A stretch of 64,000 nucleotides of DNA from Nitrososphaeria archaeon (GTDB lineage: Archaea; Thermoproteota; Nitrososphaeria; Geothermarchaeales; JDFR-13). Each line of letters starts with the position of its first letter. Positions within the stretch are counted from its first letter, which is position 1. Where the stretch lies: assembly GCA_027078545.1 (NCBI GenBank), contig JALWXN010000004.1, forward strand, positions 224,001 through 288,000. Reading direction: 5' to 3'. Of the stretch, positions 1 to 64,000 are shown in pieces. The notes below the pieces were generated by a model. It made no database searches and had not been told where the DNA came from. It saw only the letters and a list, made by a program, of their open reading frames with translations. The position numbers were made by a program, and so were the translations under genes.

Positions 1-832
1 ACCTAAGATAACCTGGGACGATATCGGTGGGCTGAAAGAGGTTAAGAGGATGTTGAAGGAGAATGTGGAGTGGCCCCTGAAGTATCCAGATAAGTTTAAG
101 AAGCTGGGTATTGATCCGCCTAAGGGTATCCTGCTCTATGGCCCGCCAGGCACTGGTAAGACCTTGTTGGCCCAGGCGATAGCCAGCGAGACGAATATGA
201 ACTTCATCGTTGTTAAGGGCCCGGAGCTCCTGAGTAAGTGGGTCGGCGAGTCTGAGAAGGGTATTAGGAAGGTGTTTAAGAGGGCTAGGGACGCAGCTCC
301 TTCAATCATATTCTTCGATGAGATTGAGGCGTTGGTGCCTATGAGGGGTAGCGACGCTGGCTCTAGGGTTACGGATAGGGTTATTAGCCAGTTCCTCACG
401 GAGCTGGATGGTATAACGAGGCTTGAAGATGTTATCGTGATAGGGGCTACCAATAGGCCGGACATGATTGATCAGGCTCTGCTTAGGCCTGGTAGGATAG
501 ACCTCATGATATATGTCCCGCCTCCCAACAAGGAGGATAGGTATAGTATATTGAAGATCCACACAGCCAATGTCCCGTTGGATGAGGATGTCTCGCTCTA
601 TGAGATTGCTGAGGCTACCGAGTTCTACTCAGGTGCAGATCTAAAGGCGCTGGTCAGGGAGGCCGCCCTCACTGCTCTTAGGGAGGGTAGGGAGGTAGTG
701 AAGCATAGCGACTTCCTGAAGGCTATGGAGAGGGTGCCGCCATCCCTTAATGAGAGTATTATAGAGTGGTATGAGAACTACGGGAAGGCGATCTATAAGA
801 AGCAGATGAGGCTGCCCGCGGCATTCACGTAG
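1..832 (+). CDS. cdc48: CDC48/VCP-family AAA+ ATPase, C-terminal (D2) part; 5' end outside window
   Basis: The frame is open from base 2 ([16 protein letters not shown]). Contains Walker [21 protein letters not shown], Walker B FFDEIE and SRH ATNRPD...LLRPGR. Confidence 0.95.
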
Positions 833-843
833 CATGGGTAGAT

Positions 844-1116
844 ATGATGTCGAACGACTATTGGCATGGTAGGCCGGTGACTAACACGGTCTACCAGGAG
901 CTTAGGAGGATGTTTAGGGAGCTGGCTAAGGGTAGGGAGGAGGCTAATGAGAAGATTGTTATCCAGTATGACTCCTTCATATACTATATGAGGGATGCCT
1001 ACCCCAACATCAGTGAGGAGGAGATTAGGAAGGCTCTGCTCAGGCTTGAGCTCTGGGGGAAGATTAGTGTCGAGAATAATGGTAATACACTGGAGATCCG
1101 TCTCCTGGAGGAGTGA
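844..1116 (+). CDS. Small hypothetical protein, probable winged helix-turn-helix
   Basis: 90-aa ORF tightly packed between cdc48 and fen. C-terminal EEIRKALLRLELWGKISV is a wHTH recognition helix plus wing pattern. Confidence 0.7.
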   Translation: MMSNDYWHGRPVTNTVYQELRRMFRELAKGREEANEKIVIQYDSFIYYMRDAYPNISEEEIRKALLRLELWGKISVENNGNTLEIRLLEE

Positions 1117-1125
1117 GGTGGTGGG

Positions 1126-2145
1126 ATGGGGGTCAACGTAGCACCCCTCATATCGGAGTATAAGGAGAAGACTGATTTCCCTAGGCTGAGGGGCTGGGTA
1201 ATAGTTATCGATGGCTTCAACACCCTCTACCAGTTCTTAACGACTATAAGGGATAAGACTGGCCGTCCACTTAGGGATAGCAGTGGAAGGGTGACTAGTC
1301 ATCTAAGCGGCCTCTTCTACCGGAATGTAAACCTACTTAAGTTCGGGATTAAGCCCGCCTATGTGTTCGACGGCCCACCGCCCCGTCTAAAGATGCTTGA
1401 GCTTGAGAGGCGTAACAAGATCAAGGCTGAGAGTAGGCAGAAGTTTGAGGAGGCCCTTGCTAGGAAGGATTTCGAGGCGGCTAGAAAATATGCAGCCATG
1501 GCTGCACAGCTGGAGGAGTATATGGTCACAGATGCGAAGGAGCTGTTGAGGTTGATGGGTATACCCGTCATTGATGCTCCGCAGGAGGGTGAGGCCCAGG
1601 CGGCCTATATAGCGATGAAGGGTGATGCCGATGCTGTGGGGTCTCAGGACTACGACTCACTCCTCTTCGGAGCCCCCAAGGTAGTCAGGAATATAACGTT
1701 GACCGGAACCGTGAAGTATCCTAGTAAAGGTATAGAGGTGAGGATGGAGCCTGAGGTCATAAAGCTGGACAAGGTTCTTGATAAGCTTGGGATTACTAGG
1801 CAGCAGCTGGTGGATATCGCCATCCTGATAGGGACGGATTATAACGAGGGTGTCAGGGGGATAGGGCCTAAGAAGGCGTATGACCTTGTGAGGAGGTATG
1901 GCAGTATAGAGAACATACCCGATGTGAGGGGGAAGCTGGATATGGATCTGGTGAGGGAGGTTAGGAAGATATTCCTCTCCCCTGAGGTGACGGATGAGTA
2001 TGACCTTACCTTCAGTACACCGGATTATGAGGGGATAATGCGTTTCCTCTGTGATGAGCATGACTTTAGTAGGGAGCGTGTGAAGAAGGCCCTTGACGAG
2101 CTTAGGAAGGCCCTATCGGTTAAGAGTCTCGACCAGTGGTTCTAA
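1126..2145 (+). CDS. fen: Flap endonuclease 1
   Basis: MGV start, IDGFNTLYQFL, TSHLSGLFYR, EGEAQAA, SQDYDSLLFGAP, GTDYN.GVRGIGPKKA and a C-terminal PIP-like KSLDQWF. Confidence 0.97.
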   Translation: MGVNVAPLISEYKEKTDFPRLRGWVIVIDGFNTLYQFLTTIRDKTGRPLRDSSGRVTSHLSGLFYRNVNLLKFGIKPAYVFDGPPPRLKMLELERRNKIKAESRQKFEEALARKDFEAARKYAAMAAQLEEYMVTDAKELLRLMGIPVIDAPQEGEAQAAYIAMKGDADAVGSQDYDSLLFGAPKVVRNITLTGTVKYPSKGIEVRMEPEVIKLDKVLDKLGITRQQLVDIAILIGTDYNEGVRGIGPKKAYDLVRRYGSIENIPDVRGKLDMDLVREVRKIFLSPEVTDEYDLTFSTPDYEGIMRFLCDEHDFSRERVKKALDELRKALSVKSLDQWF

Positions 2146-2195
2146 TAAGCTCCAAATCTTTAATTAGGGTCTATTCTAATGAAATATGGTGGTGT

Positions 2196-2272
<77 letters not shown>

Positions 2273-2286
2273 AACTCTTCTTAGGA

Positions 2287-2380
2287 GGGGCCGTGGTGTA
2301 GCTTGGCTAGAACCGAGTTTGGTGGCCAGCATGCGGGCCTCGGGAGCCCGTGGTCGCCGGTTCAAATCCGGCCGGCCCCA
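2287..2380 (+). tRNA. tRNA-Pro(CGG) with a 19-nt non-canonical intron in the D-arm (approx. 22/23; 2311-2329)
   Basis: Removing AACCGAGTTTGGTGGCCAG gives a sequence identical to tRNA-Pro(TGG) at 6434-6511 except position 34. BHB-like helix GGCT/GGCC with bulges AGA and AGC. Confidence 0.93.
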
Positions 2381-2395
2381 CCTGAAGATGCCTGG

Positions 2396-3628
2396 TCATA
2401 TCCTGATCATGCCTGAGAAGTATTCCGCCAAGGCTATGGGAGTCTCTTCACCGTCTTCTTCATAGACTATTAAAGCCCTTCCACGTATCTCGCTATCCGC
2501 CTCGTGCCTGACTACCCCTCTCCTGATTAGTTGGGCTATCTCCTTCGACGACTGGATTTTTAGTGTGGGTATCGTCCTCTCGCTGCATATCCCACTGTAG
2601 ATACATGAGGCGTATCTGCAGGTCTCTCTCGCTAGCTCGTAGACTGGTCTATATGCGCCGGGCGGCTTGGTATATCCATCCTCTATCTCGGGGCCGTCTA
2701 TCTTCCTGAATATCGCTATGTACATCAGCCCCGTGTTGCCCTTATATCTATCGATGTTTAGGCTTGGGAGTATGAAGAAGGACCCTGGCGCGTCGTCGGG
2801 TGAAAAGGTCTCTAGGGGGAGTCGAAGATCCCTATTGATAGGTTCCCATCCATTCTTGAGGGCCTCATGATATACGTCTATCGTCTCCTCCCTGGTCAGG
2901 GTGCATGTCAAGTATACTAGGTATCCACCCCTCCTCACCATCTGGGATATGTGTTTTACAATGGATCTCTGGAGGGAGGAGTATGCCTCTCTATGTTTTA
3001 GGTTGGTGACCACCTCCTGTACCCTTTTATATAGTAGATCGAGGCCGGTGCATGGAGCGTCGAATATGACTAGGTCGTAGGGCCCGGATGAGGGGAGCTT
3101 CTCACCCCTGTGCCTAGAAGTCCAAACATTCCGGAGGCAGTGTCTAACTATGTTGTTCACCAGTCTCCTGTGACGGGCTCTGTTGGGCTCGTTGGCCACG
3201 ATGGCTGAGTCTGGATATGTGTTTGCCGCTATAAATGTCTTCCCTCCAGGGGCAGCCGCCACGTCTAGGATGTGATCCATCTCCTCTCCCCTCCCTATTG
3301 TTTCGAGGATTATGTGTAGGGCTGCGCTGGCCAACTCCATGATGTAGTACCCCCCATTCCTGTGTATAGCGTTGTCCAGGAGTTCATACCCGTCTAGGAC
3401 GACTCCAACCCTCCTCTCTAGGCCCTTTAGGGGGGATATGTCTATCCCTGCCTCACCCAGTATTTTGAAGATATAATCGCCTCTATATCCCGCTAATGTG
3501 TTTATCGATATGGTCTTGATCGGGCGTCTAGCGAGGATCTCCGCCTCCTTCAGCGGGTCTATACCCTCTATAGATGATTCTAGTAGGAGTCTCCCTAGTA
3601 TACTGGGCAGCTCCATCCTATTCCCCAT
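2396..3628 (-). CDS. RsmB/NOP2/NSUN-family RNA m5C methyltransferase
   Basis: LDVAAAPGGKT SAM-binding motif, DAPCTG (motif IV Cys) and YLTCTL (motif VI Cys). Confidence 0.88.
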   Translation of the reverse strand: MGNRMELPSILGRLLLESSIEGIDPLKEAEILARRPIKTISINTLAGYRGDYIFKILGEAGIDISPLKGLERRVGVVLDGYELLDNAIHRNGGYYIMELASAALHIILETIGRGEEMDHILDVAAAPGGKTFIAANTYPDSAIVANEPNRARHRRLVNNIVRHCLRNVWTSRHRGEKLPSSGPYDLVIFDAPCTGLDLLYKRVQEVVTNLKHREAYSSLQRSIVKHISQMVRRGGYLVYLTCTLTREETIDVYHEALKNGWEPINRDLRLPLETFSPDDAPGSFFILPSLNIDRYKGNTGLMYIAIFRKIDGPEIEDGYTKPPGAYRPVYELARETCRYASCIYSGICSERTIPTLKIQSSKEIAQLIRRGVVRHEADSEIRGRALIVYEEDGEETPIALAEYFSGMIRI

Positions 3629-3691
3629 GTCTCCCTTGTTAATTTTTAATATGGGTAGGTGAAACCAAATATTCTTGATGCTATAGTGCTT

Positions 3692-3824
3692 GGGGCCGTG
3701 GCCCAGCCAGGAAGGGCGGCCGACAATATCGTTGGCTGAGGCTCCAGATCCCGGTATTAGGACCCTCTGGGGATGACTGGTGGATACCGGTCGGTCGTGG
3801 GTTCAAATCCCACCGGCCCCACCA
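3692..3824 (+). tRNA. tRNA-Trp(CCA) with two introns: 18 nt at 30/31 (3723-3740) and 38 nt at 37/38 or 38/39 (approx. 3749-3786)
   Basis: The spliced product has anticodon arm GCCGG-CT CCA GA-CCGGT. Intron 1 BHB is CGGC/GCTG with bulges CGA and AGG. Intron 2 helix is TCCA/TGGA. CCA end encoded. Confidence 0.92.
3751..3780 (+). ncRNA. Candidate intron-encoded K-turn guide for C39 of pre-tRNA-Trp
   Basis: CCGGTATT is antisense to the 3' splice junction GATACCGG. It is followed by the K-turn AGGA-CCC-TCT-GGG-GAT-GA-CT. The N+5 position pairs with C39. Confidence 0.55.
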
Positions 3825-3886
3825 CCCTCCTCACAGGTATAACCACCCCCAAAAATCGGGAAGTGTATAGATTACTGCATAGAGAA

Positions 3887-3911
3887 TTTATATTATGCCG
3901 ATATTATGTCA
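3887..3911 (+). promoter_or_regulatory. Putative promoter of the Rieske-cytb-cupredoxin operon: TATA-like TTTATA overlapping tandem ATATTATG repeats
   Basis: TTTATATTATGCCGATATTATGTCA about 50-70 nt upstream of the Rieske start. RBS GGAGGTG lies before the GTG at 3960. Confidence 0.4.
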
Positions 3912-3959
3912 AGTAGTGATACTCAATGGGTTAGACGGCTCTCGGGAGGTGTGGATTAA

Positions 3960-4454
3960 GTGCCTAATAGGCGTGATGTAATAAAGGCGTTGGCTGCCGC
4001 TTCTGGTCTAGCCTGCCTAGCCCCATTCATACCTCTGGGCAAGTTCCTTACCCCTGAGTCTGGAACCGCCCCTCCACGTCAGAAAATAGCTAATATCGAG
4101 GATATCCCGATTGGTACTGAGAGATTTGTTGTATATCCCCGTAGTGGTGATCCCGCGAGGGATAAGGATCCTTTTAGGCAGTTCACCGTGGTCAGGACTG
4201 GTGAGCGTGAGGTAGTTGGGTATAGTAGGGTCTGTATCCATCTATGGTGTCTCATATCCCTAGATAAGGAGACTGGAAACACGTTCCAGTGTCCATGCCA
4301 CGGAAGTATTTATACTGTGGAGGATGGCTTTGCAATTGCGGGTCCCGCAGCTAAGCAGCCCAACAGATATCTACCTAAGCTCCTCCTCGAGATAGACGAG
4401 GCGGGCGATATATACGCTGTTGGTGTGGAGGGTGAGATTGGATATGGCAGGTGA
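3960..4454 (+). CDS. Rieske [2Fe-2S] subunit of complex III, Tat-exported
   Basis: Twin-arginine NRRDVIK followed by a hydrophobic helix. Rieske motifs CIHLWC and CPCHGS. Confidence 0.93.
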   Translation: MPNRRDVIKALAAASGLACLAPFIPLGKFLTPESGTAPPRQKIANIEDIPIGTERFVVYPRSGDPARDKDPFRQFTVVRTGEREVVGYSRVCIHLWCLISLDKETGNTFQCPCHGSIYTVEDGFAIAGPAAKQPNRYLPKLLLEIDEAGDIYAVGVEGEIGYGR

Positions 4455-5784
4455 GGAGCAGCAGAAGAAGTCTCTAGTAGATAGGGCCATAGAGGCCTAT
4501 GACTGGACTATTAAGAGGCTAGAGAGGACCATCCTATTCGGTATCCGCTTCGTAGTTCCAAATAGGATCGTGAGTCCCCATGGATTTCTAGGTATGCTCA
4601 CCTTCATAACCTTCATAGTCCTAGGTATTACAGGAGGCCTCTTAATGTTCTACTACCGCCCAACTCTTGACCAGGCATATCCCAGTGTAGAGATGATTAA
4701 CAATGAGGTGGACTTCGGGATAATTATTAGGAATATCCATTACCACGCCTCTAACCTTATGATCTTCCTGGCCATTTACCACCTGTTCTACCAGTTGTTC
4801 TCAGGGAGGTATAAAATTAGGAATGAGGTTATATGGGTAACTGGGGTCATACTCGGTACACTTACAATCATCGAGGCCTACATAGGATACGACTTGATAA
4901 TGAATGAGAGGGCTGTTCTAGCCATCAATATTGGTGCTGCCCTGGCTTATTCAACCCCTGTTATAGGACCTGTAATAGCCGATATAGTGATAGGCACGGG
5001 CTTCAACGACCTAGTCCTTAGAATATATGCTCTACACGTCTTTATACTCCCCTTGACGATGCTCCTACTAATCACGTTACACTTCCCTAGGAACCTGGTC
5101 TTCGACCCAGGTATGGCTGGTATTGTGGTGGGTACCCTGTTCATCACTTCGGCTCTATATCCAGTTCCACTTGGTAATCAGTACGATCCGTTTAGACCAC
5201 TCCCCATAACGATCCCAGAGTGGTATATCAACCCGCTATACGCACTGTTGAGAACAGGTATAGATAAGTTTGTTGCTGGCGTACTCCTCCCCACACTGTT
5301 CATCATGATGTTTATGATAGTTCCGTTTGTTGACAGGTCTAAAGGGATGAGGCTCGCGGATAGGCCTGTGGCCCTGGGTATTGGGCTAGCTGGCGTTTCT
5401 CAGAGCATCGTCACCACAGTCTGGGGGTTCTATGTAGACCCGGATCCAACAAAGGGTTATAATGCCCGTCTAGAGATCGACCCAGTGCTCTTCTTCGGTG
5501 TACTTATACTTCTAAACGTGGCGTCATTCGGCGCTGCATATGCCTACTCCAAGTATAGCAAGGGTAGAAAGCCAGAGCCTGTAAGGAGGGCTACTCAGCA
5601 GTTTAAACTATCTGATGAGGAGTTGACGGCCCTCTTCTACCTGCTATTAGCTGCAGAGATAGCCGTGGTTATACTCTCCCTTGTATCCTACTACATGGGT
5701 AACCTGATCTTCGGAATGCTTATGACGGGGGCGTCGCTGATCGCCTTCGGATTCATTACATATGTCATTAGGTTGATGTCGTGA
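4444..5784 (+). CDS. petB: Cytochrome b of complex III (fused b6/subunit IV type with extra C-terminal TM helices)
   Basis: Heme-ligand His residues in RNIHYHASN, YHLF, YALHVF and TLHFP. Qo-site PEWY motif. Start taken at ATG 4444. Confidence 0.93.
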   Translation: MAGEEQQKKSLVDRAIEAYDWTIKRLERTILFGIRFVVPNRIVSPHGFLGMLTFITFIVLGITGGLLMFYYRPTLDQAYPSVEMINNEVDFGIIIRNIHYHASNLMIFLAIYHLFYQLFSGRYKIRNEVIWVTGVILGTLTIIEAYIGYDLIMNERAVLAINIGAALAYSTPVIGPVIADIVIGTGFNDLVLRIYALHVFILPLTMLLLITLHFPRNLVFDPGMAGIVVGTLFITSALYPVPLGNQYDPFRPLPITIPEWYINPLYALLRTGIDKFVAGVLLPTLFIMMFMIVPFVDRSKGMRLADRPVALGIGLAGVSQSIVTTVWGFYVDPDPTKGYNARLEIDPVLFFGVLILLNVASFGAAYAYSKYSKGRKPEPVRRATQQFKLSDEELTALFYLLLAAEIAVVILSLVSYYMGNLIFGMLMTGASLIAFGFITYVIRLMS

Positions 5785-5793
5785 GGTGGGATT

Positions 5794-6396
5794 ATGGATC
5801 GTGGCCTCTATTTGGCTAGCGTCTTCCTAATAACAATAGGTCTGCTCGGGGTTTGGCTCGGCTCCTTTGCAGGCGTCTCTGAGTCGTTTGTCGAGATGAC
5901 TCCCCCCTCATTAGCAGTCTTCCTTCTAGGGCTATTCCTACTACCCATAGCTCTCTTCAAGGGTGGGCCTCCCACTGCTGATGCATATGTACCCATAGCC
6001 TTCCTCTTTGTACTTGGATTTCTATTGATTGGCTGGGGATTCATGTTCGGAGGTGAGGGTGAGACAGTCATCCTAGGCACTCAGGAAATGTATCTAGTGA
6101 TGACCGAGTACGCTTTTAACTACACCAACCCAGATATCGAGGTTTATCAGAACTATTTGGTAAGGGTGATACTCGATAATAAAGGAGAGGTTCAGCACTC
6201 GTTCATGGTCCTCGGGGTCTCGGAGGACAGTGGGTATATCGACCCTGAGCAGGTATACACCATGGAGTTCGTGATAAACCAAGACCCTGGGGTGTATGAG
6301 TATCTATGTACCGTCCCTGGTCATAGAGAGGCAGGGATGTACGGAACCTGGATTATTCAAGAGCCTCCTGAGAACGCTACAGCCACTGGTGAATAG
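5794..6396 (+). CDS. Membrane-anchored type-1 blue copper (cupredoxin) protein
   Basis: Three N-terminal hydrophobic segments. Copper ligands in QHSF and YLCTVPGHREAGM (H, C, H, M). N-glycosylation sequons NYT and NAT. Confidence 0.9.
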   Translation: MDRGLYLASVFLITIGLLGVWLGSFAGVSESFVEMTPPSLAVFLLGLFLLPIALFKGGPPTADAYVPIAFLFVLGFLLIGWGFMFGGEGETVILGTQEMYLVMTEYAFNYTNPDIEVYQNYLVRVILDNKGEVQHSFMVLGVSEDSGYIDPEQVYTMEFVINQDPGVYEYLCTVPGHREAGMYGTWIIQEPPENATATGE

Positions 6397-6415
6397 CTTC
6401 CACAGAAACCCAAAA

Positions 6416-6434
6416 TTTTTATTTTTTGATTTTT
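6416..6434 (+). terminator. Oligo-T tract, probable archaeal terminator of the complex III operon
   Basis: TTTTTATTTTTTGATTTTT 20 nt after the cupredoxin stop codon, abutting the 3' end of the convergent tRNA. Confidence 0.55.
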
Positions 6435-6511
6435 GGTGGGGCCGGCCGGATTTGAACCGGCGACCACGGGCTCCCAAGGCCCGCATGCTAGCCAAGCTAC
6501 ACCACGGCCCC
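6434..6511 (-). tRNA. tRNA-Pro(TGG), intronless, CCA encoded
   Basis: Reverse complement reads GGGGCCG...CGGGC-CT TGG GA-GCCCG...CGGCCCCACCA. Confidence 0.97.
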
Positions 6512-6520
6512 TACTCCATT

Positions 6521-6877
6521 TTAATCTGATAACCCTCCTTCTTTAAGAGCTATTATAGCCGCTGCTATATCTCCCTGGGTAAGCTCCAGGGCTTTTATCG
6601 CCAGCTCCCTATCCACGTTCGCCTGCTCCATGACTATGGCGATGTCCTCCTCGGAGAACTCAGTCTTACCCTCTTCCTCATACTCCTCCTCGTTGCCTAT
6701 TACCTGGTATATCGTGGTCTCGCCCATGGCGATCTTGCTGACGTTCGGGTCTACTATCCGGGTCTTCCTACCATCTCTATATATAAATATGACCTCCTCT
6801 ACATCCAGGTTCTCCATACGCTCTATACCCATCTTCTTCATCATTCTCCTTAGTTCCCTAGATCCTATCCGCCTCAT
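6521..6877 (-). CDS. nac: Nascent polypeptide-associated complex (archaeal NAC)
   Basis: RELRRMMKKMGI N-terminus, NAC beta domain and C-terminal UBA (EEDIAIVMEQANVDRELAIKALE..GDIAAAI). Confidence 0.93.
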   Translation of the reverse strand: MRRIGSRELRRMMKKMGIERMENLDVEEVIFIYRDGRKTRIVDPNVSKIAMGETTIYQVIGNEEEYEEEGKTEFSEEDIAIVMEQANVDRELAIKALELTQGDIAAAIIALKEGGLSD

Positions 6878-6956
6878 CCCCCATCCTCAAAATAGTTTGT
6901 CATGGGCAGTCTCAATAAATATTTGGGGGTATTGGGAGTAGAATTATTGTAGCAAA

Positions 6957-7436
6957 ATGTCTTGTGAACTGTGTGGATCCAAGTCGGATGAGTTACATCT
7001 CGTCATCTTCTCTGGGAGCCGTGTACTGGCCTGCCAATCCTGTATCAGGAAGTATGGCTTGGTCGTTATACGTAGGTCTGGTGAGCCTAGGAAGAGGCCC
7101 ATCGCTAGGCAGACTAGGCAGCAGCGGAGTGTCAGGCCACCATCCCCTGAGTATGATGTCGTGGAGGACTATGGCCAGATTATTAAGAGGGCTAGGGAGG
7201 AGCGGGGCTTGACCCAGGAGGACCTGGCTAGACTGGTTGGTGTGAAGCTTAGCTACATAAGGAAGGTTGAGCAGGGGAAGATGGTTCCGGAACTCCCTGT
7301 TCTTAGGAAGCTTGAGAAGCTGCTCTCCGTGAAGCTGGTCGAGGAGGCTGTGCCTAGGGAGGAGAAAGCTATATATTCATCTGGAGGGGATGACTCTATT
7401 ACCTTGGGAGACCTTCTAGGTAGGGAGGAGCCGTAG
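6957..7436 (+). CDS. Archaeal multiprotein bridging factor aMBF1
   Basis: N-terminal Zn ribbon CELCG...CQSC, Cro-HTH (IKRAREERGLTQEDLA) and C-terminal TLGD motif. Confidence 0.93.
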   Translation: MSCELCGSKSDELHLVIFSGSRVLACQSCIRKYGLVVIRRSGEPRKRPIARQTRQQRSVRPPSPEYDVVEDYGQIIKRAREERGLTQEDLARLVGVKLSYIRKVEQGKMVPELPVLRKLEKLLSVKLVEEAVPREEKAIYSSGGDDSITLGDLLGREEP

Positions 7437-7441
7437 GGTGG

Positions 7442-8707
7442 GTGATGCTCATAAGGGCCGTAGCCATCGTGACGGATAGGAGTAACTTTAGGGAGTTTAG
7501 GGTCTTGGCGGAGGAGGCTGGCTATAGAATCGTCGACACGGTATATGTACGTAGGCTCACGCCACGTGGATTGAGCGAGGCGAAGCTTGAAGAGGTGAAG
7601 GAGGCTGTTAGGCGTAGCCTGGCTGAGGTTGTTCTCTTCGACAAGGAGTTGAAGCCTAAGCATATGTATAACCTGTGGAAACACGTCAATGTCCAGGTTA
7701 GGGATCGTGTGGAGGTGATCCTAGAGATCTTCAGGAGGCATAGCCCCTCTAAGGAGGCTGATCTCCAGATTAAGCTGGCTAGTCTGAACTACGAGCTGGC
7801 TAGGGCTAGGGAGAAGGTTCTCCTAGCCAAGGCTGGTGAGCAGCCGGCCCTCATCATGGGTCCTGGTCAGTACGAGGTGGATAAGTATTACCTCGAGATT
7901 AAGAGGAGGATACAGACTATAAAGAGGAAGCTTGAGGAGGAGCGTAGGAAACGATCTGTACATAGGGATATGAGGAGGCGGCGGGGATATAAGACCATAG
8001 CGATAACTGGCTATACATGCTCGGGGAAGACCACACTATTCAACTATCTCTCCGGGATGTCTATGAAGACTGGTGATGAGCCCTTCACAACACTCTCAAC
8101 GAAGTACTCCCTGTTAAGGATAGGTCTGTGGAAAGTCTATCTCATCGACACCATAGGCTTCATCCAGGATCTTCCCCCATTCGTCATATCCGCATTCTAC
8201 TCAACGTTGGAGGAGGTCTCTGAGGCTGATATTGTATATCTAGTGGTGGACGTCTCCGAGGAGCTGGATAAGGTCTCGGCTAAGCTGGAAACCTCTCTAG
8301 ATATCCTCGACAAGCTTGGGTTTAGGGGTAAGGTCATCATTGTGGGCAACAAGGTTGACCAGATCAATAATATGGAGGCGTTGAAACCGGTTAAGAGCCT
8401 ATTTGACGCGACCGGCCACCCATCCATCTTTATCTCGGCCGCTACTGGTGAGGGGGTTGATAAGCTACTCAGACTGACTGAGGAGCTTCTGGGGACAGGT
8501 GTGGAGATGAGGGTGGAGATCCCATATACGAGGAGGGACTTCTTCGAGATAGTTGGTATGGTGAAGGAGGAGGGTCTCGGCGGCTTCGAGGAGCTGGATG
8601 ATAGGATGGTTTTTAGGGGTAGGCTTCCAGAGCATATCGTGGATAAGCTTATCCATAAAGGTGTTAAGGTCTATGCGGAGGGCCTCCGTTCTACGTCTGG
8701 GGCATAG
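7442..8707 (+). CDS. hflX: Ribosome-splitting GTPase HflX
   Basis: DRVEVILEIF, EADLQIKLASL.YEL, GPGQYE, G1 GYTCSGKTT, FTTL, DTIGFI, NKVD and SAATG. Confidence 0.93.
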   Translation: MMLIRAVAIVTDRSNFREFRVLAEEAGYRIVDTVYVRRLTPRGLSEAKLEEVKEAVRRSLAEVVLFDKELKPKHMYNLWKHVNVQVRDRVEVILEIFRRHSPSKEADLQIKLASLNYELARAREKVLLAKAGEQPALIMGPGQYEVDKYYLEIKRRIQTIKRKLEEERRKRSVHRDMRRRRGYKTIAITGYTCSGKTTLFNYLSGMSMKTGDEPFTTLSTKYSLLRIGLWKVYLIDTIGFIQDLPPFVISAFYSTLEEVSEADIVYLVVDVSEELDKVSAKLETSLDILDKLGFRGKVIIVGNKVDQINNMEALKPVKSLFDATGHPSIFISAATGEGVDKLLRLTEELLGTGVEMRVEIPYTRRDFFEIVGMVKEEGLGGFEELDDRMVFRGRLPEHIVDKLIHKGVKVYAEGLRSTSGA

Positions 8708-9218
8708 GGTGCCTAGGGATGAGAGGGCATCCACCCACCTAGCCCTGGCGGCACGGGCCCTTGGCGCTGAGGAGCTGATATACTCTGGGGATAGGGATCC
8801 GGAGCTGGAGGCTAAGATCAGGGATGTGGTTGAGAGGTGGGGCGGGGGCTTCAGAATAACATATACCGATAGACCCCTGGAGATCCTTAGGAGATATTCG
8901 GGACAGGGCTATGCCACGGTCCACCTCACGATGTATGGAGTGGGTATAAACGACGTGATGGACTCTATACTCCGGAGGGAGAAGGTACTGGTCATTGTGG
9001 GTGGTGAGAAGGTGCCCCGGATATATTTCGAGGAGGCGGATTATAACGTCGCTGTGGGGTGGCAGCCCCATTCAGAGATAGCCGCCCTAGCAATCTTCCT
9101 AGACCGCTACTTCCAGGGGTGGGAGGTGGATACCGTGGATCCACATCCCCCCACCATCATCCCGATGAAGAGGGGTAAGCTGGTCATAAGGCCTGAGCCG
9201 GGAGGCTCTGATACATAG
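8673..9218 (+). CDS. trm56: tRNA (cytidine(56)-2'-O)-methyltransferase Trm56 (SPOUT)
   Basis: LRLGHRVPRDER..TH, VHLTMYG, VGGEKVP and QPHSEIAALAIFLDR. Start moved to ATG 8673. Confidence 0.93.
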   Translation: MRRASVLRLGHRVPRDERASTHLALAARALGAEELIYSGDRDPELEAKIRDVVERWGGGFRITYTDRPLEILRRYSGQGYATVHLTMYGVGINDVMDSILRREKVLVIVGGEKVPRIYFEEADYNVAVGWQPHSEIAALAIFLDRYFQGWEVDTVDPHPPTIIPMKRGKLVIRPEPGGSDT

Positions 9219-9266
9219 GCACTATTTAATCAATCATGGCCGCCTGATGATTATTGGGTGGAGTAG

Positions 9267-9815
9267 GTGGAGGAGTGGAACGATAAGAACTCGGCTGTAT
9301 ACGTCTATAAGAAGATTGTAGAGGCGTATAAGGGCCCCCTCGCTGGGAAGATAATCGAGGTCTTGGCTGAGCATGGAGAGCTCACGGAGGATGAGCTGGC
9401 TGAGAAGGTGGGGGCTGACGAGGCCGAGGTTAGGAGGGTTATATGGGTCCTCGCCAGTGAGGGCCTCATAGTTTCGAAGAAGGTTGTCAACGAGACTGGA
9501 TGGATCACCTTCTACTGGCAGCTCCCACTAGACCAGGTGGACGGCCTTGTACTAGGCCTATATAGACATATTATCGATAGGCTGGAGGAGAAGCTCCGGT
9601 ATGAGACGGAGAACATCTTCTACTGGTGTATGGATCCTAACCATAGTAGGCTGACCTTCTCCGAGGCTACTGAGAACATGTTTAGATGCCCCGTCTGTGG
9701 GAAGACTCTGATGCCCTATGACAATAGCGAGTTAATAGCCGCGATCAAGTACTGTATCTCCGAGATGAGGAAGATTATGAAGGACTATTTCGTGGAGGAG
9801 AAGGCTGAGGAGTAG
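9267..9815 (+). CDS. tfe: Transcription factor E (TFIIE-alpha-like)
   Basis: wHTH (LTEDELAE..G), TGWITFYW, LEEKLRYE and Zn ribbon ending FRCPVCG. Confidence 0.92.
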   Translation: MEEWNDKNSAVYVYKKIVEAYKGPLAGKIIEVLAEHGELTEDELAEKVGADEAEVRRVIWVLASEGLIVSKKVVNETGWITFYWQLPLDQVDGLVLGLYRHIIDRLEEKLRYETENIFYWCMDPNHSRLTFSEATENMFRCPVCGKTLMPYDNSELIAAIKYCISEMRKIMKDYFVEEKAEE

Positions 9816-9923
9816 GTCCCAACGTCTCTCCACCCCTGTATATAGCTCCAGACCCTGGATAATCCTCCTCTGTTCCTTTATTTAGACCTCTCAAAATAGA
9901 TAATATGAGGTGTCGAGGGGGAA

Positions 9924-10391
9924 ATGCCTACATGGGGATATAGTTTCAGGATACCGGAGGAGGAGAAGGAGAAATATGTGAAGGCTAGTTTAAGGGAGGT
10001 CTCCATATCGCCTAAACACGCCGTGGAGATCGCCCGGGAGATTAGGGGTATGTATCTAGAGGAGGCTAGGCGTTTCCTAGAGGATGTCGTTGCGATGAGG
10101 AGGCCGGTGGCCTTCAAGAGATATAAGAAGAAGGTTCCCCATAGGAGGGGGCTTAACAAGTGGTATGCTGGTAGATACCCTGTTAAGGCGGCGAAGTACT
10201 TCCTGAGGCTCCTAGACAACCTAGCTAACAACGCTGAGAATAACGATCTAGATATTGAGAGGCTGAAGATAGTCCACTGCGCAGCCCATAGGGGTAGGAA
10301 GATTAGGAAGTATATTCCCCGTGCATTTGGCCGCTCCTCCCCATACTTCGATAAGCTCGTCCATGTGGAGATTGTAGCTAAGGAGGTGTAG
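9924..10391 (+). CDS. rpl22: Ribosomal protein uL22
   Basis: ISPKHAVEIAREIRGM, GRYPVKAA and PRAFGRSSP. Confidence 0.97.
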   Translation: MPTWGYSFRIPEEEKEKYVKASLREVSISPKHAVEIAREIRGMYLEEARRFLEDVVAMRRPVAFKRYKKKVPHRRGLNKWYAGRYPVKAAKYFLRLLDNLANNAENNDLDIERLKIVHCAAHRGRKIRKYIPRAFGRSSPYFDKLVHVEIVAKEV

Positions 10392-10395
10392 ACTG

Positions 10396-11052
10396 GTGGC
10401 GATGGAGAAGAGTATGGATAGTATTAAGCAGATACTGAGTAGGAATAGGAAGGCCATGCTCCTGGACGAGTGGCTGGCTAAGGAGCTGGTCAACGCTGGG
10501 TATTCACGGGTATCCGTCGTGGCATCGCCTAAGGAGGGGCTGGGCACTAAGATCACGATCTATGCTGCCAGGCCTAGCCTGGTGATAGGGCGTAGGGGTA
10601 GCAGGGTGAGGGAGCTTGTTAAGAAGATCGAGGAGGTCTTCGGCTATAAGAATGTAAACATTACTGTTCAGGAGGTGGAGGAGCCGGAGCTCGACCCTAG
10701 GATAATGGCCTGGCAGATAGAGAGGCAGCTGACTAGGGGTGTCCGATACAGAAGAGTAGGGATCTGGGCTATCAACGTCATCAAGAATGCTGGTGCATAT
10801 GCGGCGGAGATCGTCATATCCGGTAAGCTCAGGACTGTCAGGGCAGCCTATCAGAAGTTTAAGTCTGGGGATATTCTGAAGAGTGGGGAGCTGGCCGAGA
10901 GGCTTGTGGAGACGGCTAAGAGGCCGGTCCTAACCAAATATGGTATAATCGGTGTCAAGGTATCAATTATGAGGCAGTCCTTGAAGGATTATCTCGAGTC
11001 TCTAGAGGGTGGTGGTGATGAAGAGTCTGGAGGAGTTGAGGGAGAAGAGTAA
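10396..11052 (+). CDS. rps3: Ribosomal protein uS3
   Basis: KH domain RPSLVIGRRG, EIVISGKL and YGIIGVKV. Confidence 0.96.
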   Translation: MAMEKSMDSIKQILSRNRKAMLLDEWLAKELVNAGYSRVSVVASPKEGLGTKITIYAARPSLVIGRRGSRVRELVKKIEEVFGYKNVNITVQEVEEPELDPRIMAWQIERQLTRGVRYRRVGIWAINVIKNAGAYAAEIVISGKLRTVRAAYQKFKSGDILKSGELAERLVETAKRPVLTKYGIIGVKVSIMRQSLKDYLESLEGGGDEESGGVEGEE

Positions 11053-11218
11053 CGAGGAGTTGATAGAGATCCTGCTTGAGCTGGAGGAGGAGCTCTTCAG
11101 GATCAGGAGGGTTATAGCCTCCGGTGGACAGGTGGAGAAGCCCGGAAGGGTTAAGCATATCCGTCGGCAGAGGGCTAGGATACTAACTATTCTTAGGGAG
11201 AGGGGTGTAAAGCTATGA
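11018..11218 (+). CDS. rpl29: Ribosomal protein uL29
   Basis: ELREKS.EEL...PGRVKHIRRQRARILT; position in operon. Confidence 0.93.
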   Translation: MKSLEELREKSNEELIEILLELEEELFRIRRVIASGGQVEKPGRVKHIRRQRARILTILRERGVKL

Positions 11219-11469
11219 AGACGCTGTATGAGAAGACGCTTACAGGTAGGGAGGTCGAGATAATATCGTCCCCGGATAGGGGGCTGGTAGGGCTGAGAGG
11301 GATGGTCCTGCTTGAGCAGGAGAACATGCTCCATATCAGGGTTGGGAGTAGGGTTGTGAGGATTCCTAAGAAGGATCTAGTTCTAAAGGTTTATGAGGAT
11401 AGTTCGTATAGAATCTTGTCGTATCCAGAGTTTGAGGGTAGCTATATAAGGAGGTTGAAGAGGCTATGA
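11215..11469 (+). CDS. rnp1: RNase P protein subunit Rpp29 (Rnp1)
   Basis: LTGREVEIISSPD..LVGLRG.V..E..NML...IPK; conserved position between uL29 and uS17. Confidence 0.88.
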   Translation: MKTLYEKTLTGREVEIISSPDRGLVGLRGMVLLEQENMLHIRVGSRVVRIPKKDLVLKVYEDSSYRILSYPEFEGSYIRRLKRL

Positions 11470-11810
11470 AGGCTGGTAGTAAGGTTCGAGACCCGGGTCT
11501 GGGCTTCCCCCTGCCTAAGAAGACGTGTAACGATCCGAACTGTCCATATCATGGGACGCTTAAGGTCAGGGGTATACTCCTGGAGGGTAGGGTAGTCAGT
11601 GCTAAGATGAATAAGGCGGCCGTCATTATGCGTGAATATCTCCACTATGTGAAGAAGTATAGGAGGTATGAGCGTAGGAGGAGTAGGATCACGGTATATG
11701 TCCCCCCATGTATAGATGTCTTCGAGGGGGATGAGGTGGTCGCTGGGGAGTGTAGACCGATAAGTAAAACTATATCTTTTGTCGTGGTGTATAACAAGAG
11801 CCGAGGGTGA
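11466..11810 (+). CDS. rps17: Ribosomal protein uS17
   Basis: CNDPNCPYHG, KKYRRYERRRS and ECRPISKT. Confidence 0.97.
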   Translation: MKAGSKVRDPGLGFPLPKKTCNDPNCPYHGTLKVRGILLEGRVVSAKMNKAAVIMREYLHYVKKYRRYERRRSRITVYVPPCIDVFEGDEVVAGECRPISKTISFVVVYNKSRG

Positions 11811-11815
11811 TCGTG

Positions 11816-12235
11816 ATGGGGAGGATACTCTATGGTGTATTGGTTAAGAGGCAGAGGATAACAAGGGCTGTCCCTGTGGGCAGCATAGTCAACTGTGCAG
11901 ACAATAGTGGTGCCAAGAAGCTTAAGGTTATCCAGGTGGTTGGGTATAAGGGTAGGCTGAAGAAGAGGCCAGCCGCCTGTGTGGGGGATCATATCAAGGT
12001 TAGCGTGTATCAGGGCCCCTATAGGCTGAGGAAGCAGGTTCTAGACGCTGTTCTGGTTAGGCAGAAGTTCCCGATTAGGAGGCCTGACGGTACTAGGGTT
12101 ATGTTTGAGGATAATGCTGCGGTATTGATAACGCCTGAGGGTAATCCGATGGGGACTGAGATAAAAGGTCCGATAGCGAAGGAGGCCGCGGATCTCTGGT
12201 CCCGTATAGCTAGTATGGCTACTATCATCGTTTGA
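11816..12235 (+). CDS. rpl14: Ribosomal protein uL14
   Basis: CADNSGAK, FEDNAAV and GTEIKGPIAKEA. Confidence 0.97.
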   Translation: MGRILYGVLVKRQRITRAVPVGSIVNCADNSGAKKLKVIQVVGYKGRLKKRPAACVGDHIKVSVYQGPYRLRKQVLDAVLVRQKFPIRRPDGTRVMFEDNAAVLITPEGNPMGTEIKGPIAKEAADLWSRIASMATIIV

Positions 12236-12246
12236 CGGTGGGGTGT

Positions 12247-12621
12247 ATGGCTAGTAAACAGTATAGTAAGAAGCCTTCTAAGCAGAGGAAGCGGTTCTTC
12301 AACGCGCCTAACCATAGGAGGGCCAAGATAATGTCTGTCCACCTATCCCCAGAGCTTAGGGAGAAGTATGGCCGCCGCTCCTTCCCGGTGAGGGTCGGCG
12401 ACACCGTGAGGATAATGAGGGGTGACCATAAAGGTGTGGAGGGCAAGGTGATCAGGGTTGATAGGAAGAAGTATAGGGTTTATATCGAGAACGTGTATAG
12501 GGAGAATAGCCGTGGTGAGAGGGTGAACATCCCTATCCACTACTCCAACGTGATGCTTGTGGATATTGATCTATCTGATGAGTGGAGGCGTAGGAAGCTG
12601 GAGGGTGGTGAAGGTGGCTAG
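12247..12621 (+). CDS. rpl24: Ribosomal protein uL24
   Basis: SKQRK, LSPELREKYG, KOW GDTVRIMRG and PIHYSNV. Confidence 0.96.
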   Translation: MASKQYSKKPSKQRKRFFNAPNHRRAKIMSVHLSPELREKYGRRSFPVRVGDTVRIMRGDHKGVEGKVIRVDRKKYRVYIENVYRENSRGERVNIPIHYSNVMLVDIDLSDEWRRRKLEGGEGG

Positions 12622-13348
12622 GAAGGGTGGTAGGAGGGCTCTCAAGAGGCTGGCAGCCCCTATTACATATAGGGTTCCCAGGAAGACTGGTAAGTGGGTT
12701 GTTAAGGCGTCTCCCGGCCCTCATCCGGCGGATAAGTCTATCCCCTTGGCTATACTCCTCAGGGATGTCCTAGGCATAGCTAAGAACCTACGTGAGGTCC
12801 GGTATATACTTAGGAAGGGATATGTAAAGGTTGATGGCCGCCCCATAGCGGATTATAGGTGGCCAGTAGGCCTGATGGATGTTATAGAGCTGACACCTGT
12901 CAATAGGTTCTATAGGATCCTACCGGCGAAGAAGTATTTGATTCAGCCGGTGGAGATTGGGGCTGAGGAGTCGTCTATAAAGCCTCTCAGGATAAAGGTA
13001 AAGACGATGGTTAAGGGTGGTAAGATACAGCTCACGATGCATGATGGGAGGAACTTCCTTGTGGAGCCTGATACCGACCTGGCTAAGCTGAAGCCTGGGG
13101 ACTCCATCATATATGACCTTGTGAAGAGGGAGGTTTTGGAGACTCTCCCACTCTCAGAGGGCTATCTAGGACTTGTTACTGGTGGTAGTAAGATAGGGGT
13201 TGTCGGTGAGATCAAGGGTATTAGGAAGCCAGACCCGTTGAAGCCTAGGCTTGTGAAGCTGGCTACAGATCTGTATGGAGAGTTTGAGACTGTCTTTGAC
13301 TATGTCTTCGTGGTTGGTAGGGATAAGCCATACATCAGTATTCCGTGA
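12614..13348 (+). CDS. rps4e: Ribosomal protein eS4
   Basis: LKRLAAP, PGPH, PVGLMDVI and HDGRN. GTG start at 12614. Confidence 0.96.
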   Translation: MARKGGRRALKRLAAPITYRVPRKTGKWVVKASPGPHPADKSIPLAILLRDVLGIAKNLREVRYILRKGYVKVDGRPIADYRWPVGLMDVIELTPVNRFYRILPAKKYLIQPVEIGAEESSIKPLRIKVKTMVKGGKIQLTMHDGRNFLVEPDTDLAKLKPGDSIIYDLVKREVLETLPLSEGYLGLVTGGSKIGVVGEIKGIRKPDPLKPRLVKLATDLYGEFETVFDYVFVVGRDKPYISIP

Positions 13349-13359
13349 GGTGGTTTGGG

Positions 13360-13899
13360 ATGTCCGTGGAGGGTAGTGTGGAGAAGAAGAGAAATGTGAT
13401 GGAGGAGGTACGTGTGGAGAAGGTTGTTGTGCATATCTCTGTAGGTGGTGACTGGGAGCGTCTCCAGAAGGCTGTCAAGCTCCTCGAGACCCTGACTGGT
13501 AGGAAGCCCGTTGTTAGGAGGGCTAAGAAGACTATTAAGGCATTTGGGATTAGTAGGAAGCAGCCTATATCGACCATGGTTACCCTGAGGGGTGAGGAGG
13601 CGGAGGAGTTTCTGAAGAGGGCTTTGGAGGCTGTCGATAATAAGATCAAGGCATCGTCCTTCGACGGGATGGGTAATGTGGCCTTCGGGATAAAGGAGCA
13701 TCTGATGCTTCCAGGCGTAAAGTATGATCCGGAGATTGGGGTATTCGGTATGGATGTGATTGTCCACCTAGTCAAGCCGGGCTATAGGGTTAAGCTTAGG
13801 AGGTATAGGCGGTCAAGGCTGGGTAAGAGGAACATAGTTACTAAGGAGGAGGCCATAGAATTTATGCGTAGCCGGTTCGGAGTGGAGGTGGTTGAGTGA
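13360..13899 (+). CDS. rpl5: Ribosomal protein uL5
   Basis: [21 protein letters not shown] and [12 protein letters not shown]. Confidence 0.97.
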
Positions 13900-14057
13900 T
13901 GGGGATTAAACATGTGGAGAGGAGGTATGGAAAGGGTAGTAGGAGATGTATAAGATGTGGGACCCATGTAGCGGTTATCCAGAAGTATAAATTGATGCTG
14001 TGTCGGAGATGTTTTAGGGAGGTTGCATACGAACTCGGCTTTAAGAAGTATATGTAG
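13899..14057 (+). CDS. rps14: Ribosomal protein uS14 (Zn-binding type); below the ORF-track cutoff
   Basis: Translated by hand: [57 protein letters not shown] overlap with the uL5 stop codon. Confidence 0.96.
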
Positions 14058-14069
14058 GGTGGTGCCGAG

Positions 14070-14462
14070 ATGGTGCAGCTAGACATCATTAGTAATATGA
14101 TGTCGGCGATCAAGAATGCGGAGGCTGTTAGGAAGAAGGAGGTAGTTATATATCCAGCCTCCAAGTTCGCCCTCGAGATTCTTAAGCTGCTCAAGAGGGA
14201 GGGGTATATAGAGGATTTCCAGCTGATTGAGGATGGCCGTGGAAACAAGATCCGAATACTCCTGAACGGCTATATCAACGACTGTAAGGCGATCAAGCCG
14301 CGTTTCCCCGTAAGTAAGGATGAGATTCCTGAATATGTGAAGCAGTTCCTCCCGTCGAGGGATATAGGGATACTTATAATCTCAACCCCACAGGGTGTGA
14401 TGACTCATAACGAGTGTCTGGAGAAGGGTATTGGTGGAGTGTTGGTGGCATATGTATACTGA
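14070..14462 (+). CDS. rps8: Ribosomal protein uS8
   Basis: IKNAE, AIKPRF, STPQGVMTH and GGVLVAYVY. Confidence 0.97.
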   Translation: MVQLDIISNMMSAIKNAEAVRKKEVVIYPASKFALEILKLLKREGYIEDFQLIEDGRGNKIRILLNGYINDCKAIKPRFPVSKDEIPEYVKQFLPSRDIGILIISTPQGVMTHNECLEKGIGGVLVAYVY

Positions 14463-14475
14463 GGAGGTGGCTGGG

Positions 14476-15036
14476 ATGGCGGAGAAGATACATAGGGATT
14501 ATATAGAGATACCCGAGGGGATTGAGGTAGAGGTTGTGGGGGGTAAGAAGGTCGTTGTACGTGGGCCGAAGGGAAGTATTGAGAAGGACTTCTCTAAGAC
14601 ACCTGCATACCTAGGCCTCGAGAATGGTAAGGTTGTTGTGGAGGTTAGGTGGAAGGGGAAGAGGGGATTCGCCCTGCTAAACACGATTCTGAGCCATCTC
14701 AAGAACATGTTTACAGGGGTGACTAAGGGCTATGTCTATAAGCTGAAGGCCTACTACATCCACTTCCCGATAGATGTCTACGTCGATGGTGATTATGTGG
14801 TTATCAAGAACTTCGTGGGTGAGAGGGGTCTTAGAAAGGCTAGGATACTCCCGGGTGTCAAGGTGGAGGTCGTCAAGAAGGGCGGGGATATAGACCTGAT
14901 AGTCACCGGGATTGATAAGGAGGCTGTTGGGCAGACGGCCGCCAATATAATGCAGGCCACGAAGATTAAGAATAAGGATCCCCGTGTATTCTTGGACGGG
15001 ATATATCTATATGAGAAGGGTGTCGGCGATGGTTAG
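14476..15036 (+). CDS. rpl6: Ribosomal protein uL6
   Basis: VRGPKG, YIHFPI, VGQTAANI and KDPRVFLDGIY. Confidence 0.97.
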   Translation: MAEKIHRDYIEIPEGIEVEVVGGKKVVVRGPKGSIEKDFSKTPAYLGLENGKVVVEVRWKGKRGFALLNTILSHLKNMFTGVTKGYVYKLKAYYIHFPIDVYVDGDYVVIKNFVGERGLRKARILPGVKVEVVKKGGDIDLIVTGIDKEAVGQTAANIMQATKIKNKDPRVFLDGIYLYEKGVGDG

Positions 15037-15433
15037 GAAGAGGCCCAGACTTACGGAGGAGGAGAGGAGGCTTCTCGAGCTTAGGAATGAGATGAATAGG
15101 TCGAGGCCTGAGTTTATAAGGCAGGAGAGCTGGCGATATGTCCGTGTGAAGGAGAGTTGGCGTAGGCCACGTGGTATAGATAGTAAGATGCGTCTCAAGA
15201 AGAAGGGTAAGCCGCCCCTAGTCTCGATAGGCTATAGGGGGCCTAGGCTTGTGAGGGGGCGCCACCCAACAGGTTTTGAGGAGGTATTGGTGTATAACCC
15301 GGATGACCTGGATAAGGTGGATCCTGAGAGGCAGGCCGTCAGGATAGCCGGCTCTGTAGGTAGGAAGAAGAGGATGGAAATAATAGCCAAGGCAGACTCA
15401 CTAGGTATTGTGGTTCTGAATAGGAGGTTGTAG
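15029..15433 (+). CDS. rpl32e: Ribosomal protein eL32
   Basis: RPEFIRQESWRY, WRRPRGIDSKMR and RGRHPTG. Confidence 0.97.
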   Translation: MVRKRPRLTEEERRLLELRNEMNRSRPEFIRQESWRYVRVKESWRRPRGIDSKMRLKKKGKPPLVSIGYRGPRLVRGRHPTGFEEVLVYNPDDLDKVDPERQAVRIAGSVGRKKRMEIIAKADSLGIVVLNRRL

Positions 15434-15437
15434 GGCC

Positions 15438-15869
15438 ATGCCTAACCTGAGGAGTAAGAGGGAGCTTATAGCTAGGTATCTAGGCGTGGGTGTGGATAGG
15501 GTATGGATAGACCCTGAGAATGCGGAGGAGGTTCTCGACATCGATACTAGGGAGGATGTGAGGATACTGCTGAGGAGGGGTATTGTAAAGGTTAAGCCGG
15601 TGAAGGGGCAGAAGCATGTGGTGGAGAAGAAGAAGCGTGGATATGGTAGTAAGAAGGGTAAGAAGACTGCTAGGGCTCCTAGGAAGAGGCTCTGGATCGA
15701 GAGGGTCCGTGCTCAGAGGAAGCTGCTTAGATACCTTAGGGATAAGGGGTTGATAACTAGGAGGGAGTACCGCACACTGTATATGCGTGTGAAGGGTGGT
15801 ATGTTTAGGAGTAAGGTCCACCTCCTAGAGTATATTAAGGAGCATATCTGGAGGGTTAGGGGTGAGTAG
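15438..15869 (+). CDS. rpl19e: Ribosomal protein eL19
   Basis: GVGVDRVWIDP, GSKKGKKTAR and YRTLYMRVKGGMF. Confidence 0.97.
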   Translation: MPNLRSKRELIARYLGVGVDRVWIDPENAEEVLDIDTREDVRILLRRGIVKVKPVKGQKHVVEKKKRGYGSKKGKKTARAPRKRLWIERVRAQRKLLRYLRDKGLITRREYRTLYMRVKGGMFRSKVHLLEYIKEHIWRVRGE

Positions 15870-15871
15870 GT

Positions 15872-16483
15872 ATGCCGGGTGCTAAGGGGCCTAACTACGT
15901 GGTTAAGTTTAGGCGTTTGAGGGAGAGGAGGACCAACTATAGGCTTAGATATAAGCTCCTGAAGAGTGGGCTTCCCTTCTTCATTGTTAGGCGTAGCCTT
16001 AGATATGTATATGTATCGATAGCCGAGCCCGCGATAGGTGGGGATAAGACCCTCTTAACGGTCTCCTCCAAGATACTGCGTAGATATGGCTTCCCAGCCC
16101 TGAAGAATACATCAGCAGCATATCTGACGGGCTATATAGCTGGGAGGATGGCTCTCCAGAAGGGTGTTGAGAAGGCTATTGTGAACCTGGGCTATGCATG
16201 GACGAAGAGGGCCTCCATACCCTTCGCCGCAGCTATGGGGGCTATTGATGCTGGTCTGGAGATCCCTCTTGGTGAGGAGAAGGAGGTGGACTGGTCTAGG
16301 ATTAGGGGTGAGCATATAGCTAGCTATGCTGAGAGGCTTAGGGAGGAGGATGAGGAGCTGTATAAGAAGAGGTTCTCGAAATATTTGGAGCAGGGCGTTA
16401 AGCCTGAGGATCTACCAAAAATATTTGACGAGGTGTTGGAGAAGATTAAGATGGAGTATGGGGGTGTAGAGGATGGCGAATAG
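15872..16483 (+). CDS. rpl18: Ribosomal protein uL18
   Basis: KFRRLRERRTNY, NTSAAYLTG and RIRGEHIASYA. Confidence 0.96.
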   Translation: MPGAKGPNYVVKFRRLRERRTNYRLRYKLLKSGLPFFIVRRSLRYVYVSIAEPAIGGDKTLLTVSSKILRRYGFPALKNTSAAYLTGYIAGRMALQKGVEKAIVNLGYAWTKRASIPFAAAMGAIDAGLEIPLGEEKEVDWSRIRGEHIASYAERLREEDEELYKKRFSKYLEQGVKPEDLPKIFDEVLEKIKMEYGGVEDGE

Positions 16484-17117
16484 GGTTGAGCCGCCTAATC
16501 TAGAGGAGTGGGAGCCTAAGACGAAGCTTGGGCAGATGGTAAAGTCTCAGATGATCTATTCATACGACTATATCCTGAAGAATGGCTATGTGGTGAAGGA
16601 GCCGGAGATTGTTAAGCTACTGGTCCCTAACCTGGAGTATGAGGTCTTGGAGGTTAGGCTTGTCCAGAAGATGACTGACTCGGGTAGGAGGACGAAGTTC
16701 AGGGCTCTGGTAGTGGTGGGTAATAGGGATGGCCTTATAGGTGCTGGTGTGGGTAAGGCTCGTGAGGTTCCGGAGGCTATTAACAAGGCGTTGAATAACG
16801 CCCTCCTCAACCTGGTCCCGGTTAAGCGTGGATGTGGCAGCTGGGAGTGTGGATGTGGCACCAACCATTCACTGGCCCATGCCTCCAAGGGTAGCTGGGG
16901 TAGTGTGGAGGTCACGCTTAGGCCTGGACCTAGGGGGCTAGGAATAGTTGCTGGTGAGACTGCGAAGAAGGTTATCCAGCTTGCTGGTGTGGAGGATGTA
17001 TGGGCGATTGCCTTTGGGGAGACTAGGACGCCTATATCATTCGCGATGGCTACCTATGACGCCCTGAGGAATACGTATAAGACTGTTTACCTACCTAGGA
17101 AGAAGGAGGTTGAGTAG
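16473..17117 (+). CDS. rps5: Ribosomal protein uS5
   Basis: WEPKTKLG, VQKMTDSGRR, RGCGSWECGC and PRGLG. Confidence 0.97.
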   Translation: MANRVEPPNLEEWEPKTKLGQMVKSQMIYSYDYILKNGYVVKEPEIVKLLVPNLEYEVLEVRLVQKMTDSGRRTKFRALVVVGNRDGLIGAGVGKAREVPEAINKALNNALLNLVPVKRGCGSWECGCGTNHSLAHASKGSWGSVEVTLRPGPRGLGIVAGETAKKVIQLAGVEDVWAIAFGETRTPISFAMATYDALRNTYKTVYLPRKKEVE

Positions 17118-17120
17118 CCC

Positions 17121-17585
17121 ATGCCCTCTCTACTAGTGATTAGGATTAGGGGCCAGCCTGATGTGAGGTATGACATTAAGGAGACCCTTAGGAGGTTTAG
17201 GCTGTTTAAGAAGTTCCACGCAACGATTGTCAGGGACACTCCTGAGATCCTAGGGATGTTGAAGAAGGTTGAGAACTATGTTGCATATGGCCCGGTCTCT
17301 CCGGAGGTTATTAAGGAGCTCCTGCTTAAGAGGGGGCGGCTAATAGGGAATAAGCCGTTGACAGAGGAATATGTGAGGGAGAAGCTGGGGATGAGTATTG
17401 ACGAGTTGGCTGAGAAGATCTATAATGGGGAGCTTAGCCTGAAGGATATCCCTGGCCTGAAGCCGGTCTTCCGTCTACACCCACCCCGGGGAGGCTTCAA
17501 AAGGTCTACCAAGCTCCATGTCAAGATGGGTGGGGAGCTGGGTAGGAGGGACGATATAGAGAAGCTTGTCGTCAGGATGGTCTGA
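17121..17585 (+). CDS. rpl30: Ribosomal protein uL30
   Basis: VIRIRG, KPVFRLHPPRGG and GGELG. Confidence 0.96.
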   Translation: MPSLLVIRIRGQPDVRYDIKETLRRFRLFKKFHATIVRDTPEILGMLKKVENYVAYGPVSPEVIKELLLKRGRLIGNKPLTEEYVREKLGMSIDELAEKIYNGELSLKDIPGLKPVFRLHPPRGGFKRSTKLHVKMGGELGRRDDIEKLVVRMV

Positions 17586-17648
17586 ATCGAATTTATTTAC
17601 CTACTCAGCTCTTTAGGAAATTATAAATAATTAGATGGGTGAGTCGGG

Positions 17649-18059
17649 ATGCCCCATAGGCTTAGGAAGACTAGGTGGAGGCGTGGTAGTAGGACGCATG
17701 GTTATGGCCGTGTAGGCCAGCATAGGAAGTCCGGCGATAGGGGTGGTTATGGCCTAGCCGGGCTCCGGAAGCATAAAAGATTCTATATGATGAAGTATAT
17801 GCCTGACCACTTCGGTAAGCATGGCTTCGTATCCAGGTTCCCTAGGAAGAGGTCTATCTCCGTCTCTGATCTCGAGAGGTTTATAGACATGGGTATGGAG
17901 GAGGTGGATCTCACGAAGCTGGGTTTTGACAAGCTGGTCAGTAAGGGGAGAATATCTAAGCCTATCAAGGTTATTGTTAAGGAGGCTACGGAGAGGGCTA
18001 TCGAGAAGGTTAGGGAGGCTGGTGGAGAGGTTGTGCTCAGCGGGGCGGAGGCCGATTGA
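17649..18059 (+). CDS. rpl15: Ribosomal protein uL15
   Basis: RGSRTHGYGRVGQHRKSG, FGKHGF and AIEKVREAGG. Confidence 0.97.
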   Translation: MPHRLRKTRWRRGSRTHGYGRVGQHRKSGDRGGYGLAGLRKHKRFYMMKYMPDHFGKHGFVSRFPRKRSISVSDLERFIDMGMEEVDLTKLGFDKLVSKGRISKPIKVIVKEATERAIEKVREAGGEVVLSGAEAD

Positions 18060-19483
18060 GCACGGTAAAGACATTCTTCAGGAAGGTTGGCTCCGTACTT
18101 CCTGAGATTAAGAAGCCTGAGAAGAAGCTCTCCCTGAGAACTAGGATCCTATGGTCGGTACTGATCCTGGTCCTATACTTCATCATGGGTGGTATACCCC
18201 TATATGGTGTTACAAGCTCTCCCAACGACCCCTTCGCAGCCTTTAGAATAATCTTCGCCGCTACCACTGGTACCCTGCTGGAGCTAGGTATAGGGCCAAT
18301 AGTCACGGCAGGCCTGATTATGCAGCTTCTGAAGGGTGCCGAGATAATCAAGTTTGACTTTACAGATCCTGAGGAGAGGGCTATATTCACGGCTGCTACC
18401 AAGTTCCTGACAATCATCGTGACTATTGTGCAGGCTTCCGCCCTCGTCATGAGTAACTATCTCCGCTTTGTATCGACGAGTGTTAGTATAGTTATAATCA
18501 CGTATCTCCAGCTGGTGATAGCCACGATCTTCGTCATGCTTATGGACGAGGCTGTGCAGAAGGGGTGGGGTATCGGGAGTGGTATAAGCCTGTTCATAGC
18601 GGCTGGCGTCGCCAAGACGATCTTCGTAAATCTGTTTAGCCCAATTGTGATAAACTTCGGAGACTTCTCGGAGCCCCTGGGCCTGGTTCCACTCATTATA
18701 CAGAAGGCCTTCGAGGGGGACTTCACCCGTGTATGGGTGAGGGAGGGTAACTACCCCAGTATGCTGAGCTTCCTCATGACCATAGCCGTTATAATTATTA
18801 TCCTCTATGCGGAGGGTGTGAGGATAGAGCTCCCAATATCCCATGCTAGGTTCAGGGGTATTAGGAGTGTGTATCCAGTGAAGCTCCTATATGTCTCTAA
18901 CATCCCGATAATCCTGGCGTCCACACTCATCGCGGATCTCAATATATTGGCGAATGTGATATGGAACAACCTGAATCCGGATGGGACCGATCCGCTCCTA
19001 AACATGATTGTATATTTCGAGACGGGGGAGAATGGTACCCAGGTGTTGAAGGGTGGGATACTCTACTACTTGATCGGCCCCACAGATATTTTCCAGGCTA
19101 TTGAGGACCCGATTAGAACCGTTGTATTCATCATATCCATGACCATAATGGCTGTGATCTTCGCCTATCTCTGGGTAGAGGTCGGTGGCCTCTCATCCGC
19201 CAGTGTGTCCCAGCAGTTGATCGACAGTGGTATGCAGGTACCCGGCTTCAGGAGAAGGGCATACAGCGTAAACCTTATACTAAGCAAGTATATCCCGACC
19301 GTGACGCTTATAGGCGGGCTTTTCGTAGGTATAATAGCGTCGGTCTCACAGATACTGGGCGTCTTCGGGGGAGGCATGGGTATCCTACTCATGATCGATA
19401 TTATGATGAACCTCTACCAGGCCCTCCTAAGGGAGCAGCTGGAGGAGTACTACCCAGCGATCACGAGGCTGATAAAGATCTAG
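18056..19483 (+). CDS. secY: Preprotein translocase SecY/Sec61-alpha
   Basis: ELGIGPIVTAGLIMQLL, KGWGIGSGISLFIA, YVSNIPIIL and VPGFR; about 10 TM helices. Confidence 0.97.
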   Translation: MSTVKTFFRKVGSVLPEIKKPEKKLSLRTRILWSVLILVLYFIMGGIPLYGVTSSPNDPFAAFRIIFAATTGTLLELGIGPIVTAGLIMQLLKGAEIIKFDFTDPEERAIFTAATKFLTIIVTIVQASALVMSNYLRFVSTSVSIVIITYLQLVIATIFVMLMDEAVQKGWGIGSGISLFIAAGVAKTIFVNLFSPIVINFGDFSEPLGLVPLIIQKAFEGDFTRVWVREGNYPSMLSFLMTIAVIIIILYAEGVRIELPISHARFRGIRSVYPVKLLYVSNIPIILASTLIADLNILANVIWNNLNPDGTDPLLNMIVYFETGENGTQVLKGGILYYLIGPTDIFQAIEDPIRTVVFIISMTIMAVIFAYLWVEVGGLSSASVSQQLIDSGMQVPGFRRRAYSVNLILSKYIPTVTLIGGLFVGIIASVSQILGVFGGGMGILLMIDIMMNLYQALLREQLEEYYPAITRLIKI

Positions 19484-19494
19484 GGGTGGTTAGG

Positions 19495-20091
19495 ATGGGG
19501 ATAGCGATCATCGTGGGTGTGCCCGGGGTGGGGAAGACCACGGTGCTTAACGGCGCTGTGAAACGTCTCAGCGAGAAGTATAACATAAAGCTGGTGAACT
19601 ATGGGGATGTGATGCTGGAGATAGCCAGGGCGGAGGGGCTGGTCAATAATAGGGATGAGATGAGGCTTCTCTCTATCGAGGATCAGTTGAGGCTTCAGCG
19701 AGAGGCGGCGGCGAAGATCAGTGGGGATGCTAAGAAGGTGGACCTCCTGATACTTGATACCCATCTCTTCATAAAGACTCCTAGGGGCAGGTGGCCGGGG
19801 CTGAGTGAGAACAACCTCCCATATCTAGAGGGTGTTAAGCAGCTCATCCTTGTGGAGGCCGATCCGAGGGACATAGTTAGTAGGAGGGAGAGGGATAGGT
19901 CTAGACGCCGATCCGACTATGGAGGGGCGGAGGAGGTTGCGGAGGATCAGATGTATAATAGGTTGATGGCGGCGAACATCTCGATAAGATATGGCTGTCC
20001 AGTATATATCCTCAGGAATGAGGAGGGGGCTGTTGAGTCGGCTATCGAGGAGCTGTATCAACTCCTTGGCTCCGTGGTTTCTGAGGGGTGA
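19495..20091 (+). CDS. adkA: Archaeal adenylate kinase
   Basis: GVPGVGKTT, NYGDVM, RDEMR and LDTH..IKTP.G..PG. Confidence 0.95.
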   Translation: MGIAIIVGVPGVGKTTVLNGAVKRLSEKYNIKLVNYGDVMLEIARAEGLVNNRDEMRLLSIEDQLRLQREAAAKISGDAKKVDLLILDTHLFIKTPRGRWPGLSENNLPYLEGVKQLILVEADPRDIVSRRERDRSRRRSDYGGAEEVAEDQMYNRLMAANISIRYGCPVYILRNEEGAVESAIEELYQLLGSVVSEG

Positions 20092-20100
20092 CCCCGTGAA

Positions 20101-20550
20101 ATGTCTCCGGAGCTGGTGGCTATAGGGGTTATAACCGTCTTCGCAGTCATCACGAATATACTCAACACCCTCGTTACCATTAGGTTCGTATATACCCCTG
20201 ATTTCATAGAGAAGAGGAGGCAGGTCCAGAAGGTGAGGGAGGAGTATAGGAAGGCTCTGATGTCTAAGGATGAGAAGCAGATAAAGAAGTTGGAGCAGAG
20301 GATCAATGCCATCAAGAAGATCGAGTCTGAGCTGACTATGAAGACCTTCAGGATCATGCCCCTCTCACTTGGGATATTCTACATATTCTGGTGGCTCATG
20401 AGTGGATGGTACTCTGAGCTGGGGAACTTTGTCTATCTCCCCTATATACTGCCCTTCGTGGGCACTAATATGAACTTCCTCTCATGGTATATCTTCGCAT
20501 CTATAGTCTTCGGCGCCCTATTTAGACGCCTATTCTACCCTAAGATGTGA
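20101..20550 (+). CDS. DUF106 / EMC3-TMCO1 (Oxa1-superfamily) membrane protein
   Basis: TM-coiled coil-TM-TM layout ending FLSWYIF; conserved position after adk. Confidence 0.85.
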   Translation: MSPELVAIGVITVFAVITNILNTLVTIRFVYTPDFIEKRRQVQKVREEYRKALMSKDEKQIKKLEQRINAIKKIESELTMKTFRIMPLSLGIFYIFWWLMSGWYSELGNFVYLPYILPFVGTNMNFLSWYIFASIVFGALFRRLFYPKM

Positions 20551-20578
20551 ATATTTGTCTAGGCGGCGTGATGTGGGG

Positions 20579-21133
20579 ATGGGGGATATAATAATAACGA
20601 TATCCGGCTTCCATGGTGTGGGTAAGTCGACCCTCGCACGATACATATCCGAGAAGTATGGGTTGTGGAGGGTCTCCTCGGGGGAGATTTTTAGGAGGCT
20701 GGCTAGGGAGAAGGGATATACCCTGGAGGAGTTCTCCAGGATCGCTGAGAAGGAGGAGTGGGTGGATAGGCTGATCGACAATACCGTGGTGGAGGAGTGT
20801 AGGAGGGGTGGGTGTGTAGCGGATGGCCTATTGACCGGCTTCTTCCTCAGGGATGTTGCTAGTCTAAAGATATGGCTGAAATGCCCCCTGGAGATAAGGG
20901 TTAGGAGGATCGCGGAGAGGGAGGGTAGGCCTATAGAGGAGGTTTATAGGGAGACTCTTGCTAGGGAGGAGAGTGAGGTAAAGAGGTTTAGGGAGATGTA
21001 TGGGATAGATGTGACGGATCTATCGATATACGACCTTGTGATAGATACCTCTAGAATATCCCTGGAGGGGCTCTATAGGATTGTAGACGCAGCGTTGATG
21101 GATATCCTTGATAGGGTGGGCCGTGATGGGTAG
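20579..21133 (+). CDS. cmk: Cytidylate kinase (archaeal type)
   Basis: ITISGFHGVGKST, SSGEIFR, RIAERE and YGID..DLSIYDLVIDT. Confidence 0.95.
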   Translation: MGDIIITISGFHGVGKSTLARYISEKYGLWRVSSGEIFRRLAREKGYTLEEFSRIAEKEEWVDRLIDNTVVEECRRGGCVADGLLTGFFLRDVASLKIWLKCPLEIRVRRIAEREGRPIEEVYRETLAREESEVKRFREMYGIDVTDLSIYDLVIDTSRISLEGLYRIVDAALMDILDRVGRDG

Positions 21134-22133
21134 CCTGGACGAGGCCTTTAGATGGATGGGTCTGAGGGAGGGTTTCAGGGTTATTGATGAGGATGTTGAT
21201 CTAGGTGCTGGTATACATCCCTTGGAGAGGAGTGGTAGGGAATATATCTCCAAGGGTGTTGTAAATCTGGATAAGCCTAGGGGGCCCACTAGTCACCAGG
21301 TAGCTACCTGGGTACGTAGGTTATTGGAGGTTGATAAGACTGGTCATGGGGGGACCCTAGACCCAGCCGTGTCGGGTGTTCTCCCCATAGGTATTGAGAA
21401 GGCGACGCCTGCGATCAGGTATGTTGTGGGTTCGGCGAAGGAGTATGTAGGGATTATTAAGCTTCATGGCGATGTGGATGATGAGGAGCTGGACCGTGTT
21501 CTTAGGATGTTTAGGAGGGGTAGGATATACCAGAAGCCGCCCTTTAGGAGCTCTGTGAGGAGGAAGCTCCGCACTAGGGAGATCTATAGCTTCGAGGTTT
21601 TGGAGAGGGAGGGTAGGGATCTACTGTTCAGGATAAGGTGTGAGTCTGGCTTCTATGTTAGGAAGCTGGCGCATGACATTGGGCTTATCCTTGGTGTTGG
21701 TGCCCATCTAGATGAGCTTAGACGTACCGCTGCGGGCCCGTTCGACGAGTCGACTATCGTAAGTTTCTATGAGCTCTACGCTGCTTACAAGCTTTTTAGA
21801 GAGGGTGTTGAGAAGGCTGTTAAGAAGACTATTCTCCCCTACGAGTACATCTTCAGGGACTATCCCAAGATAGTTGTTAAGGACTCCGCGGTGGCGTCTA
21901 TAGCCTATGGTGCTCAGCTCAAGAGGCCGGGGATATACGCTGTATCGGGGAGTTTTAAGGCGGGTGATATAGTCGCCCTATTCACCAAGAAGAGCGAGTT
22001 GGTGGCTACTATTAGGGCGTTGGTATCGCTGGATGAGTTGTTGGGGATGGAGCGTGGACAGGTGGGTGAGACGGAGAGGGTCTTCATAGAGCGTGACCTA
22101 TACCCGAAGATGTGGATAAGGAGGGAGGGCTAG
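21126..22133 (+). CDS. cbf5: H/ACA pseudouridine synthase Cbf5 (uninterrupted)
   Basis: LDKPRGPTSH, GHGGTLDP (catalytic Asp), GFYVRKL and a C-terminal PUA domain ending YPKMW. Confidence 0.96.
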   Translation: MGSLDEAFRWMGLREGFRVIDEDVDLGAGIHPLERSGREYISKGVVNLDKPRGPTSHQVATWVRRLLEVDKTGHGGTLDPAVSGVLPIGIEKATPAIRYVVGSAKEYVGIIKLHGDVDDEELDRVLRMFRRGRIYQKPPFRSSVRRKLRTREIYSFEVLEREGRDLLFRIRCESGFYVRKLAHDIGLILGVGAHLDELRRTAAGPFDESTIVSFYELYAAYKLFREGVEKAVKKTILPYEYIFRDYPKIVVKDSAVASIAYGAQLKRPGIYAVSGSFKAGDIVALFTKKSELVATIRALVSLDELLGMERGQVGETERVFIERDLYPKMWIRREG

Positions 22134-22195
22134 AGAGCTGGTTAGAGAGGGTTAATCATTATTAGGGGCCGGCCTCCATACTGATTTTTAGCTGG

Positions 22196-22308
22196 GCCGG
22201 GATGCCCGAGTGGACCAAGGGGTCGCCGCATCGGCCTAGGCCTGGAGATGCTCGGGATAGCCGATGGGGCTCTGCCCCGCGTGGGTTCGAATCCCACTCC
22301 CGGCGCCA
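22196..22308 (+). tRNA. tRNA-Ser(GGA) with two introns: 14 nt at 29/30 (22226-22239) and 11 nt at 37/38 (22248-22258)
   Basis: Long variable arm GGGGC-TCT-GCCCC and G73. Spliced anticodon arm TCGGC-CT GGA GA-GCCGA. Intron 1 helix GGGT/GCCT with bulges CGC and AGG. Confidence 0.87.
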
Positions 22309-23160
22309 CTACCCTAATATCTCCCTAGCCATCCTGGTGAATCCATCTATATAGGTCTCGGGCCTCCCCACATCTACCCTGTCCTCACTATCTATCTCTA
22401 TCGCTATTCCCCTGGTCCATTCCCTGATCATGTCTCTTATGGGGTCTACCAATTCCCACTTTGTCCCTTCCTCCTCGTATCTCGCCATGTAGCGGAATAA
22501 TTCTCTAGGGACTCTGTATATAGCTATTACCGCCAGGTTGGATGGGGGGTTTCGAGGTTTCTCAACTATATCGCTGATCAGGTATATCCCAGTATCTATC
22601 TCCTCCCCAGTGATTACCCCGTAGTGCCTGGGATCCTCAACCTTCTCAACATATGTTGATATTGGGGCTTGGTTCTCAATGGCCTTATTTATAAGCCTAG
22701 AGACATAGTTCTCCCCCTCTCGATCCAGTATGTAGTCGTCCCCAGTATGTATGATGAAGTCTCCATCAACGTATTCCCTGGCTAGGTATACTGCTGGGCC
22801 GAATCCCCTCGGAGTTTCTTGGTATGCGGTCACAATATCCATCTCGTCCAGCATCCTATGGAGATCCTCGAGTATATCCGCCTCTCCAGTCTTCCCCTCT
22901 CGATATAGGGTCTCTAGTAGATCCTCGTCCCTGGATAGGTATCTCTCTATAGCGGTCTTTTTGGGGGAGGATATTATAACCAGGTGTCTGATACCGGCCC
23001 CGTAGAGCTTGGACAGGACTGCATGTATAACGGGTATAACGGCTGTCCTGCCCCTGTATCTCACCGGTAGTGGGAGGAGTTCCTTTGGGACGGCCTTTGT
23101 TATCGGGGTCATCCTGGTACCTATACCTGCTATGGGGAGGACCGCGGTCTCCACATTCAT
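22309..23160 (-). CDS. Sugar-1-phosphate nucleotidyltransferase (GalU/RmlA family)
   Basis: AVLPIAGIGTRM.PITKAVPKELLP, Q..PRGFG.AV, IVEKP and RVDVG.P. The start is ATG 23160; the longer ORF runs into tRNA-Thr. Confidence 0.9.
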   Translation of the reverse strand: MNVETAVLPIAGIGTRMTPITKAVPKELLPLPVRYRGRTAVIPVIHAVLSKLYGAGIRHLVIISSPKKTAIERYLSRDEDLLETLYREGKTGEADILEDLHRMLDEMDIVTAYQETPRGFGPAVYLAREYVDGDFIIHTGDDYILDREGENYVSRLINKAIENQAPISTYVEKVEDPRHYGVITGEEIDTGIYLISDIVEKPRNPPSNLAVIAIYRVPRELFRYMARYEEEGTKWELVDPIRDMIREWTRGIAIEIDSEDRVDVGRPETYIDGFTRMAREILG

Positions 23161-23214
23161 CTCACATCTCCAATGAATTGGGCGCTGATCTGAAAAAATA
23201 CTTGGCGTATTTCT

Positions 23215-23289
23215 TGGAGCCCCGGGCGGGATTTGAACCCGCGTCCTCCGGCTTACCAAGCCGGCGCTCTACCACTAAGCTACCGGGGC
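23215..23289 (-). tRNA. tRNA-Thr(GGT), intronless
   Basis: Reverse complement reads GCCCCGG...CCGGC-TT GGT AA-GCCGG...CCGGGGCTCCA. Confidence 0.97.
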
Positions 23290-23339
23290 ATGCGCTAGAA
23301 TATTTTATCCCCAGAATCTTTTTATTGGTTTTGCTATAT

Positions 23340-23807
23340 TCATAGGTTTCTAACCGTTCTCCACAGCTTGTCCCCCTTGTAATGGAGGTTCTTCACTATC
23401 TTTCCCTTCTCACCGATGTCGGATTGGTTGAGTAGGGCCTGGCCGATGGCTATGGGTGTCCCCTGGAATTTTATGAGGACTAGCCTATCCTTCACCAGGT
23501 TCTCGTGGCTAGTGATGCCGGGGGCCATGAGGTCAGCCCCTCTAAGGACTGCCTCGGCGGCGCCTCTATCAACCTCTACCCAGCCCTCTATATCTACGCA
23601 GCCTATGGTCTCTAGGAAGGGGTATAGCAGCCTATCCCTCTGTATAACGACTAGTCTACACTCGTCTTCAAATATGTAGATCTTGTTGTCGTCTATGCTT
23701 GTTGTGAAACCCCTCCTAAACTCTGTCTTGGGCTTGGCCCCGGCCATTGTGAGGAATGTGAGGATCTTCTCCATCTTCTTATGGCTGAGTGGCTGGATCG
23801 TCGGCAT
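23340..23807 (-). CDS. PUA-domain RNA-binding protein (Tma20/MCT-1-like)
   Basis: VEVDRGAAEAVLRGADLMAPGI and KGKIVKNLHYKGDKLW. Confidence 0.9.
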   Translation of the reverse strand: MPTIQPLSHKKMEKILTFLTMAGAKPKTEFRRGFTTSIDDNKIYIFEDECRLVVIQRDRLLYPFLETIGCVDIEGWVEVDRGAAEAVLRGADLMAPGITSHENLVKDRLVLIKFQGTPIAIGQALLNQSDIGEKGKIVKNLHYKGDKLWRTVRNL

Positions 23808-23840
23808 CGCTACATGTCCACCAGTTCCTTGTAGATATTA

Positions 23841-23929
23841 TGGTGGGGCCGGTGGGATTTGAACCCACGACACCCCGGTTTCTGTTGTTTTCTTCAGCCG
23901 GGTGCTCTCCCAGGCTGAGCTACGGCCCC
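23841..23929 (-). tRNA. tRNA-Phe(GAA) with a 12-nt intron at 37/38 (23880-23891)
   Basis: CCCGG-CT GAA G[AAAACAACAGAA]A-CCGGG; CCA encoded. Confidence 0.93.
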
Positions 23930-24048
23930 TCTAGTCAAAATTAGTCTTACACACCCCTTAAAATAGTTATGTCGCGGTGTACCGACTATGACTGTAGCTA
24001 CTCTCCAGTAATGTTAAATAGAGGGGGTATCGAATCTCTAATTTAGTT

Positions 24049-24168
24049 GCCGCCGTAGCTCAAAGGTGGAGCGCCCGGCTCATAACTAGGATGTTATGAG
24101 CTATGACCCTATGGGGGATGATGTGGGAGACCGGGAGGTCGCGGGTTCGAATCCCGCCGGCGGCACCA
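24049..24168 (+). tRNA. Elongator tRNA-Met(CAT) with a 45-nt intron at 37/38 (24085-24129)
   Basis: GCCGCCG acceptor stem (elongator type). CCCGG-CT CAT A[intron]A-CCGGG. BHB helix CTCA/TGGG with bulges TAA and AGA. Confidence 0.93.
24093..24124 (+). ncRNA. Candidate intron-encoded C/D-type methylation guide for C34 of tRNA-Met
   Basis: GTTATGAGC is antisense to GCTCATAAC. It is followed by T, D'-like ATGA, a CCC-TATG-GGG stem and C'-like ATGATGT. The N+5 position pairs with C34. Confidence 0.6.
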
Positions 24169-24282
24169 GAGAATTATTCCTCCTATATTTCCTGTATGCC
24201 TCTGAGGGCTCAGGGATAAGTAGATCCCTTAGTGGTCAGGCATAGTAGTGGCTTCTCAATTATGTTGTGGCTGGTAGGATTC

Positions 24283-24356
24283 TGGTGGACCCGGGGGGAT
24301 TTGAACCCCCGCCACCCGCGTGCGAGGCGGGCGTTCTACCATTAAACTACGGGCCC
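24283..24356 (-). tRNA. tRNA-Ala(CGC), intronless
   Basis: GGGCCCG/CGGGTCC acceptor stem with G3-U70; CCCGC-CT CGC AC-GCGGG. Confidence 0.96.
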
Positions 24357-24490
24357 TTCAAAGATGTTTCTCTCTCCTCCCTACCTATAAAGTATACATT
24401 GTCTAGATGGCGTTTCCATCTATCTATGGTTTCTTATTTTATTAAGTGCTGCTGAGGTGTCTAAGTATTAGTGTCAAGGGTGTTGGTAAG

Positions 24491-24958
24491 ATGGTTAGTG
24501 TTAAGGACGTCCCATACGACGTTCTTATAGACAGGTTGGCCAAGTATATCAAGGAGAATGTTGAGGAGGTCTCTCCTCCGGAGTGGGCCCTGTATGTGAA
24601 GACTGGGCCTTCTAGGCAACGCCCACCTGATAACCCGGACTGGTGGTATGTGAGGGCTGCATCCATGCTGAGGAAGATCTATCTCTATGGCCCTCTAAGC
24701 ATCAATGATCTTAGGAGGATGTATGGTGGTAGGAAGGATAGGGGCGTCAAGCCTGAGCATTTCTACCCCGCCGGAGGAGCTATAATAAGGAATATCCTGA
24801 AGCAGTTGGAGGCGGCGGGGCTGGTTAGTAAGACGAAGGAGGGGAGGGTGCTTACTCCCAAGGGGAGGTCTCTTCTAGACAAGCTCTCCGCCGAGATCAG
24901 TAGGGAGCTTGGGTTGAAGAAGTGGTATGAGCTCTACTCGCTCGACGAGGGTGAGTAG
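24491..24958 (+). CDS. rps19e: Ribosomal protein eS19
   Basis: PPEWALYVKTG, DWWYVRAASMLRK, YGGRK.RG and GRSLLD. Confidence 0.97.
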   Translation: MVSVKDVPYDVLIDRLAKYIKENVEEVSPPEWALYVKTGPSRQRPPDNPDWWYVRAASMLRKIYLYGPLSINDLRRMYGGRKDRGVKPEHFYPAGGAIIRNILKQLEAAGLVSKTKEGRVLTPKGRSLLDKLSAEISRELGLKKWYELYSLDEGE

Positions 24959-24959
24959 T

Positions 24960-25238
24960 ATGCAGGAGCCTGTTAAGAGTGATGATGAGGCTAAGCGTAG
25001 GGAGGAGGCGTTGAAGGAGGCTGTCCTACGAAGATTCCTGGAGCCTAAGGCTAGGGAGAGGCTGAGTAATCTCAGACTGGTTAATCCGGATCTGGTGGTG
25101 GAGATCCGAGAATTTATTTATAACCTGGCTGTCTCAGGTAGATTGAAGAAGCCCCTCTCAGATGAGGAGCTTAAATCTCTGCTCCATAAGATCCAGAGTA
25201 GCCGTAGGCGGGAGTATAGGTTTAGGGGGTTGTGGTGA
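24960..25238 (+). CDS. PDCD5-family DNA-binding protein
   Basis: [19 protein letters not shown] and DEELKSLL; conserved position after eS19. Confidence 0.92.
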
Positions 25239-25239
25239 G

Positions 25240-25419
25240 ATGGCGAGGTATAAGGATCCGGCGTTTAAGAATAGGCTGGCTAAAGCCTACAAGAGTAATA
25301 GGGCCCCACCAGTCTGGGTAATTGCTAGGACTAATGGAAGGGTTAGGACCAATCCTAAGAGGCGGCACTGGAGGAGGAATAAGCTCAAGCTTAGGACTAA
25401 GGAGGGTTTCTTCGACTGA
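25240..25419 (+). CDS. rpl39e: Ribosomal protein eL39
   Basis: MARYK...K.RLAKA.K.N..PPVWV..RT...RRHWRR.KLK. Confidence 0.95.
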
Positions 25420-25430
25420 GGTGATAGGCC

Positions 25431-25838
25431 ATGTCGGAGGAGGAGAGGATGGATAAGGCTGAGGAGCCTGGCGAGGCTGTTGAGGAGGTTGTGGAGGCTG
25501 AGGCCAAGGAGCTGGAGGAGAGTGTCGAGCTGGGTAGGGATATCATACCTGAGGATGTGACGATACGCTTGGAGAGGGTGTATATCGTTCCGCTGTGGCG
25601 GTCATGGGTAAGGAAGAGGGGGATTAGGAGGGCGAAGAAGGCTGTAAACTATCTACGTAGATTCGTCTCTAGGCATATGAAGACGCCTGATGTGAAGATC
25701 TCTGAGGAGGTTAATAGATATATCTGGAGGAACGGTATTAGGAACCCGCCTAGACGTATAAAGGTGAGGGTCCTCCTCGGGGATGACCAGGTGGCCTATG
25801 TCTTCCTAGAGAAGGGTGGCAATGAGGTAGATGCTTAG
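25431..25838 (+). CDS. rpl31e: Ribosomal protein eL31 with acidic N-terminal extension
   Basis: ERVYIVPL, RAKKAV..LRRFVSRHMK and IWRNGIRNPPRRIKV. Confidence 0.94.
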   Translation: MSEEERMDKAEEPGEAVEEVVEAEAKELEESVELGRDIIPEDVTIRLERVYIVPLWRSWVRKRGIRRAKKAVNYLRRFVSRHMKTPDVKISEEVNRYIWRNGIRNPPRRIKVRVLLGDDQVAYVFLEKGGNEVDA

Positions 25839-26541
25839 GCTGAAAGTCTTCGGCTCCCCCAATATAGGCCTCTATCTAGCGGCTACTAACAGGTATTTCC
25901 TCTACCACTCCCAGATCCCTAGACATAAGGTGGAGATGATCTCCAAGGAGTTGGATGTCGAGGGTATTCAGATACCCCTGATCGATACCGTGATAACCTC
26001 GCCCTTCCTGGTATGTAACAGTAATGGTGTCGTTGTGCCAGACCTGTTTGAAGAGTATGCGTATAGGGCGCTTAGGGAGGCTTTGGAGGCTAGGGGTGTC
26101 TCCCTAGGGGTTGTTGATCATAAGTATAATGCTCTTGGCAACACGATAGTGGCCAATGATAAGGGGGCTGTAGTCTCGCCAGTTATTCCTCTCCATATAA
26201 AGAGGCTGATAAGTGATGTCTTGGACGTGGAGGTATCCACCTCTACTGTGGGGAGGTTCAGCTATACAGGCTCCCTAGTCGTGGTTAACAATAGGGCTGG
26301 CCTGGTGGCCCCAGTAATCCATGAGGATGAGAAGCTCCTCATGGAGGATGTGCTTGGTGTTAAGCTCTACGAGGGGACTGTCAACGGTGGTGTGGAGTTT
26401 ATTAAACTAGGCCTTGTTGTTAATGATTATGGCGTGCTTGTGGGCGACTCGTCACAGGGTCCAGAGCTGATGAATATCTCCACAATATTCGAGGGTGTAG
26501 AGTATGTCCCTGGAGGAGAGGATATCGAGTCTAATCGTTGA
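25831..26541 (+). CDS. eif6: Translation initiation / anti-association factor aIF6
   Basis: GSPNIGLY, NALGN.IVAND.GA, GTVNGG and VVNDYG. Confidence 0.95.
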   Translation: MLRLKVFGSPNIGLYLAATNRYFLYHSQIPRHKVEMISKELDVEGIQIPLIDTVITSPFLVCNSNGVVVPDLFEEYAYRALREALEARGVSLGVVDHKYNALGNTIVANDKGAVVSPVIPLHIKRLISDVLDVEVSTSTVGRFSYTGSLVVVNNRAGLVAPVIHEDEKLLMEDVLGVKLYEGTVNGGVEFIKLGLVVNDYGVLVGDSSQGPELMNISTIFEGVEYVPGGEDIESNR

Positions 26542-26938
26542 GCAGAGGAATATAACTAGGATCATGGAGAGCCTCTACAACGAGGTGGTGACTCTACAGA
26601 CCTCCCTCGAGGATAGGAGGAACGCCCTCCGCTTTCTTGAGAAGTATGGCTCTGTGGAGGAGGATATGGATGTTCTCTTCCCAGTCGGTGGCGGATTATA
26701 TCTAAGGGCTGTTATACAGCCGAAGTCAAAGATATTCAGGTCTGTAGGTGCCGGTGTATATCTCACAGACGATGTCTCCAAGGTCATCGATGTTCTGAAG
26801 AAGAATATTGAGGATCTTGAGAAGGCTCTTGAGGAGAGGAATGAGTTGTTGGAGAGGTATAGGGCTAGGTATGACGAGATAACCGCCGAGTTGTCGGAGC
26901 TATATTTCAAGCTGCAGGGTGGGGAGAGGAGGAAGTAG
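26504..26938 (+). CDS. pfdA: Prefoldin alpha subunit
   Basis: Coiled coil - beta hairpins (LFPVGGGLY, VGAGVY) - coiled coil; located before ftsY. Confidence 0.9.
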   Translation: MSLEERISSLIVEQRNITRIMESLYNEVVTLQTSLEDRRNALRFLEKYGSVEEDMDVLFPVGGGLYLRAVIQPKSKIFRSVGAGVYLTDDVSKVIDVLKKNIEDLEKALEERNELLERYRARYDEITAELSELYFKLQGGERRK

Positions 26939-26940
26939 GG

Positions 26941-27834
26941 GTGTTTAGGAATTTTAGGGAGGGTCTTAGGAGGATAGTTGATAAGGTTGGTTATACCGAG
27001 ATAACCTTGGATAGGCTGGAGCGTTTCAGGGATGATATCCTCATGTTCCTACTCGAGAACGATGTGGCGTATGAGGCTGCTGAGCGGTTTATAGAGAGCT
27101 TCTTCGAGTATCTGCGGGGGGCTAGGGTCAAGAGGTTCAGCAATATGGGTGAAGTCGTCTTCAACCATATGAAGACATACTTACTGGAGACCTTCTCGGG
27201 ACTCGAGTATGGAGACCTCTCAACCATGAGGGGTGGGGAGGGACCCCTAAAGATACTGGTCGTCGGGGTTAATGGGACGGGGAAGACTACGACCATCGCC
27301 AAGATGGCGTATAGATCTAGGCAGGCGGGGCTTAAGCCCCTACTAGTCTGTGCAGATACGTTTAGGGCTGGGGCGATCGAGCAGCTGAAGTTGCATGGAA
27401 CCAGGGTCGGTGTGGATGTCTATGCCTCTGAATATGGTCATGACCCTGCCGCGGTTGCCTATGACGCTGTGCAGCATGCCGTGGCTAGGGGTTATGACCA
27501 GGTGATTATAGATACTGCGGGGAGGCAGCACTCGAACGTGAATCTGATGGCCGAGTTGGCGAAGATACGCCGTGTCACGGAGCCAGACGTGACCCTACTT
27601 GTACTGGATGCGTTGACTGGGTCAGACGCTATTAGGCAGGCCGAGGAGTTTGATAGGGGGGTCGGTGTAGATACATATGTCTTTACGAAGGTGGATGCTG
27701 ATGTCAAGGGGGGAGCTATCCTAACCACCGCCTTTGTGAATCCGAAGCCCATCGTATATCTCGGTGTTGGGCAGGGATACGGCGATTTAATACCTTTCAA
27801 GGCTAATCTATTCGTCGATCAGCTTTTCTCATGA
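26941..27834 (+). CDS. ftsY: SRP receptor FtsY
   Basis: GVNGTGKTTTIAK, DTFRAGAIEQL, DTAGR, TKVDAD.KGG and GVGQGY.DL. Confidence 0.97.
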   Translation: MFRNFREGLRRIVDKVGYTEITLDRLERFRDDILMFLLENDVAYEAAERFIESFFEYLRGARVKRFSNMGEVVFNHMKTYLLETFSGLEYGDLSTMRGGEGPLKILVVGVNGTGKTTTIAKMAYRSRQAGLKPLLVCADTFRAGAIEQLKLHGTRVGVDVYASEYGHDPAAVAYDAVQHAVARGYDQVIIDTAGRQHSNVNLMAELAKIRRVTEPDVTLLVLDALTGSDAIRQAEEFDRGVGVDTYVFTKVDADVKGGAILTTAFVNPKPIVYLGVGQGYGDLIPFKANLFVDQLFS

Positions 27835-27844
27835 GGGGGGATGT

Positions 27845-28765
27845 ATGCATCTACTCTCGATATGGGATCTGTCTAGGGAGGAGATCCTTAAGCTGGTCTT
27901 CCTGACTGAGGAGATAAAATATGGATATATCGATGTGGAGGGCGTCCTAGAGGGCTACACCATGGGCATGATCTTTGAGAAGCCGTCTACCAGGACTAGG
28001 GTCTCATTCGAGGTGGCTATGAACCAGCTTGGGGGTAGGGCTCTATACCTACCCACCTCAACGCTCCAGGTGAGTAGGGGTGAGTCTATAAAGGATACGG
28101 TTAAGGTGCTGGAGAGGTATGTCGACATATTGATGGCTAGGGTCTATAGGCATGAGACTCTTGAGGAGATGGCGGAGCATGCATCTATACCAGTTATAAA
28201 CGGGTTATCCGACCGTGAGCATCCTGTACAGATAGTGTCGGACATGTTCACGATCTATGAGAGGTTTGGGAGGCTGTCGAGGCTTAAGATAGCGTTCATA
28301 GGGGATGGGGCTAATAATGTGGTTAGATCCCTTGTGATCGCCTCTGCTATGCTTGGCCTCAACATGTATGTAGCGGCTCCTAGGGAGTATTGGCTCCCAG
28401 AGGAGGAGTTGGAGAGGGTGTCTAGACTGGCTAGTGAGAATGGAGGCGTGGTGAGATATACTGAGGATCCCTATGAGGCGGTTGAGGATGCGGATGTCGT
28501 CTATACAGACACCTTCGTATCTATGGGGATGGAGGATGAGGCCACTAGGAGGCGCGAGCTCTTCCTTCCTAAGTACCAGGTGAATATGGACCTCATGTCA
28601 CACGCCTCTCAGGACGCCGTCTTTATGCACTGCCTACCGGCGCATAGGGGGGAGGAGGTGGTTGATGAGGTTATCGACTCTGAGTATAGCATCGTCTATG
28701 ACCAGGCGGAGAATAGGCTCCATACGCAGAAGACCATCATACTCTATCTCCTAGAGATGCTATAA
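27845..28765 (+). CDS. argF: Ornithine carbamoyltransferase
   Basis: FEKPSTRTRVSF, HPVQ, YTDTFVSMG, HCLPAHRGEE and DQAENRLH. Confidence 0.95.
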   Translation: MHLLSIWDLSREEILKLVFLTEEIKYGYIDVEGVLEGYTMGMIFEKPSTRTRVSFEVAMNQLGGRALYLPTSTLQVSRGESIKDTVKVLERYVDILMARVYRHETLEEMAEHASIPVINGLSDREHPVQIVSDMFTIYERFGRLSRLKIAFIGDGANNVVRSLVIASAMLGLNMYVAAPREYWLPEEELERVSRLASENGGVVRYTEDPYEAVEDADVVYTDTFVSMGMEDEATRRRELFLPKYQVNMDLMSHASQDAVFMHCLPAHRGEEVVDEVIDSEYSIVYDQAENRLHTQKTIILYLLEML

Positions 28766-28779
28766 TCCCCCTAGGCATC

Positions 28780-29574
28780 ATGTCAAGGAAGTATCTCGTC
28801 GTCTATACAGATAGGGATGAGGCCAGCCTCAATCTCTACAGGGCTCTAGAGGAGGTTATGTATAGCCTGGAGGCCAGCATCGACATTGAGTATCTAAAGA
28901 TTGATGACCACCCGATCTATGCAGATCATGTTGATGAGGTTATAGGAGTTAGGCCCAGCCTAGTAATATTCCTTTCTAGGCACAGCGCCAAGTCGGACAC
29001 ACCTACTATATCTGCCCATACCCCTGGGAATCCAGGTGATCAGAACCTCTATGGAGGGCTGCCCAGGTCGTTGCCAATGGCCTCTCCCTGCTTCATAGGG
29101 GGCTTCATAAGGAGGGCTTATCAAAACGTCGCTGTTAGTGGGCTCGACTATGTGGTGACCCTGGAGGTCACCCATCATGGTCCGACAGAATTGTCAGCTC
29201 CCGCGGCCTTCGTGGAGATTGGGCCTAGGCAGAGGAACTGGAATGATTCCAGCGCTGCCTATGTGGTCGCCAAGTCTCTGGTGGAGACGTTTGAGTCGCT
29301 TGATGACCAGACGTGTATACGTGCTGTCGGGTTTGGAGGGCCCCACTATGCCCCTATATTCACGAGTATGATCCTCAAGTCTAACTATGGTTTCGGGCAT
29401 ATAATCTCTAAGTATGTCCTCGAATCCTGTGACGAGAATATTATAGAGATGGCTGTTGAGAGGAATGGGGGTGTCGATGTTGCAGTGGTGAACTGGAAGG
29501 GTTTGAAGGGCGGTGTCCGTCAATGTGTATATTCAAAGCTACAGGAGATGGGCTTGGAGACTCTCCGTGTCTAG
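28780..29574 (+). CDS. dtdA: D-aminoacyl-tRNA deacylase (DTD2)
   Basis: FLSRH, AHTPGN, EVTHHGPT, FVEIG, GFGGPHYAP and GHIISKY. Confidence 0.93.
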   Translation: MSRKYLVVYTDRDEASLNLYRALEEVMYSLEASIDIEYLKIDDHPIYADHVDEVIGVRPSLVIFLSRHSAKSDTPTISAHTPGNPGDQNLYGGLPRSLPMASPCFIGGFIRRAYQNVAVSGLDYVVTLEVTHHGPTELSAPAAFVEIGPRQRNWNDSSAAYVVAKSLVETFESLDDQTCIRAVGFGGPHYAPIFTSMILKSNYGFGHIISKYVLESCDENIIEMAVERNGGVDVAVVNWKGLKGGVRQCVYSKLQEMGLETLRV

Positions 29575-29635
29575 AGGCGGCGGCATTAATTATATTATCT
29601 AGGACTATTAGTAGATGGTGTAGAGGGGGGATACA

Positions 29636-29791
29636 ATGCTGGACAAGCTGATAAATACGTTGAAGCTGGCTCGTAAACCGAGTTTCACGGAGTTTAAGGA
29701 GTATAGTAAGCTTATACTCTTGGGTGTGGCCTTACTAGGCTCTATAGGATTCGTCATCTACATCGTCTTCGAGGTATTCATAGTCGTGTGA
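29636..29791 (+). CDS. secE: SecE/Sec61-gamma; below the ORF-track cutoff
   Basis: Translated by hand: MLDKLINTLKLARKPSFTEFKEYSKLILLGVALLGSIGFVIYIVFEVFIVV; upstream of spt5. Confidence 0.93.
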   Translation: MLDKLINTLKLARKPSFTEFKEYSKLILLGVALLGSIGFVIYIVFEVFIVV

Positions 29792-29806
29792 AGGTGGTGT
29801 CCAGGG

Positions 29807-30265
29807 GTGTCTGGGGAGACTGGTAAGAAAAGATTTTTCCTCGTGAAGACTGTGGGTGGTCAGGAGGAGGATGCTGCTAGGATAGCTGAGATGTATGTAA
29901 AGGCGTCCAACGGGAAGATAAAGATATACAGCATCATCAAGCCACCCGCGTCCAAGGGTGAGTTGATTGTGGAGGCGGCTAGGTATACGGATGTATACAA
30001 TGCTTTTGAGGGGATAAAGAGCTTTAAACGTATCCTCCCTGGCCTGGTCTCCTTCGAGGAGATTAAGGAGTTGTTGGCCGAGGAGGAAGAGGTGGAGCTA
30101 AATATTGGTGACGAGGTTGAGATAATCTCTGGGCCTTTCAAGGGTATGAAGGCTAGGGTTGTGAATATCAAGGATAAGGAGGAGATCGTTATCCATCTGA
30201 GCGACGCGTCCGCAGCCCCTATCCCAATTATATTATCAAAGGACTATGTTAGAAAGATTAAGTGA
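29807..30265 (+). CDS. spt5: Transcription elongation factor Spt5 (NusG)
   Basis: VKTVGGQE NGN domain and KOW GDEVEIISGPFKGMKARV. Confidence 0.95.
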   Translation: MSGETGKKRFFLVKTVGGQEEDAARIAEMYVKASNGKIKIYSIIKPPASKGELIVEAARYTDVYNAFEGIKSFKRILPGLVSFEEIKELLAEEEEVELNIGDEVEIISGPFKGMKARVVNIKDKEEIVIHLSDASAAPIPIILSKDYVRKIK

Positions 30266-30277
30266 GGTGGTTGGGGT

Positions 30278-30781
30278 ATGGGTGATAAGAAGCAGGTTAT
30301 AGAGGCCCTCGTCTCGGGAGGTGCGGCTACTGCAGGGCCTCCACTTGGGCCTCAGCTAGGCCCACTTGGTGTCAATGTGAAGGCTGTGGTGGATAAGATC
30401 AATGAGCTGACTGCGGACTTCAAGGGTATGAAGGTCCCTGTGAAGGTCATAGTTGATGTAGAGACTAAGGAGTTCGAGGTGGAGGTAGGTATTCCCACCG
30501 TCTCGGCACTCATAGCTAAGGAGGCTGGTATAGAGAAGGGTTCTAGTGAGCCTGGCAGGGTATTTGTGGGCAACCTGACTTTTGACCAGGTCCTCAAGAT
30601 AAGTAGGATTATTAACCAGAAGATTGGGCTTGATAACCTCAAGTCTGTTGCTCTCCAGGTTATTGGGACCTGTGTAAGTATGGGGGTTAAGGTGGATGGG
30701 AAGGATCCTAAGCAGGTTACTAGGGAGGTTAAGGAGGGTAAGTACGATAAATACTTTGAAGACGTAAGTATTGAGACTTAG
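30278..30781 (+). CDS. rpl11: Ribosomal protein uL11
   Basis: GGAATAGPPLGPQLGPLG, GMKVPVKV and GTCVSMGV. Confidence 0.97.
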   Translation: MGDKKQVIEALVSGGAATAGPPLGPQLGPLGVNVKAVVDKINELTADFKGMKVPVKVIVDVETKEFEVEVGIPTVSALIAKEAGIEKGSSEPGRVFVGNLTFDQVLKISRIINQKIGLDNLKSVALQVIGTCVSMGVKVDGKDPKQVTREVKEGKYDKYFEDVSIET

Positions 30782-30798
30782 TTGGGAGGTGTTGATAC

Positions 30799-31467
30799 AT
30801 GTCCCTATCTCTAAGGGCGGTCAAGGTTGTTGATGAGGAGGCTCTTAGGAAGGCTATAAAGGAGGCGCTTGAGAAGAGTAAGCCTAGACGTTTTAGACAG
30901 TCTGTAGATCTTATAGTCTCGCTCTCCGGCCTGGATCTGAAGAAGCCGGAGAATAGGATTAGGGCTGCTATAAGGCTTCCCCACGGCCCCTCCAAGCCTA
31001 GGAAGATAGCTATGTTTGCCGAGGGTATAATGGCTCAGAAGGCTGAGGAGGCGGGGGTTGACAGGGTCATCAGTGAGAAGGAATTGTTGGAGCTCCAGGG
31101 CCAGAAGAGGGCTATAAAGAAGCTGGCTAATCAGTATGACTTCTTCCTGGCGGAGCCTAAGATGATGGCTAATGTTGGTCGTGTAATGGGTTTCGCCCTT
31201 GGACCCCGTGGGAAGATCCCGCAGATCGTGCCTCCCAACGCTGATGTCAAGAGGATGGTCGAGGATCTCCGTAAATCGGTCCTGGTTAATGTGAGGAACA
31301 ACCCTATGGTTCTAGTCTCTATTGGGCATGAGGAGATGGATATTGACCAGCTTGTCGAGAATGCGAAGGCCTTCTTGGAGGCCCTTTCCTCAAAGCTTCC
31401 CGAGAAGGCTGTGATAGACAGGATATATGTGAAGACTACTATGGGCCCGGCTGTGAGGGTTATCTAG
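30799..31467 (+). CDS. rpl1: Ribosomal protein uL1
   Basis: RRFRQSVDL, LGPRGK and YVKTTMGP. Confidence 0.97.
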   Translation: MSLSLRAVKVVDEEALRKAIKEALEKSKPRRFRQSVDLIVSLSGLDLKKPENRIRAAIRLPHGPSKPRKIAMFAEGIMAQKAEEAGVDRVISEKELLELQGQKRAIKKLANQYDFFLAEPKMMANVGRVMGFALGPRGKIPQIVPPNADVKRMVEDLRKSVLVNVRNNPMVLVSIGHEEMDIDQLVENAKAFLEALSSKLPEKAVIDRIYVKTTMGPAVRVI

Positions 31468-31482
31468 CGGGGTGTATATGGG

Positions 31483-32361
31483 ATGAGTGTGGCTGCTAAG
31501 AGGGAGAGGAGGATCCCTGAGAAGAAGGTTAGGATGAGGAAGGAGTTTGAGGAGCTGCTTAGGAATAACCGCTACCTACTTGTTGTCGATGCGTATAGGC
31601 TGAAGGCCTCTATGGCTAATGAGGTTAGGAGGCTCCAGCCGAAGCTGGGCTTCAGGATGAAGGGCGGTAAGATGAGGGTTTTGTTGAAGGCTATTGAGAA
31701 TGTCTATCCGGAGGCTGCTAAGGAGCTTGCCGATAAGCTTAGTGGCCAGCTGCTATTCATCTTCACCAATGAGAATCCCTTCAGGATAGCGTATGAGCTG
31801 GATAAGTTTGAGGTGGCTATGGAGGCCTCTCCGGGTGACATAGCACCTGAGGACATCATCATACCGGAGGGTAACACTGGTATCCCTCCAGGGCCGGTGA
31901 TAGGTGTCTTCTCGGCCCTGAGCATCCCGACTAAGATCGTGGCCGGGAGCATCTATGTGGCTAAGGATGTCTTGGTTGCTAAGAAGGGTGATAAGATCTC
32001 ACCCAACTTGGCCAATATACTCTCGAAGCTCGGTATAAAGCCTATCAAGTCCAAGGTCTCGATAAAGTTTGCCTATGACTTCGTGGATAACATATTGATA
32101 CCTAGGGAGCTGCTGATACCCGATATAGAGGCTATCAAGAGTGATATTGAGAAGGCTGCTCTCAATGCGTTTAAGCTGGCTATGGAGATAGAGTACATCA
32201 CTAGGAGGACTATAGAGCCACTCCTACTAATGGCTATGAATAGGGCTAGGGCGTTGGCTGTCGAGGCTGAGTACATCGACAAGTCTACTATAGAGTACCT
32301 CATCACCATGGCTGTGGCCAGGGCTAATAGGCTAGCCTCGGAGGCTGGTATCGGTGAATAG
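31483..32361 (+). CDS. rpl10: Ribosomal protein uL10 (P0)
   Basis: FTNENPF, GDIAPEDIIIPEGNTGIPPGP and LSKLGIKP. Confidence 0.95.
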   Translation: MSVAAKRERRIPEKKVRMRKEFEELLRNNRYLLVVDAYRLKASMANEVRRLQPKLGFRMKGGKMRVLLKAIENVYPEAAKELADKLSGQLLFIFTNENPFRIAYELDKFEVAMEASPGDIAPEDIIIPEGNTGIPPGPVIGVFSALSIPTKIVAGSIYVAKDVLVAKKGDKISPNLANILSKLGIKPIKSKVSIKFAYDFVDNILIPRELLIPDIEAIKSDIEKAALNAFKLAMEIEYITRRTIEPLLLMAMNRARALAVEAEYIDKSTIEYLITMAVARANRLASEAGIGE

Positions 32362-32416
32362 CATATTTATATAGCGACTCCCAAGTCTAATTATAAGGTA
32401 AAGGAGGGATCCAGCC

Positions 32417-32731
32417 ATGAAATACATATATGCAGCCCTGCTTCTACACGACGCTGGGAAGGAGATTAATGAGGAGAACCTTAGCAAGATATTCAAGGCT
32501 ATAGGGGAGGATCCCGACGAGGCTAAGATAAAGAGTCTGGTTGCTTCGCTGGAGGGTATAAATATAGACGAGGTCTTGGAGAAGGCTGTGGCTATGCCTG
32601 TGGCAGCGCCTGCGGCTCCAGCACCTGCTGAGCAGCCGGCCGAGGAGGAGAAGAAGGAGGAGAAGCCTGCGGAGGAGGAGAAGGAGGAGGAAGAGGAGTC
32701 CTTCGAGGGTCTCAGCGCCCTCTTCGGCTAG
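32417..32731 (+). CDS. rpl12: Ribosomal stalk protein P1 (aL12)
   Basis: [11 protein letters not shown], Ala/Pro hinge and acidic tail ending GLSALFG. Confidence 0.97.
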
Positions 32732-32793
32732 CCCACCCACCACACTAATTTTTCCCTCATACTCCCTACATACCTTTTATTGGTGGGCTGCCT

Positions 32794-35538
32794 TTGGAGT
32801 ATGAGATTGATCCTAAGGAGTTCGACATCAGTTTTATGCGTGAGAACGGCTTTGTTAGGCGTCAGTGTAGGTCGTGTGGCTCATTCTTCTGGACGCAGAA
32901 CCCTGATCAGGAGCTATGTGGGGAGGCTCCATGTGTAGACTACACGTTCTTCGACTCACCCCCCACTAGGAGGAGCTACTCTATCGGTGAGCTTAGGCGG
33001 GAGTTCCTAAGATTCTTCGAGGAGAATGGCCACACCATTATTGATCCCTATCCAGTGGTCGCTAGGTGGAGGGATGACCTCCTCATAACTATAGCCTCGA
33101 TAGCGGATTTCCAGCCCCACGTGACCTCCGGAATGTCCAGCCCACCGGCTAACCCATTGGTCGTCTCCCAGCCCTGCCTACGCTTCGAGGATATAGATAG
33201 GGTGGGCTACACCTCCGGGAGGCATATGACTATCTTCGAGATGGGTGGGGCCCACGCCTTCAATGATAAGAGGAAGGGTGTGGAGATATACTGGAAGGAT
33301 AAGACAATAGAGTATCACCACCTCTTCGCAACTGAGAGGCTGGGTATACCCTCTGAGATGATTACCTATAAGGAGCACTTCTGGATTGGTGGTGGGAACG
33401 CGGGGCCTGATGTAGAGGGTATAGTGGCTGGTCTTGAGGTCTCAACACTGGTCTTCATGAGGTATAGGATCGATGAGGAGGGTAGGCTCCACGACATACC
33501 TATATGGACTGTGGATACTGGATATGGTATTGAGAGGTGGACCTGGCTCTCCCAGGGCACGTACTCGGCCTTCGAGGCTATCTATGGTGAGATTAATGAC
33601 TGGATCCTCCAGGCCCTGGATATAGATGTGGATAGGGATACGCTGAGAAGATTCGCCCTTGTCAGTCCTAACCTCAAGGAGGAGGATCTCCCAAGGCTTG
33701 GGAGCATTCTCGAGAATGTTGGGCTTGGGGATAGGGAGCCCGATATCCGTAGACTTATCTATGCCTATAAACTGCTCGACCATAGTAAGGCGGCGGTCTT
33801 CCTAATCAGTGACGGTGGGGTTCCATCCAATGTGCGTGAGGGCTATCTCACACGTATGCTTCTGAGGAGGATCTTCAAGGTTGTTGATGAGCTGGGCCTG
33901 GATTACGAAATTGTTTATAAACTGTTTGAGAGGCAGGTGGGCTACTGGGGTGGGGACTTCCCAAGGGTGGCGGAGGCTGGTAGGATAATTCCTGAGATCC
34001 TAGATATCGAGATTAGGAAGTATCGTGAGATCTTGAGGAATGTCCCTAAATATGTTAAGCAGCTCATGAGGAAGGGCTATAAACCCGGTCTGGAGATGTT
34101 GATAGAGCTATACGACTCCTACGGCGTCCATCCAGACTATGTCAGGGAGCACCTCTTGAGGGAGTATGGAGTCGATCTAGAGGTTCCCCACAACTTTACA
34201 GAGCTGGTGGCTAGGAGGCATCTAGAAAGGTCTGTGGAGAGGCGTGTAGAGAGGAGGCCGGAGATACCTGACCTGCCTAGGACATCCAAACTCTTCTATA
34301 CTAACCAGTATATGGATAGGGCGAGTGCCAAGGTGCTATGGGCCAGTGGTAGGAGGCTTGTGCTTGACAGGACTGTCTTCTACCCCACGGGTGGGGGGCA
34401 GATCCATGATACCGGGGTGATAAGGAGTGGTGATCTGGAGGCCCGTGTAGTAGATGTCCAAGATGTTGATGGGGTTGTCCTCCACATTCTTGATAGAGAG
34501 TCTCCCTTCAAGCCTGGTGATGAGGTTTGGCTTGAGATTGACTGGCCACGTAGATACAGGATTATGAAGCACCATACATCTACCCATATCCTCCTATCCG
34601 CTGCTAGACGGGCTCTAGGCCCCCATATATGGCAGACAGGGGTCATTAAGCAGCCTGACTACGCCCATCTGGACATAACTCATTACAGGGGTCTTAGCCA
34701 GGAGGAGGTTAGGAGGATTGAGGAGATGGTTAATAGGATTATCAGGGAGGGGAGGGTGGTACAGGCCAGCTATATGGATCGTGGGGAGGCAGAGCGTAGG
34801 TATGGCGTCACCATTTACCAGGGAGGCGTTGTGCCTGGTGAGAAGCTACGTATAGTGACTGTTGAGGATTGGGATGTGGAGGCGTGTGGAGGTACACATG
34901 TTAGGAACACCTCTGAGATAACGCTATTCAAGATAATAGGTGTTGAGAAGATCCAAGATGGTGTTCTAAGGATACAGTATGTGGCTGGTGATGCGGCTAT
35001 AGAGACTCTTGAGAAGGGCTACGAGGCCTTGAAGAGCCTCTCCGCTAGGCTCTCCACGGGATTAGAGGATGTCCCTAGGAGGGTGGAGGAGCTTCTAGAG
35101 GAGATAGAGGATATGGGGAGGAGGTATCGTGGGCTGAGGGAGGAGCTGGTGAGATGGATATCGGAGAGCCTGGCTGGGAAGGCGGAGAGGGTGGATGGAT
35201 ATAGGTTGGCGGTCTTCTCCTATGACGATGTGGACACTGTGATTAAGGTGGGTGAGTATCTAACGGAGAAGTATCCCGACATCATGTTTATCGGGGTGGC
35301 CAAGACCGGTAGGGGTGTAAACATAGTTGTTAGGATCGGTTCAAGCCTAGTCGGGGTCGTCGAGCCTAGGAGGGTGGCGGAGGCATTGGGTGAGAAGTGT
35401 CTAGAGAGGTATGGAGGGAAGGGTGATGAGAGATACTACCGTATAGGAGGCGTGATGAGCTGTGGAGACAAAGATATAAACGAGGCTATACGTGAAATCA
35501 TATATGATGTCTCGGGAGAAGGAAGGCTCTCCTCATGA
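32794..35538 (+). CDS. alaS: Alanyl-tRNA synthetase
   Basis: YPVVARWRDD, ASIADFQP, VDTGYGIER, editing motifs HTSTH...CGGTH and C-Ala domain. TTG start. Confidence 0.97.
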   Translation: MEYEIDPKEFDISFMRENGFVRRQCRSCGSFFWTQNPDQELCGEAPCVDYTFFDSPPTRRSYSIGELRREFLRFFEENGHTIIDPYPVVARWRDDLLITIASIADFQPHVTSGMSSPPANPLVVSQPCLRFEDIDRVGYTSGRHMTIFEMGGAHAFNDKRKGVEIYWKDKTIEYHHLFATERLGIPSEMITYKEHFWIGGGNAGPDVEGIVAGLEVSTLVFMRYRIDEEGRLHDIPIWTVDTGYGIERWTWLSQGTYSAFEAIYGEINDWILQALDIDVDRDTLRRFALVSPNLKEEDLPRLGSILENVGLGDREPDIRRLIYAYKLLDHSKAAVFLISDGGVPSNVREGYLTRMLLRRIFKVVDELGLDYEIVYKLFERQVGYWGGDFPRVAEAGRIIPEILDIEIRKYREILRNVPKYVKQLMRKGYKPGLEMLIELYDSYGVHPDYVREHLLREYGVDLEVPHNFTELVARRHLERSVERRVERRPEIPDLPRTSKLFYTNQYMDRASAKVLWASGRRLVLDRTVFYPTGGGQIHDTGVIRSGDLEARVVDVQDVDGVVLHILDRESPFKPGDEVWLEIDWPRRYRIMKHHTSTHILLSAARRALGPHIWQTGVIKQPDYAHLDITHYRGLSQEEVRRIEEMVNRIIREGRVVQASYMDRGEAERRYGVTIYQGGVVPGEKLRIVTVEDWDVEACGGTHVRNTSEITLFKIIGVEKIQDGVLRIQYVAGDAAIETLEKGYEALKSLSARLSTGLEDVPRRVEELLEEIEDMGRRYRGLREELVRWISESLAGKAERVDGYRLAVFSYDDVDTVIKVGEYLTEKYPDIMFIGVAKTGRGVNIVVRIGSSLVGVVEPRRVAEALGEKCLERYGGKGDERYYRIGGVMSCGDKDINEAIREIIYDVSGEGRLSS

Positions 35539-38392
35539 GGAGTATCTAAGAAGGGTTCTTGAGAGGGAGGAACGCCTCTCTAGGGAGATTGTTGAGGAGG
35601 GGGTTTTTGAGGCGGATCCTGATGGGAGGCCTAAGTTGCTGGTTACCTTTCCATATCCCTATATGAATGGCTCTCTACATCTGGGCCATGCATATACATC
35701 TGGTAGGCTGGATGTATATGCTAGGTATAAGAGGCTGAAGGGCTTCAACGTCCTATATCCCTGGGCGTGGCACTGGACGGGTGAGGCTGTATATGGTACT
35801 GTCCATAGGCTGAGGATGGGTGACCAGTCAGTTATAAGTAGGCTTGTCGACCTAGACGGTGTGGATCCAGAGGATCTTGAGAAGCTCCAGGATCCAGTAT
35901 ACTTCGTCAAGTATTTCACGGAGAAGAATAGGCGTGTTGTCAAGAGGTATGGCCTATCTATAGACTGGAGGAGGGAGTTCCACACAACTAGTCTTCACGA
36001 GCTCTATAACAAGTTTGTGGAGTGGCAGATTAGGCAGCTCTACAACAAGGGGTACATTGTCCAGGGGAGCCACCCAGTGGTCTGGTGCCCCGTCGACCAG
36101 AGCCCCACCGGTGATCATGATAGGCTTGAGGGGGAGGGTGTCAGGCCCGAGGAATACTACCTGATAAAGTTTAGGTTGGGTGATGCCTACATAGTTGCTG
36201 GAACCCTAAGGCCAGAGACGATATATGGGGTTACAAATATCTGGGTCAACCCTGAGGCCAAATATGTCCTGGCTGATGTTGATGGGGAGAGGTGGATAGT
36301 TAGTAGTGATGCTGCGTATAAGCTTCAGAACCAGCTGAAACGAGTGGAGGTGTTGGAGGAGTTTGTGGGGAGGGATCTGGTTGGTAAGTGGGCCGAGGCT
36401 CCGCTGGTTGGTAGGAAGGTGCCTATCCTACCAGCCGCATTTGTAGATCCAACCTCGATAACGGGCGTCGTCTATAGTGTACCCGCCCATGCCCCATATG
36501 ACTACGCAGCTCTTAGGGATGTGGCTAGGGGGGTCTATGGGGAGGAGTTAGCGGCTATCGCTAGGGATATCAAGCCTATACAGGTCTTGGTTATCAGGGG
36601 TAAGGGATTCGGCCAGTTCCCCGCTGTGGAGATTGTTGAGAGGATGGGTATTGAGAGTCAGAATGATCCTAGGCTTGAGAAGGCGACGAAGGAGATCTAT
36701 CACCAGGAGTATGTGAATGGATATATGTTGGAGGATAACAGGTTTGTGGGGGGCCTCCCAACTGGTGAGGCTAGGGAGAAGACTTTTGAGATCCTCAGGG
36801 ATATGGGCCTCGCCGATAAGATGTATGACCTCCCCGAGCCGGTTATATGTAGATGTACCGCTAGATGTATCGTCAAGATCCTCCCCGATCAATGGTTCTT
36901 GAAATACTCTGATCCTGGGTGGAAGAGGCAGGCCCATAGGGCTGTCGACGATATGTCGTGCTTCCCTGAGGAGGTGAGGAGTCTCCTCCACCACTATATA
37001 GACTGGTATGAGGACTGGCCGTGTACCAGGAGGTCTGGCCTGGGTACGCCCTTCCCATTTGATAGGGAGTGGATAGTGGAGACCCTGACCGACTCTACCA
37101 TCTACCCAGCGTTCTACACTGTAGCCAAGTTCTATAACCAGGGGTTGTTGAAGGCTGATAGGGTTGGGGATGAGTTCTTCAACTATGTATTCCTTGGGAT
37201 GGGTAATGTGGACCACGTCTCCGAGTCTAGTGGTGTGGATAGGGAGGTTCTCGAGAGGATTAGGGAGGAGTTCCTATACTGGTACCCAGTAGATCTCAGG
37301 GGGTCTGGGAAGGACTTGATAAGTAATCATCTCACCTTCTATGTCTTCCACCACGTAGCCATCTTCCCCAGGGATAAGTGGCCAAGGGGGATAACCGCGA
37401 ATGGATTTACACGTCTAAATGGTAGGCCGATGTCCAAGTCTAGTGGAAACTACATATCTATGGAGAAGGCTATCGAGACCGTGAGTGCCGATGCTCTCAG
37501 GCTCTCGATCCTCATGACTGTAGATGGCCTTGACGATCCCGACTGGAGGGTGTCGAGTGGATACGCGGCGTTGCAGAGGATGCAGAGGATAGAGCGCCTA
37601 GTTGAAAAGGTGGTTGGTCTGGAGGAGGACGGTGGAGACGAGTTCTTCGACACCTGGCTAAAGTCGAAGTTCTCCGAGATAGTCAACGAGGTGGAGGAGG
37701 CTCTGGAGAAGATGGAGGTTGCCAGGGCTGCGAGGCTGATCTTCAATGAGCTGTTGAACTCTATTGAGAAGTATATGTCTATTGTCGCCAAGCCTAACAA
37801 GGGGCTTGTTATGAGTATTGCTACAGACTTTGTCAAGCTGATATCGATGTATACCCCCTTCCTAGCCCAGTACCTATGGAGAGATGTCCTGGGCATGGAT
37901 GGGTATGTATATTTCTCCGAGTATCCTAGGGGCTGGGAGGTTGATGAGAAGTCTCTATTGATAGATGGGTATATGGAGGAGGTTGTGAGGGATATTAAGG
38001 AGCTCGTCAGGGTTCTGGGTGGTGCTAGGGAGATACATGTTGTTGTGGCTGGTGATAAGCTATGGTCGGTCTTCAGCGAGGCTGCTGATCAGGAGCTCGA
38101 GGGTGCACGGAGGATTATACGTTCTAGGCTTGGTGATGGTAAGGTCTTGGGCAGTGTTATGAAGTTCGTCTCTAGGGAGTGGTATGGTAGGAGGGTGAAG
38201 TACCTAGGCCTCCTCAAGTCTATGTCTGCCGAGGAGGAGTATAATGTTCTTAGGAGTCTCTTGCCAAGGTATTTGAAGATTCACGGGCTAGACGTGGCTG
38301 TCAAGGTTTATAGGGAGGGTGAGGAGCTGGCTGTTGATGTGAAGAGTAGGAAGATGGCCTTCCCATTATACCCCGCTATATACGTGGCATGA
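35507..38392 (+). CDS. leuS: Leucyl-tRNA synthetase (archaeal/eukaryal type)
   Basis: FPYPYMNGSLHLGH (HIGH), DHDR..GEG, TLRPET, SVPAHAPYDY, GKDLI.NHL and PMSKS (KMSKS). Start approximate. Confidence 0.96.
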   Translation: MSREKEGSPHEEYLRRVLEREERLSREIVEEGVFEADPDGRPKLLVTFPYPYMNGSLHLGHAYTSGRLDVYARYKRLKGFNVLYPWAWHWTGEAVYGTVHRLRMGDQSVISRLVDLDGVDPEDLEKLQDPVYFVKYFTEKNRRVVKRYGLSIDWRREFHTTSLHELYNKFVEWQIRQLYNKGYIVQGSHPVVWCPVDQSPTGDHDRLEGEGVRPEEYYLIKFRLGDAYIVAGTLRPETIYGVTNIWVNPEAKYVLADVDGERWIVSSDAAYKLQNQLKRVEVLEEFVGRDLVGKWAEAPLVGRKVPILPAAFVDPTSITGVVYSVPAHAPYDYAALRDVARGVYGEELAAIARDIKPIQVLVIRGKGFGQFPAVEIVERMGIESQNDPRLEKATKEIYHQEYVNGYMLEDNRFVGGLPTGEAREKTFEILRDMGLADKMYDLPEPVICRCTARCIVKILPDQWFLKYSDPGWKRQAHRAVDDMSCFPEEVRSLLHHYIDWYEDWPCTRRSGLGTPFPFDREWIVETLTDSTIYPAFYTVAKFYNQGLLKADRVGDEFFNYVFLGMGNVDHVSESSGVDREVLERIREEFLYWYPVDLRGSGKDLISNHLTFYVFHHVAIFPRDKWPRGITANGFTRLNGRPMSKSSGNYISMEKAIETVSADALRLSILMTVDGLDDPDWRVSSGYAALQRMQRIERLVEKVVGLEEDGGDEFFDTWLKSKFSEIVNEVEEALEKMEVARAARLIFNELLNSIEKYMSIVAKPNKGLVMSIATDFVKLISMYTPFLAQYLWRDVLGMDGYVYFSEYPRGWEVDEKSLLIDGYMEEVVRDIKELVRVLGGAREIHVVVAGDKLWSVFSEAADQELEGARRIIRSRLGDGKVLGSVMKFVSREWYGRRVKYLGLLKSMSAEEEYNVLRSLLPRYLKIHGLDVAVKVYREGEELAVDVKSRKMAFPLYPAIYVA

Positions 38393-38443
38393 GTCTATAG
38401 GTGTATATCTAATAAATATTGGGTCGCTGCAGCATCTCTATAG

Positions 38444-38540
38444 GGGCCCGTGGCCTAGCCTGGACTAGGGCGGCGGCCTTCTAGCTATGTCCATGGTGGA
38501 TAGCCGCAGATCCCGGGTTCGAATCCCGGCGGGCCCGCCA
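38444..38540 (+). tRNA. tRNA-Arg(TCT) with an 18-nt intron at 37/38 (38484-38501)
   Basis: GCGGC-CT TCT A[GCTATGTCCATGGTGGAT]A-GCCGC; ends GCCA. Confidence 0.94.
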
Positions 38541-38541
38541 T

Positions 38542-38967
38542 CTAAAGCTCCCTGTATGACTCGGCCAGTGGATGGCCTTTTGTGGAGAGGCTGAAGGCCT
38601 TATACCATCCGAAGGGGGCCCTATAAACCTCTACCCCGTATCCAGAGAGCTTCTTCGCCAGTATCTTTATGAGTCTAAGGGCCTTCCGGGGATCCTCGAG
38701 CCTCGATGATAGGTGGGCATATGGATAGATAAGTATCTTCTCCGCACCGATCTTTGAGGAGTGGCTAACCAGGTCTTCCAGCCCCTTGAAGATCTCCTCC
38801 CTCCTCTCCCAGTCCCCCTCCTCCACGGTGGTGAAGCATACGAGAATATCTTCATAGGAATTGTCTATAGTGTTCTGATCCACCTCGTCCCTCGCTGGGG
38901 ATAGTGGGCCGTGTTCTGTCAGGACTCTATAGCTGAATCTCTCGGCGTGTATTAGGAGCATCCTCAT
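38542..38967 (-). CDS. Stand-alone archaeal ThrRS editing domain (DTD-like fold)
   Basis: MRMLLIHA, VEEGD, IYPYAHLS, RAPFGWYKAF and KGHPLAE, then a stop codon. Confidence 0.92.
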   Translation of the reverse strand: MRMLLIHAERFSYRVLTEHGPLSPARDEVDQNTIDNSYEDILVCFTTVEEGDWERREEIFKGLEDLVSHSSKIGAEKILIYPYAHLSSRLEDPRKALRLIKILAKKLSGYGVEVYRAPFGWYKAFSLSTKGHPLAESYREL

Positions 38968-39008
38968 AGGGCTTCAAATATGTTTCTAGTCCTCGCCATT
39001 GTATATAG

Positions 39009-40154
39009 ATGGATATGGAGAGGGTCATCCTCTACCCTGATAGGGAGTATGAGCCCTTCCTGGCCTATCTCCACATCTATGCTCCTCCACTTGCTTGGAG
39101 ACTGTTGGGCCCCTCCATCCTAGAGGTATTGTCCCAGGACTATGAAGTCTCGTATAGGGTGGCTGGTCTGTGGGTTGGATACATACCTAATAAGAGAGTT
39201 CCTGTGGAGGTGGTTGGCGATGATGACGACGGATTATTCTTAGTAGAGAATATCATGGGCTCCCCGGGAGGGCTCGTGAGGCTGGTGGATGACGTCTTCA
39301 ACCTAGGGGGGTCGGTTAGGATAGTGTATAATGATATCTTGGTGGGTTGGCTGGGGAGTGGTGAGGGGGAGGAGGTGGATATTACTGGCTATGGGCTGAC
39401 CATTTTCAGGAGGCCTTGGGACTTGGTGGATTTCCTAGGCAGTAGGCTCTTCCCATCAGTCTTGGCCGAGGTGGCAGAATACCTGGGACTGGAAGAGGTT
39501 GTTGAGGGTCTCTATATAGGGAGGGATGTGGAGATAGACCTTGACAAGACATATGTCGATGTGGATGAGGGGCCGATACTCATCCTGGATGGCTCTGAGG
39601 TCATAGGCTTCAACCACCTGGTTGGCCCCCTCATAATAGGTGAGTCTTCATGGGTATATGGGGCTAAGCTTAGTAGATCCATAGTAGGCCCTGTATGTAA
39701 GCTGGGTGGGGAGGTCTCGGACTCGGTTATCCTTGGATATACGAACTCGGCTCACCACTCCTATGTCGGGCATAGTGTACTGGGGTTCTGGGTGAATATC
39801 GGTGCCGGCACCGTCCTCAGTGATCTGAAGAATACCTATGGAGAGGTTAGGGTGAAGTGGGGTGGTGGGGTCTCTACTGGTAGGATTAAGCTAGGCTCGT
39901 TCTTAGGTGATCATGTCAAGACTAGTATTAACTCCTCTGTATATGGCGGGTCGGTGGTGGGGCTTTCTACTCATCTCCATGGCTTGGTGGATAGGAGTGT
40001 GTCTCCCTTCAGGATCTTCAGGGATGGTGATGAGGTCTTGATGGATATTGATAAGGCTATGGAGATTGCCCGGAGGATGTATAGTAGGAGGGGTGTGGAG
40101 TGGGAGGATGGTGAGGATGGTCTCTGGCGTAATAGGTATCTGATGTTTGTCTAG
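39009..40154 (+). CDS. GlmU-like protein with left-handed beta-helix (putative sugar nucleotidyl/acetyltransferase)
   Basis: PWDLV, CKLGGEV..S, N.AH..YVGHSVLG.WVNIGAGT..SDLKNTYG and KLGSFLGDHVKTSIN. Confidence 0.8.
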   Translation: MDMERVILYPDREYEPFLAYLHIYAPPLAWRLLGPSILEVLSQDYEVSYRVAGLWVGYIPNKRVPVEVVGDDDDGLFLVENIMGSPGGLVRLVDDVFNLGGSVRIVYNDILVGWLGSGEGEEVDITGYGLTIFRRPWDLVDFLGSRLFPSVLAEVAEYLGLEEVVEGLYIGRDVEIDLDKTYVDVDEGPILILDGSEVIGFNHLVGPLIIGESSWVYGAKLSRSIVGPVCKLGGEVSDSVILGYTNSAHHSYVGHSVLGFWVNIGAGTVLSDLKNTYGEVRVKWGGGVSTGRIKLGSFLGDHVKTSINSSVYGGSVVGLSTHLHGLVDRSVSPFRIFRDGDEVLMDIDKAMEIARRMYSRRGVEWEDGEDGLWRNRYLMFV

Positions 40155-40642
40155 TCCCCCTCCTCCCATCTCGTCTTACGTCTCAGATATTCCTCGAGAC
40201 TGTATCTAGGCTTTGCTGGGTTTCCATATACGACGGTCTCTGGCGGCACGTCCCTCGTCACTACTGCCCCCATCCCTATGACGGCTCTCCTCCCGATCCT
40301 CACCCCAGCCTTTATCATTGCTCCAGCCCCTATCACGGCGCCGTCTTCTATCACTGTGCCTATGAGCCTCTTGGAGGGTGGGTATGGGTCATTCGTGATT
40401 ATGACGCCTGGGCCTATGAAGACGTCGTCGCCTATCACTGTTAGGGGGGGTATGTAGACCATGCCCTCTATCATGCATCGGCTACCGATCTTGACGTTGT
40501 AGTCGATATGGACTAGCGAGCCTATCTTTGTGTCATCCCCGATCTCGGTGTTGTCCCCGATGTAGGTGAAGTGCCATATCTTCACGTTCCTACCAAGCTT
40601 GACGTTCCTCCCTATATGGTTTATTGGGTGTCGGCTATCCAT
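40151..40642 (-). CDS. Hexapeptide-repeat sugar N-acetyltransferase (WbpD/WxcM-like)
   Basis: KIWHFTYI, IGDDVFIGPGVIITND.YP and GAVVTRDVP..TVVYGNPAK. Confidence 0.88.
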   Translation of the reverse strand: MDSRHPINHIGRNVKLGRNVKIWHFTYIGDNTEIGDDTKIGSLVHIDYNVKIGSRCMIEGMVYIPPLTVIGDDVFIGPGVIITNDPYPPSKRLIGTVIEDGAVIGAGAMIKAGVRIGRRAVIGMGAVVTRDVPPETVVYGNPAKPRYSLEEYLRRKTRWEEGD

Positions 40643-40724
40643 GTCTAATATATTTCCCTTGGCTCTCCGTTAAATCACCGGGGAAAGGGTTAAAAGTCTT
40701 GCTTATAGAATCTTTGGCTTGGGT

Positions 40725-40847
40725 AGCCCCGTGGTGTAGCGGCCAAGCATGCCGACCCCTATGTGGGGGCGTAGGGCTTTGGATCCCCGGCTGGTGCCGG
40801 GTAGGGGATCCCCGGTGACCCCGGTTCGAATCCGGGCGGGGCTACCA
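40725..40847 (+). tRNA. tRNA-Gln(TTG) with two introns: 20 nt at 29/30 (40755-40774) and 27 nt at 37/38 (40783-40809)
   Basis: A1-U72 acceptor stem AGCCCCG/CGGGGCT. Intron 1 BHB is ATGC/GCGT with bulges CGA and AGG and stem CCCC/GGGG. Spliced arm CCGGG-CT TTG GC-CCCGG. Confidence 0.9.
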
Positions 40848-40852
40848 CTCCT

Positions 40853-42478
40853 CTAGATCTTGGTGAGCTTGTTTAGGAGTATCTCGAACCTGGTTATTAG
40901 TTCCTCCCTGTCGCGGCGGTAGGTCTCCTGGTCGATAAGCTTCTTCCGCCTAGACTCTTCTAGGTCGTTCAGCTTCTTCCACGTCTCCTCCAGCTCCTCC
41001 ACATCCCTTATTACCCTGGCTATCTCGTCGTTCTCTGCGGCTAGTTTCTTCACCCTGTTCCTCAGGCTTGAGAGCCTCCTCCTAACGTCTCTTATCTCCT
41101 TGTTGAGCTGGCTCCTCCTCCTGAGGAACTCTCTATCCTTCAGCCTTCCCTCGCTATACTCCTTCTCGAGCTCTAGGATCTTCTTCATCAGGTTTGCCTC
41201 CTCGAGGTATTGGTCTATGAAGCGTCTCACGTCTTCTGGTAGGTCCTGTAGCAGTATCTTCCTGATCCTTGTGTAGGTTGCAGCCGCTATCCCGATTATG
41301 ATGATGGATGAGAGTATGTATGTTAGGCCGTAGTCCTCGATGATGTCGGTCAGGCTTATTGTTATCTCACCAACCACCTTTATGTCTTCTTCATAGTCTG
41401 TGTAGTACTCCACAGACTCCTCGTATCCCGTGTCGGGTATCGCCACCCTGAATATGTCTGCTGGTATCGTGGTGGGGTTGGGTAGTGAGATGTTGTATTT
41501 AATGGTTGGTGTCAGGCCGGGTATGACCTCTATCGACTCATTGATCGTGAAGCTTATCTCCATGGTTAGCGTCTCATTTGGCTTTATGTGGTATGGCGTC
41601 AAGACCTTGTATACCCTACCTGTAAACTCGTAGTCCAAGGGCCTGCCCAGCTGGGTCTTCACCTCAACTATGTCATAGGTCTTATTGAGGAATATCTCGG
41701 TATTGGAGGGCCATACTATCAGGTCTCTATTGGTTATGGATAGGTTCATCACTCCGCGTAGGAATCCCCTGGGATCTGCGTCCAGCGTTATCTCTACAGC
41801 TGTATCGGCTATTAGTAGTGATACTCTCTCCTCACTCACCTGTTGTAGCGGGAAGGTCTCTATCTCCGTCTCATCCATGAGGAGTAGCTCTGTCTCTGTT
41901 AGTATGCGTGATATCTGGTACTGCTCCGGGGTCACCCCCTCAGGTGAGGATCTCACCTGTGAGAAGCCTGGTGGGAGCTCCTCATCAACACCTTTAACGT
42001 CCAGCCCAGGCCTGAACTCGAAGTCTTGCTGGTTGGTCTCGAGGTTCGTCTCGAGATATGTTAGGACCTCTACCGTGTATCTACCCTTTGTATCTGGCTT
42101 CACGGCCTCTGGCTTATAGATCTCGATTATAAGGTTCTCACCTAGTTGGGCGGTGTCTACCTCTAGTACCCCATTACTATATGTGAATTCAACCTCGGCT
42201 CTCTCATCATCGGTCCGTGTATATACTTTTAGATAGTCATTCTCTCCAATGTAGTCCTCGGGTAGGTTTGCAGTTATTGTATCTACAGATTTGAGCCCGT
42301 CACCAGCCAGGGTTATCTTTATATACAGGTTACCGCCTCCAGACTCGACCGAGGCTTCTATAGACTGCCTGACGTCTCCCTGGCTGGCTGCCGGGGGGAT
42401 TATGAGGATGGTTATGAGTATTGCCAATATAATGAATAGGCTGGCTCTAGCCTGGTTAGAAGGTGGCATCTCGACCAC
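40853..42478 (-). CDS. Single-pass membrane protein (signal peptide, large extracellular domain, TM, cytoplasmic helical domain); ribophorin-I-like architecture
   Basis: Hydrophobic signal ending PPAASQ. About 350 aa acidic, beta-rich region with several NxS/T sequons. TM YILSSIIIIGIAAATY. About 135 aa charged helical tail. Confidence 0.7.
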   Translation of the reverse strand: MVEMPPSNQARASLFIILAILITILIIPPAASQGDVRQSIEASVESGGGNLYIKITLAGDGLKSVDTITANLPEDYIGENDYLKVYTRTDDERAEVEFTYSNGVLEVDTAQLGENLIIEIYKPEAVKPDTKGRYTVEVLTYLETNLETNQQDFEFRPGLDVKGVDEELPPGFSQVRSSPEGVTPEQYQISRILTETELLLMDETEIETFPLQQVSEERVSLLIADTAVEITLDADPRGFLRGVMNLSITNRDLIVWPSNTEIFLNKTYDIVEVKTQLGRPLDYEFTGRVYKVLTPYHIKPNETLTMEISFTINESIEVIPGLTPTIKYNISLPNPTTIPADIFRVAIPDTGYEESVEYYTDYEEDIKVVGEITISLTDIIEDYGLTYILSSIIIIGIAAATYTRIRKILLQDLPEDVRRFIDQYLEEANLMKKILELEKEYSEGRLKDREFLRRRSQLNKEIRDVRRRLSSLRNRVKKLAAENDEIARVIRDVEELEETWKKLNDLEESRRKKLIDQETYRRDREELITRFEILLNKLTKI

Positions 42479-42524
42479 TTAATTGTTATTTTCGATTAGA
42501 TGAGTATATAAGGTTTGGCGGCCG

Positions 42525-43880
42525 GTGGTCTGGATGACATTCCTCCCCAGCCCTAGCGATGTTGAGGCTATTCTGAATGAGCTGGGATTTAAGGATCTCG
42601 ATAGTTTCATGGAGAGTATACTGGGGGGATTCATCACTGAGATCCCGGGTGAGGATCTCCCCTCTATGGATCAGCCCTCTCTCCTCCGATATATGGAGGA
42701 TCTCTCAAAGAGAAACAGGGTCTATAGTCCTGAGAAGGTGTATGCTGGGTGGGGTGTGGAGCCTGCCTTTGTGTATCCAGCCACGAAGTATCTAGTCGGT
42801 AGGGGGGAGTTCCTCACCTCGTATACCCCGTATCAGCCCGAGATGAGTCAGGGGATGCTCCAGGCTCTGTATGAGTATCAAAGTGTGATGGCTGAGCTCC
42901 TAGGTCTTGAGGTGGTCAACTCTTCCATGTATGATGGCGCCTCTGCCCTTGCCGAGGCTATATTACTGGCTTACCGTGTTGCTGGCCGTCCCAGGATCCT
43001 CCTGCCTAAGACCCTGCCTCCCCACCTGTCCCGTGTTGTGGATACCTATCTATATGGGGCTGGATTAGAGACCGTCAACTATGAGGACCCAACCATCAAC
43101 AGTGATTCTCTCTCAATGGTTGAGTCCCTACTCAGGGAGGGTGTGTCTGCACTGGTATTTGAGTTCCCATCCTCTCTCGGATATCTATATGAGGATGTTG
43201 ATAAGCTGGCGGATCTTGTCCATAGCTATGGAGCCTTGTTCATAGTATATACGGATTTATGGTCTACGCCGATAGTGGCTCCCCCAGGTGATATTGGTGC
43301 GGATGTGGCGGTGGCTGAGGGACAGCCCATGGGTCTATACATGGGTGCTGGAGGTCCACTTCTAGGTGTCTTCGCTGTCAGGGGTGAGCAGAGGCTTATT
43401 AGGAATATGCCCGGCAGGCTGATAGGGGAGACTAGAACCATGGATGGGGATAAGGCATACACCATGATTCTACAGACTAGGGAGCAGCATATACGTAGGG
43501 CCAACGCCACATCCAACATATGTACCAATGAGGCGTTGAGCGCTGTCCAGGTTCTAATCAATATGCTTATCATGGGTAGGGGCGGACTGGTTAGTAAGTC
43601 TCTCGAGATGATGGAGCTGGCCCATAGGCTGGCTGACATGCTTGAGAGATATGGGGGCTCGCAGCCCTCGTCATCACCGTTCCATAGGAGATTCACAATG
43701 GTCTTTGACGATGTGGATCTGAATAAGCTGTATGATCGGCTTAGGGGGCTGGGTTATCTCCCGGGTAACCTATCGGGCTATGGCCTTAGCATGAATATCA
43801 ACTTCTTCCACACGGTGGAGGCTATAGAGGAGTTTGCATCTAGTGTGGGGGTGGTTATAGAGGATGTTCAGACAGGCTAG
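42525..43880 (+). CDS. gcvPA: Glycine dehydrogenase (decarboxylating) subunit 1
   Basis: EFLTSYTPYQPE.SQG.LQ, NSSMYDGASALAEA and LQTREQHIRR..ATSNICTN. Confidence 0.96.
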   Translation: MVWMTFLPSPSDVEAILNELGFKDLDSFMESILGGFITEIPGEDLPSMDQPSLLRYMEDLSKRNRVYSPEKVYAGWGVEPAFVYPATKYLVGRGEFLTSYTPYQPEMSQGMLQALYEYQSVMAELLGLEVVNSSMYDGASALAEAILLAYRVAGRPRILLPKTLPPHLSRVVDTYLYGAGLETVNYEDPTINSDSLSMVESLLREGVSALVFEFPSSLGYLYEDVDKLADLVHSYGALFIVYTDLWSTPIVAPPGDIGADVAVAEGQPMGLYMGAGGPLLGVFAVRGEQRLIRNMPGRLIGETRTMDGDKAYTMILQTREQHIRRANATSNICTNEALSAVQVLINMLIMGRGGLVSKSLEMMELAHRLADMLERYGGSQPSSSPFHRRFTMVFDDVDLNKLYDRLRGLGYLPGNLSGYGLSMNINFFHTVEAIEEFASSVGVVIEDVQTG

Positions 43881-45351
43881 GTGGAGGGAGCCAACTGTAT
43901 TCGAGCTTGGCGAGATTGGCGATGGGGTATTAGATGGGGATGAGTATCGCCGGGCTCTTAAATACCTGCCTGAGAAGCTTGTGAGGAGGAGTGGTCTAAG
44001 GATTCCGGACCTCCCAGAGTTCCAGGTTGTAAGGCACTTCACTAGGCTGTCTCAGGAGAATTATGGCGTGGATCTTGGGATCTATCCCCTGGGCAGCTGT
44101 ACCATGAAGTATAACCCTAGGATCTCTGAGGAGGTAGCGGCTTTGGAGGGTCTTAGGGATATCTCTCCTCATCAGGATGAGGAGGAGATCCAGGGTGTAT
44201 TGGAGGTTATGTATCGTTTATCGAGGATTTTGTCGCTCCTCACGGGTATGGATGAGTTTAGTCTCCAGCCTGCGGCTGGTGCCCAGGGAGAGTTTGTCGG
44301 CGTCTTGATTATGAAGAAGTATTTCGAGGTTAGGGGGGAGGAGAGGGATGAGATTATAGTGCCCGACACGGCTCACGGCACTAATCCGGCGTCAGCCAAG
44401 ATGGGAGGGTTCAAGGTGGTCGAGATTCCTAGTGATGAGAGGGGGATGGTCAACCCTAGACTGTTGAGGGAGGTTGTCAATGAGAGGACCGCGGGCCTCA
44501 TGTTGACCAATCCTAATACCCTGGGCCTCTTCGAGGAGAATATCCTGGAGATTGCTGATATCCTCCATGAGAATGGTTCCCTACTGTATTATGACGGTGC
44601 TAATCTCAACGCTATAGTGGGGTGGGCGCGGCCTGGGGATATGGGCTTCGACATTGTACACACTAATCTCCATAAGACATTCTCCACGCCGCATGGGGGT
44701 GGGGGCCCTGGTAGTGGGCCTGTGGGTGTAAAGAGTTTTCTGAGAGACTTCCTTCCGGTGCCTATAGTGGTTTATAGGGATGGGATGTACCGATGGGAGT
44801 GGGGTTTGAAACATAGTATTGGGAAGGTCCACATGTTCTATGGGAACTTCCTAGTGGCTCTGAGGGCCTATACATATATACTCTCAATGGGTCTAGAGGG
44901 GCTTAGGAGGGCCTCCTCGATAGCTGTTATGAACTCTAACTACTTGTTTAGGAAGGTCTCTAGGCTTAGGGGGGTTGAGCCTTATCCAAGGGATTCTAGG
45001 ATGAGGATGCATGAGTTTGTGGTGTCCCTAGAGTCTTTAAGGAGGGAGACGGGGGTCTCGGCTAGGGATGTTGCTAAGAGGATACTTGACTACGGAGTAT
45101 ATGCCCCCACCACATACTTCCCCATAATAGTTCCTGAGGCCTTGATGGTGGAGCCTACCGAGACTGTTGGTAAGAGGGATCTAGATCATTATGCATCGGT
45201 TGTGGAGAGGGTTGTTGAGGAGGCGTATAACGAGCCTGATAAGATTATTAATTCCCCCGTCAATACAACTGTGGGTAGGCTTGACGAGGCGTATGGGTCT
45301 AGGCCTAGGACTATGAAGCCTAGTGAGAGGTGGGGTAGGAGAGATGGGTAG
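43864..45351 (+). CDS. gcvPB: Glycine dehydrogenase (decarboxylating) subunit 2
   Basis: YPLGSCTMKYNP, AHGTNPASA and NLHKTFSTPHGGGGPGSGP (PLP Lys). Confidence 0.96.
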   Translation: MFRQARWREPTVFELGEIGDGVLDGDEYRRALKYLPEKLVRRSGLRIPDLPEFQVVRHFTRLSQENYGVDLGIYPLGSCTMKYNPRISEEVAALEGLRDISPHQDEEEIQGVLEVMYRLSRILSLLTGMDEFSLQPAAGAQGEFVGVLIMKKYFEVRGEERDEIIVPDTAHGTNPASAKMGGFKVVEIPSDERGMVNPRLLREVVNERTAGLMLTNPNTLGLFEENILEIADILHENGSLLYYDGANLNAIVGWARPGDMGFDIVHTNLHKTFSTPHGGGGPGSGPVGVKSFLRDFLPVPIVVYRDGMYRWEWGLKHSIGKVHMFYGNFLVALRAYTYILSMGLEGLRRASSIAVMNSNYLFRKVSRLRGVEPYPRDSRMRMHEFVVSLESLRRETGVSARDVAKRILDYGVYAPTTYFPIIVPEALMVEPTETVGKRDLDHYASVVERVVEEAYNEPDKIINSPVNTTVGRLDEAYGSRPRTMKPSERWGRRDG

Positions 45352-46675
45352 GGTATATCTAGAGACGTTTGGCTGTACCCTGAATAGGTATGACTCTGAG
45401 GTTATGGAGTCGTATCTGAGGACAGCTGGTTACGAGGTTGTGGATAGGGTTGAGGAGTCTGATGTGGTTGTCATCAATACCTGTGGGGTTAAGAAGCAGA
45501 CGGAGGATAAGATGGTCTCACATATCAGGAAGCTAAGGAAGAGGTATGGGGATAAGAAGATCGTTCTTACTGGATGCCTAACCATGATTAATCTCCCCAG
45601 GCTTAGGAGGGAGTGTAGCTTCGATGCAGTCCTTGGCCCATCTCCTGGGAAGTACGTGGTAGAGGCTGTGGAGGCCGTCCTCAGGGGGGAGGAGTATGTA
45701 CGTCTTGACACCGAGTCTCTGGATGTGCCGCTGAGTATCGGTGGCTCGGTTACTAAGTCGATAGGTGTCTCCACTGGATGCCTGGATAACTGTGCGTTCT
45801 GCGGCACTAAGCTGGCTAGGGGTACTGTTAAGAGCCTAGAGCCGGAGAAGGTTGTCAGGCTTGTAGAGTCCTATGTGAGGAGTGGTGCCAAGGAGATACT
45901 CCTAACCTCTGTGGATATCGGTGCGTATGGGTTTGATCTTAGGCCTAGGGTACCGATTACTAAGCTCCTTAGGATGGTCTCTGAGGTTGAGGGTAACTTT
46001 ATCGTTAGGATTGGGATGATGAATCCTCGCTGGGCGTATCTCTATCTAGATGAGCTTATAGAGATATTTAGGTCCTCCACCAGGTTCTACCACTTCCTAC
46101 ATATTCCTGTCCAGACTGGGAGTCCCGAGCTGCTCCGTATAATGGATAGGGGGCATGGTGTGGAGGAGTATCTAGAGGCTGTTAGGCGTCTCAGGAGGGA
46201 GGTGGGTAGGCACTTCTCGATAATGACGGATATAATAGTGGGTCATCCCGGTGAGAGGGAGGTTGACCATGAGATGACGATAGAGGTTCTTAGGGAGTCT
46301 GAGCCCGACTTTGTCAATATATCCCAGTTCTTCCCTAGGCCCGGCACAAAGGCCGCACGTATGAAGAAGGTTGATACAAGGATTGTGAAGCGGAGGAGTA
46401 GGGAGGTTAGTAGGGTGGCTGACGAGGTCCTCTCTAGGAGGAACCAGATGTGGCGTGACTGGGAGGGGCCGGTCCTGATCAACGAGTATGGTAAGGGACG
46501 CTTCCTAGGTAGGAACTATGCCTATAAGATCTTCGCTGTCGATGGTGGGGTCTCTATTGGCGATGTTGTCCTGGTCAGGGGGGTGAGGGCCTATACAACC
46601 TGGCTTTATGCAGAGCTTCTAGGAAGAGCTTCTTCACTCTCTGACGGCCTGTTACAGTTCGGAAGAGTATCCTGA
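45344..46675 (+). CDS. tRNA t6A37 methylthiotransferase (MtaB/CDKAL1-type radical SAM)
   Basis: UPF0004 Cys residues (FGC, NTC, TGC), CLDNCAFC, IRIGMMNP, FLHIPVQTG, F.PRPGT.A and a TRAM-like tail. Confidence 0.9.
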   Translation: MGRVYLETFGCTLNRYDSEVMESYLRTAGYEVVDRVEESDVVVINTCGVKKQTEDKMVSHIRKLRKRYGDKKIVLTGCLTMINLPRLRRECSFDAVLGPSPGKYVVEAVEAVLRGEEYVRLDTESLDVPLSIGGSVTKSIGVSTGCLDNCAFCGTKLARGTVKSLEPEKVVRLVESYVRSGAKEILLTSVDIGAYGFDLRPRVPITKLLRMVSEVEGNFIVRIGMMNPRWAYLYLDELIEIFRSSTRFYHFLHIPVQTGSPELLRIMDRGHGVEEYLEAVRRLRREVGRHFSIMTDIIVGHPGEREVDHEMTIEVLRESEPDFVNISQFFPRPGTKAARMKKVDTRIVKRRSREVSRVADEVLSRRNQMWRDWEGPVLINEYGKGRFLGRNYAYKIFAVDGGVSIGDVVLVRGVRAYTTWLYAELLGRASSLSDGLLQFGRVS

Positions 46676-47246
46676 CCTCTCTCCTCATAATCTTCTCGAG
46701 GAGTTGTTCCACGTCCTCGGCGTCGGTGTATATGTGGGAATAGCCTATCGTCTCTGGGATGTGTGAGTCGCTCCCGGCTGAGACTCCTTTACCCAGGTCC
46801 TCGGCTAGTTTTGAGAGGACTACATAGTTTATCTTGGCCCTGGGGTCGTGGCTATTAGCTACCTCTATTATATCTACCCTCCTTACTATCTCATCTATCT
46901 CTCCTGGCTTCCCCCTCCTATGGTCTAGGGGGTGCGCCAGTATGGATAGTCCTCCCTCGGCCCGTATATATTCCAGTATCTCGAGGCCATCCATCCCCTT
47001 CCTGTTGGGTGGATACTTCTCTATGTTAAGGCCTATCACGTGTCCATACTCTGTGTAGAACTCTACGCCTGGTATAATCCTGACCCTCTCCAGATTCTTC
47101 CTGGCCTTTAGTGCTCCCCTGATCTCTTCGTGGTCTGTTATGGCTATGCAGTCTATACCTCTTTTGAGGCTCCACTCCTCCAGTTCTTGGAGGGTGATCA
47201 CCGCGTCGTGGGAGTATAGTGTATGTACGTGGAGGTCCGCCTTCAT
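46575..47246 (-). CDS. PHP-domain phosphoesterase
   Basis: DLHVHT, ITDH, PGVE, GH, AHP and GSDSH. Confidence 0.92.
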   Translation of the reverse strand: MKADLHVHTLYSHDAVITLQELEEWSLKRGIDCIAITDHEEIRGALKARKNLERVRIIPGVEFYTEYGHVIGLNIEKYPPNRKGMDGLEILEYIRAEGGLSILAHPLDHRRGKPGEIDEIVRRVDIIEVANSHDPRAKINYVVLSKLAEDLGKGVSAGSDSHIPETIGYSHIYTDAEDVEQLLEKIMRREVRILFRTVTGRQRVKKLFLEALHKARLYRPSPP

Positions 47247-47258
47247 CTCTCCTGTCCG

Positions 47259-49253
47259 CTACCTTACACGGGCGCCGTCCTCTATGTCTCCCTCCACTGT
47301 GAGTATCTTTACGTTTCCCTTCCCATCGTCGGCCGCTAGTATCATTCCTTCGCTATACTCACCCATGATCTTCTTCTTCTCTAGGTTGGTCACTACTATA
47401 ACCTTCTTCCCCTGTAGATCTTCGGGTCTATAGTATTTCCTTAGCCCGGCCAATACGTTGAGTGTCTTGTCTCCAACCCTTATCTTGAGTCTTATCAGGT
47501 TCTTCGACCCCTCTTTTGGCTCTGCCTTCTCTACGTAGCCTACCCTCATATCTATACGCATGAATTCTTCGAAGCTTATCCTCTCCTCACCCATGCTCCT
47601 CATCTCTTCGAGGCGTTTCTTTAGAGATTCTTTGTCTATCTTACTAAATAATGGTGTGAATTCTTGACTGATAACTATTTCTCTTGGCTCGTCGCTCAGG
47701 AGGCTCCATGAGGGCTTCTCCATGCCTAGGTATCTCAGTATCTTCTCGCTCGACTCTGGGATTACAGGGTTGAGCATGACCGCCACGTCACGTATTGTCA
47801 GTGCTAGGTGGTACATCACCGCGTTGAGCCTCTCCCTATCGTCTCTTAGCTTCCATGGCTCCTCGATGTTTAGGGTTGCGTTGGCCTCCCTGACAAGCCT
47901 CATTACCTCGTGGAGTACCCTTTGGAACCTCGTCTCTAGATATAGCCTATCCACCTTCTCCGCGACTTCTCTAGAGAGGTTTCTAAGCCTTGAGACTGCT
48001 TCGCTGGGTGTTTCCGACCTCTCTACCCTCCCTCCGAGGTAGCGCTTGATCAGTGTTAATATCCTGTGGACAAGGTTTCCTAGGTCGTCGTTCAACTCCT
48101 TGTTTACACAGTATTCGAGTATGTCCCATGTGAAGTCTGTGTCCCCTGTCTCGGGCCTTACGTATGTCAGGGTGTATCTCCAGTAGTCTGCTGGTAGTAG
48201 TTCGACGGCCTCGTCACACCATATGCCGATGCCCTTCGTCTTTGAGAACTTCTTCCCTTCGTAGGTAAGCCATTCTGTGGCTCCTATATGGAACCTTAGT
48301 GTGTAGGGATCGTAGGTGGCCATTAGTAGCGAGGGGAAGATGATTGTGTGGAAGGGTATGTTGTCCTTCCCTATGAAGAAGGCTACGTTTGTCTCCCTGT
48401 CCATCCAGTAGTCCCTCCACCTATCCGGTTCTCCCTTCTTCTCGAAGTATTCCTTAACGGCGGATACGTATCCCAGGACGGCGTCGAACCATACATAGAT
48501 GGTTAAACCCTCTGCCCCCGGGAAGGGTGCTGGTACCCCCCACTTGTTATGCCTGGTTACGGCTCTCGGTTTCAGGCCTTGTCTGATCATCTGTATACTG
48601 AAGTTCTTGGCGTTCTCGGTCAGGGTCTCTGAGCTCTCCAGCCAGGATAGTAGCTTCTCGGAGAATCTTGGTAAGTCGAAGTAGTAGTTGAGTACCTCTT
48701 TGACAACGGGTGGTGAGCCGCATATGGCGCATCTGGGTGATATGAGGTCTAGGGGGTCTAGTAGGCGTCCACAGTTCTCACACTGGTCTCCCCTTGCCCC
48801 TTCATATCCGCAGTAGGGGCAGGTCCCGATGACGAATCTGTCGGGTAGGTATCGCTGGTCCTTCTCGCAGTATAGCTGTTTATCGGTCTGGGTATAGATG
48901 TATCCATTCTCGTATATCTTCTGGAATACGGATCTGACATAGTCGATATGGACTGGGTTGTGTGTCCTGGTATAGTTGTCAAACCGGATGTTGAACTTCT
49001 CCAGTATATCCAGTATCTGTTTATGTACTTTGTCGGTCAGCTCTTTAGGCTGGATCCCCATCTGGATGGCTTTTACCTCTATTGGTGTCCCGTGTTCATC
49101 TGATCCTGTTACGGATATTACGTCGTGGCCTTTTAGCCGTAGGTAGCGGGCGAAAATGTCTGCTGAGAGTAGGGATGAGACCATATTCCCCAGGTGGGGG
49201 ACTCCATATGCGTAGGGCCATGCCGAGGTTACTATCCACTTCTCCCTCTTCAT
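47259..49253 (-). CDS. metG: Methionyl-tRNA synthetase with C-terminal tRNA-binding domain
   Basis: PYAYGVPHLGN, GSDEHG, Zn knuckles, YVWFDA, KFSKT and a C-terminal OB fold (SEGMILAA). Confidence 0.97.
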   Translation of the reverse strand: MKREKWIVTSAWPYAYGVPHLGNMVSSLLSADIFARYLRLKGHDVISVTGSDEHGTPIEVKAIQMGIQPKELTDKVHKQILDILEKFNIRFDNYTRTHNPVHIDYVRSVFQKIYENGYIYTQTDKQLYCEKDQRYLPDRFVIGTCPYCGYEGARGDQCENCGRLLDPLDLISPRCAICGSPPVVKEVLNYYFDLPRFSEKLLSWLESSETLTENAKNFSIQMIRQGLKPRAVTRHNKWGVPAPFPGAEGLTIYVWFDAVLGYVSAVKEYFEKKGEPDRWRDYWMDRETNVAFFIGKDNIPFHTIIFPSLLMATYDPYTLRFHIGATEWLTYEGKKFSKTKGIGIWCDEAVELLPADYWRYTLTYVRPETGDTDFTWDILEYCVNKELNDDLGNLVHRILTLIKRYLGGRVERSETPSEAVSRLRNLSREVAEKVDRLYLETRFQRVLHEVMRLVREANATLNIEEPWKLRDDRERLNAVMYHLALTIRDVAVMLNPVIPESSEKILRYLGMEKPSWSLLSDEPREIVISQEFTPLFSKIDKESLKKRLEEMRSMGEERISFEEFMRIDMRVGYVEKAEPKEGSKNLIRLKIRVGDKTLNVLAGLRKYYRPEDLQGKKVIVVTNLEKKKIMGEYSEGMILAADDGKGNVKILTVEGDIEDGARVR

Positions 49254-49264
49254 TACAGATATAA

Positions 49265-50395
49265 CTACTTCTCTGCTGTTCTTTTAATCAGCTTTTTGAG
49301 GCCTGTCGAGTACTGCATAGCCTTCTTGGGGCGCATGTATAGCTCTTTAGGGGCTCCCAGGATCTCTAGCGCCTTCCTGATGACCCATTTCCTGTGTTTA
49401 TCGCCCCTGTCCATGACTTTGTATCTCGAGGGGGTCTGTAGCGATGTCTCTATAGCCTTTACATGTGTGTATGGGTAGTCGACATATATCCCTAGGTCTG
49501 AGGCTATCCTCCATTCAAGCTGGGTCGTGGTGTATTGTAGTGTCGATATGTCTATGAGGTTTGCCGTACTGAAGTGTTCATACTCCCTTCTATACTTATC
49601 GTACCCTCCGAAGAGTTCGTCGGCTCCCTGGCCCATTAACAGTCTTCTGTTCCTCGGGACCTGGCTCATGGTGGCGTACTCGGCTATTGCTATTGGGAGG
49701 AGTATTGGGTCGGATGTATCTACATATCTCGATGCTATGTTTAGATACCTATCCATATTCTCCTCGTTAATCAGGGCTATATGGATGTTTGTCCCTATCC
49801 CCAGCATCTCAAGGGCTTCTATGACCCTCTCCTCCTCTCCACTGCCTGGGGTTGATGCTGTAACTATCCTTGTCTCGATACCTATCTTCTCCGCAACTAG
49901 GAGGATGAGTGTGGAGTCTATCCCTCCTGAGTAGGATAGGTATACCTCTTTATCCCCTATCGTGGATAGGTAGTTGCTCAGAGCCTCTATGAGCATTATG
50001 GCTAGCTTCTCGAGACTATATATAACTCCTGATACCCTTGGCTCCCACCTCCTATGTAGGGGTGTGTAGTCCCTACCCATCCTCTTTAGTATCCAGTTGC
50101 TGGGTAGGTGTGGCCTCCCGTGGCCTGTCTTGTCAACTATTGATCCGTCCTTTGCTATGACAGTTGGGATCCTACCCATTATGTCTGTCTGTATAGTGCC
50201 TCTACACAGAGCTATGTTTGGGATTGATAGTGCTTCTCGATCTAGGTCTGGATCTATTTTTAGGAGTTCTTCGAGCCTCTCATTGTCTATGGAGCGGTGG
50301 ATAATGGTATAGTCCTGGTGCTCAAGTATGGCTAGATAGTTGTCTATGAGCCTGGCCCCCTCAGGAGTTATTATGTAGTTCGCCCCCTGCCCCAT
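49265..50395 (-). CDS. Asparagine-synthetase-B-like ATP pyrophosphatase with degenerate glutaminase domain
   Basis: SYSGGIDS, MGQGADELFGGY, KWVIR and RPKKAMQYSTG. No N-terminal Cys. Confidence 0.8.
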   Translation of the reverse strand: MGQGANYIITPEGARLIDNYLAILEHQDYTIIHRSIDNERLEELLKIDPDLDREALSIPNIALCRGTIQTDIMGRIPTVIAKDGSIVDKTGHGRPHLPSNWILKRMGRDYTPLHRRWEPRVSGVIYSLEKLAIMLIEALSNYLSTIGDKEVYLSYSGGIDSTLILLVAEKIGIETRIVTASTPGSGEEERVIEALEMLGIGTNIHIALINEENMDRYLNIASRYVDTSDPILLPIAIAEYATMSQVPRNRRLLMGQGADELFGGYDKYRREYEHFSTANLIDISTLQYTTTQLEWRIASDLGIYVDYPYTHVKAIETSLQTPSRYKVMDRGDKHRKWVIRKALEILGAPKELYMRPKKAMQYSTGLKKLIKRTAEK

Positions 50396-50447
50396 GTCCC
50401 TACCTAATTTCTATGCATATATTATTTTATGGCCGTGGTGGGTGGGG

Positions 50448-51770
50448 ATGGCTATACACCCTATCGAGTATAGATATGGCTCCGAGGATATGAGGCGTGT
50501 GTTCTCAAGGGATTCATGGGTTAGGTATGCATGTAGGGTTGAGTATGCCCTTCTAGAGTCCCTTGTAGAGATGGGTCTGATCCCCCTGGGTAGGGCTGAG
50601 CTGGATGCTGTTAGGGACCGGTTCTTCAGTGTGTCTTATGAGGATGTGGCTCGGCTGGAGAAGAGGTTTGGCCATGAGGTCTTCGCCCTTGTATGGGCTA
50701 TCTATGAGAGGGTTGGTGAGCCTGTGGGGAGGTATCTACACCTGGGCCTCACGAGTAACGATGTGCTGGATAATGTGGCTGTGATGCAGGCTAGGGATGG
50801 CCTCGAGATATTGTTGAGGCGTATTGATGTGGTTGTTGATAGGCTTAGGACGTTTGTGACGAGGTATGCGTCGACACCTCTTCTGGGACGTACACATGGT
50901 AGGGCGGCCACGCCTATCACTGTAGGCTTCAGGTTCTCGGTATATCTGGATGAGTTGTTGAGGGCTAGGGATGGTTTGGCGCGTATGCTGGACTATCTAC
51001 CGGGTAAGGTTGGTGGCGCGGTTGGGTCTGGTGTGGAGATGTATCCACATAGTCTTGAGCTTGAGAGGAGGGTTCTTGAGAAGCTTGGGCTTAGGAGGGC
51101 GAGGGCGTATCTACAGGTCCTGCCCAGGGACTACTTCTCCAGGCTCCTGACCGAGATTATACATCTCTCTACGGTTCTGGAGCATCTGAATAACCAGGTC
51201 AGGATAATGATGAGGAGTGGGGTGGAGGAGCTGTATGAAGAGGTTGATAGGGTGGGTTCGTCGGTCATGCCGCATAAGCGTAACCCGGTTGATAGTGAGA
51301 AGGTATGTGGCTTGGCCAGGTATCTGAGGGGGTTATTGGCGCCTGTATATGAGAATATCGTGTTTGAGGATGAGCGTGACCTCCGTAATAGTAGTCTCGA
51401 GCGGATAATTATTCCTGAGGCGTTCCTACTTGTTGATGAGCAGCTGGTAACTACTGCCCGGGTGTTGGAGAGGTTGAGGGTGGATGAGGAGAGGTGTAGA
51501 GAGAATATTCGTAGGGAGGGTATGAACATATATTCCAACGTCCTTCTCCACATGGGTGTCTCGAGGGGTGGTGACCGTCAGATTCTCCATGAGAGGTTGA
51601 GACGTATCTTCAGAACCAGGGTTGAGTCTCCCGAGGAGCTGTTGAGGCTTGTTATGGAGGATGATTATCTCTCGAAGTATCTTACTGAGGAGGATGTCCG
51701 GGAGGCTACTGATCTCTCCAGGTATGTTGATGCTTGCCTCTCTAGGCTTGACTGGGTCTTTCGGCTCTGA
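50448..51770 (+). CDS. purB: Adenylosuccinate lyase
   Basis: HPIEYRYGS, HLGLTSND, GRTHG, GSSVMPHKRNP and ERDLRNSS.ER. Confidence 0.95.
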   Translation: MAIHPIEYRYGSEDMRRVFSRDSWVRYACRVEYALLESLVEMGLIPLGRAELDAVRDRFFSVSYEDVARLEKRFGHEVFALVWAIYERVGEPVGRYLHLGLTSNDVLDNVAVMQARDGLEILLRRIDVVVDRLRTFVTRYASTPLLGRTHGRAATPITVGFRFSVYLDELLRARDGLARMLDYLPGKVGGAVGSGVEMYPHSLELERRVLEKLGLRRARAYLQVLPRDYFSRLLTEIIHLSTVLEHLNNQVRIMMRSGVEELYEEVDRVGSSVMPHKRNPVDSEKVCGLARYLRGLLAPVYENIVFEDERDLRNSSLERIIIPEAFLLVDEQLVTTARVLERLRVDEERCRENIRREGMNIYSNVLLHMGVSRGGDRQILHERLRRIFRTRVESPEELLRLVMEDDYLSKYLTEEDVREATDLSRYVDACLSRLDWVFRL

Positions 51771-53937
51771 GATACTCCAGGATCTTCCTGGCGGTCTTGA
51801 CGCCTATGTTTGGTATGCTGGCTAGGTCTTGTATGGTGGCTCTCCTGAGGTCTGATGGGGTTCTGTAGCCATTGTTGTATAGGATCCTAGCCCTCCTGCG
51901 TCCGATGCCTGGTATGGATACTAGGGGTATTAACTCTGGCTTTACTCCATACTTGAGCCTGACCCTTAGTATGTCATACATCTTAGCCACCTCCTCTGCC
52001 TGTGCTATCCTGGCTATCTCTGAGGCGGCGTATGCTAGCCACTCTGCCGTGGTGTATAGATTGTAGAGGTCTCCGGGCTCGACCCCCCACTTCTCCAGTA
52101 TCTCGTCTTCCGTGGCCTCGTTTATCCAGTCGAGGAGGACCAGCGCTGTCTTGAGGAGGTCTAGGTCTTGGTCATAGTCGACGGCTGGCCTCATATCGAA
52201 TATCATGTTTAGAAACTCTTCCTGGCCCATGTCTTCAAGGGTGTCTATTATCTTGTCGAAGTCCCTCTTCCGGGCGTTAACCCTGACCATGTCTCTGGTC
52301 TCACATATTAGGTGGAGTAGGGCCAGCTCACTGGGCTCTGTTATCTCCCGTGTCTTTGTATAGAACTTGTGACCCGTGGATGGTAGGATGTATAGCTGTG
52401 ACGTCCTGCTCCCAAGTCTAGTCGCCTTTATATATACCCTGCTGGTGGCCTCGCTCCTCGTTACCATGCCGTAGCTCAGGAGGGTTTTTATGGCTCTGTC
52501 AACTCTGTATCTCAGTACTTCGGGGTGGTATTGGATGGCTGCTAGGGACTTGTCGATATAGCTGTGGATCGTCTCTATGCTTACACCTCTTGTCTCGGTG
52601 GTGAGTGATAGTATTGCTATCTCCATGTTCTCACCGTCTAGGAGTCTGCTTGTTATTGGCTCTGGCTCTGCCCTTATGTATCTATCTAGGAGCGTGTCTA
52701 TCTCTAGCTCCCTCGTCGTATGGATCAGGGCCTCTCCCTCCTTATCATACATTGGTCTCCCGGCCCTGCCAGCCATCTGTTTATAGTCGAATACACTGAT
52801 CTCCTCCACGTATCCAGCAGTCCTCCTCGATGTGTATGTGATTATCACTGTTCTGCTGGGTAGGTTAACACCTGCAGCTAAGGTGGGGGTGGCTGTCAAT
52901 ATCTTTATCAGCCCGGCTCTAAATGCCTCCTCGATTAGGGCCCTATGTTCAAGGCCTAGACCGGCGTGGTGGAAGGCGACACCCATCGCTACTGTGTTGG
53001 AGAGCTCTTCTGAGAGCTTGGTTGACTCACCTATATTCTTTACTCTCTCCGCCAGTCTCCTCAGCTCCTTCATGGTCTTTGGGCCTAGTAGGGTGGCCTG
53101 TAGCTTGGCCAGCTGCTTAGCTATCTTCTTGGCCCTTCTCTTGGCCTCTGCCCTTGTGGCTGTGAATATGAGTACCTGTCCACCCTCCTCTATCGTCTCG
53201 ATGGCCCTGTCTATTATGGGGTCTCCAGTCGTTCTGGGTACTGATTTGAAGGTGTTGTCTGAGTAGTATATCTCGTGGTCGTATAGCACCCCCTCCTTCA
53301 AAGGTATCGGTCTCCAGTTGGTCACTACTGCCTCTCCCTCTATCCAGTTTGCGAAGTCTTGATAGTTGGATATGGTTGCACTGAGGAGTAGTACCTGTGT
53401 CTCCCTCGCCTCGGCCAGGATCCTCATCAGGATGTTCTCGACCACCGGGCCTCTATCGGCTACCCCTACTAGGTGTGCCTCGTCGATAACAACTGTTCTA
53501 ATCGTATCTATCCAGCTGGGCCTATGCCTCATTATCGAGTCCATCTTCTCATAGGTGGCGACTATTACGTCTGCGTTCCCCAGCTCCTCGCCCGTGCTGT
53601 CATAGTCCGATGTGGATATGACTACTCTCGGCCTCCATCCAATTATCTCTGACGCCGCCTCCATAGTACCTATCAACTCGTCCCTCTTCTCCGCGGCTAG
53701 GGCCTTGAGGGGGACTAGATATATATGCTTATAGCCCCGTCCCTGGGCTAGCCTATGGATCATCAGCATGATGGCTATCAGGGTCTTGCCGCTTGCTGTG
53801 GGGGAGGCTACTACGAGGTTCCTGCCGTTGAAGAGGCCCTTCCTAATAGCTTCCTCCTGTGGTGGGTAGAGGCTGTCTATCCCTAGCTTCCTAAGTGTCT
53901 GGTGGACTGGCTGGGGGAGGTCATGGTCTATGGTCAT
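51742..53937 (-). CDS. hel308: Hel308/Hjm SF2 DNA helicase
   Basis: PPQ Q-motif, PTASGKT, DEAH, SAT, FHHAGL, TPTLAAGVNLP, QMAGRAGRP and C-terminal HhH GIGRRRAR.L. Confidence 0.95.
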   Translation of the reverse strand: MTIDHDLPQPVHQTLRKLGIDSLYPPQEEAIRKGLFNGRNLVVASPTASGKTLIAIMLMIHRLAQGRGYKHIYLVPLKALAAEKRDELIGTMEAASEIIGWRPRVVISTSDYDSTGEELGNADVIVATYEKMDSIMRHRPSWIDTIRTVVIDEAHLVGVADRGPVVENILMRILAEARETQVLLLSATISNYQDFANWIEGEAVVTNWRPIPLKEGVLYDHEIYYSDNTFKSVPRTTGDPIIDRAIETIEEGGQVLIFTATRAEAKRRAKKIAKQLAKLQATLLGPKTMKELRRLAERVKNIGESTKLSEELSNTVAMGVAFHHAGLGLEHRALIEEAFRAGLIKILTATPTLAAGVNLPSRTVIITYTSRRTAGYVEEISVFDYKQMAGRAGRPMYDKEGEALIHTTRELEIDTLLDRYIRAEPEPITSRLLDGENMEIAILSLTTETRGVSIETIHSYIDKSLAAIQYHPEVLRYRVDRAIKTLLSYGMVTRSEATSRVYIKATRLGSRTSQLYILPSTGHKFYTKTREITEPSELALLHLICETRDMVRVNARKRDFDKIIDTLEDMGQEEFLNMIFDMRPAVDYDQDLDLLKTALVLLDWINEATEDEILEKWGVEPGDLYNLYTTAEWLAYAASEIARIAQAEEVAKMYDILRVRLKYGVKPELIPLVSIPGIGRRRARILYNNGYRTPSDLRRATIQDLASIPNIGVKTARKILEYLRAERPSQA

Positions 53938-53962
53938 CTCTACACCTCATACCTGATTTATC

Positions 53963-56062
53963 CTACTTCTTCCTCCTCTTCCCGACTATTGAGACCAGCC
54001 CTGGCTGTGGATATGTTACTAGGCCTTGGTCATGCATCTTGTCGAGTAGCCTGGCTATCTCGTCAGGGTCCTTCAGCCTCGTCTTCTCCACCACCCTCTT
54101 GATCACCTCTTCTATTGGTACTGGGTTTCCATCTACCTCGTCCTGCATCTCGCTTATTATGTCCAGTACCGTATGGACCTTGGAGACCTTCTTGCTCTGG
54201 CCTACTAGGATGGATGTGACGTCTACCTCCTGACTCTCCTCGTCGAAGGCCACCTCCCTTAGGAACTTGTTCAGCTGGTTTATAGCTATCTCAGCGTCCT
54301 CCACAGTGACTACTTCTCGTAGATGGGCCTTTGCAGAGGCTTCTGCTATCCTTATGAGGGCCTCGAACTGTCTATTGGTTATGGGCATCGTCCCGGTGTC
54401 TGGATCATATTTCTTCCTCCTGCTTAGGAAGAATTCCTTGAGCTTTGCGTATGCCTCCTCTGTGAAGACTGGTTTTAGTCGTTTGGCGTAGAGGATATAT
54501 TTTTTCAGGAAGTCTGGGCTGAAGGTGTCCTCGTATACCTTCTCCCCCTCCCTAGCCATGATTATGTGGTCTATCAACTCCTCATCCGCCTTGGGGTCTG
54601 GAATGTCCCTCATGAGATGTATTATGTCGAACCTTGAGATCAGTGTGGGGGGTAGGTTGACGTTGTCGGTGAAGTATAGGTGTGGGTTGTAGCGTCCACC
54701 CTTTGGGTTGGCAGCCGCTATTATCGTGGTCCTAGCGTTTAGCGTGGCTATTATCCCGCCTTTAGAGACGGAGACTGTAAGCTGCTCCATCGCCTCGTGG
54801 ATCGCCACCCTATCCTCATTCCTCATCTTGTCTATCTCGTCTATCGCGCATATCCCCATGTCGGCCAATACTACTGCGCCTGCCTCCAGGCTCATACCTC
54901 CTCCAGGGTCTTTGATCACCGCTGCGGTGAGCCCGGCTGCTGTTGATCCCCTTCCACTGGTGTATATCCCCTTGGGGGCTATCTGTACAGCATATTTCAG
55001 TAGCTGGCTCTTCGCTACTCCTGGGTCTCCCACTAGGAGTACGTGTATCCTACCCCTTATCCTGTTTCCATCGGGGAGGACCTTGTCGTCAGCCCCTATT
55101 ATGGCTAGCAGTAGAGCCTCCTTCACATGTCTATGTCCATATATGCTGGGTGAGAAGCTCCGTAGTATCTTGTCGTAGAAGTCGGGGGACTTACTCATCT
55201 CCTTAAGCATCTCGATATCCTTCTTCGTGAGCTTCGTCTCCACATTCTCCTTGCCTAGGCTCTCCATACTGAGGGCTACTAGGCGGAACTGGTACCTAGC
55301 CTCCCTGCTCTTCACCCTATCGATGTCGAGGATCCCCACCACCCTCACATACTCACCTGGATAGGCCACGTCTATCAGGGGCTCCTCAAGCACGATGTCT
55401 ATGAACCTGGGTATCTGGCCTGGTGGGAGTTCCTCAGGCTTCTCCTGGATCCTGGCGAACTGGACATCTTTATAGATGGTCCTCCTCGGGTCAATTCTAA
55501 AAGTATTCTTTCTCTTGCAGCTAGGGCATTCCTTGGGTGGTGTAGGTTCTTCCCCTATGAATCGGGCCTCCCTTATGATTTCTTCACCACAGTCTTCATT
55601 CGTACATACATACATGGCTTTGTGTAGCTTGAGATATACCTGGCTGAGCTTGACTAGTAGGCCGCTGATCGTGATGAGCCTCCCTACATATGCTGATGAA
55701 ATGTCCCTTATCCTGAGTTCTGTCCCCGCGGCCTCGCCTACTATGGCTATGTGTATCTCGTCCTTGCTCATGGCCTCGGCGTCTAGGGGTCTAATGTTCG
55801 CCAAGGCTTCATAGGCCGCTTCCTGCATGTATTCGATCACGGTTCTAGGGTCTCTGGATAGCTCCATAGCTATTTCGGGTAGGCTTATGACTAGGTCGTC
55901 GAAGTCTACCCTGAGAATCTTGAATCTCCTTGGCTGGCTGGGGAGCTCATGGAGCCTATCCTTATATTTATATTCCTTTGTGGCCGGGTCTACATAGTTC
56001 AGGAAGAAGTGGTATAGCTCGGTTACCCTCTCCTCCCTAGTGTCTATCCTCTCATCACTCAT
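53963..56062 (-). CDS. mcm: Replicative helicase MCM
   Basis: Zn finger, GDPGVAKSQLL, IDEIDKM, HEAMEQ and SRFD. No intein. Confidence 0.97.
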   Translation of the reverse strand: MSDERIDTREERVTELYHFFLNYVDPATKEYKYKDRLHELPSQPRRFKILRVDFDDLVISLPEIAMELSRDPRTVIEYMQEAAYEALANIRPLDAEAMSKDEIHIAIVGEAAGTELRIRDISSAYVGRLITISGLLVKLSQVYLKLHKAMYVCTNEDCGEEIIREARFIGEEPTPPKECPSCKRKNTFRIDPRRTIYKDVQFARIQEKPEELPPGQIPRFIDIVLEEPLIDVAYPGEYVRVVGILDIDRVKSREARYQFRLVALSMESLGKENVETKLTKKDIEMLKEMSKSPDFYDKILRSFSPSIYGHRHVKEALLLAIIGADDKVLPDGNRIRGRIHVLLVGDPGVAKSQLLKYAVQIAPKGIYTSGRGSTAAGLTAAVIKDPGGGMSLEAGAVVLADMGICAIDEIDKMRNEDRVAIHEAMEQLTVSVSKGGIIATLNARTTIIAAANPKGGRYNPHLYFTDNVNLPPTLISRFDIIHLMRDIPDPKADEELIDHIIMAREGEKVYEDTFSPDFLKKYILYAKRLKPVFTEEAYAKLKEFFLSRRKKYDPDTGTMPITNRQFEALIRIAEASAKAHLREVVTVEDAEIAINQLNKFLREVAFDEESQEVDVTSILVGQSKKVSKVHTVLDIISEMQDEVDGNPVPIEEVIKRVVEKTRLKDPDEIARLLDKMHDQGLVTYPQPGLVSIVGKRRKK

Positions 56063-56130
56063 GCTCCACTAATCATCTTGGATTATATGTCTATTTTACT
56101 CGTATGGGTCGGGTGAAACTATTGCTCTGG

Positions 56131-56682
56131 CTACAGAAGCTCGTTGATATAAACGCCTTCACGCCACTCTGTTATCACGCTATTGATTATCCTTGCCAGT
56201 AGGTGTTCCTCGGGAGTCATGTTGTTAACTAGGTGGTCAATCTTTGCGAAGGCCTCAGAGATTATTAGCTGTAGCCTCCTAGAGATGATGTGTCTAACCT
56301 GGTTTGTTATGGATAGCTTGGTATTCTCATCCAGCTCAAGATTTTTGTCGTGCTTAATGGCGTAGATTATGAGGGCGATCTTTGGGTAGAAGCTGTCCTC
56401 CTCCTTTGGGAGCGACTTTCTAGACTCCCTAGACTTCTCCTTCCATATTATCTTCTTTATCCATGTGATGTATTCGTCGGGTATTGTTGCGTATCCCTTC
56501 TCGATGAGTTCCATAGCTGTTTTTAGGGTTGTCTTCATGGAGGATCCTTTGACCTTGTCCTCTATGACCTCTCCACCTATGTCCAGCCTGTTTATGCTTC
56601 TTACGAAGACGATGTCTACGGTCTTGTTACCCACGAGTGTTGATAGGTTGAGGAGTATCTTTATATCCTCCTCCAGCCCCAT
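56131..56682 (-). CDS. GINS subunit Gins23 (Psf2/Psf3-like)
   Basis: N-terminal beta (B) domain then helical (A) domain with LP...FY, RRLQLI and NMTPEE. Located immediately upstream of mcm. Confidence 0.8.
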   Translation of the reverse strand: MGLEEDIKILLNLSTLVGNKTVDIVFVRSINRLDIGGEVIEDKVKGSSMKTTLKTAMELIEKGYATIPDEYITWIKKIIWKEKSRESRKSLPKEEDSFYPKIALIIYAIKHDKNLELDENTKLSITNQVRHIISRRLQLIISEAFAKIDHLVNNMTPEEHLLARIINSVITEWREGVYINELL

Positions 56683-56780
56683 CGTTATACCCCAAGACTT
56701 ATTGGGATTATCCTCACTGATTAACCGTTCAGGGCCTTTAATTCCAATATATCCGCAAAAATTGTGTAGAGGTGGTGTAG

Positions 56781-57758
56781 GTGTCGTCCCCCTCTGGTAG
56801 TATGCTGTGGATAGAGAAGTATAGGCCGAAGACTCTGGATGAGGTTGTTAATCAGGAGGAGGTTGTAGAGGGTCTGAAGAACCTGTTGTCGAGTAATGTG
56901 TCTGATATGCCGCACCTATTGTTTGCGGGGCCTCCGGGTACTGGTAAGACGACTGTGGCCCTAGCCTTTGCCAGGGAGCTCTATGGTGGTCATTGGAGGG
57001 AGTATGTCCTGGAGCTTAACGCTAGTGACGAGCGTGGGATAAACGTGATCAGGGAGAAGGTCAAGGTGTTTGCCCAGTACTTCTCCCCCTCCGAGGAGGC
57101 CCCGTTCAAACTGGTTATCCTCGACGAGGCTGATATGATGACCGCGGAGGCCCAGACGGCTCTTAGGAGGATTATGGAGGTTAATGCTAGGGTTACCAGG
57201 TTCATCCTTATCTGTAACTATCTGAATAGGATAATATCCCCTATCCAGAGTAGGACTGCTATTTTCAGGTTTAAGAGGCTTAGCTATGAGGATGCGAAGT
57301 CATATCTAATGATGATCTGTTCCAGGGAAGGTGTCGAGTGTAGCGAGGATCTGATTAGGAAGATCTATGACGTGTCTATGGGGGATCTTAGGAAGGCTAT
57401 TAATCTTCTCCAGTCCGCTGCAACTGTTAGTGGTGGTAGGCCTACCCCCGATGTTGTCGAGAGGATTGTTGGTACGGCTTCTCCTGAGGCGGTGTCGAGG
57501 ATAGTCGATTACATGAGGATGGGGGACTTCAACAATGCTAGGGCTACTCTATACGACTTTATGAGCGTCTCTGGCCTGGATGCTGGTGAGGTTCTACGCC
57601 TACTCTACTCTGAGATGGTCTCTAGGAACCTCTTGACCCCTGAGATAGCTGAGGCTATGGCGGAGACTGAGTATCGTATACAGTTCAGCTCGAATCCCGA
57701 GATACAGCTTGTGGCTTTGGTTGCTAGGATAACCTCATCGATGCGTGGTGAGGGATGA
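56781..57758 (+). CDS. rfcS: Replication factor C small subunit
   Basis: [33 protein letters not shown] and PIQSR. Confidence 0.97.
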
Positions 57759-58939
57759 ACTGGACTGAGAAGTATAGGCCTAGGAGCCTAGTCGATGTAG
57801 TTGGGAATGAGGAGGCTAAGGAGAGGCTGGTGAATTATCTAAGGAGTTGGGACCGGTATCCTAAGGACGGTATCCTGCTCTATGGCCCGGCTGGTGTGGG
57901 TAAGACAGCTAGTGTATATGCCGCAGCGAATGACCTTGGGTATCACGTTATAGAGCTTAACGCGAGTGATGTGAGGAGTGCGGATAGGATCCAGAGGGCC
58001 GTGGGTGGCCTATCTCGGGGGCGTACCCTCGATGCCTATTTCTGGGGTAGGGCTATGAGGCCCCTCGTCTTCTTCGACGAGATCGATGGCCTCGACCCTA
58101 GGGAGGATACGGGTGGCCTCTCCGCTGTTCTTGAGATAGCTTCTAAGAAGGAGTTTCCAGTGGTGGCGGCAGCAAACTTTATCGACCCTGTTAAGCATAA
58201 GCAGCTGCTCCAGTCCTTTGAAGTGGTGGAGTTTAGGAGTCTGACTCCCAGGCAGATCATTGTCGTGCTTAGTAGGATTGTTAGGGAGGAGGGCCTCTCG
58301 GTGGGGAGGGAGGATCTAGTCAAGATAGCCGAGAGGGCTAGGGGTGATGCTAGGATGGCTATCAATATGCTATACTCCCTCAGCATGGGGGGTGATGTGG
58401 AGGCCCTGGCCAATCCTATGGAGAACCTGCCGATAAATATGCTGCTCCAGAGGATCTCCTCCTCGATCTCTCTCCCGGAGATCAGGGCGTTGATAGAGGC
58501 TAATCCCCAACACTGGAAGGACGTGCTGTATACCTACTTCGATATCATAGCCAGGTCTCCCGTCATGAAGGATGATAGGAGGCTCTCTCTACTGGGGGTG
58601 GTCTCGCTTGTGGATACTATGATTGGGAGGATGGAGAGGGAGCGGATGTATTTCTACATGAGGTATATCCCCCATCTCCTATCGTGGATAGTATATCAGG
58701 CCAATAAGTGGGGTGCTGTATATGATGGTAGGATCCCCGAGTACAGGTTCTATCTCTTCGTGTCGAATAGGGCTGTAAGGGAGGAGCTAGACGCCTTGTT
58801 GGAGGAGCTTGGGAGGAGGCTTCACGAGTCTAGGAGGAAGTTCCTCGTAGGCACCCTTGCCCCTGCAGCCCTTCTCCATAGGAACCAGTTTAAGAAGCTT
58901 TATGAATGGGTCTCTAGGACCTTTGGGCTGAGGGTGTAG
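57755..58939 (+). CDS. rfcL: Replication factor C large subunit
   Basis: [28 protein letters not shown] and GDARMAIN. Confidence 0.92.
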
Positions 58940-58943
58940 GGAT

Positions 58944-59300
58944 ATGCAGGTGATGAAGATAAAGTATGGGGAGCCTTTCCGGATCCCTAGGCGGCTTGGG
59001 GACTTGTTCAAGGATGTGGTCAGGATTGATGGGGTGGACTATGTTAGGGGTGAGGGCTTCACGGTTAGGGATTACTATGCACTGTCTAATCTGAATAAGA
59101 TTTTGATCCGTCTAGGCCTCGTCCTTCTCCCCATGGTTACATGTACTATATGTGGACGTGACGTTGATTGTGAGGAGTGTGAATATACCGATGTATGTCG
59201 TAAAGATGTGAATCTCTGCCTATGTAGGGAGTGTACCTACTCGGAGGACGTGGTTGATAAGTATCGGCTATCCGTGAGGAAGCGGGTGTTCAAGGGGTAG
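58944..59300 (+). CDS. Hypothetical Cys-rich (8 Cys) protein, probable Zn-binding
   Basis: CTIC-x5-CEEC-x5-C-x6-CLC-x2-C; starts 4 nt after the rfcL stop codon. Confidence 0.7.
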   Translation: MQVMKIKYGEPFRIPRRLGDLFKDVVRIDGVDYVRGEGFTVRDYYALSNLNKILIRLGLVLLPMVTCTICGRDVDCEECEYTDVCRKDVNLCLCRECTYSEDVVDKYRLSVRKRVFKG

Positions 59301-59582
59301 CTCTATCCACTCCTCTATAAACCTCTTTATGTGTATGGCCCTCCTGCTGAATGGGTTGAGGGTATATATCCGGAGCCTCCCGATCTCCACCTCCACCAAT
59401 ATCCTGTTTGAGACGAGTCTTGAGAGCGCTTCTGCGACTGTCTTATACGAGGTGTCTAGCCTATTCTTCAGCTGGGTGGCCGTCATGAAGTCGTTTAGGA
59501 CTATCTCCTCCAGTATCTCTAGGTCTATCCTGCTCCTTATCCATCTACTCGGCCTGTCGCTTGGGTTCCTGTAGATCCTCAT
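59268..59582 (-). CDS. Small winged-helix (ArsR-like) DNA-binding protein
   Basis: LEILEEI...MTATQL..RL..SYKTV..AL.RL....IL.E...GR.RIY.LN; overlaps the 3' end of cdc6. Confidence 0.78.
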   Translation of the reverse strand: MRIYRNPSDRPSRWIRSRIDLEILEEIVLNDFMTATQLKNRLDTSYKTVAEALSRLVSNRILVEVEIGRLRIYTLNPFSRRAIHIKRFIEEWIELPLEHPLPHG

Positions 59583-60747
59583 TCTCGATCATCTCCTTCA
59601 GCCTCTCCATCAGTATCTCTGCGGAGAATGAGGGGAGGCCTACCCTATCGTCGTTCATTGGGAGTGTGGTCAGGGTGGTCCTGCCCTTGAACTTCTTTGA
59701 TGAGAGTCTCTTGGATATTATTCCGAAGGCGGCTAGGGTGTTGAGCATCTTCCAGAACCATGTGTGGCCTACGGGCTCTACCCCGAAGCTGCGTGCATTC
59801 TCCCTATACTTCCTCTCTAGCTCACCGGTGGTTGCGAATGACTTGTTTCCCTCGCTGAGTATCTCTGCTAGGGAGTATACCAGTATCTTCTCCTGGAGGG
59901 TTAGGGACTCCAGCTCATCATAGGTGAATGATGGGGGGACCTCCAGCCTGGCCCTCCTTATGTGCTCGGGCCTAACGGTGTCTTCGCCGTTCTTCTCAGC
60001 TATCATGCCTGCCTTTAGGAGTAGTTCGATGGCGTATCTAGCGTTGAAGTTGTATGTAGATGCTATGTCGGCGGCGGTCTCTATTGCTTCGTAGGTTATT
60101 GCCCCGTCGTGGAAGGCCTGTCTAGCTCTGTATTCAAGTATGTCGACCAGCTCCTCATAGGTATAGTCTTCGAAGTGGACTATGTTCTTCCTTATCCCTC
60201 CCAGTGCCCATGGGTTGCTCTTGTTTATGCTGGCCACGCTTCTGACTATGAAGAGGATGGATAGTTTTCCACGTATACCAGCCTCGTATACCCTGCCTAG
60301 CTGGTAGATGAATACCATGTGCTTCTCGAATAGGTGGTCGGCGTCGTCCAGTATGAGTAGGACTCTCCACTGGCTGTTTGAGAGGAATGTTAGGAAGTAC
60401 CTATACATGTCTTCTACGGAATATCCCCTTAGGGGGGCCATGGGGTTGGCCCATCTCATCATCCTCCTAACTATGTTGCCAGGTATACGTTCGAATCTGG
60501 CGTTTACGTAGATCACGTCTATGTAGTGGCTGTTCTTATACTTCAGGATATTCTTCTCGAGGTGTCTGGCCACCAGTGTCTTACCAGTGCCGGTATTTCC
60601 TACTATGAATACGTGTTCAAAGTCCTGTTTATTCTCTATGACTGGTTTGAAGTATGACATTAGTTCTTCCAGCTTGTCCTGTCTATGGGGTATCTCGGGT
60701 GGGATATAGCTGGGGGCTAGGGCATCCCTATTCTTGAATATGCCCAT
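59545..60747 (-). CDS. cdc6: Orc1/Cdc6 AAA+ protein (Orc1-2 / Pyrobaculum-Cdc6-like)
   Basis: F...L.PSYIP..IPHR, Walker A GNTGTGKT, Walker B LILDDAD, NARYAIELL and a WH domain ending KGRTT. Confidence 0.92.
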   Translation of the reverse strand: MGIFKNRDALAPSYIPPEIPHRQDKLEELMSYFKPVIENKQDFEHVFIVGNTGTGKTLVARHLEKNILKYKNSHYIDVIYVNARFERIPGNIVRRMMRWANPMAPLRGYSVEDMYRYFLTFLSNSQWRVLLILDDADHLFEKHMVFIYQLGRVYEAGIRGKLSILFIVRSVASINKSNPWALGGIRKNIVHFEDYTYEELVDILEYRARQAFHDGAITYEAIETAADIASTYNFNARYAIELLLKAGMIAEKNGEDTVRPEHIRRARLEVPPSFTYDELESLTLQEKILVYSLAEILSEGNKSFATTGELERKYRENARSFGVEPVGHTWFWKMLNTLAAFGIISKRLSSKKFKGRTTLTTLPMNDDRVGLPSFSAEILMERLKEMIENEDLQEPKRQAE

Positions 60748-60782
60748 CCTCCCATTCCTCCAATCAATCCTTCCTAGGTATG

Positions 60783-60816
60783 GAAATTTATGTTAGGTTA
60801 TGTGTTGAGTGAAAGT
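60783..60816 (-). promoter_or_regulatory. Two ANTTTC hexamers upstream of cdc6 (candidate DNA-damage-response elements)
   Basis: Minus-strand ACTTTC (60811-60816) and AATTTC (60783-60788) within a 75-bp intergenic gap. Confidence 0.35.
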
Positions 60817-60822
60817 ATTCGG

Positions 60823-61326
60823 CTAGTCTCCCCGGGTCCGTGTCCTCTCCATCTCGCCTCCGCACTCGTCGCATGTCTCCATGTATCTCTCGAAGGTCTT
60901 TCCGCAGGCCTTGCATCTGTATATCCATGTAGCCTCGCTTCTTATCTCCCTTCTCACCTTGGCGTAGGGTATCCCTATCTTCCTGAGGATGTTCTGTATT
61001 GAGTAGTCGTCCGTCACGACTATCGGGTTGTTCTCTCTATACCTTATAGCTAATCCTATTATGGATAGGTCTGCCTTGGATAGTCTCTGGTCTTCCCCCA
61101 GCTCCCTTGCTATTCTCCTAGCTTCTATTAGGTGTTTCCTCCTGGGTTTGGCTAGGATGAGTGTGCCTGTCTCTATGTAGAGTCTTATCGCCTCCCTCCT
61201 TATCTCGTCCTTCTTTACCTCTTCTACCGTCTCGGGTGTTGTGATGTATATCCTTCTCCCCGTCTTCTTGATGGGCATTATGAGTAGTGCTGAGGTGTCT
61301 AGTATGTAGATCTCCTCATCTCTCAC
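60823..61326 (-). CDS. nob1: Nob1 PIN endonuclease
   Basis: ILDTSAL, LSKADLSII, VTDDYSIQN and Zn ribbon CKACG...CDECGG. Confidence 0.93.
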   Translation of the reverse strand: MRDEEIYILDTSALLIMPIKKTGRRIYITTPETVEEVKKDEIRREAIRLYIETGTLILAKPRRKHLIEARRIARELGEDQRLSKADLSIIGLAIRYRENNPIVVTDDYSIQNILRKIGIPYAKVRREIRSEATWIYRCKACGKTFERYMETCDECGGEMERTRTRGD

Positions 61327-62188
61327 TTGCCACCTTCACCATCCGGGTGATGTTCATGTCCTTGTTGAATACTATGAACTGTGCGTATAGGTCTGATCTA
61401 TACACCTTTACTGGGGTGTCCCAGTCGACGTCTGTAGCTATCTGTCCGTCTAGGATAACTGCTGGGCTGCTCCTCGACTTGTCGGCTGTCAGTACTACTG
61501 TGTGTCTGGTGCTTACTACGTAGGATGGTATCTTGCTGATTGGGGTTAGTGGCGTTATTATCATTACCTCTAGGTCGGTGTCCACGGCTGGGCCTCCAGC
61601 GGCGTAGGAATATGCCGTGGAGCCTATGGGTGTAGCCACCAATACTCCGTCTGACTTTACGCTCCATAGGGTGTGGGCCCTCCCCTTTGTGTATAGTTGT
61701 ACGATGGGTTTTATCGTCTTCCCGATGTTGGAGCTGTGGTATGAGATCTCGTTGAGTATTGGTGGTGTCTTTAAGCCTCCTATCTCCACCTCTAGCCTCA
61801 TCTCCTTCCTTATGTAGAACCGGTTCTTTAGGAGGTCGTCGATATGCCTCTCCAGGTTTGAGGGGGTGGTTGAGGATATGAAGTTTTTCTCGCCTAGGCC
61901 TATTGTTAGGAGGGGTGTCTCCTTATCCTTTATGCCTAGTAGGGCTCTGAGTACTGTTCCGTCGCCTCCGATTACTATCGCTATGTCTCCCCTGGCTGTG
62001 AAGAGGTGGTGGGGAATATCCCTGGGGTGTATCATGCCCTCGGGGAATATCCCGCTTAGGTCTACCATGTCGAGTATTTCTATACCCGCCTCCTCTAGGC
62101 GGCGCTCCAGGTCCTCTATTATCTCGTGTGTCCTCCCGTCTCTTGAGCCGTATATTATGCTTACGGTGTGTATCACGGGCTTCGTCAT
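61316..62188 (-). CDS. nadK: NAD(+) kinase
   Basis: IGGDGTVLR, LNE, DGVLVATPIGSTAYS.AAGGP and LDGQ. Confidence 0.93.
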   Translation of the reverse strand: MTKPVIHTVSIIYGSRDGRTHEIIEDLERRLEEAGIEILDMVDLSGIFPEGMIHPRDIPHHLFTARGDIAIVIGGDGTVLRALLGIKDKETPLLTIGLGEKNFISSTTPSNLERHIDDLLKNRFYIRKEMRLEVEIGGLKTPPILNEISYHSSNIGKTIKPIVQLYTKGRAHTLWSVKSDGVLVATPIGSTAYSYAAGGPAVDTDLEVMIITPLTPISKIPSYVVSTRHTVVLTADKSRSSPAVILDGQIATDVDWDTPVKVYRSDLYAQFIVFNKDMNITRMVKVASER

Positions 62189-62271
62189 CAGTTAATATGT
62201 ATTGATATCTCGGAATTAACTGCTCTTCCTCGCCGGGTTTATTAGGCCTCCGACTGGTAATATTGATTAAC

Positions 62272-62670
62272 ATGAGTATTGACTACAAGGATCTAGGAGA
62301 GTTGAAGCGTGGTAGCTACGTGATTATAGATGGTGAGCCCTGTAAGGTTATCGAGATCACTAAGAGTAAGAAGGGGAAGCATGGTAGTGCACAGGCGCGT
62401 GTGGTGGCTATAGGGCTATTCGATGGTGTTAAGCGTAGCATTGTGGGTCCCGTCGATAGTAGGGTTGAGGTACCCATTATCAAGAAGGGTAGGGCCCAGG
62501 TAGTCGCTGTGACTGACTCGATCCAGCTCATGGATCTGGAGACCTATGAGGTGTTTGAGGCCCAGCTACCGGAGGAGGAAGAGCTTAGGGAGAAAATGGA
62601 GCCTGGCGTGATTGTCGAGTATTGGGACTTCATGGGTAGGAAGAAGATTGTTAGGGTTCGTCCAGAGTAG
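62272..62670 (+). CDS. eif5a: Translation factor aIF5A
   Basis: IDGEPC, GKHGSA (hypusine site) and QLMDLETYE. Confidence 0.96.
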
Positions 62671-62689
62671 TGGGTGTTGTTAGGGGGAG

Positions 62690-63724
62690 ATGCCTCTAAG
62701 GGTTATCGACGGCTCCTATGGAGAGGGTGGTGGGCAGATCCTCAGGTATGCTGCCCTCTACGCACTTGTGACGGGTGATGAGACCCATATACTGCGTATA
62801 CGGGCTAATAGGCCTAACCCTGGGCTTAGGCCGCAGCACTATACCCTCCTCAAGATTATGCTTGACATGTTTGGTGGTAGGGCTGAGGGGCTTTCGATCG
62901 GCTCTACCCAGGTTAGGCTGATGTTTAGGGGTGTGAAGGCGGTCCATGGCACCTATAACATCGGTACTGCTGGTAGTATCTCCCTGATTATCCAGGCGTT
63001 GGCCCCCGCCCTGGCTCTCGCTGACTCCACCTCTGATCTGGTATTGATTGGGGGGACAGATGTTAGGTGGAGCCCACCGATAGACTATATGAGGTATGCA
63101 TATACCTCTCTCCTCCGGCTTGCTGGTGTGGAGGCTAGGATAGAGGTTTTGAGGAGGGGTTTCTATCCGAAGGGTGGTGGGAAGGTTAGGATAGTTGTTG
63201 AGCCTGGTGAGTATAGGAGGATTGATAGGCCTAGGAGGGATGAGCTTAGGCGTGTACTGATATCTAGCGTGGTGTGTAGACTTCCTAGGCATGTGTTGGA
63301 GAGGCAGTCGAGAGCAGCTATGAACCTTCTGAGGGGTAGGCTTGGCGATGTGGAGCTTGAGGTTGTTGACCAGATGTGTGGTGATAGTCTTGACCCTGGT
63401 ACCTCTATAGTGGTTCTCGGTGATGATGGTGTCTTGATGAATGGTGGTGACTCCTTGGGTGAGAGGGGTAAGCCTGCGGAGAGGGTGGGTGAGGAGGCGG
63501 CTAACCAGTTTCTTGGATGGTGGGCATCGGGGGCCTCTATGGATAGGCATCTAGGAGACATGGCTATACCCTTGGCCGTCCTGGCGGGGTCTGGCGAGTT
63601 CTCCCTGGAGGATTTTACTAGGCATATGGAGTCTGCACTGTATGTGTCTAAGACCTTCTTCGAGGATCTTAAGCATGAGCTTGTGAGGCTTGGGAGGGCC
63701 TATCTACTTAGGATGTCTCGGTAG
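62690..63724 (+). CDS. rtcA: RNA 3'-terminal phosphate cyclase
   Basis: IDGSYGEGGGQILR, RPNPGLRPQH, GGTDV.WSP, RRGFYPKGGG and DRHLGD. Confidence 0.95.
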   Translation: MPLRVIDGSYGEGGGQILRYAALYALVTGDETHILRIRANRPNPGLRPQHYTLLKIMLDMFGGRAEGLSIGSTQVRLMFRGVKAVHGTYNIGTAGSISLIIQALAPALALADSTSDLVLIGGTDVRWSPPIDYMRYAYTSLLRLAGVEARIEVLRRGFYPKGGGKVRIVVEPGEYRRIDRPRRDELRRVLISSVVCRLPRHVLERQSRAAMNLLRGRLGDVELEVVDQMCGDSLDPGTSIVVLGDDGVLMNGGDSLGERGKPAERVGEEAANQFLGWWASGASMDRHLGDMAIPLAVLAGSGEFSLEDFTRHMESALYVSKTFFEDLKHELVRLGRAYLLRMSR

Positions 63725-64000
63725 TGTCTTAGGATCCTCTCCTCCACCAGTTTCTTGAGCCTGTCTACTCCCTGGCCCGTGGCTAGTGATATCTTGATGA
63801 GGCTGTCTCCATGTAGCTCGTTGGCCCTCTTCAGGTATTCCTCATGGGGTATATCCATCTTGTTGGCTATTGGGATGATCTTCTTGTCTGGGAATGCCTC
63901 CATTATCTCTCTTAGGATGTTGTACTGCCTCTCTATGGGGTAGTAGGCATCCCTGGATATGTCGTAGATGTATAGGATGTCTCCGACGAGGTTTCTAAGT
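63700..64000 (-). CDS. NOG1-family GTPase, C-terminal part; 5' end outside window
   Basis: The frame stays open to the window edge: LRNLVGDILYIYDISRDAYYPIERQY...IANKMD...ISLATGQGV (G4/G5). Confidence 0.82.
   Translation of the reverse strand, partial: LRNLVGDILYIYDISRDAYYPIERQYNILREIMEAFPDKKIIPIANKMDIPHEEYLKRANELHGDSLIKISLATGQGVDRLKKLVEERILRHYRDILSR

Follow-up and report, generated by a model that had tools for sequence, protein, structure and literature searches.

The second intron of the tRNA-Trp gene described here raises the question of whether 38 nt are enough to guide a 2'-O-methylation on the same transcript that carries them. The gene lies in a window (the whole stretch of DNA that was analysed, 64,000 nucleotides) belonging to a 1.24-Mb genome, 92% complete, whose host is a vent archaeon of the Geothermarchaeota; the sequencing run that contains the stretch is hydrothermal vent metagenome DNA. 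Judging from its sequence and that of its orthologues, intron 2 is probably a guide with a single K-turn, directed at C39 of its own pre-tRNA, and C39 is the base whose methylation we infer.

The tRNA-Trp gene and the anatomy of intron 2

The features of the locus are listed below by window position.

3692 to 3824, + strand: tRNA-Trp(CCA) gene with two introns and an encoded CCA end (splicing in silico and ARAGORN)
3723 to 3740, + strand: intron 1, 18 nt, position 30/31, with a bulge-helix-bulge read by hand from the sequence
3748 to 3785, + strand: intron 2, 38 nt, position 37/38; the alternative register 3749 to 3786 gives an identical product
3751 to 3757, + strand: antisense (D') guide, N+5 base G3754; seven Watson-Crick pairs with 3784-3790, covarying in orthologues
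3759 to 3762, + strand: D' box (sequence AGGA) on the K-turn strand without the bulge; its GA does not vary among 15 short introns
3763 to 3771, + strand: C-stem of 3 bp (3763-3765/3769-3771) with a variable 3-nt loop, 3766-3768
3772 to 3779, + strand: 3-nt bulge (3772-3774) and C' box (3773-3779); GATGA invariant in the 15 short introns
3780 to 3785, + strand: intron 3' end, forming the lower strand of the splice motif; the two terminal bases are also paired with the guide
3784 to 3790, + strand: target, made of the last two intron bases and exon bases A38 to G42; predicted methylated base C39 = 3787

When both introns are removed in silico, a normal 77-nt tRNA-Trp(CCA) is recognized by ARAGORN, which missed or miscalled the unspliced gene. 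The bulge-helix-bulge of intron 1 makes use of the D stem's 3' strand, and the variants found among vent populations are located in its loop. The CUGA of intron 1 (3736-3739) was considered as a D box and rejected, since it is imposed by the splice motif and has no C-box partner. As regards the surroundings of the gene, a tRNA-Pro(CGG) whose D arm is interrupted by an intron, and to which ARAGORN gave no name, occupies 2287-2383 (+), and the open reading frames downstream of tRNA-Trp (3960-6396, +) resemble, by eye, a Rieske protein, cytochrome b and a cupredoxin-like membrane protein.

The length of 38 nt that the preliminary description had assigned to intron 2 stands, while its span is better given in canonical 37/38 coordinates as 3748-3785, the shifted span 3749-3786 leading to the same tRNA. 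In the 37/38 register, the central helix is composed of two Watson-Crick pairs, one wobble and one mismatch; in the shifted register, all four pairs are Watson-Crick and the lower bulge is non-standard. Such a perfect 4-bp helix in the shifted register occurs only in this species and in G002 (2 of 108 introns), and the orthologues favour the 37/38 register, where three or four Watson-Crick pairs are found in 95 of the 108. On the sequence, the exact cut may fall at 37/38 or one base later, both registers being possible.

Intron 2 contains the elements of a standard K-turn, namely, a C-stem, a 3-nt bulge, tandem G.A/A.G pairs (A3762.G3775 and G3761.A3776) and an NC stem, with G3760-C3777 and A3759-U3778 as the next pairs. 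The K-turn previously placed at 3757-3780 is correct in its fold, but not in its two extending G.U pairs, which count the guide bases U3757 and U3758 twice. Similarly, the C' box is present and matches D', with its heptamer located one base later than proposed, at 3773-3779, G3772 being the first base of the bulge. We could confirm the pairing of the guide (3751-3758) with 3783-3790 across the 3' splice site, in the form of seven Watson-Crick pairs extended by a U3758.G3783 wobble, as well as the assignment of AGGA as D' box, by which the fifth base upstream of it, G3754, is paired with C3787, that is, with tRNA position 39. The energy of the guide duplex is -11.7 kcal/mol on the pre-tRNA versus -8.7 kcal/mol on the spliced tRNA (5 bp only) at 37 C, and -5.3 kcal/mol at 70 C. 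When intron 2 was subjected to 200,000 dinucleotide shuffles, a K-turn alone appeared 2,772 times (1.4%) and a 7-bp complement of the junction, at any location, 508 times (0.25%); the two together in register appeared in 0 of 200,000. The guide helix and the splice fold exclude each other, with computed energies of -40.5 and -42.7 kcal/mol, respectively (K-turn unscored), and the minimum predicted for the naked RNA is neither of them, the folding program not scoring K-turns.

Only 3 nt precede the guide in intron 2, so that the terminal C box (RUGAUGA) is absent, and no terminal D box (CUGA) was found on the 3' side of the intron; the internal D'/C' motif is present in a non-consensus form (AGGA/AUGACUG). 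The duplex of seven Watson-Crick pairs and one wobble is below the ~9-12 bp of archaeal box C/D sRNAs, and the prediction of guides usually demands 9 continuous pairs (PMC6009581). The Rfam scan of the window returned no match to a guide-RNA family, and RF01133 was unmatched at the locus even at E 10. By these features, intron 2 would function like a box C/D guide and yet falls outside the canonical box C/D sRNAs, having no terminal boxes, a short guide and no Rfam match. The segment 3766-3772, which can pair with the anticodon loop, was also evaluated as a relocated C34 element and discarded, since its sequence changes in G002 and in the vent populations and no D box follows it.

Conservation and covariation among Thermoproteota

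The survey comprised 108 distinct tRNA-Trp introns at position 37/38 from Thermoproteota. The K-loop was chosen blind to the guide and was assigned in 87 of the 108, distributed over 29 family-level groups, by a rule that misses a few introns with very short loops. Counting the introns with at least six contiguous pairs to the 38-44 region (n = 55), the base opposite position 39 occupies +5 in 50 of the 55 guide-bearing introns (18 families), at +6 in four and elsewhere in one. This register holds although C' may lie anywhere between 6 and 23 nt from the intron end; the intron 3' end measures 6-7 nt in 13 introns devoid of the C34 element. The most frequent D' box among the orthologues is CUGA (21 of 87). 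The Trp introns of family f45 (L252-L254) have the guide at +6 and contain the junction sequence once more, close to the intron 3' end.

Covariation was examined in the 54 introns whose guide is paired to exon bases 38-41. In 49 of the 54, compared to 17 expected by permutation, guide position -3 forms a Watson-Crick pair with the last intron base, and the pair types (C-G 25, U-A 11, A-U 9 and G-C 4) each occur in more than one family; in terms of distinct family-by-pair combinations, 20 of 24 are paired versus 6.7 expected, with p-values that are overstated by kinship. In particular, the last two bases of the intron co-vary with guide positions -3 and -2, and a clean double change at the junction pair distinguishes the congeners L073 and L074. 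In 18 of the 54, the window intron included, guide position -3 is unable to pair with G37 of the spliced tRNA, and in this set position -1 is never Watson-Crick. Moreover, the guide follows exon changes at position 41 (G-C 45, C-G 6, A-U 1). An artefact due to a direct repeat or to the palindromic stem was considered and rejected, since the guide tracks its complement where the stem is non-palindromic, including the changes at position 41.

In the alignment of the 15 short introns, 92% of the cells pair and four of the nine pairs change on both sides, a pairing level reached by no shuffle or slid control. The first two pairs of the C-stem are invariant, and the 3n:3b and 4n:4b pairs vary on both sides; the latter is A-U in nine introns, G-C in three and U-A in one, which bears out the earlier proposal that the non-consensus D' box is compensated by C'. 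The guide and the GA/GA pairs, which had been singled out for comparison across Trp introns, proved to be conserved and co-varying.

In related vent populations, intron 2 differs only at 3766-3768, in the hairpin loop, in contrast to the numerous differences found in the downstream flank. The congeners G003 and G004 show junction mismatches, and the guide of G004 has exon bases 38-44 as its only partners, so that even within the genus the junction is not always paired. The earlier notion of a target specific to the pre-tRNA holds for the window intron, where the spliced tRNA allows 5 bp only, but does not extend to the latter congener. Furthermore, the in-register guide has been lost in about one-third of the K-loop Trp introns, and several families have short Trp introns without the K-turn/guide unit, which indicates that the unit is dispensable. 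With respect to single records of the survey, the tRNA-Trp genes L083 and L084 (family f6) are intron-less, with A instead of G at position 37, and G013 contains two different tRNA-Trp genes (L003 and L074); its gene on a 2.8-kb contig resembles those of the window's genus and may come from contamination of the bin.

Sister units and the reduction of the dual guide

The same arrangement of guide, D' box, hairpin and C' box around one K-turn was identified in the Met, Lys(CUU), Lys(UUU) and Cys introns of the same genome (G000), at the following locations.

24085 to 24129 of the window, + strand: tRNA-Met(CAU) intron, 45 nt (gene 24049-24168), with the same one-K-turn unit
G000:C4:115540-115671 (- strand) and C4:292081-292233 (+ strand): tRNA-Lys(CUU) and tRNA-Lys(UUU), respectively, both unit-bearing
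G000:C4:492715-492823, - strand: tRNA-Cys, 33-nt intron with a unit aimed at C39

In the tRNA-Met(CAU) intron, whose unit is conserved in G001 and G002, the guide spans 24094-24101, D' is at 24103-24106, C' starts at 24118 and the N+5 base falls on C34 (24081). In the two Lys introns, N+5 falls on C34 or U34, respectively, in every recovered member of the family (loci L333-L358), and by the +5 rule all the Met and Lys cases recovered in the family aim at position 34. The Cys units aim at 39 across the junction in eight family genomes, with compensatory changes read by hand, and in the window's genus the Cys guide begins within the anticodon itself. Short introns of 12-26 nt in the genome are without the one-K-turn unit. 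Since 34 and 39 are the positions known for this system, the occurrence of guides aimed at them in several tRNAs supports a guide role. Beyond these cases, the long insert of tRNA-Tyr (G000:C4:187123-187279, +) contains a stem that resembles a K-turn oriented the other way round, which suggests a guide of the H/ACA type. By eye, similar units could be noticed in Met and Lys introns of Aenigmatarchaeota, Hadesarchaea, Micrarchaeaceae and unlabelled archaea (L086, L088, L092, L094, L097, L100, L109, L130, L135, L136, L144, L145, L146, L154, L159, L185 and L190); L146, a Lys gene of Thermoproteales, appears to have its unit aimed at 39 and an AGGA D' box.

The euryarchaeal Trp intron presents the order C box, guide-39, D', loop, C', guide-34, D box (PMC2584109, additional file 4), and its 39 duplex already contains intron bases, so that the reading of the junction is a published feature (PMC2584109). 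On comparison of the two, the guide of intron 2 is a homologue of the D' guide of this box C/D RNA, and TACK guides, for instance that of L219, match the D' guide published for Pyrococcus. The C34 antisense element is kept in 72 of the 87 K-loop TACK introns and is absent in the window's genus, where intron 2 measures 38-44 nt; in none of the 68 TACK introns carrying the element do the four bases at the D position read CUGA or CCGA. The absence of terminal boxes in TACK fits the report that the Sulfolobus intron has no consensus boxes (PMC3326292). Within the window's family, two genera retain the C34 element (L007 and L008) and three are without it. In a separate group, labelled Sulfolobales or Desulfurococcaceae, full forms coexist with decaying ones and with forms of 36-38 nt; the 36-38-nt introns have either the AGGA/AUGACU box pair seen here or its G-C compensated version. 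The C34 element is also absent from introns like that of the Pyrodictiaceae record, and other families have retained it with loss of the 39 guide, or have lost the entire unit.

The dual guide was probably reduced in two steps, in which the terminal C/D boxes disappeared from the surveyed TACK Trp introns and the C34 element was lost thereafter. The idea of a half-size version keeping only the position-39 guide is borne out, with the refinement that the loss of the terminal boxes extends to the TACK Trp introns of the survey and that the loss of the C34 element alone is particular to this lineage (and some others). Losses of this element appear to have been at least two and independent, as counted by taxonomy. 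A second intron in the 5' half of the gene was considered as the driver of the loss and discarded, since 38 loci have both and 7 neither, which gives no rule. No free-standing Trp C34 guide was found in the genome (92% complete), where the best matches are inside reading frames, nor among the 8 candidate four-box C/D sRNAs listed from intergenic regions (G000 C4:1076147, c891359, c1137039, 371175, c358835 and 576118; C1:81301 and c84211).

Proposed mechanism, alternatives and known systems

Genes for fibrillarin, Nop5 and L7Ae are present in the genome, which also contains ordinary four-box C/D guide candidates. In the mechanism we propose, L7Ae would bind and fold the K-turn of intron 2, and the guide would draw bases 38-42, on the 3' side of the anticodon stem, away from their usual partner, in a conformation incompatible with the splice-competent fold; Nop5-fibrillarin would methylate the ribose of C39, after which the RNA would refold to the bulge-helix-bulge and be spliced. 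According to PMC4382518, a Watson-Crick 3b.3n pair prevents K-turn folding in ions alone; intron 2 has such a pair, and its kink should therefore need protein. For mature tRNA-Trp of S. acidocaldarius, Cm34 is stated in the main text of PMC7668247, whose table gives Cm34 and apparently Cm39 (machine-read, with a garbled row label); this Cm39 could come from another guide and is no proof of a role of the intron. The Trp intron L266 has the one-K-turn layout.

The weakest step is the action in cis, which we regard as somewhat likelier than action in trans, because the duplex is just 7-8 bp in a vent organism and is weak when hot. Haloferax data obtained in vitro favour trans action (PMC2584109), and the Haloferax Trp intron can be deleted (PMC4090602). 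The main objection to a guide with one K-turn is that an engineered archaeal one-motif RNA methylates without site specificity (PMC1635284). It is conceivable, though we deem it rather unlikely, that the C39 target is kept and the second K-turn is supplied in trans, with the Nop5 dimer bridging either two pre-tRNAs or one pre-tRNA and a circular intron already excised. This would agree with the Haloferax data, with the requirement of two motifs for specificity in vitro (PMC1635284) and with the very stable circle formed by the Sulfolobus Trp intron (PMC3326292), but heat leaves the duplex weak (-5.3 kcal/mol at 70 C) and no second K-turn can form across the circle junction of intron 2. Such bridging is a variant of the self-aimed guide, and most of the evidence is common to both.

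Less probable still is a structural switch, by which L7Ae would keep the pre-tRNA out of the splice fold and time or order splicing, with no methylation. The exclusive and energetically close folds and the absence of the terminal boxes of a full guide RNA are in line with it; nevertheless, a switch does not need the fixed +5 register (50 of 55), and would not hit exactly 34 or 39 in five tRNAs. Finally, a decaying remnant of the dual guide, freed from selection and owing its complement to the palindromic anticodon stem, might account for the non-consensus boxes, the lost C34 element, the junction pairs broken in G003 and G004 and the self-complementary 3' exon start of the window's genus, but it is very improbable in view of the compensatory changes within the family, the population variants confined to the loop, the guides that follow non-palindromic stems in other genera and the near-identical minimal design of a distant lineage, and the covariation already refutes it for the most part.

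Returning to the guide for C39, we tentatively extend it to many archaea, with the reservation that this broader picture may well prove wrong: natural one-K-turn guides aimed at their own transcript would methylate a single ribose in cis and with site specificity, the folded pre-tRNA replacing the second motif and modification being enforced before splicing. The unit would be a re-targetable cassette (five tRNA genes here, with 34 or 39 as target), of which the 38-nt intron would be near the smallest form. The parent system, the target and the reading of the junction were already known; the new part would be the reduced form with a single K-turn and C39 only. In the literature, searched with most subscription papers outside the search, we found no description of a tRNA-intron guide for C39 only or with one K-turn. 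The 36-38-nt design appears to have been reached in at least two distant lineages, aimed at different bases in different tRNAs, and offers a reason for the retention of some tRNA introns. It would also provide a small natural substrate for the study of how specificity arises, in cis or in trans, a question that is open for the classical Trp intron (PMC2584109), as well as the protein-binding motif reported missing from the Sulfolobus Trp intron. As the K-turn is found in a Sulfolobus-type Trp intron, the proposal can be tested in a cultured and genetically tractable organism.

Compared to the euryarchaeal dual guide (Haloferax volcanii, Pyrococcus sR50), the window intron shares the host gene, the intron site, the order guide-D'-loop-C' and a D' guide directed at 39 by the N+5 rule. 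In both, intron bases are paired, which implies that the guides act before splicing. Different from the dual guide, the window intron is without the terminal C box, the terminal D box and the C34 guide, its D'/C' motif is non-consensus with a Watson-Crick 3n:3b pair, and it measures 38 nt versus about 55-105 nt, with no RF01133 match. For the 65-nt tRNA-Trp intron of Sulfolobus solfataricus, complementarity to position 39 was reported and a guide role suggested (PMC3326292); its authors found no C/D boxes and described no K-turn, and it keeps the C34 element that is absent here. In the survey, the introns of family f33 have the same single K-turn as intron 2, with the guide at +5. The tRNA-Met intron RNA of Nanoarchaeum equitans likewise shows C/D-like elements in a non-Trp tRNA intron, but it is 66 nt long, belongs to a different tRNA and, in the available part of its report, is given no target (PMC3491384). 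One K-turn and one guide also characterize the archaeal hemi-RNA (PMC1635284), where the target is covalently attached as in the window pre-tRNA, and the single-domain guide of Xenopus oocytes (PMC6770171). However, these engineered single-motif RNAs are artificial, with a motif of the terminal type and consensus boxes, and the archaeal hemi-RNA is not site-specific, two K-turn motifs being needed in vitro for specificity (PMC1635284), whereas the natural intron unit, with its one motif, keeps a strict +5 register.

Follow-up and report, generated by a model that had tools for sequence, protein, structure and literature searches.

By definition a box C/D guide has two box pairs, and for guides of half this size activity is to date documented only in vitro. 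Single-site complexes were found by Hardin and Batey 2006 (PMC1635284) to be active and non-specific, a non-specificity that Yang 2020 (PMC7229835) ascribed to an over-long duplex; in the latter study halfmers guided site-specific methylation and sensed the length of the duplex, with a limit of ~10 bp. Monopartite guides, in which the guide is followed by a kink-turn or K-loop hairpin, were strictly specific and efficient with L7Ae (Wang 2022; PMC9670817), and halfmer or monopartite methylation in vitro was obtained with L7Ae, Nop5 and fibrillarin (PMC9670817, PMC7229835). Among natural guides, reviews and genome surveys give the tRNA-Trp intron as the one case of an intron-borne guide (PMC3218864, PMC4090602). 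As cited for Pyrococcus sR50 and H. volcanii (PMC7994747, PMC4090602, PMC4033218), this guide resides in the 37/38 intron of its own target, comprises C/D and C'/D' boxes with two guides (C34, U39) in 65-105 nt, and forms a duplex that crosses the exon-intron junction and is mutually exclusive with the splicing motif. Action in trans has been reported for the H. volcanii pre-tRNA-Trp guide (PMC4090602, PMC7994747); excised tRNA introns circularise, and the Haloferax Trp intron particle acts in trans (PMC3326292, PMC4090602).

For elongator tRNA-Met, Cm34 is made in haloarchaea by a separate C/D guide, sR-tMet (Joardar 2011, as summarised in PMC4033218), and a separate guide for the same modification has been predicted in Pyrococcus (PMC7994747). 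The closest described system is the intron of a Nanoarchaeum equitans tRNA that the main text of Randau 2012 (PMC3491384) names elongator tRNA-Met, where the 66-nt intron is reported as a stable, abundant RNA and termed a potential C/D sRNA. The word 'anticodon' is absent from that main text and none of its 'target' passages concerns the Met intron, and a study of N. equitans tRNA modifications (Rose 2020) leaves out the anticodon. Here, we describe a related tRNA-Met intron in the window (the whole stretch of 64,000 nucleotides of DNA that was analysed), which in our judgement is quite probably a functional single-kink-turn (halfmer or monopartite) box C/D guide for Cm34. Together with its relatives, the intron provides conserved natural halfmer candidates with an unambiguous target; new in this respect are the assignment of the target, the covariation, the halfmer reading itself and its spread to tRNA-Lys and tRNA-Trp introns.

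The genome is archaeal, 1.24 Mb in size with 52% G+C, and comes from hydrothermal-vent metagenomes. The tRNA gene lies on the forward strand, as do all its parts described below, at 24049-24165 with an encoded CCA at 24166-24168, and scores 61.2 bits with the Rfam tRNA model; ARAGORN, with introns allowed, calls it tRNA-Met(CAT) with a 45-nt intron following position 37. Its 5' exon (24049-24084; ARAGORN, Rfam) covers positions 1-37 of an elongator-type tRNA-Met(CAU) and carries C34 at 24081, the intron occupies 24085-24129 at the canonical 37/38 site, as placed by ARAGORN and the BHB geometry, and the 3' exon (positions 38-73) with the encoded CCA extends over 24130-24168. Three CAT tRNAs are present in the genome. 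The one at C4:509179 has A1-U72 and G29-G31 and is for these reasons an initiator tRNA; that at C4:201952 has no intron, has its acceptor stem and A73 in common with tRNA-Ile(GAU), and is probably tRNA-Ile2. The third is the gene at 24049, the mature form of which is identical to the N. equitans intron-bearing elongator tRNA-Met at 69 of 73 positions, all four differences being in the D loop, as against 57 for the intronless CAU tRNA. Because of this similarity, the gene is taken to be the elongator tRNA-Met. The genome also encodes the proteins of a C/D particle, namely L7Ae (PF01248; C4:324700-324978), Nop5 (PF01798; C4:52038-52712) and fibrillarin (PF01269; C4:52856-53479), the last two in adjacent genes. 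One FtsJ-type and one SpoU-type methylase are encoded as well, so that protein-only formation of Nm34 would be possible.

Within the intron, the guide GTTATGAGC (24093-24101; intron bases 9-17, corresponding to N+10 to N+2) is the exact reverse complement of GCTCATAAC (24078-24086), which consists of G31-A37 and the first two intron bases. Target and guide are connected by a variable 6-nt loop (TAGGAT, 24087-24092), in which T24092C is found in the congener G002 and in vent metagenome contigs. The fifth guide base, G24098 (N+5), pairs with C34, and a single spacer base (N+1, T24102) that could form a wobble pair with G30 follows the guide, giving a duplex of 9 bp plus an optional G.U pair. Next comes a D/D'-like box, AUGA (24103-24106), which forms the non-bulged strand of a kink-turn; the canonical stem (stem I) pairs CCC (24107-24109) with GGG (24114-24116) around the loop TATG (24110-24113), and the bulged strand (24117-24124) consists of the bulge GAU (24117-24119), the sheared GA (24120-24121) and UGU (24122-24124), so that a C/C'-like box, AUGAUGU (24118-24124), lies opposite the AUGA. 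The parts of a kink-turn are thus present: both GA dinucleotides, the U.U pair, the 3-nt bulge and a stem I that covaries. The pair 4b-4n of the non-canonical stem, usually C-G, is a G.A mismatch in this genome because the box reads AUGA rather than CUGA; the congeners G001 and G004 have the CUGA box, as does N. equitans, and in both congeners the canonical C-G pair (CUGA/UGU) is in place. A K-loop register (GGGAUGA), drawn in this way for N. equitans, was also considered and dropped in favour of a true kink-turn with a GAU bulge, since stem I covaries and adjoins both GA dinucleotides.

The splicing motif has a 4-bp BHB central helix in which CTCA (24079-24082; C32-A35) pairs with TGGG (24124-24127), with 3-nt bulges TA|A and AG|A; the 3' strand together with the 3' splice-site bulge occupies 24124-24130. 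Guide duplex and BHB helix therefore compete for the same anticodon-loop bases. Every element marked by a sequence-only reading of the locus was confirmed, and its positions for the antisense stretch, the D'-like box, the hairpin, the bulge and the motifs after it, as well as its pairing of G24098 with C34, agreed to the base with ours; both the competition with the BHB helix and the possibility of the same duplex on the spliced tRNA, which exists in this genome since the intron bases AC are identical to positions 38-39, could likewise be read directly from the DNA. Of the features that characterise archaeal box C/D sRNAs, the intron has boxes able to form a kink-turn with tandem sheared G.A pairs, as box C (RUGAUGA) and box D (CUGA) do, and an antisense guide with a Watson-Crick pair at N+5, but not the bipartite arrangement with spacers of about 12 nt. 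Neither the 45-nt intron nor its homologues showed another GA/GA motif, a C box on the 5' side of the guide or a D box on the 3' side of the C-like box; the stretch that precedes the guide (ACTAGGAT) varies even in G002 and yielded no second box pair, and the C-like box is followed by the BHB helix only, leaving out the pair of guides (34 and 39) of the tRNA-Trp type. In Rfam, no family matched the intron; at the gathering threshold tRNA was the only match, and at E values up to 10 nothing credible was obtained, the best C/D family being sR36 with 8.4 bits.

Compared with the known systems, the N. equitans intron is the most similar, having the same host tRNA, the same 37/38 site and the same order of 9-nt antisense, one base, D box, CCC/GGG hairpin and GAUGA. 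It differs in its length of 66 nt, its canonical CUGA and an extra 6-bp GC hairpin, and also in that its RNA is reported as stable in the main text of PMC3491384, while the present intron is known from DNA alone. Judged by this shared architecture, the design has a precedent in the N. equitans RNA. The sequence-only reading had presented a Met guide built into the intron and reduced to one kink-turn; this description held, but not as a design without precedent. With the pre-tRNA-Trp introns the present intron shares the location of the guide in its target's own 37/38 intron, the duplex across the junction, position 34 as target and the conflict with splicing, but its 45 nt hold a single kink-turn and a single guide, and it belongs to another tRNA. 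The haloarchaeal sR-tMet, as summarised in PMC4033218, follows the N+5 rule on C34 of the same precursor, but it is a separate gene with two box pairs, where the Met intron is internal with one. Like the engineered halfmer and monopartite guides (PMC7229835, PMC9670817), which are L7Ae-dependent, obey the N+5 rule and are limited to ~10 bp, the intron has its guide 5' of a single kink-turn hairpin and shares their register and length; they are synthetic and act in trans on oligonucleotides, whereas the intron is natural, conserved and covalently joined to its target.

Several lines of evidence bear on whether this self-complementary design could have arisen by chance. Among the 27 ARAGORN-called introns of the genome, only the Met intron has a Watson-Crick complement of at least 6 nt to its own anticodon region, and 2 of 2000 shuffles equalled its 9-nt complement. 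In the pre-tRNA, the fold of minimum free energy contains the guide helix (z = -3.3) and the intron folded by itself has ordinary stability (z = 0.54); the folding signal resides in the pairing between intron and exon. According to nearest-neighbour energies, the guide conformer reaches -51.0 kcal/mol and the BHB conformer -40.7 kcal/mol at 37 C, compared with -19.4 and -14.0 kcal/mol at 70 C, corresponding to an advantage of 10 and 5 kcal/mol, respectively, for the guide conformer. In addition to the shuffles and the fold, relatives and members of distant phyla carry the design with compensatory changes, and for these reasons we conclude from the sequences that it is not due to chance.

The recurrence was followed in relatives and in a wider set of genomes. 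BLAST against relatives recovered the Met gene in three congeners, together with the tRNA-Lys(CUU) of this genome, and the tRNA-Met introns of the congeners G001, G002 and G004 have the same order of guide, one base, NNGA, stem-loop and GAUGA. A Met-specific pattern, scanned over 185,579 species genomes, had seven archaeal matches, all within tRNA-Met introns, namely in N. equitans, a second Nanoarchaeota MAG, a Micrarchaeota MAG, an Aenigmatarchaeota MAG and three congeners; the eleven bacterial matches among the 18 in total are near the expected number and are regarded as chance. In a sample from the phylum of N. equitans, 18 of 301 genomes matched, the match lying in a tRNA-Met gene in 16, and the control gave no hits; beyond the genomes just named, this sample supplied 15 further tRNA-Met genes with the module. 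Many of the Nanoarchaeota homologues are tight hairpins with 3-4-nt loops. In the window's own phylum, the sole true match among 401 sampled genomes was this genome, the 400 others being without the module; the three pattern matches in other genomes (L089, L091, L092) fall outside tRNA genes and are considered chance. Absence from these 400 genomes and from other genera implies that the module is dispensable or replaceable.

For part of the sets the collection patterns fixed the 32-37 complement and the spacing, and the unbiased evidence is limited to the pair 31:N+2, the pairs with intron bases and the kink-turn stems. With this reservation, 89% of the cells are paired in 23 tRNA-Met introns, compared with 30-46% when the partners are slid, and 59 cells are altered on both sides, compared with 22.8 +/- 4.1 in shuffled sets (0 of 500 reach the observed value). 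The pair 31:N+2, which belongs to the unbiased part, is G-C in 12 and A-U in 11 of these 23 introns and is never unpaired; an 8-sequence tRNA-Met set agrees with this picture. Stem I has three pairs with four, three and four pair types in the 23 tRNA-Met introns, with variants including CCC/GGG, GC/GC, CAA/TTG, GGC/GCC, GAGC/GCTC and others, and whatever its sequence it always adjoins the GA of the D-like box, with GAU and then GA on the opposite strand, a register that, as judged from the alignment, is true kink-turn geometry with a 3-nt bulge. Of 23 Met and Lys introns, 17 have a Watson-Crick pair at 4b-4n, compared with only 10 of the 23 Met introns. When 23 Met and Lys introns are taken together, 205 of 207 pairs are formed in register, compared with 35-47% when shifted, this set too being partly gathered by the patterns; pairing extends to N+10 in 22 of 23, to N+11 in 13 and to N+12 in 8, a drop-off in agreement with the ~10-bp limit of C/D particles (PMC7229835). 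N+5 forms a Watson-Crick pair with nucleotide 34 in all 23 homologues, N+1 holds T or G in 22 of 23 and forms a pair with G30 in only 11 of the 23, and GAUGA is found in 21 of 23, most of which were gathered by patterns demanding GATGA, so that this last count is not independent evidence of conservation. Conservation in related tRNA-Met introns, one of the checks that the sequence-only reading had called for, was borne out: guide, kink-turn and the distance from guide to D-like box are all conserved and covary.

The outer end of the duplex shows which RNA is the selected partner. Intron bases 1-2 covary with N+9 and N+10, the pair between intron base 1 and N+9 being A-U, C-G, U-A or G-C across the Met and Lys sets, and the 5' end of the guide in relatives tracks the intron bases rather than positions 38-39 (GC in N. 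equitans, GT in the Aenigmatarchaeota MAG and ATT/ATC in the congeners). Since the guide covaries with intron bases 1-2, the selected partner would be the pre-tRNA, which makes action on the spliced tRNA less likely. At the level of strains, vent metagenome contigs carry the variants T24092C, A24111C and a 1-nt deletion at 24113, and the variation in these contigs and in G002 is confined to loops, outside the guide and the boxes. In the search of sequencing runs, the locus was detected in hydrothermal-vent DNA metagenomes only; RNA runs share a few conserved tRNA words.

This genome and its relatives were also searched with a pattern that specified the kink-turn only and required no guide. In this genome it identified four tRNA introns, those of tRNA-Met, tRNA-Lys(CUU), tRNA-Lys(UUU) and tRNA-Trp, and one free-standing C/D sRNA with the same D'-hairpin-C' core; the congener G002 has the same four introns, and single tRNA-Trp or tRNA-Lys(UUU) introns were found in G003, G004, G005 and G016. 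In every Met and Lys case the stretch before NNGA complements positions 31-37 and the first two or three intron bases and leaves one spacer base, a register that brings N+5 to nucleotide 34, and the guide varies with the anticodon: ...TATGAG for CAU, TA(A/G)GAG for CUU and T(A/G)AAAG for UUU. The tRNA-Lys(CUU) intron is 55 nt long and can be aligned with the Met intron, with 14 of 15 bases in common around the D-like box. In tRNA-Trp introns the module pairs with the last intron bases and positions 38-43, placing N+5 on C39, and position 39 is the other established site of intron-guided methylation. The tRNA-Trp guide covaries with the anticodon stem, with CCGG in this genome and GGG in G005, and in G016 the tRNA-Trp intron has a second guide for C34 and thereby the full two-guide form.

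The elongator-Met-like introns seen in other genera of the family are short or have no module. The sister genus G007 has a 29-nt Met intron without a guide, and it also has a free-standing sRNA (L154) with a terminal GGGG/CCCC stem, a C box, an 11-nt guide, CUGA and a 5-nt loop, followed by GAUGA, a 12-nt guide and UUGA, which is a canonical two-guide C/D arrangement. Its D guide pairs with A31-A37 and four intron bases of the genus's own pre-tRNA-Met, with C34 at N+5; it thus follows the same rule on the same nucleotide as the Met intron and, like it, crosses the exon-intron junction, but it is a separate gene with two box pairs. No free-standing Met-C34 sRNA of this kind was found in G000-G004. 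The present genome was scanned for a separate sR-tMet, one of the other sources of Cm34 that the sequence-only reading had named, over every NTGA site with G at N+5 and at least 8 contiguous pairs, and no site had a C box at the right distance. One candidate, at C4:857303, has an ATGATGA upstream and then nine nucleotides complementary to the initiator precursor, and we read it as chance because a ribosome-binding site and start codon lie within the stretch and it lacks a D box downstream; another, at C4:1079520 (TTATGAGC-T-CTGA), has no C box. The occurrence of a free-standing sRNA in G007 and of the intronic module in this genome and its congeners argues that C/D-guided Cm34 on the Met precursor may be a trait of the family, supplied either in trans or by the intron.

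As the sequence shows, the nascent pre-tRNA can form a duplex between intron bases 9-17 and the stretch made up of G31-A37 and intron bases 1-2, and this guide duplex adjoins the kink-turn across one spacer base. According to the mechanism we propose, L7Ae would bind the kink-turn, Nop5-fibrillarin would dock, and fibrillarin would methylate the 2'-OH of C34, the partner of the fifth guide base, to give Cm34. Because this duplex would hide the 5' splice site and occupy bases of the BHB central helix, the RNA would have to refold to the BHB form before the endonuclease can cut, and methylation would precede splicing. The guide could act within its own molecule in hairpin form, or one precursor could guide another; the tight 3-4-nt loops of many Nanoarchaeota homologues would favour the intramolecular form, although trans action on another precursor molecule is fully possible and is counted here within the same explanation. 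Of the two options offered by the sequence-only reading, an ordering of methylation and splicing agrees with the preference for precursor pairing, and a circular intron acting on the spliced tRNA has become less likely; the single-guide box C/D reading as such was supported by every prediction that could be tested at the level of sequence. Several findings weigh against a guide: the lone kink-turn, given that the older single-site complexes were non-specific (PMC1635284), the degenerate AUGA box, the reported trans action of the H. volcanii Trp guide (PMC4090602, PMC7994747), which speaks against taking the cis hairpin for granted, the absence of the module from other genera and from the 400 other sampled genomes, and the encoded FtsJ- and SpoU-type methylases.

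An alternative that we hold to be unlikely is that helix and kink-turn are only structural or regulatory and direct no methylation, serving as a folding chaperone at high temperature, as a delay to splicing, or as a shield of C34, for example against an agmatidine synthetase meant for tRNA-Ile2. The guide duplex does hide the 5' splice site and exceeds the BHB form in stability, and a lone kink-turn with a degenerate D-like box in this genome would fit such a role as well, yet it would leave unexplained why the helix always ends one base from NNGA with N+5 on nucleotide 34, why it is capped at ~10 bp, why the tRNA-Trp module is aimed at position 39 rather than at the anticodon, and why in a sister genus C34 is the target of a canonical, free-standing C/D sRNA. 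Quite improbable is the view that the intron is a decaying, inactive remnant of a two-guide C/D intron or of a transposed Lys-intron module, with its complementarity simply inherited. The grading of tRNA-Trp introns from the two-guide form in G016 to one guide, the near identity of the Met and Lys(CUU) introns around the D-like box and the Met introns without a module in sister genera could be read in this way, but compensatory double changes preserve the guide helix and stem I across genera and phyla, the guides are correctly retargeted to CAU, CUU and UUU, and the variants of G002 and the vent metagenomes spare guide and boxes. Slimmer still is the chance that guiding is done by the intron after its excision, probably as a circle, with spliced tRNA-Met or another RNA as its target in trans, for although the 9-bp duplex can also form with the mature tRNA of this genome, introns circularise, the Haloferax Trp particle acts in trans (PMC3326292, PMC4090602) and the N. 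equitans intron accumulates as a stable RNA in the account of PMC3491384, the guide 5' ends of relatives match intron bases and not 38-39, which points to selection on the precursor.

The Cm34 guide reading can be extended to a broader and more tentative proposal, which we would not yet favour as a whole, namely that these introns are the first natural conserved halfmer guides; that they work as cis hairpins with a 3-8-nt loop, a geometry that would leave no space for a second kink-turn; that they form a two-state switch (methylate, refold to BHB, splice); that they represent a cassette retargeted among tRNA-Met, tRNA-Lys(CUU) and tRNA-Lys(UUU) (position 34) and tRNA-Trp (position 39); and that they are interchangeable with free-standing bipartite sRNAs. 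If the guide reading is true, the long introns of tRNA-Met and tRNA-Lys would have a function that would explain their retention, and the published N. equitans intron RNA would be assigned a target. Inside a single archaeal family, one modification site would be served by either an intronic halfmer or a free-standing two-guide sRNA. As a further observation on the gene itself, a putative TATA-box-like element, TTAAATAG, lies at 24014-24021, 28-35 nt upstream of the tRNA 5' end, and would be its promoter, the spacing being suited to an archaeal one.

The single-guide box C/D module predicted in the intron of the elongator-type tRNA-Met (24085-24129), where it is aimed at C34, also occurs in both lysine tRNAs of the same genome, each encoded outside the window. 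The 55-nt intron of tRNA-Lys(CUU), located at 115540-115671 of the same contig (C4, minus strand), bears a Met-type module consisting, in order, of the guide GGTAGGAGC, a T, the D-like box ACGA, a CCC...GGG stem and GAUGA, with C34 as the partner of the fifth guide base upstream of the D-like box (N+5), the presumed 2'-O-methylation site. Around the D-like box, 14 of 15 bases are identical between the Met and Lys(CUU) introns, and this near-identity suggests that the cassette was recently exchanged between them. A further module resides about 4 kb past the window end in a two-intron gene (C4:292081-292233, plus strand) that reads as tRNA-Lys(UUU). In its 37/38 intron the guide GGTGAAAGC is followed by a G, the box ACGA, a hairpin with a CCC/GGG stem and then GAUGA, and the N+5 partner is U34. 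Homologues are present in six or more genera of the family.

Within the window, a gene that reads as tRNA-Trp(CCA) (3692-3824, plus strand) likewise has two introns. Its 37/38 intron includes the guide CCGGTATT at about 3751-3758 and then AGGA, with GACCCTCTGGGGATGA (3761-3776) forming the kink-turn hairpin and C39 as the N+5 partner. In the relative G016, the same intron retains a second guide, for C34. For several intron-bearing tRNAs of this genome, ARAGORN (default mode and some intron-mode calls) gave a wrong identity. The gene read here as tRNA-Lys(UUU) was called as Leu(gag), and the one read as tRNA-Trp(CCA) as Ile(gat). The Met gene itself (plus strand) lies among tRNA genes densely packed on both strands (23215-24356), including Thr(GGU), Ala(CGC) and, at 23841-23929, Phe(GAA) with a 12-nt intron, all three on the minus strand.

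The D'-hairpin-C' core of the intron modules is the same as that of a free-standing C/D-like sRNA on the plus strand of C4 (~707600-707700), which reads GATGATA, 13 nt, CTGA, CCCCC-AA-GGGGG, ATGA, 16 nt and TGA. A sister genus (G007) encodes a canonical two-guide C/D sRNA (L154, about 1470-1525; G007:C6:~1297950-1298012), whose D' guide is TACAAAGCAAT and whose D guide is predicted from pairing to target C34 of the G007 pre-tRNA-Met across the exon-intron junction.

Related elements were also seen in other introns. The 41-nt intron of an Ile2-like tRNA(CAU) in G006 (L127; G006:C59:4795-4866, minus strand) holds a C/D-like element (CTGA, TTATTGG, TGATG), and no convincing target could be placed for the stretch upstream of its CTGA. 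In the window's genome, the introns of tRNA-Tyr (78 nt; C4:187123-187279) and tRNA-Cys (33 nt; C4:492715-492823) feature kink-turn-like GGATGA or GAGACC...GGGATGACC elements and lack an N+5 guide to nucleotide 34. Finally, in many DPANN tRNA-Met genes (L140, L142, L147 and others, from Nanoarchaeota-phylum genomes), the anticodon loop and the guide, together with the 3-4-nt spacer between them, make up a near-perfect palindrome, for example CTCATA-TGCA-TATGAG, which could form either a cis hairpin or a 16-bp dimer in trans.
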